In this document: positions 1-39,495 of the stretch, one piece after another
How positions within the stretch are numbered: the first letter of the stretch is position 1
Layout: every line of letters begins with the position of its first letter
Assembly (NCBI GenBank): GCA_002269645.1
Contig: NIVC01004648.1
Location: 1-39,495 of the forward strand
Direction of reading: 5' to 3'
DNA length: 39,495 nucleotides
Source of the DNA: Macrostomum lignano
Taxonomy: Eukaryota
Notes under the pieces: model-generated
Databases searched by the model: none
The model's input: only the letters and a program-made list of their open reading frames with translations
What the model was told of the DNA's origin: nothing
Translations under genes and position numbers: made by a program

Positions 1-625
1 GCTCGATTGCGCAATCAGCGCTTGTTGCGGCGGGCGGGCGGGCGGGCGCCCCCGTCAGAGCTGAGCCGTGCAGACCGAATCGAAGCTGCTGGAGACCCAT
101 TGCGCAGATTGGCTTGGCTTGGCTCCTTTCTCTCTTCAGGGCTATTATCGGCGGGCAAAGCGGGGGCGCGGGAACGACAGTCGGAGCGGAACAAAGCCCC
201 CTGCCCCCCGGTTTTTCTCTCTTAGGCAGGGGCAGCTCGCGGCCCGCAACCCGCCCCCCCCCCCCTGTCGCCAGCTGTGGGATTTTCAGAGAGGAGGAAA
301 TGGGAATCGCGGGGGGACGAAGCCGAGCCCAGAGCCAGGAGAAAGAGAGACGCCTGGGACCCGGGGGCGCGCGGCGGTAACCCAATCTTCCTCCTCTCGC
401 TTCTCCTCCCCCCGCCCTCTGTTTCTTCCTCATTTCCCAAAGCCCCTTTTCATCGCTCGCCTCGCGCGATCCCGGCAGTTGGCAGCCAGCCTGGGCCTGT
501 CTCTCCTCTCCTTCCCCTTCCCCTTCATCCGCGCGCTCCATTTCCCGCGGGCCATTTCGCGCGCTGGCCCCGCCATGGAAGAAGCGATGGACTTACTAAA
601 CTGCTCCCCTTTGCCTGCTCCGGGT

Positions 626-686
626 GCTCCGCTCCTCTGCTTCATGGCAATCCCCCTGGCTCCGCTCCTCTGCTTCATGGCAATCC
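626..686. repeat. 28-bp exact direct duplication (gctccgctcctctgcttcatggcaatcc), period 33
   Basis: Copies at 626-653 and 659-686. Confidence 0.9.
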
Positions 687-1249
687 GGCACTGCCAATGA
701 GAACAAAGACTGAGGAAATAGCGGCGGTGTTGCTTTTTGCCTTTGCTTTTTTCGTTTTCGCTCTTTGATTTTGGAATTTCTTTTTCTTCACTTTTTGTTT
801 ATTCTTCTGTGGATATTAAACACGGTATTGTGAGGGAGTTCATCTCAGTTTATAAAAATAAAAATTCTCACGAACTCTACCGAAAAATCATATTTTTGAC
901 CAGATGTTTGCTGTCTGCTGGGGTCTCCCCTATTGTGTTGCTTGCGTTTGCGGAAATGGCACCGCTTCTTATGCATTTATACATGCATAAAGCGCATATT
1001 GACATTTGTAACAAAGCTACCGGCGCACAATTGAATTTGAACCCCCAAGTAAAACAAACTTCTTAGTTTGCACGATGACCCTCTTCTTTTGGTGCGAAAT
1101 CAAAACAGAAAGTTCTGACGGCCTGTCAGGTACTCAGTTCACTTGATGATGAACTAAGAACTTACTCAATTTCGAGTTTTGAGTACCGTTTTGAGTGAAT
1201 GCAATGCACATATAAATCAGTCAAGTGCAAATATTGTTGAATCAAGTGC

Positions 1250-1850
1250 AGACATGAGTGAATGCAGAGATGAGTGAATTCAATGCAGGGATAATTGAAT
1301 TCAATGATGAGTGAATCCAATGTAGAGATGAGTGAATTCCAAGCATAGATGAATAAATCCAATGCAAATATGAGTGAATCCAATGCAGGGATGAGTGAAT
1401 CCCATGCATAGATACGTGAATTCCATGCAAAGATGAGTGAATCCCATGCAGATATGAGTGAATCCCATGCAAAATTGAGTGAATCCCATGCAAAGATGAG
1501 TGAATCCCATGAAAATATGAGTGAATCCCATGCAAAGATGAGTGAATCCCATGAAAATATGAGTGAATTCCATGCAAAGATGAGTGAATCCAATGCAGAT
1601 ATGAGTGAATCCCATGCATAGATGAGTGAATCCCAGGCAAAGATGAGTGAATCCCAGGCAAAGATGAGTGAATTCCATGCAAAGATGAGTGAATCCCATG
1701 AAAATGAGTGAATCCATGCAAAGATGAGTGAATCCAATGCATATGAGTGAATCCCATGCAAAGATGAGTGAATCCAGGCAAAGATGAGTGAATCCCAGCA
1801 AAGATGAGTGAATTCCATGCAAAGATGAGTGAACGCAGAATTAAGTGAAT
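1250..1850. repeat. 21-bp minisatellite (gatgagtgaatcccatgcaaa), about 28 copies
   Basis: Direct reading. It explains the repetitive ORFs at 1162-1859. Confidence 0.95.
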
Positions 1851-2492
1851 AAAAAACAAGTTTATTACACTTGTCTTAGGCGATAATATTCATGAATTTA
1901 TCCTGAAATGCTGGATTAATTTTTTATTTTGTACAGAAAGAGATGCCATAATGAATAAGAGTAAAATAATGCATTGTTTTGCTTAAAACTGATTAAAGCA
2001 TTGAAGCAATTCACAGGCAATCACGCGTGAATTGTGATTAAAATAGCATGTTTTGACCGGGATATGCCAAATAAAAAGCAGCAATTGAATTTGACTGCAA
2101 TTATTATCAGACAGAATGCTAATGTACACGAATTTTAAGAAGTTCAAAATTTACAACTGACAGACACAGATAACAGCGATAGGGATAGTTTGAGAACAAA
2201 GGATTTCACATAAATGCTACAAGTGACGAGAAACTATGCTACAAACAGAGATTTAGAAACTGTTTAAATTATTTACATAAATATCGATATTTGTTAATAA
2301 GTAGCAACACTTGGAACGAAATTTGACAACAACAATTTAATTGAAGCTTGAATGTCAAAGATATTGTACTAATAGAGACTTAAGGGATTAAAGATTTGCC
2401 ATTTACAAGAAATCGATTGCTATTGAATCCTTTCTAATCTGTGTACAACATAGCAATTTGCCGTAGGTTCGGTCATCAGGTACAAAAAGCAG

Positions 2493-2778
2493 TCAATTTC
2501 TAGCATTACTGTTTGCTTGCAGCAAGGTACGGCATCGGTTCTGCAGTTTGTTAATCCTCTCAAATACTTTAACAGCTGGGCCCAGTTTCAGGCCGAGACC
2601 TGCGAGCACGTCCATTCGCTTCATCAGCATCAGAGAGGCGCCATCGATCTCTTGATCGACAAATGCCTGAGCAGCCAGAGGGAAGCCTTCGAATAGGAGC
2701 CAGGATTTCACTTGGGCGATGGTCCACTTGCTGGCGTCGAATGGATTCGGGTCGTCTAGAAATACAGGCGACTTCCTG
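2493..2778 (-). CDS. SAMD1: SAMD1-like protein, coding exon 2 (C-terminal SAM domain)
   Basis: Acceptor ctccag|cag| at 2780-2776 is phase-compatible with the phase-2 donor. Reads SRKSPVFLDDPNPFDASKWTIAQVKSWLLFEGFPLAAQAFVDQEIDGASLMLMKRMDVLAGLGLKLGPAVKVFERINKLQ, a SAMD1/SAMD13/Scm-type SAM. Stop TGA at 2495-2493. Confidence 0.9.
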
Positions 2779-2815
2779 CTGGAGTTGGGAGAGACAAATC
2801 AAGCGAATGAAATTA

Positions 2816-3205
2816 GCTTTTTACCATAGAAGTTTGAATTAGAAAACTAGATTTAATGGTCTATCTAGTTGGAAGCTTTTACCATAGACACTGGCTAGTT
2901 AAGGTGGTTTTACCGCTACCAGGCATTGGCTAGCTGGGGTGGAGTTTTACCATAGACACTAGCTGACTAACGTCTAGCTGGGGTGGGATTTTACCATAGA
3001 CACTGGCTGATTAACGTCTAGCTGGGGTGGGGTTTTACCATAGACCACTGGCAGACTAACGACTAGTTGGGGTGGAGGTTTACCATAGACACTGGCTAGT
3101 TAAGGTGATTTTACCATAGACTGGCTAGTTGGGTGGAATTTTACCATAGACACTGGCTGACTAACGTCTAGTTGGGGTGGGGTTTTACCATAGACATTGG
3201 CTGAC
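2816..3205. repeat. Degenerate intronic tandem repeat (ttttaccatagacactggctga...ggggtgg), about 9 copies of 30-45 bp
   Basis: ttaccataga recurs about 9 times inside the SAMD1-like intron. Confidence 0.85.
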
Positions 3206-3283
3206 AAGTCAGAGTCTTTGCAATATAGACTGTTGCATAAATTTAGATTTAGGCCCACGGTTTCTACCAAGCGCGTCACTCAC

Positions 3284-4945
3284 CTATTCACTGATCCGTC
3301 ATCCTCGATCTTCTGACAGGCTGAGCAAATCCACTTGGCCTCGCTAGCCGGCTTCTCCGGTATCTTCGGCCGGTGGCAGCTGACGTGGTAGCCCTTGTCG
3401 CAGGCGTCACAGATAAGCATCAGCTCCGCGTCGCCTGGATCGAGGCAGACGCAGCAGGTCTTGCACTCGGAGCACTGCCAAGGCGACTGGCGGGCTCGAG
3501 AGGCCAGCTCAACTGAGTAGAGCATGCAGCTAGGATGGGCCCGGTGGCTGCAGTCGCGGCAGGTTAGCAACTGCTCAGGGACGCCCATTCGATTAGCTCG
3601 GCCAGAGGACAAGCAAAAATCGCAGAGTTCATCGTCAGACTGCTGCTGATTAAGCTCTTGCTCAATCTCCTGCTCAGAGTCTTCCTGATGTTGCTGCTGC
3701 TGCTGCTGGGAACGCTCTTCCAGAGAAGCAGCAGATGCTTTGGATTGTTTTCGAGTTTTCTCTTTGTTGTGCTTTGACTTGGTCGTAGCCGGCGATTCAC
3801 TTGGTTGACTTTGGCGTCGCTCCTTCTGCTCGGTTGGATTTGGCGATCCGGCGGTCGCCGGCTTCTCAGCGACTACGGCGGAAGCGGCGGCTACTGCTGG
3901 GGATGCTGAGTCCCTGGCAACGCCTTTGACTCGCGAGATGACCACGGTTGGAATTGGTGGTAGGGCCTGCTGCGGTTGCTTAGTGACAGACGAAGGCTGC
4001 GATGTCGGAGAGTGCTCAGCAGACTGAGCCGCTGGCGTGGCCGTAGTGTCTGCCACAGAGACAGACGTGATGCAGTAAGCAGGTGGCGCAGTTTCACTAT
4101 TAGAGGAGCAATTACTTGAGCTGGAACTCGCGGTGGAGGCTGGCTGCCGCTGCTGCTGCTGAGGCAAGCAATGGCCAACTGACAAGTCCAGCGGTTCGCA
4201 CAGGTCCGACTGAGCTGGCTCGCTTGGTCTCGGCCGCTTAGCCTGGGGCGGGTGAAGCTGCTGCGACTGCTGCTGCTTGTTGCTGTTGCTTGTCTGCTGC
4301 TGCTTGTTGTTGCTGCTGCTGCTGCTGCTCTCCTTGCCCTTTTTGAGCGCCTCCTTATCGCGACGCTTCGATCCGTCCGGGTCGAGAGTGTACCGGCCGG
4401 TGGAGACGCGGCACAGTCCGCCAGTGGACGCCTCGCGTTCGAGCGCCATCTCCAGAGTTTCGCCCTGCAGAGGCTCCGCGCCTGGCGCCGAATCCTCTTC
4501 TTCAGACGTCGCCGACGGCAGGCAGCGCAGACGATCGGCCACGTCCTGAACGGTGAAGCCGGAGGCGAGCACGTCGGGCTGATCGCTGGCCAGGCTGCCG
4601 ACTGCGGCCAACAGGCGACGACTGGTGGCGCTGCTGTTCAACACGCTGCTGATGAGGGAGCCGCGGCGCCATTTTGAAGCATTCCGGTAGGACACGGAGC
4701 CTTTGTACTCGACCTTCAGCACCGAGCCGTCGTCAACTAGACGCTCGAGCAGCTGTACAATGGCCTCCCGTTGGAGACCGTGATGCCGCGTCACCATCGA
4801 ACAGATCCGATCAATATCTGGCCGGGCCTTCCGCTCGCGCAGTTTGTCAATGATGGTCAGGATCATTGTGCGGATCGGCTCATCGCCGAGAGCAGCCGCT
4901 GCAGCCGCGGCGGCTGCTGCTGCTGCGGCGGCTTTTTCCGCGGAA

Positions 4946-4981
<36 letters not shown>

Positions 4982-5295
4982 GACGGTGGCGGAGAAGACA
5001 TCGTTGTGGACGTGACAATGGCGGCTGCGTGTCCGGGCAGCTGCTGAGCGGCGGCCAGATTGTCCGGACGCTGTTGAACTAGCCGATCAACCGAGTGTCC
5101 GATGGAGGACTTGACCGGTGCCGGTGCATGACAGATGTTGTTGTTCTCGCCTAGGCTGGCACTGGTATTATTATTAATGGCAGCCTTTGCACCGCCGTGG
5201 TGATGATGGAGCTGATGGTGATAGCTAGCCACCACCTGCTGCGACGACAGGAAGCCAGGCGGGATGGCCGTCTGCACTGGCAGAGCGCGGGCCAT
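3284..5295 (-). CDS. SAMD1: SAMD1-like chromatin protein, coding exon 1 (SAMD1-type winged helix, second WH-like domain, double PHD finger); join(5295..3284,2778..2493), about 765 aa
   Basis: The ORF 3280-5511 contains IRTMILTIIDKLRERKARPDIDRICSMVTRHHG...YKGSVSYRNA, a close match to the SAMD1 winged helix including the RK pair. It also has a tandem PHD (CDFC...HPSC...CSECKTCCVC...CDACDKGYH..C...WICSAC). First ATG in the open frame is at 5295. Donor AG|GTGAGT after 3284, phase 2. The start may lie further upstream: there is an acceptor-like tgtataccag at 5345-5343. Confidence 0.9.
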
Positions 5296-5399
5296 TTGTT
5301 CTTTCCGTCTTTTTGAGAACTTTCTTTTAGGAAGCAAATTGGCTGGTATACACAACCAGACGGGCAAAAGGGAAGCAAGCTTCTTGGTGGGAGATATTT

Positions 5400-7400
5400 G
5401 CGACGCGCAACGCAGTCTGGGTACCGCTGCTGAGGAGAGCGACAACTTAAAAGCGCGACTGAGTGGGGGGGGGTGGAGGAGAGAGAGGAAGGCAGGGCCT
5501 CCGGGAAGCAAACAGGGCTTTGTGCGAGAGGAGGAAAAAAGAGAAAAAAGCCCGACGGAATTGAGGGGGCAGACAGGGCCTTTTTTCTAGTTAAGGCAGG
5601 CAGGCAAGGCTTTATTCCGCGGATCGCGGGCGGGCGCGCTAAACTCGGGCCGGGCCGTCCGTCTTCTCTTCTTTCTGCTTGGTGGCGGGCCGCGTCGGTG
5701 CCTCCCTGCGCATAAATAGGGGCCCACCGCCACCCCCCACAGCCCCAAGCCTAAGAGAATGAGGGGTCGGAACTGGAAGCGAAGAACTGGGGGGGGGGGC
5801 GGGTGACGCGCTCACTCGGTCCAGATCGCCCCCGCCGCTCTCCAGTCCGGCCGCCAACCCCGCCTCCCCAAACCAAAGCGGCCTCAGCCAGTGAAACGAG
5901 AGGAGAGCCCGCCGCCGCGCCGGGCCGCTCTCCAGAGCCTGTTTCGCGGGCCTTTGCCACCTTCCCACTCACCCCCCCCCACACGCAGCAGACTAAGGCC
6001 AAGGCCCGGTCCGCTTTTGCCCGGCGGCGGCGGAGGAGTGGGGCAGGGGTTGGGCCGCGGGTTTATGGCCCTGGGGCGCGCTGGGCCGTGCCGCTGACGC
6101 GGTCTTGGCTTCTATGCTTCGCTTCGCCTCCTCTCCTAGTTCTCCCGCGCTCCTGGGGCCGTGGAGCCGCCCCGCCGCCTGCAGCCCCTCAAGGCCAAAG
6201 CCGAAAAAAACTGGAAGAGAGCGCAGCGCGCTCAGCGTCACCGCCAGCCAGAGCCAGACAGAATGCTCCGGAAGAGAGCTCTCTTTCAAATCCCGCCCCA
6301 ATGCGAAATAAGTCAAACAGGGATGGTGCGGCCTTGAAGACAAAATAGACTTCTGATGATTGCCTAAAAATTAATAAGCTCCCCAGATTTCCTACTGATA
6401 AAAGTGGCACAGACAGACGAGTCATTGACAGGCTGAAATCCCCGGGATTTTTCCGGGGATCGAATTCTTAAACTGGACTCTACACAAGACGCCGCTTACT
6501 CTACAGCTCTCGCGCACCACCCCTGCAACCGAAAGAAGGACCTCCGTCGATGCTCGATGCAGCCGGTCAGTCATCCACCCGAAACCCCTCTGTCTCTCTC
6601 ACTCACTGCGCCAGACACTCGTTCGTCCTAATGAATTCTCCACTGCGCCGGCTCCTATCCTCGTGCGTCAGCCCCGCCTTGCCCGCGTTGCCTGTCTCTC
6701 GGTTGCCCTTGCCTGCCCGCCTCTCCCACCTCTTCTTTGCTCTTTCTCTTCAGTGTCGCGGCTGCTGCGGCCGCTGGCCTCGCCTGCCTAGACGCGCGCT
6801 CAACCCGGTTCTTCCTTCCTCTTCCTCTCTCTTTCTCTTTCTCTCAGCCGGCAGGCGGCCCAGCCATCGAGGGGGGGGGGGAGTTGAGCTAAGTAGCCCG
6901 AGAGCCTATATAGGTATAAGGTGGATAGGCGGGCCGTCCCCCCCACCTTTTTCTCTCTTTTTTCTTGCCAGCCATGAGCCTCAAATCCGCCGATGCGAGT
7001 CGCCGCAAGGCCGCCCCCCCCCCTGGGGTCTATTCATCTTTTCCCCTATATATCTATCTATATTGCTCATCCCTTATACCTGTATAGATTCCTCATTTTT
7101 TTCCACATCCTGCCAGCAGGAGCAGAATCTGAGCTGAGCCGAGCCTATAGCTATAGCTAGTCCCTAGTCCGCGCCACTTCCCCGTTTCCTCACCCCTCTC
7201 TATCCTCCCCCTCCCCTCGTCGATTCTTGATCCCCATTTTCCCAACCGCGAGCGCGCGGGTGCGAACGGAGCGCTCACGGGGATCAAGAGGCGAGGCGAG
7301 CAATCGTTCCTATAGAAAAGTTGCAAATCTCCCATCCTAGTCCTCTACCTGCCGCCTTCCACCCACCTAATCATTCGAACACACTGCATCCTGTTCTGTT
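5400..7400. promoter_or_regulatory. GC/CpG-rich non-coding block directly upstream of the SAMD1-like gene (promoter / 5' region)
   Basis: High CpG density, G-runs, no credible ORF. A perfect CArG-type palindrome CCTATATAGG lies at 6905-6914. Function is inferred from position. Confidence 0.5.
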
Positions 7401-7683
7401 TCTGCTCCGTTTATAAGGAATTGGGAAAGTAAATAAGGCTTCATTGCAGCAATGGCTATTTGGTTATGCGTGTATGGAGATCTCTCACTTAGATCTCTGA
7501 GATGAGACTAGCTTAGCTAATAGAAAGAAGATTCCATTTCGTCAAGCATGTGGCATGAAGACCCGGAAACTGACTGACTGGCTGTCTGCTTTTCTTTTAT
7601 GTCTGTTTGTCCTGACAGACAGTCAATTGCAGCTCATCTGTGGCTGGGTGTCGCTTCTCAATTTTCAAGGTCAGACATCAAAA

Positions 7684-7840
7684 TTGGGCGCCACTTTGAA
7701 GACTGAGCGTCATTTTGATGCTTTCGGGTCATTTTGAAGAATAAGCGCCACTTTGATGCTGGAGCGAGCGCCATTTTGAAGAATGAGCGCCACTTTGATG
7801 ATGGCGAACGTGCATAATGTCACTTGGATGATTGAGCGCC
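7684..7840. repeat. Decayed copy of the gcgcca(c/t)tttga minisatellite family
   Basis: gcgccactttga / gcgccattttga recur at about 20-25 bp spacing. Same core as the array at 20369-21368. Confidence 0.7.
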
Positions 7841-8660
7841 AAAATCGACACAGTGGCGCAACTTTACTATACTGATTGGGCGCCCAGATTGGAGCCTAAA
7901 GTGGGGTGCCCGATAGACCAAAGGCAAGTCCCCCTCGGGCCATCACGGCCCCAACACATGGCATCCAAAGTTCCCAACCTAACTAACTAAGCTGCTCCGC
8001 CTTAATTTCGGGTTTGTTGAATGGCAGCGGGGGCGGTCAGGAGAGAGGAGTGGCGGAGAAGAGGAGGGGAGGGGAAAGAGCGAGAGAGCGAGGGCGCGCG
8101 CAAGTGGCGCTTAGATTGCGCTGCTGGGCCTAGGGGAGTTGAGGGGAAGAGACTGCTTCTTCATGATGGCTGCTATGGGAAATGGCCACATGCGTGTGGG
8201 GCCCCCAGTTGGGCTGGGTCTGCCTCCCTTCTTCTTCCGTTCCTCGCAGTTTTAGGGGGTTAAGTAAGTCCCATCATACTCAACTCCGTTTAGTCCTGGC
8301 CTTGGGCGCAGCTGCATATGAGCGCTCCTTCTTCAGTGCTTTTCCGGCCCAGTGACTGCCGCTGCGAGGGGTGAGATGGGGGGTGGGGGTTGGGTTCGGA
8401 CTGCAGGGTTGGGGAGGAAGAGGAGGCGCTGTGGTGGGAGAATTAGCGCTCGCCCGCGCCCGCAGAAAGACTCCCGAGTTGTGACGGGAGCAGGTTGGGT
8501 CTGGGTGATTGAGAGAGACTGGCTCGCTCACTGCTGTGTTGACTCTTGGCTGTCATCTTAGACGCGCGCACCTCCTGCTCGTCAGACTGGACAGACTCTG
8601 GCTCATTCATTTTCCTCATTTCATTCTCCATGCCGTTGCTTAGTTAGCATTCGAGGGGCC

Positions 8661-8901
8661 GGAATGAGTGTTTAGGGGAGCTGGAACGGGTGTTTAGGAG
8701 AGCTGGAATGAGTGTTTGAGTGAGCTGGAATGAGTGTTTAGGAGAGTTGGAATGAGTGTTTAGGGGAGCTGGAACGAGTGTTTAGGAGAGTTGGAATGAG
8801 TGTTTGGGTGAGCTGGAATGAGTGTTAGGAGAGTTGGAATGAGTGTTTGGGTGAGCTGGAATGAGTGTTTAGGAGAGTTGGAATGGGTGTTTGAGTGAGC
8901 T
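8661..8901. repeat. 22-bp minisatellite (ggaatgagtgtttaggagagct), about 11 copies
   Basis: Direct reading. Confidence 0.95.
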
Positions 8902-9663
8902 GTGGTAAATTTTCTCAGTTGGAAAAAGTCAAGAAATTCTTATCTAAAAATGTTTACGAGACTCGTATATTGTTCAAACTGATTGAAAAACTTGCAAAAA
9001 CCCGGACGCTCAAAAATTGACTTGTTGAATTTGAGCTCATTTTATTACGAGTATTGCATTGCGGATTAGCACTCGGGCATTGTGCGTCTCGCAACTGCCA
9101 CCTTCGACCATCTCCCCTCAAAACCCCTGGAGGGTCCTGTCAGTCTGAACACCCCCCCCCCCCCGCGCGGCCACTTGAAAGCGTGAAGAGGAGGATCTGG
9201 TCAAAGCGCGCGATGTGACACAACGATGGTGATGACTCAACGAGAGAGAAAGAGAGAGAGAAAGCGAGCGAATTTCCCGCTGGCGAGGGCGGCCACTCGT
9301 CACCTGCATCGGGTTTGGCTTGTCTCGCGCGGTCCTGACATGCCAAGACCAGCTGGGCAGTCGTGCTGGGGGGGGGGGGCTTGCCCTTAAACCTCTATCT
9401 AAGCCTGAGGCTTATCCACTCAGTTTATTTTGCTTTCATTCATACTTATTATATACAGACAGTATGGGCGCAAAATGGGTGCCCAAGTTGGCTGTTGAAG
9501 TGAACTGAAAGCGAAAGGTATCATTAACTGACTCCGGTTGCGTTTAAAACAGATCGATCGCTTTCTTTCCGACAGGGTACATCGTATTATTCAGGCAGGT
9601 TTGCTAACTCGGCGCCTTCCATAAATAACATTTGGCAACCGTGCACTAATCAGTAGCGCTCTC

Positions 9664-10505
9664 GATAATAACCTTAGGCGCCATTGATAACTCGTAGCAA
9701 TATTCGGCGCTATTAATAACATTCGGCGCCATTGATAATAACATTTGACGCCATTGATAATAATATTCGGCGCCATTGATAATAACGTTCGGCGCATTTA
9801 TAACAACATTCGGCGCCATTGATAATAAAATTCGGTCCCATTCATAATAACATTCGGCGCGATTAGATATTCGGCGCCATAAATAGTATTCAGCGCCATT
9901 GATAATAACATTCGGCGCGATTAGATATTCGGCGCTATAAATAGTATTCAGCGCCATTGATAATAACATTCGGCGCGATTAGATATTCGGCACCATTGAT
10001 AATAACATTCGGCGCGATTAGATATTCGGCGCCATAAATAGTATTCAGCGCCATTGATAATAACATTCGGCGCCATTGATAATAACTTGAGGCGCCATTG
10101 ATAACAACCTGAGGCGCCATTGATAACAACCTGAGGCGCCATTGATAACAACCTGAGGCGCCATTGATAACAACCTTAGGCGCCATTGATAACAACCTTA
10201 GGCGCCATTGATAACAACCTGAGGCGCCATTGATAACAACCTGAAGCGCCATTGATAACAACCTGAGGCGCCATTGATAACAACCTGAGGCGATATTGAT
10301 AACCACCTGCGGTGCCATTGATAACAACCTGAGGCGCCATTGATAACAACCTGAGGCGCCATTGATAACAACTTGAGGCGCCATTGATAACAACCTGAGG
10401 CGCCATTGATAACAACCTGAGGCGCCATTGATAACAACCTGAGGCGCCATTGATAATAACCTGAGGCGCCATTGATAACAACTTGAGGCGCCATTGATAA
10501 CAACA
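9664..10505. repeat. 22-bp minisatellite (ggcgccattgataacaacctga), about 35 copies, with a variant sub-block near 9855-10060
   Basis: Direct reading. Confidence 0.95.
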
Positions 10506-10789
10506 ACTCAGTACTCTGCAGCTATCATAACTTGAGCTCTGATCTTAAGCGAGCTTATCTCACTAGCAAGTCAAACGATTTTTGAAAAGTTTCTTCTAGC
10601 TAGACTACTCGTAGGAATGCCATTTTTCCCCATTCACCCGTTTGGGACTTGACCCCGGAATCCGCCCCATTTAGTTCTCAAACCCCGGGTTTTTCCCGTC
10701 GCTGGGTTTTGACCACCGGAATTCATTCCCACTGGGTCTTGACCACTGGAATCTGCCTCTGAAAAGTCTGACATGACAGGAAAGAGATA

Positions 10790-11041
<252 letters not shown>

Positions 11042-11049
11042 GGACAAAG

Positions 11050-14000
11050 CTTCAATTGGCTTCGATGGGGGCGCATAGCAAAGGAGAATGAGCTGGAGGA
11101 GGAGAAAGACGAGGGGAAAAAGAGCGAACGAAGGCTTGAAGTTGAGACTGGAAGCGGGCAGGCTCAGAGATTAGCCTCAAGTATTTGGGGTTGATTTCGG
11201 GTGTCCCAGGGGTGCCGTCCGTTATCCCCAAGCCGGACCACACCGCCTCTTGCCCCCGCCCTGGGTCCATCAGCGCAACTAAGCAACCATGCACCTACCT
11301 AACCTTCCCACCCAATTCCGCTCCCCGATTTCTTCCCCAGTTCGCCAATCTCTTTCTCTGCTATCTGCCTTTCCTTCTTGTCATAACGGGTGTCGGACAC
11401 GTTACAGCAGTCGCGCGCTTTCAGTCCAGTCTCCGAGCCGAGCGCGAGGTTCCGTCATCATCATCTCTTTCAAATCCCTTCCTCGTTTTCTGTCCTGTCA
11501 TTTATGTTTCGATTGCGCCCCAAGTCTTTATTTTTTAATGTCCCGTCTCCTCCCCTCCCTCTCTCAAGCTCACAGAAATTAGAAAGCCGAAAGCAGAAAG
11601 AAGAAAGCGGCGGCCTCACAAAGCAGTAACAGGCGCTGCAGCAGCAGCAGCGGAGGTGACGCGAAGCGCAATCAAGAGAGAGAGAGAGAGAGAGAGAGGA
11701 AGGTCGCGCTTCACAACCCGGCTAGCCCAGCCATAGAGAAGGGTTGAGGATGCGTGTGGGCCCCGCAAGGCTGGGTGGGAATCGGGGAAAGGCGGCTAGG
11801 GTTTGGGGTGGCGGATTTAGCCTCTCGGATTCCCGCACCGGCGGCTGCGGCAGCAGACGGGAGGTGACGGGGGAAGGGGGGGTTGGAGCTGCGCGGCGCG
11901 GGCCAAGCAAGCAGGCAGGCAGGCAGGCGGGCAGGCCGTCAGAATTAATGGGCTGATCGAGCAGTTGCGGACGCGGCGGACCCAAGCGAGAGAAAAAAAG
12001 CGAGAGGGACAAGTCGGGGCCGTTGGGGGCGGGGACTGGGATAGGCAGGGCAGGCTGACTGCCTGGCTGGCGGCCGAGGCGAAGGGCCGGGCAGCGGGGC
12101 GGGAATTTGGCGCGCCATCGAGATTAGAGCGAAAGACGGCTTGAGGCTTAGGGGAGGGCAGATTGGGATTCTGGGCCTGGCAGGAGAGCGCAGCGTCTGC
12201 ACCCCCCCCCTGTGCGCCTTATCCACCGACCCGACGGCCACCCACTCCAGATCCCCTTCAACTGCCCCCGGCCCTGAGGGCTCCCACACAAAGCAGCCTC
12301 TCCTCGCGAGTCCCGCCCCACCCAGAAAGATTTTGACGCGACCGCGCATAATTTGCGACTGGCTGACTTTGCGACTGGCAGAGAAAGAGAGAAATGACTT
12401 CTCGAAGCGTCGTTGGAGAACTGAGCGCCAAATTGTCGGTCAAGTCTCATTGGTGGTGATGGAACCCCGTTTCAATTTGACAAGCTCATGGCCTTTTCTC
12501 GCCTTAGCAAATCATTTATTGGTAAATTTCGAACGATTCTCCAGCGAGCCGATCTGTGGTGACGTGTTCAAGTTTAATAGGCTGGCAACGCGCTTCGAGT
12601 GGATTGTTTTGGGGGCATTAATTTAACTTCTGCTTGCACACGGTGGCCTCCGAGTCGCAGAGCAGTGAGGAGGCCTGGAGACGGTGGGGTAGGGGGAAGA
12701 TCAGATCAGGCCCAGCGGGGGATGAGGGAGGATGGGATTGTGAGCGGATCTCCAAGGCCAGTGGGTCGAGTGTCTGCCTGTGTGGCGGGAGGGGTGGCGG
12801 CAGCAGCTGCTGCATGCGGGCTTCCGAGCGGGCGCGGCCGACTCTGCGGGGAGCAGCTGCGAAGCCCCGGCCACCGGCCCGACCTCTCGCAGTCGCTGAA
12901 GCAGCAAAGCATGGCAAAACCGGCAGTGACTGACTGACTGGCTGTAGGGGAAGGGGGCTGGCTAGATGGATTGGCGGCTCGAGTCCGTTGGCCACTCGCT
13001 GCGCAGAAACGAGCGCTCGCGACTGGCGCGCACACACCACAAGCAATGGTTTGCTTTAGCTCTAGCTAATCCCGCAGCCCGGCCGCGCTTCTGGCTCAAT
13101 TCATTCATTCAACCTGTGATGTGGCGAGTGGCGAGCGAGCTAGCATGAGTGTGTGTGTGCGTGTGTGCGCGAGCGAGCGCCTGTCTGGCAGGCAGCCCTG
13201 CTAAGCCCCCACGGCAGACGCAGAAAGAAAGAAGGAAATAAACGGAAGGCAAGGCGGGACGCCGGAGAACAAGAAACGGCCGGAGCCGCGAGCTCTGGAG
13301 AGAGAGAGAGAGGGGATGACGCAGTCCCTCAGTCTGTCCTGCAGCTCCCTGCCCCAGCCTCCGCCTCATCACTAATTTATGGCAGCGGGTCTCAACGCGC
13401 TCAGCGACTCGAACAGAGAGAGAGAGATCTAGAGGGGGAGAGAGAGGGCGGAAACTCAATCAATCCCGCCTCTGCCGCCGCTACTGAAGTCGGCGCGCAG
13501 TCTTCTGACTTCCTCGCTCTCTTTTTCCCCTTTTATTGTTCCCAAATCTTTGCCTGTCTGTTGGTTACTCTGTTTCTGGCAGAGAGAGAGAGAAATGTGT
13601 AAAAGCGATCGGACTTAGCAAAATGCCTAGTGTGAATCGCTCTCACTTGCAATATAGGAGAGGATTGAACGGCCAGAATTTACTCAGAGTAAGGCAAGCC
13701 CCAGGTTAAAGAGGAAAGGAGACACGCAAGCAGCTGCGCTTTGGTTTCGGCCTGCCCAATCTGCTCTCCTTAGTAGCTAAGCTATCCCTTCCTCTTCCGC
13801 ACCAAGTAGCGCGCGCGCGTGGCCGCGGCCGGTCGCATCCCAGCGAGTCTCTGCAGCCTCCTTCCTCATCTAAAACATGCCCCCAATCTGCGCTCCCCCG
13901 AGCGCTTTGTAAATCCCCTCTGCGTCTCAGCTCAGAGGAGAGAAGGCTCGAGGACGAACCCGTTGTTGGGCCAGGAGAAGTCTTCCTCTTCGTTCCCTAT

Positions 14001-14750
14001 ATTTTTTATCCCGCGGCAGCGGCAACGGCAGCGGCGGCGGCTGCGGCCACGGCGGGGTCGGCATGCGGGCCAGAGTCTCTTCTTCTCCATCATCTCGCCA
14101 GGGGGCGGGTGGATGGATGGGCCCCGCTTGCATATAGCCAGGGGTGACGGTTGCGGCGAAAGTAGGGACGGGGAGAAAAGAGAAGAGCACAAGAGAGAAG
14201 GCATGGAGCGAGAGAGCCAGAGGGAGGAGGCAGGCAGGCAGGCAGCGAGGCAATTTTCAAGGAAGTGGAAGCGCGCCGAAAGACAGACAGGCCGCGAAAG
14301 GGGGCGGGCGGGCGGCAGGGGAAACGCGACAGGACAGCAGCGGCAGCGGCAGCAGCAGTCGGTGAGAGGGGCAGGCGGGCAAGCAAGCAAAAGTAAAGAG
14401 AGCGCCAGTGCCGTGAGGCATGCAGCACAGCGGGAGGCAGGATATAGGAGCAATTGACCCGCGCAGACGCAATAGGGACTGGGGGGCTGCGAGAGCGCAT
14501 CGCATGCGGCCGAGAGGAGGCCGACCACTTCTTCTGCAAGGCCAAGTGGATTCTTTAGGGCGCGCGAGCGGGCGGGAGAGCGAGAGAGGAAGAGGAGAGG
14601 AGAGTGGCAGGAGACAGTCGCCCCCCCCCGCATCGGTGTGTGAGCACTTCGCTCTATGCCTATGCCTACTGTCTGCGTGTGCCGTGTGCTCTGCCGTTTG
14701 ATGACGTCGTTCAAAAATTGCAGAAACCCATTATTATTGAAATTTTTACT
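11050..14750. promoter_or_regulatory. Second large GC/CpG-rich, purine/pyrimidine-tract non-coding block (putative regulatory region or 5' end of an unidentified transcript)
   Basis: Composition only. Many short low-complexity ORFs, none with a recognisable domain. Confidence 0.35.
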
Positions 14751-14812
14751 TTGATTTTTGTAAACCAGCGAATGTCTGTGCTATCAGTTACTTTCCTTTT
14801 TTAGTAGTATAG

Positions 14813-15386
14813 ACCAGTTCATTGATAGATTGATAACCTCACCAGTTCATTGATAGATTGATAACCTCACCAGTTCATTGATAGATTGATAACCTCACCA
14901 GTTCATTGATAGATTGATAACCTCACCAGTTCATTGATAGATTGATAACCTCACCAGTTCATTGATAAATTGATAACCTCACCAGTTCATTGATAGATTG
15001 ATAACCTCACCAGTTCATTGATAGATTGATAACCTCACCAGTTCATTGATAGATTGATAACCTAACCGGTTCATTAATAGGTTGATAACCTAATCAGTTC
15101 ATTGATAGATTGATAACCTCACCAGTTCATTGATAGATTGATAACCTCACCAGTTCATTGATAGATTTATAACCTAAACAGTTCATTGATAGATTGATAA
15201 CCTAAACAGTTCATTGATAGATTGATAACCTCACCAGTTCATTGATAGATTGATAACCTCACCAGTTCATTGATAGATTTATAACCTAAACAGTTCATTG
15301 ATAGATTTATAACCTAAACAGTTCATTGATAGATTGATAACCTAAACAGTTCATTGATAGATTGATAACCTCATCAGTTCATTGAT
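14813..15386. repeat. 28-bp minisatellite (accagttcattgatagattgataacctc), about 20 copies
   Basis: Direct reading. Confidence 0.97.
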
Positions 15387-15780
15387 TAACTGGCTCAAGT
15401 GTTCGCTGCCAAGCTAAAAAACAGGTAAAAACGAGACTAAAAACGATTTCACAGCAAAATTTCGAATTATATTCGAAGATAACAATAAAAAAACATTAAA
15501 CACATAATTTTGTATAATAATAAGGACACACAGTTTTAAATAATAGGAACGAGTTTCGAGAAATATTCATATTTAATTTAGCCATAAAATTCTGCAAAAC
15601 AAATGAAGTTAAGATACAAGACCATGGCATGGCACATAGCAAAAATGGAACAACAATAATGTAAGTTACAATAATAAATGTATATATAATTCTAAAACAT
15701 GATAAATACAGAAAATGGCGCTTAGTACAAAGTGACATTCTGGGTGTTACTTTTGTTACTGAAGAAAGTGCATTATCTAC

Positions 15781-16314
15781 CGCCACTGCCAGCTCACACC
15801 TGAGCCCTCTGTGGCGCCACTGCCAGCCCACACCTGTGCTTTCCTGTGGCGCCACTGCCAGCCCACACCTGTGCTTTCCTGTGGCGCCACTGCCAGCTCA
15901 CACCTGAGCCCTCTGTGGCGCCACTGCCAGCCCACACCTGAGCTTTCCTGTGGCGCCACTGCCAGCTCACACCTGAGCCCTCTGTGGCGCCACTGCCAGC
16001 CCACACCTGAGCTTTCCTGTGGCGCCACTGCCAGCCCACACCTGTGCCCTCTGTAGCGCCACTGCCAGCCCACACCTGTGCCCTCTGTGGCGCCACTGCC
16101 AGCCCACACCTGAGCCCTCTGTGGCGCCACTGCCAGCCCACACCTGAGCCCTCTGTGGCGCCACTGCCAGCCCACACCTGAGCCCTCTGTGGCGCCACTG
16201 CCAGACCACACCTGTGCCCTCTGTGGCGCCACTGCCAGCCCACACCTGTGCCCTCTGTGGCGCCACTGCCAGCCCACACCTGAGCCCTCTGTGGCGCCAC
16301 TGCCAGCCCACCTG
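15781..16314. repeat. 34-bp minisatellite (cgccactgccagcccacacctgagccctctgtgg), about 16 copies
   Basis: Direct reading. Each junction forms the palindrome GTGGCGCCAC. There are no spacers, so it is not CRISPR. Confidence 0.97.
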
Positions 16315-16865
16315 CCTCTAAGCTAAAATCTGAGAGCATTAGCTTGCAGATAAGATCAAATCTAATTAACGCACAGCCGCGCACCTGATACAAGCCATCT
16401 GTCCCAGGCTCCAACTGGGAATTATGGTACCACCCCCAACACTCCTAACCCTTCACACTTTTTAGCTCGGAAGCCAGACAAAAAGCCAGACGGAACCAGC
16501 AGCACAGATTTAATTTCACACACAACCGCTGCGTCCCACAAGGAAACCGCGGAAACCAAAAACCTGGAGATTTAAACTATTCCGGAAACCCCTATTTTTG
16601 AGACAGGAGCAGGCCTAGTGGCTGATATGGTGTGGCTGTTTCATAATACCTAAACATCGCTTAAAAGCCTCAAACATCCAGTTTCATAACACCCAGGTAA
16701 GATGCAAAGAAGAGATTTGGTCAATTGCAAAGAAAGCATTGCAGACGGGACACATTGAACTGTTTATTGCTGGTTCAGTCTTATAATGCTTTTACAACTG
16801 AAGAAGCAAAGGACGCCAGTTCGCGTTTGACCCCTGCTTCGACTGTTTTTCCTCATACGCTCATA

Positions 16866-16939
16866 TCACAAGAACGGATTGTGATTCGACAGCTGCGGAG
16901 GTGCCGGCTGCGGCGACGCAATGAACGGATTGTTGGAAG
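16866..16939 (-). CDS. EPN: Epsin, last coding exon (two NPF motifs); not in the ORF track
   Basis: Acceptor aatttcag|, phase 1. Reads (A)SNNPFIASPQPAPPQLSNHNPFL*, the typical epsin NPFL C-terminus. An AATAAA follows on the minus strand at 16768-16763. Confidence 0.85.
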
Positions 16940-17049
16940 CTGAAATTGTTGCGCAAAATCAAAGCACGCTATATATACTACTGGCGATACGATAGTAGTC
17001 TGTTAATATATGCAAGATATATATACATGTACGCTAAAATATTTGTATT

Positions 17050-17193
17050 GATTAGATAGTTAGTTGGTAAATTAGTTAGTAAATTAGTAAACTAGTTAGT
17101 TACTTAGTTAGTTCATTAGTCAATTAATTAGTTAGTTATTTAGTTTGTCAGTCAGTTAGTTAGTCAGTTATTTAGTTAGTTAGTTAGTTAGTC

Positions 17194-17232
<39 letters not shown>

Positions 17233-17272
17233 CAGTTAGTTAGTTAGTTAGTTAGTTAATTAGTTAGTTAGC

Positions 17273-17303
<31 letters not shown>

Positions 17304-17312
17304 CTAGTTAGC

Positions 17313-17355
<43 letters not shown>

Positions 17356-17356
17356 C

Positions 17357-17423
<67 letters not shown>

Positions 17424-17468
17424 CTAGTTAGTTAGTTAGCTAGTTAGCTAGTTAGTTAGTTAGTTAGC

Positions 17469-17503
<35 letters not shown>

Positions 17504-17560
17504 CTAGTTAGTTAGTTAGCTAGTTAGTTAGTTAGCTAGTTAGCTAGTTAGTTAGTTAGC

Positions 17561-17591
<31 letters not shown>

Positions 17592-17796
17592 CTAGTTAGT
17601 TAGTTAGCTAGTTAGTTAGCTAGTTAGTTAGTTAGCTAGCTAGTTAGTTAGTTAGTTAGTTAGTTAGCTAGTTAGTTAGTTAGTTAGCTAGTTAGTTAGT
17701 TAGCTAGTTAGCTAGTTAGTTAGTTAGCTAGTTAGTTAGTTAGTTAGTTAGTTAGCTAGTTAGTTAGTTAGTTAGCTAGCTAGTTAGTTAGTTAGC

Positions 17797-17831
<35 letters not shown>

Positions 17832-17948
17832 CTAGTTAGTTAGTTAGCTAGTTAGTTAGTTAGTTAGTTAGCTAGTTAGTTAGTTAGCTAGTTAGTTAGT
17901 TAGCTAGCTAGTTAGTTAGTTAGTTAGTTAGCTAGTTAGTTAGTTAGC

Positions 17949-17987
<39 letters not shown>

Positions 17988-17988
17988 C

Positions 17989-18055
<67 letters not shown>

Positions 18056-18104
18056 CTAGCTAGTTAGTTAGTTAGTTAGCTAGCTAGTTAGATAGCTAGC
18101 TAGC
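17050..18104. repeat. (TTAG)n microsatellite with CTAG variants, about 1 kb, in epsin intron 3
   Basis: Direct reading. Confidence 0.98.
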
Positions 18105-18325
18105 AGTCATTCCGATTCCACTGACTCTGGCCTGAGCACGCACAGAAGGTTGGCCGCTTTCTCATCGTCGTCAGCATGTACACTCTGTAGGGGGCTTGGC
18201 CCTCATAGGCTGAGATGGCATGCCATCTACCAGGCCCATGCTCAGTAAGAGTCTCAAATGAATGAGCCCGCTCGCGGAATCGAACCAGGGGACCAAAGCT
18301 CCAGAGCTCCAATGCTTGAAATTCG
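18102..18325 (-). mobile_element. Possible tRNA-derived SINE-like fragment ending in a (CTAG/CTAA)n tail
   Basis: The minus strand has a B-box-type GGTCCCCTGGTTCGATTCC at about 18294-18276, a GC-rich body, and runs directly into the microsatellite. No convincing A box and no cloverleaf. Confidence 0.3.
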
Positions 18326-18908
18326 TGCAGGTGAAAAACGATGGGCCGGGGGGGGGGGGGCTTGGCGAAATGTTTGACAGCGGCGGCGGGGCTCGAGGGG
18401 AAATGATGAACTGGGATGGAGGGATGATAGAATGAAAAAACAGCGCGGGACCGAATCGAGCCCTTGTTGGATTGGGGGAGCAAAATCCTGACAGGCTCGA
18501 CCCGTGTGGCCAAGGGAAAAGTAGATAGGGACTGGGGACGCGCGCGGGATATTTCCCTCTGCCTCCTCCCCGCCGCCCAAGACTCGCACAGCGAGTTGAG
18601 CCGGTCTGGTCATTGATCAAATTGATCTCCCCGGGATAGGCGGTCGAGAGAGAAGAGTCGGGGATCGATGCTGGCTAACTTTTTTAGTCCGAATCTGGTT
18701 TGGTAGGCTCGGCATCAGAGCAGAATTTCTCAGTCAGCCAGTTTGACCATTAAAAAGTCTGGACCGCTGTACAACGATCCTGTATCCGTGCGGTTCCGTG
18801 TGGTCTGCGCGCTCAGGCGTCAGCGGAATGAGCATGACTGCTTGCCTCCTAGCTGACTGCTGGTGTACTGACGCCTTGATTGCGTGCGTCAGTGCTCACA
18901 GCACCGAA

Positions 18909-18932
18909 ACTAACTTACTAACTGACTAACTG

Positions 18933-18983
<51 letters not shown>

Positions 18984-18984
18984 G

Positions 18985-19031
<47 letters not shown>

Positions 19032-19044
19032 GACTAACTAACTG

Positions 19045-19089
<45 letters not shown>

Positions 19090-19100
19090 TTAACTCACTG

Positions 19101-19171
<71 letters not shown>

Positions 19172-19172
19172 G

Positions 19173-19205
<33 letters not shown>

Positions 19206-19631
19206 TTAACTCACTGACTAACTAACTAACTAACTAATTAACTCACTAACTAACTAACTAACTAACTAACTGACGAACTAACTGACTAACTAACTAACTT
19301 AAATAACTAACTGACTATTTAACTAACTAACTAACTAACTAACTGACTAACTAACTAACTAACTAACTGACTAACTAACTAACTAACTGACGAACTAACT
19401 GACTAACTAACTTACTAACTGACTAACTAACTAACTTAAATAACTAACTGACTATTTAACTAACTAACTAACTAACTAACTAACTGACGAACTAACTGAC
19501 TAACTAACTTACTAACTGACTAACTAACTAACTTAAATAACTAACTGACTATTTAACTAACTAACTAACTAAGTAACTAACTGACTAACTAACTAACTAA
19601 CTAACTGACTAACTAACTAACTAACTAACTG

Positions 19632-19702
<71 letters not shown>

Positions 19703-19759
19703 TAACTAACTAACTGACTAACTAACTAACTAACTAACTAACTTAACTAACTAACTGAT

Positions 19760-19794
<35 letters not shown>

Positions 19795-19875
19795 TTAACT
19801 AACAAACAAACAAACAAACAAACAAACAAACAAATTAATTAACGAACTAACCAACTGACTAACTAAATAACTAAA
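18909..19875. repeat. (CTAA)n microsatellite with CTGA variants, about 1 kb; reverse complement of the 17050-18104 array
   Basis: Direct reading. Confidence 0.98.
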
Positions 19876-20368
19876 ACAAACGAAGATAAATACTTCATAG
19901 ACTCAAGCACTAATCTGAGTTGCAAGCAACCAGCAAATCTCACCAATTAAACTAGTTGAAGGCGCATTAACAGCAAGTCCTGTCGATGCTGCACTGTGTG
20001 GTTCACTGGTTACCAATGGAGGCAGGGCAACTGTGGTAGCCCAAGGGTCGCCGAATCCCAGGCCCGCTGAGAAATATAAATAGATAACGTTTCGTATGAC
20101 AAGTGCATTCTACATATCGGAAACAAAAAAGGCCGTTCACCTATGAAAAATCGACCAACCTTAAACATACTACTTACATGTCCCAATTTGCGCACCGAAC
20201 GGACTCGAGTCCCACGGCTCGAATGAGTCTGCAATTTGAAGACAGAATGGACTAGTGGACAATTCAAATCGTTTAAGGCATTAAATTATATAAATTATCA
20301 TAAGGCGATTAAAGCATAATCAATGTCCGCGGCTTTGATAAAAAATTGGCTCTGTAGACTTTAAGAAT

Positions 20369-21368
20369 ACTGGCGCCACTTTGATGGCACTAGCGCCACT
20401 TTGATGGCACTAGCGCCATTTTGATGACACTGGCGCCACTTTGATGGCACTAGCGCCACTTTGATGACACTGGAGCCACTTTGATGCACTAGCGCCCCTT
20501 TTAAGACACTAGCGCCACTTTCGAAGACACTAGTGCCATTTTGAAAGACACAAGCGCCGTTTTTGAAAACACTAGCGCCACTTTTAAGACACTAGCGCCA
20601 TTTTTGAAGACACTAGCGCCATTTTTGAAGACACTAGCGCCATTTTTGAAGACACTAGCGCCATTTTTGAAGACACTAGCGCCATTTTTAAGACATTAGC
20701 GCCATTTTTGAAGACATTAGCACCATTTTTGAAGACACTAGCGCCATTTTTGAAGACACTAGCGCCATTTTTGAAGACATTAGCGCCATTTTTGAAGACA
20801 TTAGCACCATTTTTGAAAACACTAGCGCCATTTTTTAAGACATTAGCGCCATTTTTGAAGACATTAGCACCATTTTTGAAAACACTAGCGCCATTTTTGA
20901 AGACACTAGCGCCATTTTTAAAGACATTAGCGCCATTTTTGAAGACATTAGCACCATTTTTGAAGACATTAGCGCCATTTTTGAAGACACTAGCGCCATT
21001 TTTGAAGACACTAGCGCCATTTTTGAAGACACTAGCGCCATTTTTAAGACATTAGCGCCATTTTTGAAGACACTAGCGCCATTTTTGAAGACACTAGCGC
21101 CATTTTTAAGACACTAGCGCCATTTTTGAAGACACTAGCGCCATTTTTAAGACATTAGCGCCATTTTTGAAGACATTAGCACCATTTTTGAAGACATTAG
21201 CGCCATTTTTTTAAGACACTAGCGCCATTTTTGAAGACACTAGCGCCATTTTTAAGACATTAGCGCCATTTTTGAAGACATTAGCACCATTTCTAAGAAA
21301 CTAGCGCCATTTTTAAAGACATTAGCGCCATTTTTAAAGACATTAGCGCCATTTTTGAAAACACTAGC
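20369..21368. repeat. 20-21-bp minisatellite (gacactagcgccatttttgaa), about 48 copies, in epsin intron 3
   Basis: Direct reading. It explains the KTLAPFL ORF. Confidence 0.97.
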
Positions 21369-21392
21369 CACTGAAAATGCCTAGCAACTCAC

Positions 21393-21567
21393 CAGCGCAC
21401 AAATCTGGAGGCTCTGGTGGTAATTCAGCGGTGTCGCAGTCAGGTCTGGAAGTGGCACCAACATTAGAGGCTGAGCCGATGCCATCGAAGGCTGATGCTG
21501 ACCAAGGATCTGGCGCGTTGGCTGGCGCAGCCGAGAGCGACACGTCGATTTGGCTCAGGTAGTCTAC
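21393..21567 (-). CDS. EPN: Epsin, coding exon 3 (DPW motif)
   Basis: Acceptor aaccag|GTAGAC, phase 0. Reads VDYLSQIDVSLSAAPANAPDPWSASAFDG..., containing the AP-2-binding DPW. Donor G|GTGAGT, phase 1. Confidence 0.8.
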
Positions 21568-22257
21568 CTGGTTAATTGACATTTTAATAAGCGAGACATG
21601 CTACTTATTAGTAATATTAATTTAACGAAGTTTTCAGTAAATAACACGAAAAACATGTTTACACACATTGAAATGTGTTAGAAAAGTCTACAAGTAACTT
21701 TAACGCGCCCTAGACGCTAAAAGTTGCGCTTCATTAGCCCTACAATAAGCGAGCAAAACTAGTGAGAAAAAATGGCAACCATATAATAAAACCATAAGCT
21801 TACATCTTGCTGCTGCTGTTTTGTGTTGGAATTTTCGCCTCTTTCGCGTCTCTGAAATAATTTACCAAAGAAATTTATTCTATATTAAGCCAAATTAAAG
21901 TCACTCTGATTAAATAAATTCACACAGGTGACAATTAATTGAAAACAGCAAATCATTAACAAAATATTGACAATATGAATTATAATACCCTGAAATAGAC
22001 AAGACATGCGTACAAGTGATACAGAAATTCAGATTATTATATCCAATACAAAATTTGTTGTATAGAATAACGTCTACAACTTGCATGCAAGTGGCAGGAG
22101 TCTTATCAATAAATTATCCGAATTTTTCTTAAACCAAGCATTACTGCATCAGTGCAGCAACCAACAGTGAAAGATGCTTTATGCAGGATGACAATTGCGA
22201 AATCCGGAAACAGTCTTCAATACTGCTGGAGTAAGTTAGGAGATAGCAAGTGGTGTG

Positions 22258-22400
22258 GAGAGGCAGGGAGTGAGGTGGCTGAGGGGATGGGTGGGGAGGG
22301 GCAGGGAGTGAGGTGGCTGCGGGGATGGGTATGGAGGGGCAGGGAGTGAGGTGGCTGTGGGGATGGGTGGGGAGAGGCAGGGAGTGAGGTGGCTTCAGGG
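22258..22400. repeat. About 35-bp G-rich degenerate repeat (gggagtgaggtggctg core), 4 copies, epsin intron 2
   Basis: Shares its core with the 48-bp unit in intron 1. Confidence 0.85.
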
Positions 22401-22843
22401 TTAGGTGGATCTGTAGCGTACAGTGAATAAAATCCAGTGAAACGGACAAAACTGACACGATACAGACAATAAAATCTTCAATAAAACCTAATTGAAGATG
22501 CAAAGCGGTTACTGTATTTTGAATATTTTAAAATCTGAAACTTTTTAAATGTCTACAGATGTTAAAATTTGAAAAATGTCAGAACAAAGCAGAGTGTTTA
22601 GTGCACTATACACAAGGCAGAGGACTTACTACTCCTGTAGAATTGAGCGGCGGCGGCATGCGAAGTGGCGCTAAAGTCTAGAAGAATTAAATTCAAATTT
22701 TTACTGTGCAAAAATATTCTATCGCGCAAATATTAAATAATAGTACTATCAGTAGAGAGGCCATAAAACAATAAAACCATTGGAATACAAAAACTGTAAA
22801 AAATATAATCATAGACAATAGACAAGTTACAATAACTTCGCAC

Positions 22844-23189
22844 CTCTTCTTCCAGTCTGCTTGCCTCAAGTACGCTCTGTAGTCGAAGCTCCTCGCGTTG
22901 CTGCTCTTCCTGGCGTAAATTGTACTCTTCGCGCGATACTTGCAAAGCTATTTCTAATTCTAAGTCGGCATCGATTGCGTCATCTGGAGCGGCAGGCAGA
23001 GGCTGCTTTGATTCCGCCTGCGGTGGCTGCTGCGACTGTCGCGGCGGTGAGTACGGAATATCTCGACTGTCGCCTCGCATTCTATTTTTAGCTTTGATAG
23101 CGCTGGCCCGTTCGGATTTTAATCGGTCGGGATCTTCTAAGAGGGCTATTAGCTTTGTAGCTTTGTCGCGAATGCTCTGAGCCGGATCT
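22844..23189 (-). CDS. EPN: Epsin, coding exon 2 (end of ENTH, two UIM-like motifs)
   Basis: Acceptor ctttctag|. Reads RDPAQSIRDKATKLIALLEDPDRLKSER (ENTH end), then LELEIALQVSREE and LRLQSVLEASRLE (UIM-like). Donor GAG|GTGCGA, phase 0. Confidence 0.9.
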
Positions 23190-23269
23190 CTAGAAAGGAC
23201 GGACGAATGAAGAAAAGTTGAGTAGGTGGTTTGGCTGATGTAAAATTGACGTCTTATGGCTAGGCCGGT

Positions 23270-24560
23270 GTAGGATAGAGGGTTGCGGACTGGAGCAAGG
23301 GAAGGAGTGAGGTGGCTGCAAGATTGAGGGGTTGCAGACTGGGGCAGGGAAGGAGTGAGGTGGCTGCAGGATTGAAGGGTTGCAGACTGGGGCAGGGAAG
23401 GAGTGAGGTGGCTGCAGGATTGAGGGGTTGCGGACTGGGGCAAGGGAAGGAGTGAGGTGGCTGCAGGATTGAGGGGTTGCAGACTGGGGCAGGGAAGGAG
23501 TGAGGTGGCTGCAGGATTGAGGGATTGCGGACTGGGGCAAGGGAAGGAGTGAGGTGGCTGCAGGATTGAGGGGTTGCAGACTGGGGCAGGGAAGGAGTGA
23601 GTGGCTGCAGGATTGAGGGGTTGCGGACTGGGGCAAGGGAAGGAGTGAGGTGGCTGCAGGATTGAAGGGTTGCAGACTGGGGCAGGGAAGGAGTGAGGTG
23701 GCTGCAGGATTGAGGGGTTGCGGACTGGGGCAAGGGAAGGAGTGAGGTGGCTGCAGGATTGAGGGGTTGCAGACTGGGGCAGGGAAGGAGTGAGGTGGCT
23801 GCAGGATTGAGGGATTGCGGACTGGGGCAAGGGAAGGAGTGAGGTGGCTGCAGGATTGAGGGGTTGCAGACTGGGGCAGGGAAGGAGTGAGTGGCTGCAG
23901 GATTGAGGGGTTGCGGACTGGGGCAAGGGAAGGAGTGAGGTGGCTGCAGGATTGAAGGGTTGCAGACTGGGGCAGGGAAGGAGTGAGGTGGCTGCAGGAT
24001 TGAGGGGTTGCAGACTGGGGCAGGGAAGGAGTGAGGTGGCTGCAGGATTGAGGGGTTGCGGACTGGGGCAAGGGAAGGAGTGAGGTGGCTGCAGGATTGA
24101 GGGGTTGCAGACTGGGGCAGGGAAGGAGTGAGGTGGCTGCAGGATTGAGGGGTTGCGGACTGGGGCAAGGGAAGGAGTGAGGTGGCTGCAGGATTGAGGG
24201 GTTGTGGATTGGGCCAAGGGAAGGAGTGAGGTGGCTGCAGGATTGAGGGGTTGCAGACTGGGGCAGGGAAGGAATGAGGTGGCTGCAGGATTGAGGGCTT
24301 GTGGACTGGCCCAAGGGAAGGAGTGAGGTGGCTGCAGGATGGGGTTGCGGACTGGGGTAAGGGAGTGAGGTGTCGGTAAGATTGAGGGGTTGCGGACTGG
24401 GGTAAGGGAAGGAGTGAGGTGGCTGCAGGAGGGGTTGAGGACTGGGGTAAGGGAGTGAGGTGGCTGCAGAATTGGGGGGTTGCGGACTGTGGCAGGGAAG
24501 TTGTGAGGTGTCTGCAGGATTGAGGGGTTGCGGCCTGGGGCAGAGAATGGGGTGGCTGCA
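23270..24560. repeat. 48/49-bp G-rich minisatellite (gggaaggagtgaggtggctgcaggattgaggggttgcagactggggca) with a 290-bp higher-order repeat, epsin intron 1
   Basis: The variant attgaagggt occurs at 23371, 23661 and 23951. It explains the three long repetitive ORFs. Confidence 0.97.
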
Positions 24561-24634
24561 GATTGAACCCAATGCAAGAAAATGTATTACATGACGAATA
24601 GAGAAGAATTTGCAATAAATATTATTATAATTAC

Positions 24635-24975
24635 CTCTCTTCAGAAGGGTACTCAAAGCTTGTCAGCAGCCGAAGTGTAGAGACATTCTCTCGGCACTGC
24701 CAGGCAACCTTCTCGCTGCCAGTCTTCACTAGATACTCCATCAGTACAAGGCCTTTGCAGACATGACGCCAATGCTTGGCTTTGTCTGCTAGGCGCTTCC
24801 ACAGCATGGACATGATCTCAGAAAATGCTTGACTATTATAAGTCATATCTGATATTTCTGACATGAGAGCACCAGAGGGACCCCAAGGGTCATTTGAGGT
24901 GGCTTTGCGCACCTTCACCTGGGCATCAGAGTAGTTATGCACAACATTCTTTAGGTTGCGTCGCAGGGTAGTCAT
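24635..24975 (-). CDS. EPN: Epsin, coding exon 1 (ENTH domain); join(24975..24635,23189..22844,21567..21393,16939..16866), 311 aa
   Basis: MTTLRRNLKNVVHNYSDAQVKVRKATSNDPWGPSG...WKRL...HWRHVCKGL.LMEYLVKTGSE is a canonical ENTH with helix 0. Donor AG|GTAATT after 24635, phase 2. The four exons sum to 936 nt = 311 codons plus stop. Confidence 0.93.
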
Positions 24976-25432
24976 AGCATTTATTTTACTATGTCCACTA
25001 ATCACTTATACTAAAAATGTGAAGACATCAATGAAGTTAGTATGAAATATATTGATTCACTTTGGTTTCATTATCTTCATAAAAGTTTAAATATTAGAGA
25101 TTTTTTATGCAGGACTTTAATATCTTTCAAAAAAGTACTGCTTAAAACATTGCTACTATTGAAATTAAAGGATATTTCTATGAATAGAGGATATCTAACA
25201 AGTTTATAGATATTATAGTTATTTAACATGTAGGTATATCTAGAGAGCAAATAAAAACTATTATATAAAGTACAAAATATAAAATAAATTTAAAACAAAG
25301 CTATATAAAATTTGATAATACAAGTGTTCAAAAAATTGACTATGTTTTATTCTAATAATGCTGGTAGAGTCGCTCGCTTGGCGAGAAGAATACATAGAAA
25401 GCTTAATATCAACATTTGAATATGATTGCAAT

Positions 25433-25490
25433 TTCTAACAACTTCAACGCGTTTCGCACGCCATGGTGCATCATCAGGATTTTATTAGAA
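25433..25490 (-). ncRNA. Second copy of the same hammerhead motif, inverted (core CTGATGA)
   Basis: Reverse complement is identical to 25981-26038 except CTGATGA versus CTGACGA. Confidence 0.75.
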
Positions 25491-25980
25491 CGATTTGAGA
25501 AATTGAGATTGAAAGCAATTGATTAAATATTGGTTTTTGCAATGTACACAGGTAAGGAGGGTAAGATTGAAAACAATTGATTACAACTTGGCTTTAACAA
25601 CATACATAGGTAAAGTAGGTAGGAGAGAGAATTATAGATTGAGATTGAAAGTTAAACCAAATGTACACAATTCTTGTCCAGTGGTCAAAAGGCAGAATCA
25701 GGGGCGGTAGCTAGCTTAAGTAATTGAACATCAAGCTAAGTGTACACAGCGTGCACAACTGTGTCACTCACTGTTCAGAAAACGCGGAGAACGTGACCTG
25801 CACCACTATGTTGTAATTGGGTGTTGAGATTTGGGGTCTGAGCTTTCGGGTCCGAATATACCTATGTATGTTGTTAAAGCCAAGTTGTAATCAATTGTTT
25901 TCAGTCTTACCCTCCTTACCTGTGTACGTTGCAAAAACCAATATTTAATCAATCGCTTTCAATCTCAATTTCTCAAATCG

Positions 25981-26038
25981 TTCTAATAAAATCCTGACGA
26001 TGCACCATGGCGTGCGAAACGCGTTGAAGTTGTTAGAA
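25981..26038 (+). ncRNA. Minimal type I hammerhead ribozyme motif (Penelope-like-element type)
   Basis: ttctaataaaatc-CTGACGA-t-GCAC catggc GTGC-GAAAC-GCGT-T-gaagttgttagaa. Conserved core; 4-bp stem II; palindromic ACGCGT stem III; GUU triplet; stem I with 2+9 bp around a 2x2 mismatch. Confidence 0.75.
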
Positions 26039-26958
26039 ATTGCAATCATATTCAAATGTTGATATTAAGCTTTCTATTTATTCTAATAATAACTTTGTCA
26101 TTAAAATATTCTAGATTTAAAAAAATATTAGTTGGCTATACTATTGTTAATAAAGAATAATATTGAACCATTATTTAAACAGTTTATTTATAGCCCTCTA
26201 AACTCATCCCTAGTTAGGTCTAATGATTGATAGTACATTATTTTCTTAGCCTTATTTCTAATTTAAATAACTTATCTAAACTAACCAAAATATAAAGTAA
26301 AAAGGACATTGCATTGCTAAGTAAGAAAATATAAACCTAACAAATTAAATTATTTTTTAGATAAGTAAAAGTACTAATACAATTAGTAGTAGCTTAGGTG
26401 AGAGGCAAAAGAGGCTATAGCCCCTAAATGACTATTGTTCAAAGCTTTCCTAGGGATGACTATTATATCTTCTAGTATTAGCATTTTTGGGAAATTTTAG
26501 CATAATGTTGTTCTAATTCTAAAAATTTGCTAGGGGGTGACCACCTAATAAATATCCCCCTTCCTAATTAAAGGTACTGCATTATCATTAAATATATAAA
26601 TTCCCATTTAAAAATACTGATCAAATAATTAAGTTTAATTAGATACCTAAGTATGCCAATGCTTTAGACTTAGTGTCTATAGCAAAATAAAAGAGAACTA
26701 TTTAATACAACTTGACCCTTGCTTATAATAGGATTTAGAATATTTAGGGCTCAAGTAATATAGGTGTAGGTAGGCGTGTAGCTTGCTTGGAAAATAGTAA
26801 ATAAATAAAAGTAATAATAATTAACATAAAGAAAAGAACTATATTAAGGTTTCCATTGCCTATCTATTTTGTCCACAATTTTTATAATAGATAAAATGCA
26901 TTAGCATTTGGCATGGTTGGGTATCTAATAAAATTCAATTAAATATTAAACTCAAATT

Positions 26959-27747
26959 GGCTCATTCCATATAAGATGGACATATTTGGAAAATAGAAAA
27001 AAGTCAATATTTTTGCTTGCCACTGCCTGATTAGCCAATTTTTTTACCAAATGTTTTTTATGTGTAACATCTATAATCTAAGAATAAATGAATGATAAAA
27101 TGTTAGATTAGTATGTTATCAAGTGGCAAAAGGTAATTTTTGTAAAAAATTGGACAGTTTTTTAAGCAAAAGACATCATTAAGTTTGTGAACCTTTTAAA
27201 AACAAATAGAAAGCTTTGGAAGGTTGAAACAAACTATAGATAAAAGTATAGTACTTGCATCATCAGATAAAAGTATTGATGAACAAATAATCAATTATAT
27301 TTTTAATATATTGGTACCTCTAAGTTACTGAATTGACAGAACAAAATATGTTACGACCAGAATGTTACGACCATAAGGCTGCCTTTTCTTTTGTATCTTT
27401 GTTGCCTTTTTGAGTTTATATATTCTACAAAAAGAGTATGATTTCTGAAGATGTTCTTAGTCGAATTTTAAAAAATTTATTGCAAAATATCAAAAATGAA
27501 AAATGTTATTAAGACTTTTACCTTTTAGTTTCTATCTGTCAAAAATCCTGTCGTTACGACCAGAAGTGCCATTCAAGGTTTAATAGCATCTATATTAATG
27601 ATGATATCTACATGAAACTCTATAAAAATATTCTTGACAAAAAAATCTTTCATTTAAAATATTGGTTTAGTGTATTCTATTATTAGATTTCATTTTATAA
27701 GTAAAAATAGCCTGTCATGTTACGACCATAATTATATGGAATTGCCC
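26959..27747. mobile_element. Possible non-autonomous DNA transposon (MITE-like) with imperfect TIRs and AATT flanks
   Basis: Left end ggctcATTCCATATAAgATGG versus right-end reverse complement gggcaATTCCATATAAttATGG. AATT at 26955-26958 and 27748-27751. Four internal gttacgacca motifs. Confidence 0.4.
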
Positions 27748-28775
27748 AATTGGTATTAAAACTTAATTATTTTAAATATTCAGCCTAATTAAAAATAGGC
27801 ATAACAGCATTAGCAAAACACTATAAACAATACATAGACATATGATACTCTATAGTCTATAGAATACTATACTTATACTATTCATACACATTATTTTAAT
27901 AAATTAAATAGCTTGATAGAATTTAATCTATCAGTATTGCCTATATTTTTTCCAAGATAACACCAATAAGAATAATCAATATATTTACTTGCAATTGCAT
28001 ATTTCATTATACTTGCCTCTGATATCTGACACCCCATGGGGCAGTAAAACTCCCTAGTAAAATTTACCCTCCATCTGTCAGCCAAAAAGGCTACACAGTC
28101 CCCTAAAACCCTACCAGTCCCTAAAATACATGGACTGAATACATGAACACCTCTGGATACACAATCACCCCAGGTAAGACTTTGGCACCCCCAAAATGAA
28201 AACCTGGATATAACGGTGATATTTTCAGGAAACACCTAGATAGTCTAAGCTACAATTAATATATGCCTATGGCTCTCCTTGTACTTTTCAAGCCTCCGCC
28301 AGTATTTATAAGCGTATAAAAGTTCAAAGTAATAGGCAATAGCATATAGTTAGGTTATGGCAAAATAGTAAAATAAAGTTTTGGTTGGGATAAATGCAAC
28401 TGTGAAAAAAAACAATTGAATAAAAATTCTGATGACAAAAAAAATAAGAATGTTCGATCAGTTAAACTTCTGAAAATTTTAGTCACGCGGGACTCAGCTG
28501 AGTAAAGCGAATGCATTACTGCGTGAATGAAATATGAACTATATTTAGCATTAAAACAGCCTTTTCCTTCAAGCTTCGCTTAGCTTTGTCGATAGTTTTT
28601 ATTTTTCTTTAATTTTATGAGAATGAAATTGTTATATCGTTTGACTTCTAACCAACCAACGACGACTCTAAAAGTTTTAATTTGCAATAGTTTGAATAAT
28701 TTTTTAACTGTAACTTATTCAAACAATTGAAACTTGTTCATCATAAGTCTTGATACAATCTTCCATCCTGTCTAG

Positions 28776-28796
28776 CGAGAATGGAATCACAAACAG
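28776..28796 (+). CDS. Candidate first (micro)exon of the death-fold gene: ATG at 28781, MESQT(E)
   Basis: Acceptor-like cctgtctag| at 28775, then ATG GAA TCA CAA ACA G|GTAC. This gives the phase-1 junction needed by the exon at 29314. The donor is weak and the assignment tentative. Confidence 0.35.
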
Positions 28797-29313
28797 GTAC
28801 ACGTACGTCTTTTTATCCACAAATCGAATCTATATTACTTGATTATTTAACCATTTGGAAGCCAAAGGGCTGCACTGCAGGCCATACCAAAACGGCCCAA
28901 AAGCCCAGAGATTCAAAAATATCTATAGCATCAAAAACCATATCCCCAGTCACTAACGCAACTGCCCAGAATGGCCACTGTATGACCCAGTATGCAGGCC
29001 ATGACTAATTTAAAGAAGTGGGCACCAAGTGGTTAAGGTCTAATGATTTCTTACAAAACTTAAGCAAGAAGTGCCTATTCCTTCAGAGTCGTAATCACCA
29101 TTTTATACCGGGCCGGGTTGGGGGTCGAATTGGCCGATTGGGTCACATACGTCATTGGAGGGGTTACACATAGGGCTTGTGAGACAAAATTGGTTGCGCA
29201 GTGTAATTTTTGCTTAGTGGGAATTGTGGAATCCCTGGAATGTAAATGATTTACAGATCAAGTAGCCCTGTGTATTTCAACAGGGTCTGAAAATTGAAAC
29301 TTCTCTTTTTCAG

Positions 29314-29484
29314 AACAACCGGAGGAGCAAAAGGAAGCCCGCGTGCTGACAGAAACAAGCCTACTCAATCTTGGCAAAGCTGTGAAGCAAGGTGACATGA
29401 AGTTGTACATGCTGCTCAATATTCCCACTGTAGAGATCGTCCGTCAGAAGGTTCGAAACGAGGAATTGAAGATGCCAGAGTACG
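29314..29484 (+). CDS. Small death-domain (death-fold)-like protein, penultimate exon
   Basis: Acceptor ctctttttcag|. Open frame QPEEQKEARVLTETSLLNLGKAVKQGDMKLYMLLNIPTVEIVRQKVRNEELKMPEY. Donor G|GTGAGT, phase 1. Not in the ORF track. Confidence 0.75.
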
Positions 29485-29583
29485 GTGAGTAAAAAAGCGA
29501 GATAATAAAAACACAGATTCCAGATTAAACTACATTTTGTAGCCAATACTTATTAAAACAATAATTGTTGTGAAACTACACAG

Positions 29584-29765
29584 GAGCCGCTCAAAAGCTT
29601 CTACTCTATTGGAAGAAGATGCGCAAGGGCGCAAAAGAGAATGACATCATCCGGGACCTGGACAATGCTCTGCGGGAGTCCGGCCAGGAAGAAATTGCCG
29701 ACATTGTCAGCGATAGAAACAGAATCGATCAGGAGATCGTACCCGAGCTGTTCGTATCTGCTTGA
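29584..29765 (+). CDS. Small death-domain (death-fold)-like protein, last exon
   Basis: Acceptor ctacacag|, phase 1. Reads GAAQKLLLYWKKMRKGAKENDIIRDLDNALRESGQEEIADIVSDRNRIDQEIVPELFVSA*. The LL..W ... L..AL...G...IAD.V pattern is typical of death-domain helices 4-6. Confidence 0.75.
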
Positions 29766-30316
29766 GCTCCCTTTCAGTCTTCGATTTTGTGCCAGAAAAC
29801 GACAATTCACCATTTTTATGATCAACTAAACTAACAAAGTTGTTTTTGCTAAGCGGACGACATGATGTGTGGCCTGCTTTAATTCGATTTTGGCTCGATT
29901 CAGGCATAAAAAATTCATTCAGCCAAAAATCGAAATTCGATCCCAACAGCCACCAGAGGCGCAGCTTTAGTACTAAGCTAACTAGTATATGCAAATCGAA
30001 TCTTTATGAGGCTTGTAAAGTTATATTCGAGCAGCCAACAACGTTTTTTATAACTGAATTCCATTCCAGACTCGTACTTTTTGCTGGCGTGATATTATTG
30101 CTAGTATTAATTTCTAAGGTGCTACCGCCAACCCACTTTATTGGTTTCTATTGTAGTAGAGCCTTGCGGAAGATCTTTATGCCAGTATGACGCTGAAACA
30201 ATCTACACACTTGTCCAAAATATATTGAATAATTTATTGCTCGTTCATTCTTTCAAGGAAAATTTTTTTTGCTCGTAGTTCGTAGTTCCTGATGAAGTAT
30301 ATTAATTCTGGAAATT

Positions 30317-30759
30317 TTATTTAAAATTCAGCGCCCTGCTGGGCACGCTCTGATAAATAACGCTTATCGCCACACCGCTGATGGCCAAGAACAGCCAGAA
30401 CAGAATTCTGTCAGCCGATCTGGCCAGAGCAACCCACGCTTCTGGGCTGCTGCACAGGCAGCTGCTCAATTCTTCCTTATGCAGTCCTCCTCGCGGCTTG
30501 CCTCTGGCAACGCTATCCCCAGCCATCTCTGCTTCATCGCTGCCCAGTTCTCTAACAACTGCCGGCTGTTGCTCCTTGCGTCTTGGGCGTCGCCGGTAGC
30601 GACAGCTTTGCTGACAGTGAAATCTGGACACGTAGCGGCGGAGACAGTCGGGCACTCGACCAGTTGAGCGGGTGAACTTTCTCACGTGAATATTGGTCAC
30701 TGCGACGGCCATCAGGAGAGCCAGAGATACCATTAGCATTGTGGAGCCGAAGAGTAGAC
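30317..30759 (-). CDS. nAChR alpha subunit, last exon (M3, short intracellular loop, M4)
   Basis: caaacag|, phase 1. Reads GLLFGSTMLMVSLALLMAVAVTNIHVR (M3)...EAWVALARSADRILFWLFLAISGVAISVIY (M4). Stop TAA at 30319-30317. AATAAA on the minus strand at 30238-30233. The four visible exons total 1140 nt, in frame. Confidence 0.9.
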
Positions 30760-30924
30760 CTGTTTGAAGTGCAGGGTGTACTTTGTTATTTTATTTGTTA
30801 GCATGCCAGAGGTCGGCAGACTCCAGCCCACTGGCCACATGCAGCCCGCAAAGCCTCTCTATCCGGCCCTCGGGTCCCTTGAAACTTCACAATAGCAATC
30901 CGGCCCGCTCAAGGTTTGTTGAGC

Positions 30925-32457
30925 TCTTTTCAGCTCTCTTCTCTCAGCTCTCTTCTCTCAGCTCTCTTCTCTCCTCTCTCCCCTCTCCCTATCCTCTCTT
31001 CCCCTCTCCTCTCTTCTCTCTTTTGTCCCCTGTCATCTCTTCTCTCCACTCTCCCCTCTCCTCTCTTTTTTCTCCTATCTTCTCGCTTCTCTTCTCTCCT
31101 CTCTCCCCTCTCCTCTCCCCGTCTCATCTCTTCTATCTTCTCTTCTCTCCTCTCTCCACTCTCCTCTCTCCTCTCTCCCTCTCCTCTCCCCCTCTCATCT
31201 CTTCTCTCTTCTCTTCTCTCCTCTCTCCCTTCTCCTCTCCCCGTCTCATCTCTTCTATCTTCTCTTCTCTCCTCTCTCCACTCTCCTCTCTCCACTCTCC
31301 CCTCTCCTCTCTTTTCTCTCCTATCTTCTCTCTTTTCTTCTCTCCTCTCTCCCTCTCCTCTCCCCCTCTCATCTCTTCTCTCTTCTCTTCTCTCCTCTCT
31401 CCCTTCTCCTCTCCCCGTCTCATCTCTTCTATCTTCTCTTCTCTCCTCTCTCCACTCTCCTCTCTCCACTCTCCCCTCTCCTCTCTTCTCTTCTCTCCTC
31501 TCTCCCCTCTCCTCTCCCCGTCTCATCTCTTCTATCTTCTCTTCTCTCCTCTCTCCACTCTCCTCTCTCCACTCTCCCCTCTCCTCTCTTTTCTCTCCTA
31601 TCTTCTCTCTTTTCTTCTCTCCTCTCTCCCCTCTCCTCTCCCCCTCTCATCTCTTCTCTCTTCTCTTCTCTCCTCTCTCCCTTCTCCTCTCCCCGTCTCA
31701 TCTCTTCTATCTTCTCTTCTCTCCTCTCTCCCCTCTCCTCTCCCCCCTCTCATCTCTTCTCTCTTCTCTTCTCTCCTCTCTCCCTTCTCCTCTCCCCGTC
31801 TCATCTCTTCTATCTTCTCTTCTCTCCTCTCTCCACTCTCCTCTCTTTTCTCTCCTCTCTTCTATCTTCTCTTCTCTCCTCTCTCCCCTCTCCTCTCCCC
31901 CCTCTCATCTCTTCTATCTTCTCTTCTCTCCTCGCTCCCTCTCCTCTCTCCACTCTCCCCTCCTCTCTTTTCTCTCATCTCTTCTCTCTTCTCTTCTCTC
32001 CTCTCTCCCCTCTCCTCTCCCCCCTCTCATCTCTTCTATCTTCTCTTCTCTCCTCTCTCCACTCTCCTCTCTCCACTCTCCCCTCTCCTCTCTTTTCTCT
32101 CCTATCTTCTCTCTTTTCTTCTCTCCTCTCTCCCCTCTCCTCTCCCCCTCTCATCTCTTCTCTCTTCTCTTCTCTCCTCTCTCCCTACTCCTCTCCCCGT
32201 CTCATCTCTTCTATCTTCTCTTCTCTCCTCTCTCCCCTCTCCTCTCCCCCTCTCATCTCTTCTCTCTTCTCTTCTCTCCTCTCTCCCTTCTCCTCTCCCC
32301 GTCTCATCTCTTCTATCTTCTCTTCTCTCCTCTCTCCACTCTCCTCTCTCCACTCTCCCCTCTCCTCTCTTTTCTCTCCTATCTTCTCTCTTCTCTTCTC
32401 TCCTCTCTCCCTCTCCTCTCTTTTCTCTCATCTCTTCTCTCTTCTCTCCCCTCTCCA
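30925..32457. repeat. About 1.5-kb polypyrimidine (CT-rich) compound satellite in the last nAChR intron
   Basis: Almost only C/T on the plus strand, built from ctctc/cttct/catct modules in recurring longer blocks. Confidence 0.97.
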
Positions 32458-32979
32458 GAGATCAGAGCTTCTAGCCAAACACAGCAAAGTGAGATATTGA
32501 GAAATAATCATGCATGTATTCTAAGAAAATAAATTGAATTATTATAAATCTCGTACTGTAAACAAAGATTATTATTCAAACCATAGTCAGTATAGTTGAA
32601 CGGGCTGCAATTTCTTTTTCAGAGTTCTTCTATAGGCCAACAAGTAGCCAGTGTGTAGTCAAGCCCGTCTTGATAACTATGAGTAGTAGTGCTCAGTCGT
32701 TGCTTCGCTCCAAGGAGTTTTTGCATCAATGCTGAGCTACTTCGAATACTCAGGTGAGAAGCTGGGGGACATGGCAATTTGCTTCGAGCTGTACCGTTTT
32801 TGGCTCAAGTATTGCATTTTTAAAGAGTTTCCATTACCATTTTTGATACGCTTAATAAACATCACAGTCGATATTCATTGTAATGATATCACTACTCAAA
32901 TACTTCAACGCCAATTCTAGTTTCCAAGTCCTAATCAGTCCCAAACCGTCTGAAACCATCCTAAAAATCCCTAAAAAGC

Positions 32980-34200
32980 ATTCAAATCCCATCCTAATCC
33001 CAAATATCTAGATCCCATCCTAGACATAAAAATCCCATCCTGAATATCCAGATCCCATCCTAAATATCCAGATCCCATTCTAAGCATCCAGATCCCATCC
33101 TAAATATCCAGATCCCATCCTAAGCATCCAGATCCCATCCTAGGCATTCAGATCCCATCCTAAGCATCCAGATCCCATCCTAAATATCCAGATCCCATCC
33201 TAAACATTCAACTCCCATCCTAGGCATTCAGATCCCACCCTAAGCATGTAGATCCCATCCTAAGCATTCAGATCCCATCCTAAACAGTTAGATCCAATCC
33301 TAAACAGTTAGATCCCACCCTAAATATTCTAATACCATCCTAAATATCCAGATCCCATCCTAAACATACAAATCCCATCCTAAGCATCCAGATCCCATCC
33401 CAAGCATTCAACTCCCATCCTAGGCATTCAGATCCCACCCTAAGCATGCAGATCCCATCCTAAGCATTCAGATCCCATCCTAAACAGTTAGATCCAATCC
33501 TAAACAGTTAGATCCCACCCTAAATATTCTAATACCATCCTAAATATCCAGATCCCATCCTAAACATACAAATCCCATCCTAAGCATCCAGATCCCATCC
33601 CAAGCATTCAACTCCCATCCTAGGCATTCAGATCCCACCCTAAGCATGCAGATCCCATCCTAAGCATTCAGATCCCATCCTAAACAGTTAGATCCAATCC
33701 TAAACAGTTAGATCCCACCCTAAATATTCTAATACCATCCTAAATATCCAGATCCCATCCTAAACATACAAATCCCATCCTAAGCATCCAGATCCCATCC
33801 CAAGCATTCAACTCCCATCCTAGGCATTCGGATCCCATCCTAAACAGTTAGATCCCATCCTAAACAGTTAGATCCCATCCTAAACAGTTAGATCCCATCC
33901 TAAACAGTTAGATCCCATCCTAAACAGTTAGATCCCATCCTAAACAGTTAGATCCCATCCTAAACAGTTAGATCCCATCCTAAACAGTTAGATCCCATCC
34001 TAAACAGTTAGATCCCATCCTAAACAGTTAGATCCCACCCTAAATATTCTAATACTATCCTAAATATCCAGATCCCATCCTAAATATCCAAATCTCACCC
34101 TAAACATCCAAATCCCATCATTAGCATCAAATCCCATCCTAAACATCCAAATCCCCTTGAAAATATCCAAACACATCCTTAAGCATTTAAATCCCATTCT
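32980..34200. repeat. 20-bp minisatellite (gatcccatcctaaacagtta) with a 200-bp higher-order repeat
   Basis: The variant taaatattctaatacc occurs at 33321, 33521 and 33721. A homogeneous run lies at 33840-34040. Confidence 0.96.
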
Positions 34201-34267
34201 ACAAGGGTTAAGCACTAAAATCCCCCAGCAATTCGCCCAGCCTCATCCCCAGCATCCCCTTACTCAC

Positions 34268-34809
34268 CCACAAGCGGAATGGCATCGGGTGTAGGCGGCA
34301 GAGTGTCGCCAACAATCATGAGGAACACCACCAGAGCCAGCAGGATGGTCAGCTCCAAGTTGACTTTCTCGCCAGACTCGGCGGGCAAGAAGAAGCCGAG
34401 CCAACTGGTAAGGTACATCAGGGCGCAGGGGAACACCAGGTTCAACACGTAGAACAGTGATCGTCGAGTCATGTCGATGGTGATGGTGATGTCCGGCCAG
34501 GGCTCACTGCAGCAGGCGTACACCCCGGTAGAGCGGGAATAGGCTATGCTGGTCACATTCCACTCTTGACTGGCCTCCGAGAAGTAGTTTCTGTTGGCGT
34601 CCACTGATTCGTCGTGCCACAGGTCCACCTGGTACAGGTGATAAGTCCAGCTGATGAAGGTGACATTGCAGCGCTGCGAGTCGAATGGGAAATACTTGAC
34701 AGCCAAGTTGCAGGTGACCTTCACCAGGGCTGGGAACATCCACAGCACGGAGCCGTTGTGCTGAACAACAATGTTTGTGCTGGCGAAGCGTTTGTTACTG
34801 TCGTCTGCG
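34268..34809 (-). CDS. nAChR alpha subunit, 542-nt exon (Cys-loop, loops B and C with vicinal CC, M1, M2)
   Basis: cccattgcag|, phase 2. Contains SADD...CNLAVKYFPFDSQRC (13-residue Cys loop), SWTY, YACCSEPWPD, RRSLFYVLNLVFPC (M1), LPAESGEKV (M2). Donor G|GTGAGT, phase 1. The motifs most resemble alpha9/alpha10. Confidence 0.95.
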
Positions 34810-34826
34810 CTGCAATGGGAGATTAG

Positions 34827-36906
34827 GGATCAAGGACCACTGTAGCATAACAGGATCAAGGACCACTGTAGCATAACAGGATCAAGGACCACTGTAGCAT
34901 AACAGGATCAAGAACCACTGTAGTATAACAGGATCAAGGACCACTGTAGTATAACAGGATCAAGGACCACTGTAGCATAACAGGATCAAGGACCACTGTA
35001 GCATAACAGGATCAAGGACCACTGTAGCATAACAGGATCAAGAACCACTGTAGCATAACAGGATCAAGGACCACTGTAGCATAACAGGATCAAGAACCAC
35101 TGTAGCATAACAGGATCAAGGACCACTGTAGTATAACAGGATCAAGGACCACTGTAGCATAACAGGATCAAGGACCACTGTAGCATAACAGGATCAAGAA
35201 CCACTGTAGTATAACAGGATCAAGGACCACTGTAGTATAACAGGATCAAGGACCACTGTAGCATAACAGGATCAAGGACCACTGTAGCATAACAGGATCA
35301 AGGACCACTGTAGCATAACAGGATCAAGAACCACTGTAGCATAACAGGATCAAGGACCACTGTAGCATAACAGGATCAAGAACCACTGTAGCATAACAGG
35401 ATCAAGGACCACTGTAGTATAACAGGATCAAGGACCACTGTAGCATAACAGGATCAAGGACCACTGTAGCATAACAGGATCAAGAACCACTGTAGTATAA
35501 CAGGATCAAGGACCACTGTAGTATAACAGGATCAAGGACCACTGTAGTATAACAGGATCAAGGACCACTGTAGCATAACAGGATCAAGGACCACTGTAGC
35601 ATAACAGGATCAAGACCACTGTAGCATAACAGGATCAAGGACCACTGTAGCATAACAGGATCAAGAACCACTGTAGCATAACAGGATCAAGGACCACTGT
35701 AGTATAACAGGATCAAGGACCACTGTAGCATAACAGGATCAAGGACCACTGTAGTATAACAGGATCAAGGACCACTGTAGTATAACAGGATCAAGGACCA
35801 CTGTAGCATAACAGGATCAAGGACCACTGTAGTATAACAGGATCAAGACCACTGTAGCATAACAGGATCAAGGACCACTGTAGCATAACAGGATCACGGA
35901 CCACTGTAGCATAACAGGATCAAGGACCACTGTAGCATAACAGGATCAAGGACCACTGTAGCATAACAGGATCAAGGACCGCTGTAGTATAGCAGGATCA
36001 AGGACCACTGTAGCATAACAGGATCAAGGACCGCTGTAGTATAGCAGGATCAAGGACCACTGTAGCATAACAGGATCAAGGACCACTGTAGCATAACAGG
36101 ATCAAGGACCACTGTAGCATAACAGGATCAAGGACCACTGTAGCATAACAGGATCAAGGGCCGCTGTAGTATAACAGGATCAAGGACCACTGTAGTATAA
36201 CAGGATCAAGGACCACTGTAGCATAACAGGATCAAGGACCACTGTAGTATAACAGGATCAAGGACCACTGTAGTATAACAGGATCAAGGACCACTGTAGT
36301 ATAACAGGATCAAGGACCACCGTAGCATAACAGGATCAAGGACCACTGTAGTATAACAGGATCAAGGACCACTGTAGTATAACAGGATCAAGGACCACTG
36401 TAGTATAACAGGATCAAGGACCACTGTAGTATAACAGAATCAAGAACCACTGTAGTATAACAGGATCAAGGACCACTGTAGCATAACAGGATCAAGGACC
36501 ACTGTAGTATAACAGGATCAAGGACCACTGTAGTATAACAGGATCAAGGACCGCTGTAGCATAACAGGATCAAGGACCACTGTAGCATAACAGGATCAAG
36601 GACCACTGTAGCATAACAGGATCAAGGACCACTGTAGTATAACAGGATCAAGAACCACTGTAGTATAACAGGATCAAGGACCACTGTAGTATAACAGGAT
36701 CAAGGACCACTGTAGCATAACAGGATCAAGGACCGCTGTAGTATAACAGGATCAAGGACCACTGTAGTATAACAGGATCAAGGACCGCTGTAGTATAACA
36801 GGATCAAGGACCACTGTAGTATAACAGGATCAAGGACCGCTGTAGTATAACAGGATCAAGGACCACTGTAGTATAACAGGATCAAGGACCACTGTAGTAT
36901 ACAGGA
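34827..36906 (+). repeat. 26-bp minisatellite (ggatcaaggaccactgtagcataaca), about 80 copies
   Basis: Direct reading. Confidence 0.98.
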
Positions 36907-37064
36907 CGTACGAGGTGCAACTCAAAACTCAAAGATTTTGCGATTTTTTGGAGGCCAAATATCCTGGAAAAAAAAGACACTGCGAGATAAGAAACATTTT
37001 TTACATCACAAAATCAATGACTGCATTTGATTTGGGTGAGTTAAAATTACCATTTCTTTAATTA

Positions 37065-37375
37065 TCCTGTCATACTACAGCGGTTCTTGATCCTGTTTTA
37101 CTACAGTGGTCCTTGATCCTGTTATACTACAGTGGTCCCTGATCCTGTTATACTACAGTGGTCCTTGATCCTGTTATACTACAGTGGTCCTTGATCCTGT
37201 TATGCTACAGTGGTCCTTGATCCTGTTATGCTACAGTGGTCCTTGATCCTGTTATACTACAGCGGTCCTTGATCCTGTTATGCTACAGTGGTCCTTGATC
37301 CTGTTATACTACAGTGGTCCTTGATCCTGTTATGCTACAGTGGTCCTTGATCCTGTTATGCTACAGCGGTCCTTG
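37065..37375 (-). repeat. Same 26-bp minisatellite in inverted orientation, about 12 copies
   Basis: tgttatgctacagtggtccttgatcc is the reverse complement of the unit at 34827-36906. Confidence 0.97.
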
Positions 37376-37995
37376 GCAGCTAAGGATTAGTGCCAGCAGT
37401 AGGCTTCAGTTTAGTTGCCATAAATCAGCGAGAAGGCCAGCAGTCAGGCCCTCGATTCCTCGATCTCATCAGTCGATAATGGCAACAATGAATTCCGCGC
37501 ATTCATTGTTTTTCAAGCTCCAATTATTCAGAATTTCCAATCCCAAAGCATCGCCTCAAGGCATTTCTCTCTCCGCGAATGCGAATTTTTGTAAAGCCAA
37601 GGCAAACAATTGAAACGAATAATGAAATTGAACGGGTTAATGTAATTCATTTTATGTTTAATACTTTGTACTTTTAAATCGGGAAAATTTTAAGCCAAGA
37701 TTGAAGGAGTCGCAGCCACAGAGACACGCAGACGCCAAGCGTTGGCCCACCCTGCTATTTATTTTTTACCAAAGCCTGCCCTCCAAAATTCTAGTGGGCA
37801 GCCAGTTTTAATCAATTCATTTCTTTGACCGCCGATCCGAGCCAATTTTGTCGGATCGCTGAAGCTGAAAAACTGATTGGATTCAACTGATGCTGCTGAA
37901 AGCTTTCTGGGGCCCGAAATTGGATTGTACCGAATAGGTTAGTAAGCATAACTTAGTAAATATGCTGACCCTCTACTGTCAAGCTCTACTCACTG

Positions 37996-38338
<343 letters not shown>

Positions 38339-38343
38339 CGCAC

Positions 38344-38453
38344 CTGTTGGAGATGACAATATCAGGAGTCCATATCGAGCCAGATGGGATATGTATGGAC
38401 TGGGTGCCATTGAACTCGTCCGGCAGCCAAATCAGGTGTTCGTCTGTCCACCG
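38344..38453 (-). CDS. nAChR alpha subunit, 110-nt exon (loop A)
   Basis: ttttcag|CGG TGG...AAC AG|GTGCGT. Reads RWTDEHLIWLPDEFNGTQSIHIPSGSIWTPDIVISN. Confidence 0.9.
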
Positions 38454-38544
38454 CTGAAAATAAGCGTGTACAAAATCGGTAAAGTACTCGCGGGCGGTTG
38501 CAATAAAACATGTGCCAGAAAAGTGATTCGAAATCATCAATTAC

Positions 38545-38589
38545 CAATCGGATTGACAGCAGTATCGTCAAAGTTTGATGCTTTTCGTC
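38545..38589 (-). CDS. Nicotinic acetylcholine receptor alpha subunit (alpha9/alpha10-like), first exon visible in the window (45 nt); earlier exons lie beyond the window or were not found
   Basis: cttcag|GAC...TTG|GTAATT. Reads DEKHQTLTILLSIRL, which aligns with the conserved DEKNQ/DERNQ...W segment (loop D) of nAChRs. Confidence 0.85.
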
Positions 38590-38799
38590 CTGAAGTGTTT
38601 TTGCAATTAAAATATTTAGCACCTCTGTTAGCTACGTATAAAGTTATTCTAAGCTAGCATTTGAAACGATGTAATCTAAGGATTGAGACACTTCATCAAG
38701 TTTCACTTCAAGACATCAGGCTGTCTATAACTAGTTTCAGGCCCTCAGGGTTGTCGCAACGGATGGAAGGATAGTTTCGCTTTAGAAATTTTGAACAAA

Positions 38800-39195
38800 A
38801 ATTCAAGTCTTATTTGAGCTTCAGGCTCTCTAAAACGTTTCAGGCTTCAGCCTCTCTACAGTAAACTTCAGGAACCTAAAGAAAACTTCAGGCTCTCAGC
38901 GGCAAGCTTCAGGCTTTCTACATTAAACTTCAGATTTCCACAGCAAACTTCAGGCTCTCTACAGTAATATTCAGGGTCTCTATAGTAGGCTTCAGGCTCT
39001 CTACAGTAATATTCAGGCGTCTCATATAGTAGGCTTCAGGCTCTCGACAGTTAATATTCAGAGGGTCTCTATAGTAGGCTTCAGGCTCTCGACAGTAATA
39101 TTCAGGGTCTCTATAGTAGGCTTCAGGCTCTCGACAGTAATATCAGGGTCTCTATAGTAGGCTTCGGGCTCTCTACAAAAAGCTTGAAATCGTCC
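38800..39195. repeat. Degenerate 21-bp repeat organised as about 42-bp dimers (caggctctctacagtaatattcagggtctctatagtaggctt)
   Basis: Direct reading. Confidence 0.85.
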
Positions 39196-39495
39196 ACAAT
39201 AAGCTTCAGGCCTCTTACATTAATCTACAGGAATCCTTCCGAGTCAGCCTCCAGCATTCAGTTGTGCTCAATATTCTACGGATTATTCCTAAAGCTTCAG
39301 CGTGGACTGTGTTTTGAGTTCCCTCAAAACTCTCCCTCCATCCAGTAGAGTTTTGTCTGTTTGTCTTGTCTGTTTCTTCTCTCTTTTTTCGCATTAATGC
39401 GAGCAAAGCAACGCTGCATCCAGAATTTAATGCAATTTCTCTGCCTAGGAGAATTCGTAACAAAATTTTGTCAAATTCCAAAAATCCCACTATGA

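Follow-up and report, generated by a model that had tools for sequence, protein, structure and literature searches.

A two-exon gene for a predicted four-domain protein

The window analyzed here, a stretch of 39,495 nt (39.5 kb) of Macrostomum lignano DNA, carries on its minus strand a gene whose two coding exons, 5295-3284 and 2778-2493, join through canonical GT/AG sites to give a predicted protein of 765 amino acids. The exon lengths of 2012 and 286 nt correspond to 765 codons plus the stop, the length that an earlier note on this sequence had derived, and the protein follows the domain order proposed there, with boundaries that differ by no more than a few codons: a winged helix (WH1), a second winged helix (WH2), a double PHD finger (DPF), and a C-terminal SAM domain. 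The features are as follows.

3284..5295, minus strand: coding exon 1, aa 1-670 plus 2 nt, a continuous open reading frame with low-complexity N terminus, WH1, WH2, linker, and DPF
4891..5295, minus strand: N-terminal low-complexity extension, aa 1-135, with His, Gln, and Ala runs in the translation
4681..4866, minus strand: WH1, putative CpG-reading winged helix of SAMD1 type, aa 144-205 (Pfam SAMD1_WH PF21524, E 2.1e-27)
4384..4632, minus strand: WH2, the second of the two winged helices, aa 222-304, net charge -7; an insert that is acidic and disordered occupies aa 259-277
3631..4383, minus strand: linker, aa 305-555, Ser/Gln/Pro-rich with basic patches, low-complexity and presumably disordered
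3310..3630, minus strand: DPF, aa 556-662, zinc ligands complete (16 of 16), with full-length phmmer matches
2779..3283, minus strand: GT...AG intron, 505 nt long, most of it taken up by a tandem repeat of 44 bp and 29-30 bp (2930-3158)
2493..2778, minus strand: coding exon 2, aa 671-765 plus stop, with the SAM domain at aa 688-750 (nt 2729-2541)

The reading frame opens with an ATG at 5295 (context AACAAATGG). Exon 1 ends at a GTGAGT donor at 3283, whose internal TGA terminates read-through after two codons, while the acceptor (...CTCCAG at 2780-2779) leads into exon 2, with its stop codon at 2495-2493. Alignments with relatives contain no counterpart of residues 1-135. Because orthologues begin 5-40 residues upstream of WH1 in these alignments, the true start codon of the gene is uncertain; an alternative start is M99, at nt 5001. 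The linker has no Pfam family match, and its length and sequence differ between orthologues in the alignment. The 5′ flank of the gene is GC-rich.

A related M. lignano locus has five coding exons, compared with two here. The intron between DPF and SAM is present in both loci. The related locus has three others, one within WH1, one separating WH1 from WH2, and one interrupting the DPF, all of which are missing here; a tblastx comparison of this locus with the window gave no sign of conserved flanking genes. The missing introns, together with the 135-residue extension and its long homopolymer runs, could mean that the window holds a partly processed, non-functional duplicate of a multi-exon gene. 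This explanation is improbable given that the 765-codon frame is intact, that all zinc ligands and all DNA-contact residues described below are retained, that one intron with good splice signals was kept, and that the gene has the GC-rich flank mentioned above. In addition, comparison with the related locus gave a dN/dS of 0.22 for the gene (dS about 1) and of 0.11-0.19 for the DPF and SAM domains at a dS of at least 1, with the SAM exon 82% identical in amino acid sequence at a dN/dS of 0.11. The structure of the gene and the purifying selection on it can be read from the sequence itself, from which the splicing is predicted.

WH1 and SAM are of SAMD1 type and flank a KAT6-like WH2 and a DPF

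The closest relative of WH1 among solved structures is human SAMD1 (6lui, 1.9e-18), with KAT6A at 2.8e-12, and the family profile scores the SAMD1 winged helix at 132 bits vs 59 bits for that of KAT6A. Foldseek superimposed the predicted WH1 model on 6lui with an rmsd of 0.8 Å at 55% identity. The residues with which human SAMD1 contacts DNA are R43, R45, K46, R48, R56, Y87, K88, S92, and R94 (PMC8115922), and all nine positions are identical in WH1 when it is aligned to 6lui, the RK pair being R155/K156. Sequence comparison assigns WH1 to the SAMD1 subgroup and not to the KAT6 subtype. The best solved relative of the SAM domain is likewise SAMD1 (6luk, 1.1e-15), followed by PHC3 (4e-8); generic Pfam SAM models score it below their gathering cut-offs. 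At the SAM interface, in SAMD1 numbering, the protein keeps I488, M496, L502, L505, and L509 and has valine in place of L513, and we classify the domain as a SAMD1-type SAM. The E-values of the domains exclude chance similarity.

In an AlphaFold2 model WH2 forms three helices (residues 222-238, 249-258, and 278-290) and then a β-hairpin wing (strands 294-298 and 301-304), with a pLDDT of 88 and block values of 79-96 outside the disordered insert at residues 259-277. The top fold matches of a model of WH2 alone are all winged helices, including H1, and every one has E > 0.1; because these matches are generic, structure alone ties WH2 to neither H15 nor KAT6. A fold search with the combined WH1-WH2 model was dominated by WH1, and a PDB profile search with WH2 produced a single weak match, to HP1BP3 (H15), at E 0.094. 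Membership in the linker-histone (H15) class is not what Pfam indicates for the window's own WH2, for which a threshold as loose as E 10 brings up no match to Linker_histone or SAMD1_SHD and which is more acidic than is usual in the family (median net charge -2). Among these relatives, 25 of 97 match Linker_histone at WH2 and 7 of 97 match PF24971 (SAMD1_SHD). Comparison of profiles with hhalign linked WH2 to the WH2 of insect Enok/KAT6 with a probability of 89.7% (E 1.8e-6), while four control cross comparisons of WH2 with WH1 gave 1-5%. The invertebrate WH2 family profile also aligned with vertebrate SAMD1_SHD with a probability of 98.6% (E 1.3e-15). On the basis of family profiles and the predicted model, WH2 is assigned as a homolog of the KAT6/Enok WH2, and the profiles indicate that the "small helical domain" of vertebrate SAMD1 is a degenerate second winged helix that is common to KAT6.

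The third domain is a genuine DPF, with Cys and His positions that are invariant across the family, in which few other parts are as well conserved. Its phmmer matches fall between 1e-26 and 4e-21, with KAT6A at 1.4e-26, KAT6B at 1.9e-23, DPF3 at 3e-23, PHF10 at 4e-21, and DPF2 within this range. With the family DPF profile the scores are 113 bits for KAT6A, 107 for DPF3, 105 for KAT6B, 103 for DPF2, and 93 for PHF10; a margin of only 6 bits between the first two marks neither KAT6 nor BAF45 as the nearer relative. We mapped its residues by way of a KAT6A alignment onto a published residue list (PMC3902925). Relative to KAT6A, the domain keeps the aspartate pair that contacts H3R2 (D282 as D630 and D285 as D633), as well as W305 (W655), P301 (P649), L279 (L627), A275 (A623), E261 (E610), F211 (F560), and W257 (W606), so that the Trp and Pro of the A1 pocket and the pocket Phe and Trp are retained. 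Altered positions are L242 (M591), S210 (D559), N235 (H584), I260 (S609), and M300 (K648). Three of these changes, Leu to Met, Ile to Ser, and Asn to His, line the K14-acyl pocket, so that the acyl-lysine preference of the domain may differ from that of KAT6A. PHD1 contains a "CDFC" motif (Asp-Phe) that is also found in KAT6A chain 5b78. Wild-type DPF3b has this motif as well.

The order WH1-WH2-DPF is that of KAT6, KAT6A is the top solved match of the DPF, and several relatives are entered in NCBI and UniRef as "histone acetyltransferase KAT6B(-like)". The gene might accordingly be of the KAT6/Enok acetyltransferase type, with MYST exons lying outside the window or missed, and the SAM exon might belong to another gene. 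We regard this as very improbable. The WH1 scores are those of SAMD1, and the frame of the DPF, carried across canonical splice sites, goes on to encode a SAMD1-type SAM and then reaches a stop codon. Pfam finds no MYST (MOZ_SAS) match in the 765-residue protein, tblastn with two MYST regions detected nothing MYST-like below E 1 in the 39.5-kb window, and the full-length relatives described below lack the domain too. Insects, moreover, have separate Enok-type proteins with a clearly different WH1. The earlier note was right to call WH1 (with its RK pair) and SAM SAMD1-like, to expect a winged helix in the WH2-like segment, and to consider an acetyltransferase absent; its description of the DPF as KAT6-like holds for the presence of the domain, but the profile scores single out no likeness to KAT6 in particular.

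The architecture is widespread and vertebrate SAMD1 has probably lost the DPF

Relatives were collected with an exhaustive profile search in place of a full-length word-indexed search, which gave 7 matches, possibly because low-complexity words crowded the candidates. An alignment of WH1-WH2 likewise had a wider yield than the word-indexed search, and a single-sequence search with DPF+SAM gave 9 matches. Among the 150 best cluster representatives, 65 have the order WH1-WH2-DPF-SAM, none of them with MYST, and 37 are vertebrate-SAMD1-like, all without a DPF. Pfam confirms the architecture in nine named relatives, and MOZ_SAS is absent from all nine. Sources of the four-domain proteins include flatworms, molluscs, annelids, arthropods, a nemertean, a brachiopod, a tardigrade, and a sea star. 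In a tunicate, DPF+SAM at least are present in one isoform.

Since the literature divides these features between two families (PMC8115922, PMC9881136), the gene could be a recent, lineage-specific fusion of SAMD1-like and KAT6-like parts, or an assembly artefact. Such an origin is hardly credible for an order that recurs in Platyhelminthes, Mollusca, Annelida, Nemertea, Brachiopoda, Tardigrada, Arthropoda, and Echinodermata, with WH1+WH2 or DPF+SAM fragments in Priapulida and Tunicata, and for a gene in which one uninterrupted exon spans WH1 to DPF. Of the two origins that the earlier note offered, ancestral or chimeric, the first agrees with the occurrence of the four domains not only among protostomes but also in a sea star, a deuterostome, alongside vertebrate-type sequences that all lack the DPF, and the second gives way to an old and widespread family. 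The locus is probably a flatworm orthologue of SAMD1 (atherin) with what is apparently the ancestral bilaterian WH1-WH2-linker-DPF-SAM architecture, and its product a likely non-catalytic, multivalent chromatin reader and scaffold.

SAMD1 has been described as a vertebrate-specific repressor that binds CpG islands and consists of WH, a disordered region, and SAM (PMC8115922, PMC11969672). Structures of the vertebrate protein are available as PDB 6LUI and 6LUJ/6LUK. The flatworm protein is like vertebrate SAMD1 in all of its WH1 DNA-contact residues, in the hydrophobic ML/EH interface of its SAM domain, in a WH2 that probably corresponds to Pfam SAMD1_SHD, in its long, presumably disordered middle, and in having no enzyme domain. 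It differs in having a complete DPF between WH2 and SAM, in lacking the Pro/Ala-rich region of mammalian SAMD1, and in the spacing of WH1 and WH2, which are joined by a single helix of about 14 residues here compared with a gap of about 200 residues in Lampris SAMD1. Pfam recognizes SAMD1_SHD in teleost and chimaera SAMD1 (E 1e-31 for Lampris), so the view in the earlier note that the vertebrate protein has only WH and SAM is correct for those two domains and omits a third, the counterpart of WH2. With a homolog of WH2 retained in vertebrates, the domain lost there is the DPF, and these comparisons make vertebrate SAMD1 a DPF-less member of the same gene family. Because WH1, WH2, and SAM all group with SAMD1, our analysis suggests that the published definition of SAMD1 is too narrow.

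KAT6A and KAT6B (MOZ/MORF) and Drosophila Enok have the same order of WH1, WH2, and DPF (PMC9881136, PMC9908889), with a WH1 of the same atypical CpG-reading subtype, a WH2 that is homologous at the level of profiles, and a DPF that aligns over its full length. In contrast to these proteins, the flatworm protein has neither MYST nor long C-terminal regions, ends in a SAM domain, and has a WH1 from the SAMD1 subgroup. The BAF/PBAF proteins DPF1-3 and PHF10 resemble it in a DPF that scores almost as KAT6 does, but not in WH1, WH2, or SAM. DPF1-3 and PHF10 have Requiem/C2H2 and SAY domains, which the flatworm protein presumably lacks. The Polycomb-type proteins PHC/Ph, Scm, L3MBTL3, and SFMBT share a C-terminal SAM of the polymerising type and provide the next-best SAM matches (4e-8 to 3.5e-5), but they combine it with MBT or FCS readers where the flatworm protein has WH and DPF, and its SAM is much nearer to SAMD1 (1e-15).

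Predicted function

We propose that the protein reads chromatin through several domains at once and serves as a scaffold, with no catalytic role. WH1 would engage DNA in the manner of human SAMD1, the tip of its helix 1 (R155/K156) entering the major groove at an unmethylated CpG and its β-hairpin (Y, K) touching the adjoining minor groove. If the source organism has no 5mC, this "unmethylated CpG reader" shrinks to a CpG-motif binder. The DPF would dock the N terminus of histone H3, where the Asp pair would hold R2 and acylated K14 would enter a pocket that is conserved in part, while head-to-tail self-association of SAM would add avidity and recruit other SAM-domain repressors. MORF WH2 binds DNA and the nucleosome dyad (PMC9881136, PMC9908889), whereas the linker-histone-like WH2 of the flatworm protein is acidic and is probably a structural or protein-contact module, not a DNA binder. 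The binding specificities, the polymerisation, and the repressive output are all predictions.

A different division of labor is conceivable, in which the gene is real but its acidic WH2 and its DPF serve protein-protein contacts or auto-inhibition instead of chromatin reading, and WH1 and SAM alone provide the SAMD1 function. The net charge of WH2, the three substituted residues in the K14ac pocket (vs PMC3902925), and the fact that vertebrates manage without a DPF would fit this arrangement. We consider it unlikely, as the H3R2 Asp pair, the Trp and Pro of the A1 pocket, and the pocket Phe and Trp are all kept in a domain that ranks among the best conserved of the family. A multivalent reader that includes the DPF is the model we prefer.

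Implications for SAMD1 and KAT6

The locus itself is ordinary, one conserved member of a widespread family. As the earlier note had cautioned, novelty is limited by public protein sets (NCBI, UniRef), in which the architecture is already widely predicted and the relatives are labeled "histone acetyltransferase KAT6B(-like)", "atherin", or "uncharacterized". The first of these labels flags a systematic annotation error, in which proteins without MYST are called histone acetyltransferases. We found no description of an invertebrate SAMD1 architecture with a DPF in the literature searched, and the papers searched present SAMD1 neither as non-vertebrate-specific nor as a seventh DPF family; reviews count six DPF proteins in mammals (PMC8538644, PMC7800603).

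This gene and its many relatives indicate that SAMD1 is as old as the bilaterians or older and originally had an H3-tail reader. We lean towards a broader reading, in which SAMD1 and KAT6 would be ancient paralogues built on a shared cassette of a CpG-reading WH1, an H15-like WH2, and an H3-tail-reading DPF, and would differ in output, with a polymerising SAM making one a repressive scaffold and MYST making the other an activator. If this is true, SAMD1 is not vertebrate-specific and represents a seventh DPF family, one that mammals lack, most animals have two opposing regulators that read the same CpG and H3 signature, and deletion of the DPF from SAMD1 broke this symmetry in vertebrates. A testable idea follows, namely competition between SAMD1 and KAT6 for the same chromatin sites or a division of those sites between the two, and Macrostomum and other laboratory invertebrates would be tractable models for this question.

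Gene structure and domain assignment

The gene lies on the minus strand, where its first exon is part of a long open frame:

3280-5511, minus strand, open frame of 743 codons with the first ATG at 5295

Read from the sequence, the donor after 3284 (AATAG/GTGAGT) matches the consensus and its own TGA stops read-through two codons later, while the acceptor before 2778 (...TCTCTCCCAACTCCAG/CAGG) is pyrimidine-rich. We infer that the two exons are spliced together. The joined exons (5295-3284 and 2778-2493) total 2298 nt, or 765 codons and a stop, reproducing the exons and codon count of the two-exon, 765-aa model in the earlier note. The intron of 505 nt consists mostly of a 44-bp tandem repeat.

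Domains of the predicted protein
aa 144-205, SAMD1_WH (Pfam, E 2e-27)
aa 556-660, two PHD fingers (Pfam)
aa 688-750, SAM (weak Pfam matches below gathering cut-offs)

The nearest solved structure to the first winged helix (WH1) is human SAMD1 (6lui, 1.9e-18), followed by KAT6A (2.8e-12), and the SAM domain is closest to that of SAMD1 (1.1e-15), well ahead of PHC3, L3MBTL3, Ph, and Scm, in agreement with the earlier assignment of both domains to the SAMD1 type. The double PHD finger (DPF) can be aligned along its entire length with KAT6A (1.4e-26), KAT6B, DPF3, DPF2, and PHF10. It had been described as KAT6-like, and the alignment with KAT6A is indeed full-length, but the scores of a 12-sequence family profile (KAT6A 113 bits, DPF3 107, KAT6B 105, DPF2 103, PHF10 93) are insufficient to call it specifically so. 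It is the conserved order WH1-WH2-DPF, rather than the DPF sequence, that argues for a cassette shared with KAT6.

The second winged helix and the vertebrate small helical domain

An AlphaFold2 model of aa 135-312, calculated from a 97-sequence alignment, has a mean pLDDT of 88. In the model, WH1 forms three helices and a hairpin followed by a connecting helix, and overlays the crystal structure of SAMD1 WH bound to DNA with an rmsd of 0.8 Å. The second unit (aa 222-304) has a helix-helix-helix-strand-strand order broken by a disordered acidic insert. Modeled alone, WH2 matches only winged helices (KAT6A WH, linker histone H1, ORC, MukF, Z-alpha, and H5), every one with E ≥ 0.1. Sequence profiles are the stronger evidence: the family WH2 alignment matches the insect Enok/KAT6 WH2 over the whole domain (hhalign probability 89.7%, E 1.8e-6), with WH1-WH2 cross controls at 1-5%. 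Pfam Linker_histone matches the WH2 segment in 25 of the 97 relatives; the window's own WH2 sequence matches no Pfam model. Because of this profile and model evidence, we regard the segment, previously noted as WH2-like, as homologous to KAT6 WH2 and as a winged helix. WH2 carries a net charge of -7 vs +5 for WH1, and DNA binding by it is not assumed.

The earlier premise that vertebrate SAMD1 has only WH and SAM domains is incomplete, as a third, WH2-homologous domain is present. This 'small helical domain' (SAMD1_SHD) is detected in teleost SAMD1 with a Pfam E of 1e-31, in a region also matched by the WH2 HMM. Compared with this vertebrate region, the invertebrate WH2 profile reaches 98.6% (E 1.3e-15), whereas the region alone reaches only 29% against Enok WH2. 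Because invertebrate sequences bridge the two, the small helical domain can be recognized, by sequence, as a diverged WH2.

Conservation of functional residues

Human SAMD1 WH contacts DNA through R43, R45, K46, R48, R56, Y87, K88, S92, and R94 (Stielow et al., PMC8115922), and all nine are identical in the aligned WH1 (R153, R155, K156, R158 and onward). Residues of the DPF were mapped through the KAT6A alignment onto the positions that Dreveny et al. (PMC3902925) describe. Kept in the DPF are both Asp residues for H3R2 (D630, D633), Trp and Pro of the A1 pocket (W655, P649), Phe and Trp of the K14ac pocket (F560, W606), and L627, A623, and E610; relative to KAT6A, L242 is changed to M, S210 to D, N235 to H, I260 to S, and M300 to K. 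In SAM, the hydrophobic residues at which SAMD1 SAM domains meet (I488, M496, L505; L502, L509, L513) are identical except for L513 to V. Functions read from these residues are putative, at the level of sequence.

Distribution of the architecture

When 1.84 billion cluster representatives were searched with a profile built from four full-length relatives, 339 matched below 1e-30, and the best 150 were classified with domain HMMs built for this analysis.

Architectures among the best 150 of 339 matches
WH1-WH2-DPF-SAM, 65 representatives
WH1-DPF-SAM, 7 representatives
DPF-SAM, 23 representatives, probably fragments
WH1-WH2-SAM, 17 representatives
WH1-SAM, 20 representatives

With these HMMs, none of the 65 four-domain proteins in the best 150 had a MYST acetyltransferase domain, and in nine named proteins Pfam found no MOZ_SAS and architectures agreeing with the HMM classes. 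Proteins with WH1+SAM identity to a teleost SAMD1 of at least 0.68 all lack the DPF, while nearly all at or below 0.65 have it, a split that protein names confirm. The DPF is present in molluscs and others (Elysia, Nucella, Batillaria, Solemya, Owenia, Macrostomum lignano), in Tubulanus and the sea star Patiria (both named 'KAT6B-like'), in Lingula ('histone acetyltransferase KAT6B'), Paramacrobiotus ('KAT6A-like'), and Nymphon ('Atherin'), and in Oppiella, a copepod, and several insect orders. The Argonauta protein is WH1-DPF-SAM, a tunicate isoform fragment is DPF+SAM, and those of Priapulus, ticks, an oyster, and Paralvinella are fragments or split gene models. Proteins of Lampris, Sardina, Arapaima, Callorhinchus (atherin), Stegostoma, and Lampetra lack the DPF.

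With taxa on both sides of the protostome-deuterostome split, the four-domain architecture predates that split. Loss of the DPF maps to the vertebrate stem, although the gene may be only partly modeled in lamprey. Of the two origins proposed earlier, ancestral or chimeric, the first is supported by four domains in protostomes and a sea star and by vertebrate proteins without the DPF; in place of a chimera there is a widespread conserved family. The proposed domain order was confirmed, and the architecture is already visible in databases across many animals.

Six public WH1-WH2-DPF-SAM proteins without MYST (P0141, P0147, P0148, P0249, P0139, P0152) carry the name 'histone acetyltransferase KAT6A/KAT6B(-like)' in NCBI or 'Histone acetyltransferase' in UniRef, which appears to be propagated mis-annotation. 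Grouped at 90% with the Patiria protein (P0148) are also 45-aa Streptomyces 'trp operon leader peptides', which look like a clustering artefact of the protein collection. The nearest relative in WH1-WH2, P0003 (ENA, 1281 aa), is a read-through product whose N-terminal ~600 aa are unrelated; beyond 'DATGW', the expected SAM start, its SAM likeness ends as if frame-shifted.

Probable intron loss relative to a second M. lignano locus

Among named relatives, M. lignano proteins come closest, with ~70% identity across domains. A related M. lignano locus, L001, has 75-78% nucleotide identity to the window in the DPF and SAM exons, and five coding exons (L001 4001-12158) vs two. Introns within WH1, between WH1 and WH2, and within the DPF are absent from the window gene. 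Its sole retained intron separates DPF from SAM (window 2779-3283) and has the 44-bp tandem repeat inside. Because dN/dS between the loci is 0.22 overall and 0.11-0.19 in DPF and SAM, at dS ~1, the comparison argues for a functional gene after intron loss rather than a dead retrocopy. The window gene may be a diverged paralogue of the L001 gene. A 20-bp satellite, AGATCCCATCCTAAACATTC, at window 33010-34155 also occurs at L001 12222-13424 and 16561-16875 (~69% identity), where the copies adjoin the M. lignano orthologous gene, which points to a Macrostomum-like genome as source.

Other features of the window

Minisatellites are very abundant (39 TRF rows), and many give long spurious ORFs.

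Examples of the repeats, and other exons
1261-1833, 21-bp minisatellite
9714-10505, 22/44-bp minisatellite
14813-15386, 28-bp minisatellite
15781-16311, 34-bp minisatellite
20369-21368, 21-bp minisatellite
~22733-23190, minus strand, epsin-like exon (ENTH domain end, weak, E 0.007)
23272-24547, 48-bp minisatellite
30934-32456, CT-rich repeat
34827-36906, 26-bp minisatellite, 80 copies
38031-38540, 34260-34748, 30317-30739, minus strand, Cys-loop ligand-gated ion channel exons (Pfam)

Two microsatellite arrays, (TTAG)n and (AACT)n, ~1 kb each (17052-18103 and 18908-19874), are reverse complements and form an inverted pair flanking ~800 bp of unique sequence, across which GC skew changes from +0.66 to -0.64. 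The ion channel exons encode Neur_chan_LBD (Pfam 1e-19) and Neur_chan_memb, with a YACC motif typical of nicotinic alpha subunits and introns full of satellites. In the epsin-like exon, the ENTH end is followed by apparent ubiquitin-interacting motifs and then directly by the 48-bp array, three frames of which are open.

Implications for the SAMD1 family

SAMD1 has been termed 'a vertebrate-specific protein' (PMC8115922). Papers on KAT6 relate its WH1 to SAMD1 and discuss no SAM-bearing relative (PMC9881136, PMC9908889), and reviews of the DPF put the number of mammalian proteins carrying it at six (PMC8538644). An incomplete literature search on invertebrate SAMD1 and its likes found no published account of this architecture. 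The locus belongs to a form of SAMD1 that is widespread, visible in databases, and apparently undescribed, and is a conserved and unremarkable example of it. On this evidence SAMD1 is not confined to vertebrates, which lost the DPF and kept a diverged WH2 as the small helical domain; MYST-less members of the family appear to be misnamed as acetyltransferases.

Follow-up and report, generated by a model that had tools for sequence, protein, structure and literature searches.

The fold-back found upstream of the epsin start codon very probably records a single insertion event, in which a Penelope-like element (PLE) or a non-coding RNA moved by the machinery of such an element entered AT-rich DNA. 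Including both copies of its target-site duplication (TSD) the insert measures 745 bp, and it is situated about 400 bp 5' of the start codon within the 39.5-kb stretch of DNA that was analysed, referred to here as the window. A tail, the TSD, the outward facing 3' ends and the recurrence of the same layout in related loci together point to a single "twin" insertion of PLE type. In such an event the reverse transcriptase (RT)/endonuclease of the element would nick both target strands and prime reverse transcription from each of them; one cDNA would begin at a distal RT start site and carry the tail, the other would begin at a proximal site and lack it, and both would stop early, leaving an inverted pair of 5'-truncated copies.

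Layout of the fold-back and its hammerhead motifs

The two arms form an inverted repeat (I1; 25387-25619 and 25852-26084) of 233 nt each that are 97% complementary and separated by a gap of 232 nt. The inner 7 nt of the arms are ragged and arm-by-arm comparison of the remaining 226 nt gives 5 mismatches, so that the two 226-bp arms with five mismatches described in an earlier note on this DNA are recovered. The left arm, on the minus strand and in the sense of epsin, represents the 3' part of a PLE-type copy, and the right arm, on the plus strand, is a shorter 5'-truncated and tail-less copy that ends 59 nt past its predicted cut site. The copies are thus arranged head to head with their 3' ends outward and their inner 5' sides truncated. 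Each arm contains two 58-nt tandem units (direct repeat D1, 78%; 25506-25621, mirrored at 25859-25965), and a third, degenerate unit at approximately 25622-25680 lies in the spacer, where 14 nt at 25638-25651 match 25502-25515. This third unit suggests that, of the two copies, the longer is the one on the minus strand, which would extend into the spacer. The central spacer (25620-25851), into which the 58-nt array continues, is accordingly most likely a more 5'-lying part of the minus-strand copy and would stop where that copy joins the shorter one; with the spacer included the longer copy would be about 490 nt, against about 233 nt for the other. The spacer has no hammerhead by our descriptor, no tRNA by ARAGORN and no Rfam family, and a tRNA or SINE head as the origin of either spacer or tail was rejected as ARAGORN returned no match at all. 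No other copy of the element and no tandem arrangement of it were found in the window, and neither was an ORF for a PLE RT with GIY-YIG endonuclease, a tblastn search of the window with the PLE ORF of a related contig (L040, see below) likewise being blank.

Both arms carry a hammerhead motif with a complete type I core (C3 U4 G5 A6 N7 G8 A9, G12 A13 A14, the A15.1-U16.1 pair and H17). The plus-strand motif, at 25981-26038, was read from the sequence and matches the descriptor: stem I (5' strand 25981-25993, 3' strand 26026-26038) consists of 2 bp, a 2x2 internal loop and 9 bp, the core CUGACGA (25994-26000) is followed by a bulged U (26001), and stem II has 4 bp, GCAC (26002-26005) pairing with GUGC (26012-26015) across the loop CAUGGC, such that the G10.1-C11.1 pair is G26002-C26015. 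Its 3' core comprises G12-A14 at 26016-26018 (GAAA at 26016-26019), then A15.1 to U16.1 as ACGCGU (26019-26024) and U17 at 26025, after which the plus strand is predicted to be cut. The minus-strand motif, at 25433-25490, likewise matches the descriptor, with stem I formed by 25490-25478 and 25445-25433, CUGAUGA at 25477-25471, the bulged U at 25470 and a predicted cut between 25446 and 25445. Inside the motif the arms differ solely at N7 (C in one and U in the other), which is a free core position. The earlier note had claimed a full hammerhead core in each arm, cuts after 26025 on the plus strand and after 25446 on the minus strand, and membership in the dimer-type minimal type I hammerheads of the PLE kind; every core position and stem can be parsed in both arms, the cut sites are identical to ours, and the bulged U, the G10.1-C11.1 pair and the palindromic ACGCGU are all present.

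A chance origin of the motifs is not indicated by the searches. The descriptor (core and stem II with G10.1-C11.1) has no matches in the window other than these two sites, as compared with a mean of 0.005 matches per window in 400 dinucleotide-preserving shuffles, and no match was left in the 400 shuffles once H17 and a helix III required to be palindromic were added, with or without stem I. The simpler sequence CTGANGA..CGAAAC occurs three times in the window with 0.10 occurrences expected; its third site, at 4457-4505, lies within a coding exon, fails the descriptor and was rejected as a hammerhead. A covariance model built from the related loci only finds the two arms alone in the window, with 38.2 bits (E 7e-10) for the minus-strand motif and 36.5 bits (E 3e-9) for the plus-strand motif, the next best score being 13.9. 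The search with Rfam models that the earlier note had proposed came out differently: neither motif was matched by Hammerhead_1 or the other hammerhead models, be it at gathering scores, at E<=10 on 901 nt, or with 81 nt alone, and cmscan gave nothing but noise with E>1 (JUMPstart, SNORD56, mir-449, mir-3015 and CRISPR-DR58).

Since ACGCGU is self-complementary and leaves no loop, helix III is not closable within one molecule and can be formed only between two RNA copies, but this intermolecular helix III is a known trait of the PLE/newt class and does not disqualify the motifs. As a monomer the motif is calculated at -14.5 kcal/mol for a non-hammerhead fold against -10.5 kcal/mol for the hammerhead, the MFE structure not being a hammerhead, and the MFE of the region shows no extra stability relative to shuffles (z between -0.6 and +1.6). 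A double-hammerhead homodimer is predicted at -29.9 kcal/mol against -29.0 for two free monomers, with a dimer MFE of -32.8. For a transcript spanning both arms a 226-bp duplex is predicted, the fold-back reaching -428 kcal/mol. In either arm, the reading frames that open at the AUG of A9-U-G10.1 and at the AUG in loop II both run into a stop after no more than about 20 codons. As a general rule, the idea that the bulged U is a means of making A9-U-G10.1 a start codon like that of the Anolis PLE was rejected, since both in the 38-nt class and in the window a stop is met in this frame within 10-20 codons.

Insertion footprint, related loci and the link to PLEs

The insert is flanked by an exact 14-bp direct repeat in AT-rich target DNA, with the left copy TTTATTCTAATAAT at 25346-25359 and the right copy at 26077-26090. 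A match of at least 14 was obtained for 5 of 2507 random pairs of 61-nt windows drawn from the adjacent AT-rich DNA (empirical p ~0.002) and for none of 3000 shuffles. Between the left TSD and the left arm, and at that end only, is a GC-rich 3' tail of 27 nt (25360-25386, minus strand) with a CTCGC/GCGAG hairpin, and the right arm continues directly into the TSD without any tail. The right TSD copy shares its first 8 nt with the end of the right arm, and 7 of these 8 positions match the other arm; this overlap makes the exact boundaries ambiguous, and the tail, which in the strict sense is slightly short of the published 30-40 bp, would extend over 35 nt (25360-25394) were the final 8 nt of the right arm assigned to the target. 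The distances from cut site to end are 59 and 86 nt.

In metagenome contigs the relaxed pattern TCCTGANGA-N10-22-CGAAACGCGTTGA was found in 93 contigs, the exact 36-nt ribozyme pattern in none, and two patterns run on viral contigs gave no match. As the relaxed pattern was taken from the window, its fixed boxes match by construction and independent evidence comes from the gap, stem I and the flanks only. Roughly 5-6 of the 93 contigs (L041, L043, L062, L072, L073 and probably L007) are high in GC, have no stem II and were excluded from the alignment as chance or coding matches. Among 70 unique sequences the unconstrained gap has a 1-nt bulge in 66, which is U in 63, and a stem II of at least 4 bp can be formed in 60 of them, whereas only 7% of random gaps allow this. 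G10.1-C11.1 is present in 59 of 59 relatives. Stem II shows 93% pairing across 62 relatives, in which 5 of its 6 pairs have double compensatory changes; pairs 3-4 of stem I covary as well. The covariation score of 0.318 compares with 0.176 for shuffles (0 of 500 reach 0.318) and with at most 0.115 for slid controls. Beyond the ribozyme module, none of the 93 loci was found to have nucleotide similarity to the element in the window.

The module is mostly single among the relatives, but five contigs (L006, L064, L076, L084 and L048) contain head-to-head inverted pairs, and the tail is one-sided in all 5. TSDs of 12 bp flank the pairs in L006 and L064. The arms of paired relatives measure 53, 172 and 192 nt, and as their outer ends are common and their inner ends variable they constitute a 5'-truncation series. 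An optional conserved tail is seen in 17 of 92 related copies and starts 56-81 nt after the cut. Natural twin insertions may also show 2-8 nt of microhomology between target and template where the arm without a tail ends, and the proximal RT start would then be guided by microhomology in vivo, a reading of low probability.

Given that the window has no RT/GIY-YIG ORF and no further copy, the link to PLEs is made through the anatomy of the insert and through its relatives. One of these is L040, in which an 842-aa ORF matches RVT_1 (E 8e-9) and has, besides a DKG motif, an endonuclease-like region with VVY...YIG...CCHH at its C-terminus, and in which a hammerhead of the same type follows on the same strand 120 nt past the ORF stop. 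Pfam GIY-YIG is not significant on this ORF, nor on its C-terminal 127 aa, and a PDB sequence search with the ORF gave no match. Its homologues have RVT_1 and several have GIY-YIG (PF01541); furthermore it matches by BLASTP the ORF of L048, which has a weak PF01541 match. The putative assignment of the endonuclease-like region thus draws on its motifs, the L048 match and the homologues with PF01541. In L094/L095, L096 and L097, which have tandem ORFs, hammerheads with bulged U and palindromic helix III are located between the ORFs and on the ORF strand. In five related contigs altogether, such hammerheads adjoin RT ORFs of a family with GIY-YIG members. A hammerhead within the pseudo-LTR of an RT- and GIY-YIG-encoding element is found in L040, L094/L095, L096 and L097 and not in the window, for which the link to PLEs is indirect. 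Near or beside PLE ORFs elsewhere helix III reads AGCU, ACGU or ACAUGU, all of which are self-complementary.

Comparison with known systems and rival explanations

Dual minimal hammerheads (min-HHRs) 100-700 bp apart on opposite strands, with the features of this class, have been reported in PLEs (PMC4209133), and the variant with palindromic helix III is known from PLEs of Drosophila, rotifer, shrimp and mosquito (Cervera & de la Pena 2014, PMC4209133). The window motifs agree with the PLE min-HHRs (PMC4209133) in being of type I with CUGANGA and GAAA, an extra nucleotide between A9 and G10.1 and a G10.1-C11.1 pair, in the self-complementary 15.x-16.x segment (ACGCGU) that implies a dimeric active form, and in occurring as an opposite-strand pair. 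PLE min-HHRs are furthermore mostly found as dispersed truncated copies, as is the insert. They differ in stem II, which has 4 bp here as against 7-8 bp in the Schistosoma min-HHR families and 5-6 bp in most relatives, in the long stem I and in the lack of a PLE ORF in the window. PLE insertions are moreover known often to comprise an adjacent inverted 5'-truncated copy, and to have a tail of 30-40 bp at one end (Craig et al. 2021, PMC8557442), and Poseidon of Anolis was found in vitro to cleave and extend on both strands of an AT-rich target, the tail being delimited by two RT start sites (Frangieh et al. 2024, PMC11167929). The abutting inverted truncated copies, one-sided tail and AT-rich target of the insert are those of canonical EN+ PLE insertions (Evgen'ev & Arkhipova 2005; PMC8557442; PMC11167929), in which the hammerhead likewise precedes the 3' end by tens of nt. 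In contrast to these, the insert consists of the terminal few hundred nt only, without RT/GIY-YIG ORF or tandem pseudo-LTR, and its tail-less end has 8 nt (7/8) of target/template microhomology while initiation in vitro took place without homology (PMC11167929).

In retrozymes, which are probably related to PLE pseudo-LTRs, repeat units of about 150-450 bp, each with its own ribozyme, follow one another head to tail (Cervera & de la Pena 2020, PMC7229834), and the locus might be regarded as a metazoan non-LTR retrozyme, the transcripts of which would be cut at two hammerheads and ligated into circRNA. The insert does share with them (PMC7229834) a small AT-rich, non-coding repeat without ORF and a type I hammerhead whose palindromic helix III is short and whose architecture depends on dimers; the early closure of both AUG frames fits as well, and since a 2026 preprint derives animal retrozymes from PLE pseudo-LTRs the source family could be such. 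The copies in the window are however inverted rather than in tandem, with one hammerhead per strand in 39.5 kb, so that no unit-length RNA can be excised and no circularisation is possible at the locus, and the bulged nucleotide of the core is of PLE type, the canonical type I model of Rfam being unmatched. It is therefore highly unlikely that the locus is a retrozyme, and of the non-autonomous "PLE/retrozyme-like" insert envisaged by the earlier note the PLE part is sustained by the one-sided tail, the TSD, the outward 3' ends and the relatives beside PLE RT ORFs, while the retrozyme part is not upheld for want of a tandem; with two 5'-truncated 3' ends at hand the source could be either autonomous or non-autonomous. 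Long near-perfect inverted repeats within a direct repeat would also be expected of a non-autonomous DNA transposon of MITE or Foldback-like type, with 233-bp TIRs, a 14-bp TSD and a hammerhead-like motif that is incidental. We find this barely credible, since the ends are asymmetric, with a 27-nt unique segment between left arm and TSD and none on the right, since the relatives are mostly single and, when paired, have arms of 53, 172 or 192 nt, with TSDs of 12-14 bp and optional tails, and since the motif family covaries at the RNA level and adjoins RT ORFs. Type I hammerheads with an unstable helix III that needs a double-hammerhead conformation are also found in newt satellite 2 and Schistosoma Sm-alpha (cited in PMC4209133). 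These come in tandem arrays of satellite or SINE-like kind and are recognised by Rfam Hammerhead_1, whereas the window motif is an inverted pair unmatched by that model.

The epsin gene and the meaning of the insertion

The first coding exon of epsin, encoding the ENTH domain, was identified from its ORF and translation at 24631-24975 on the minus strand, with the ATG at 24975-24973. Homologues of the exon carry PF01417 ENTH (best E 2e-45), and it resembles arthropod, annelid and nematode proteins with a best identity of about 69%. Just 5' of the ATG are a strong branch point, TACTAAC (25042-25036), a pyrimidine tract and an AG acceptor (25012-25011), which make an upstream 5' intron or a trans-splice site plausible. 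A consensus donor-like site, CAG/GTAAGG, is present at 25919 on the epsin strand, in the antisense arm.

In this setting the minus-strand hammerhead could lie in a 5' intron or outron of epsin and cut the pre-mRNA, with the inverted arm serving as a hairpin switch or as a source of endo-siRNA that regulates epsin. The geometry put forward in the earlier note, a minus-strand ribozyme in the sense of epsin some 460 nt upstream, holds, as the cut site is 470 nt from the ATG, and the branch point, pyrimidine tract and AG make an upstream intron or trans-splice acceptor likely. Long hairpin RNAs are known substrates of siRNA pathways, and the fold-back RNA is predicted to be extremely stable. Cutting of the pre-mRNA is however poorly compatible with the facts that single min-HHRs have no detectable self-cleavage and that dimers and trimers have low activity (PMC4209133), and that in the Anolis PLE the hammerhead site does not coincide with the end of any RNA-seq read (PMC11167929). 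In addition, one copy per strand permits no dimer in cis, and the monomer favours a non-hammerhead fold with an MFE no better than that of shuffles. A regulatory device is further argued against by the arm divergence of about 2% and the fresh TSD, which indicate a recent insertion. We therefore give such pre-mRNA cutting or switching very little credence, and there is likewise only a slim chance that the insertion, within a 5'-UTR intron or outron set by the acceptor at 25011, has been co-opted by epsin and alters its 5' processing. The routes for this may include the long hairpin, the sense-strand hammerhead or the donor-like sites, leading to dsRNA and siRNA, to exonisation or, if the family is highly expressed, to cleavage by dimers in trans. 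Nothing points to regulation of epsin by the insert.

Read as a PLE footprint, with arms only about 2% diverged, the fold-back is a young insertion and not a conserved regulatory element, and judged from its sequence it appears at present to be an inert relic. Activity of the ribozymes at this locus is improbable, because there is one copy per strand and because read-through RNA would bury the motif in the 226-bp duplex; if the region is transcribed, formation of hairpin dsRNA would be the most plausible activity.

The element is real and belongs to a kind that is already well described, in work from 2014 to 2024. The main value of the finding is one of annotation, in that a ribozyme pair in a fold-back near a gene is the standard footprint of a PLE, and in that annotation based on Rfam misses such PLE insertions entirely. 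The related loci furthermore provide clear covariation support for the class of hammerheads with bulged U and palindromic helix III, and as natural insertions they illustrate in vivo the mechanism recently proposed for PLEs, with priming on both strands, two RT starts and a one-sided tail. If it is true that the insert sits in a 5' intron of epsin and makes hairpin RNA, it would be a modest case of a young transposon affecting a housekeeping endocytosis gene.

Hammerhead motifs and their relatives

Each arm of the fold-back upstream of the epsin start codon carries a real hammerhead motif. The plus-strand copy reads from the sequence as a stem I 5' strand (25981-25993), the core CUGACGA (25994-26000), an unpaired U (26001), stem II GCAC/GUGC with the loop CAUGGC (26002-26015), G12-A14 (26016-26018), ACGCGU spanning A15.1 to U16.1 (26019-26024), U17 (26025) and the stem I 3' strand (26026-26038), stem I being made up of 2 bp, a 2x2 internal loop and 9 bp. 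The mirror hammerhead of the left arm lies on the minus strand with its predicted cut after 25446, and the sole difference between the two copies is found in the free position N7. A descriptor demanding the core, the G10.1-C11.1 pair and 4 bp or more in stem II matched only these two hammerheads in the window, as against 0.005 matches per window in 400 dinucleotide-preserving shuffles, and once palindromic helix III and H17 were added, with or without stem I, the 400 shuffles gave no match. The fold-back with its hammerhead pair, as observed in an earlier note, is thereby confirmed by inverted repeat, motif parse and shuffle controls alike. The Rfam/Infernal search suggested in that note does not recognise the motif, none of the Rfam hammerhead models matching it at any threshold used, and the minimum-energy fold of the monomer is not a hammerhead; both properties fit the published description of the "minimal" hammerheads that Penelope-like elements (PLEs) carry, in which helix III cannot close and which canonical descriptors missed (PMC4209133).

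The exact 36-nt ribozyme pattern had no match among metagenome contigs, whereas a relaxed pattern, in which only UCCUGANGA and CGAAACGCGUUGA were fixed with 10-22 nt free between them, returned 93. Since the free stretch was unconstrained by the search, it constitutes independent evidence: 66 of the 70 unique stretches have a 1-nt bulge (U in 63), and in 60 of the 70 stem II pairs over 4 bp or more, compared with 7% of random gaps. The first stem II pair is G-C in 59/59 relatives, and all four bases occur at N7. When 62 relatives are aligned without gaps, 93% of stem II is paired and five of the six pairs show double compensatory changes; the covariation score of 0.318 compares with 0.176 in shuffles (0/500 reach 0.318) and with no more than 0.115 for slid partners. 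From the relatives alone a covariance model was made that matched exactly the two arms of the window, scoring 38.2 and 36.5 bits where the next best match had 13.9, a test that is partly circular since the fixed boxes were taken from the window. Some 5-6 high-GC pattern-matching contigs without stem II were set aside; these (L041, L043, L062, L072, L073, probably L007) have all frames open, share CTGACGATGAACCG.CCCGAGG.GCGAAACGCGTTGAGCACCGA and are probably conserved bacterial coding sequence matching the search pattern by chance.

Insertion anatomy and the link to Penelope-like elements

The inverted repeat comprises 25387-25619 and 25852-26084, two arms of 233 nt that are 97% complementary and 232 nt apart. 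Apart from a ragged inner end of 7 nt, the arms differ at five of 226 positions, exactly as the earlier note had counted. Both copies point outward, with 59 nt between the ribozyme and the outer end in either arm; this is the layout of two 5'-truncated copies placed head-to-head. In the spacer a degenerate third 58-nt unit points to the minus-strand copy as the longer of the two, with the spacer as part of it. Beyond the left arm lies a unique, GC-rich 27-nt tail (25360-25386) with no right-hand counterpart, and the unit as a whole is flanked on either side by a direct repeat of exactly matching 14 bp, TTTATTCTAATAAT (25346-25359; 26077-26090), taken as the target-site duplication (TSD); direct repeats of at least 14 bp occur in 0.2% of random window pairs in the adjacent AT-rich DNA and in 0/3000 shuffles. 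The first 8 nt of the right TSD copy (26077-26084) overlap the end of the right arm, and in an alternative reading the arm would end at 26076 and the tail measure 35 nt. Similar overlaps with the outer end of the tail-less arm are seen in two related loci (6 nt in L064, 897-902; 2 nt in L006, 6213-6214) and may therefore represent target-template microhomology where the tail-less cDNA began, although three loci are too few to judge and initiation in the PLE in vitro study was without homology.

Inverted pairs are also present in five related loci (L006, L064, L076, L084 and L048), with arms of 172, 192 and 53 nt in the first three. In all five a conserved extension of ~27 nt (ATGATGCAYGG...) is found on one arm only; it recurs in 17/92 related copies, beginning 56-81 nt past the cut, and 12-bp TSDs surround pair plus tail in L006 and L064. 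These features match the published PLE anatomy, in which copies are truncated at the 5' side, a second truncated copy stands next to the first in inverted orientation, and one end bears a tail of 30-40 bp (PMC8557442). They also match the behaviour of a PLE protein in vitro, which cuts the two strands of the target and extends them, favours AT-rich sites and begins reverse transcription from two internal sites lying side by side, the interval between them becoming the tail (PMC11167929). A MITE or Foldback DNA transposon fails on the asymmetric end and the truncation series, and a retrozyme, the label offered in the earlier note, fails since no copies stand in tandem, whereas the PLE-type insert with dimer-type hammerheads also proposed there is upheld. 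The fold-back is thus, as far as its anatomy tells, a single insertion event with a PLE footprint.

A coding link is provided by contig L040, in which a window-type hammerhead lies ~120 nt past the stop codon, and on the same strand, of an 842-aa ORF with RVT_1 (E 8e-9), a DKG motif and YVDD. Its C-terminus (VVYRIRC...YIGKT...EH...CHQH...GH) forms a GIY-YIG/CCHH-type region, which was below significance with the Pfam GIY-YIG model and aligns with an L048 ORF having a weak PF01541 match; among the homologues of the L040 ORF, RVT_1 is found in hundreds and precomputed PF01541 in several, and the source of some names them GIY-YIG endonuclease. The contigs examined for three homologues (L094/L095, L096 and the tandem-ORF contig L097) all hold, on the strand of the ORFs, a bulged-U hammerhead whose helix III is self-complementary and which lies between ORFs or just beyond them. 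Helix III is AGCU in L094/L095 and ACGU in L096 (3395-3456) and L097 (295-358, 3145-3208), the latter two having the U3-A8 core variant (UUGAUAA-U-stem II-GAAACGUC) known from Cercyon PLEs (Cervera and de la Pena). In the inverted pair of L048 (4149-4212, minus; 4412-4475, plus) ACAUGU and C17 replace ACGCGU and U17, the palindrome being kept by a double change as expected for a helix III formed between two copies. Helix III varies in sequence yet stays palindromic, as a dimeric helix III predicts. No PLE ORF was found within the 39.5-kb window, whose only similarity to the PLE-linked relatives is the ribozyme module. Of the two tandem RT ORFs in L097, the second starts ~20 nt downstream of a hammerhead. 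In the window, an AUG 27 nt past the cut site (AAAUGUUG; 26052-26084 plus the tail, 25360-25386) opens ~18 codons up to the tail end, a resemblance to PLEs with an ORF starting just past the hammerhead (L097, Anolis Poseidon) that is statistically not meaningful, and loop II (26004-26011) holds a Kozak-like CACCAUGG whose frame stops after 6 codons.

Genomic setting and present state of the insert

The window is animal nuclear DNA with GC-rich exons and an AT-rich, repeat-filled non-coding part. All three genes lie on the minus strand: a long exon of a KAT6/MOZ-like PHD-finger protein (3280-5511; N-terminal H1/5-like domain, then PHD fingers, and long stretches of poly-Q and poly-A), Cys-loop receptor exons (30317-38540), and the first coding exon of epsin (ATG at 24975) with its ENTH domain, whose homologues have PF01417 and reach ~69% identity, scattered across several phyla. 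Tandem repeats make up an estimated fifth of the window, among them a GC-rich minisatellite (23272-24547; 48-nt unit repeated ~27 times, with higher-order periodicities at 97 and 290 nt) that occupies most of the first epsin intron and yields long spurious minus-strand ORFs, and a 21-nt array of 48 copies downstream of the epsin exons (20369-21368). A CT-rich low-complexity tract of 1.5 kb stands between the last and the upstream exons of the receptor gene (30934-32456).

A 5'-UTR intron or trans-splice acceptor upstream of the epsin ATG is likely, since a textbook branch point, TACTAAC (25042-25036, minus; only 6 in the whole window on both strands), stands 26 nt upstream of a pyrimidine tract and an AG (25012-25011, minus), 36 nt before the ATG, which makes the placement of the ribozyme in a 5' intron or outron plausible. 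Donor-like sites on the epsin-sense strand occur in the right arm, where they are antisense to the copy (CAG|GTAAGG, 25918-25922; AGG|GTAAGA, 25909-25910), in the spacer (ACA|GTGAGT, 25771) and at 29054 (TTT|GTAAGA). In principle, exonisation of the insert against the 25011 acceptor could result.

Most likely the insert has no present function. Cleavage by single minimal hammerheads is undetectable and dimers have low activity only (PMC4209133), while hammerhead mutants left PLE insertion in vitro unaffected and no RNA-seq ends mapped to the PLE hammerhead site (PMC11167929). Here no dimer can form in cis because each strand has one copy, and a double hammerhead between separate RNAs is predicted to be energetically feasible and not favoured (-29.9 kcal/mol; two monomers reach -29.0 and the best dimer -32.8). 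A transcript across both arms would form a predicted 226-bp duplex (~-428 kcal/mol), and should the region be transcribed, its realistic product is hairpin dsRNA. The proposed epsin-regulating switch is consequently not sustained, given the low published activity, the single copy per strand and the burial of the ribozyme in the predicted duplex. The ~2% arm divergence, with three of five mismatches being CpG in the right arm (25998, 25954, 25928) and TpG/CpA in the left (25473, 25517, 25543), the N7 difference included, indicates a young, neutrally decaying insertion, and what looks like CpG decay on one side only hints that the epsin-proximal copy may be methylated at cytosines.

Elements of this kind, including opposite-strand hammerhead pairs 100-700 bp apart, were already described in 2014 and their insertion mechanism in 2021-2024. 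The finding serves mainly as a lesson for annotation; the related loci provide a small natural illustration of both-strand priming.
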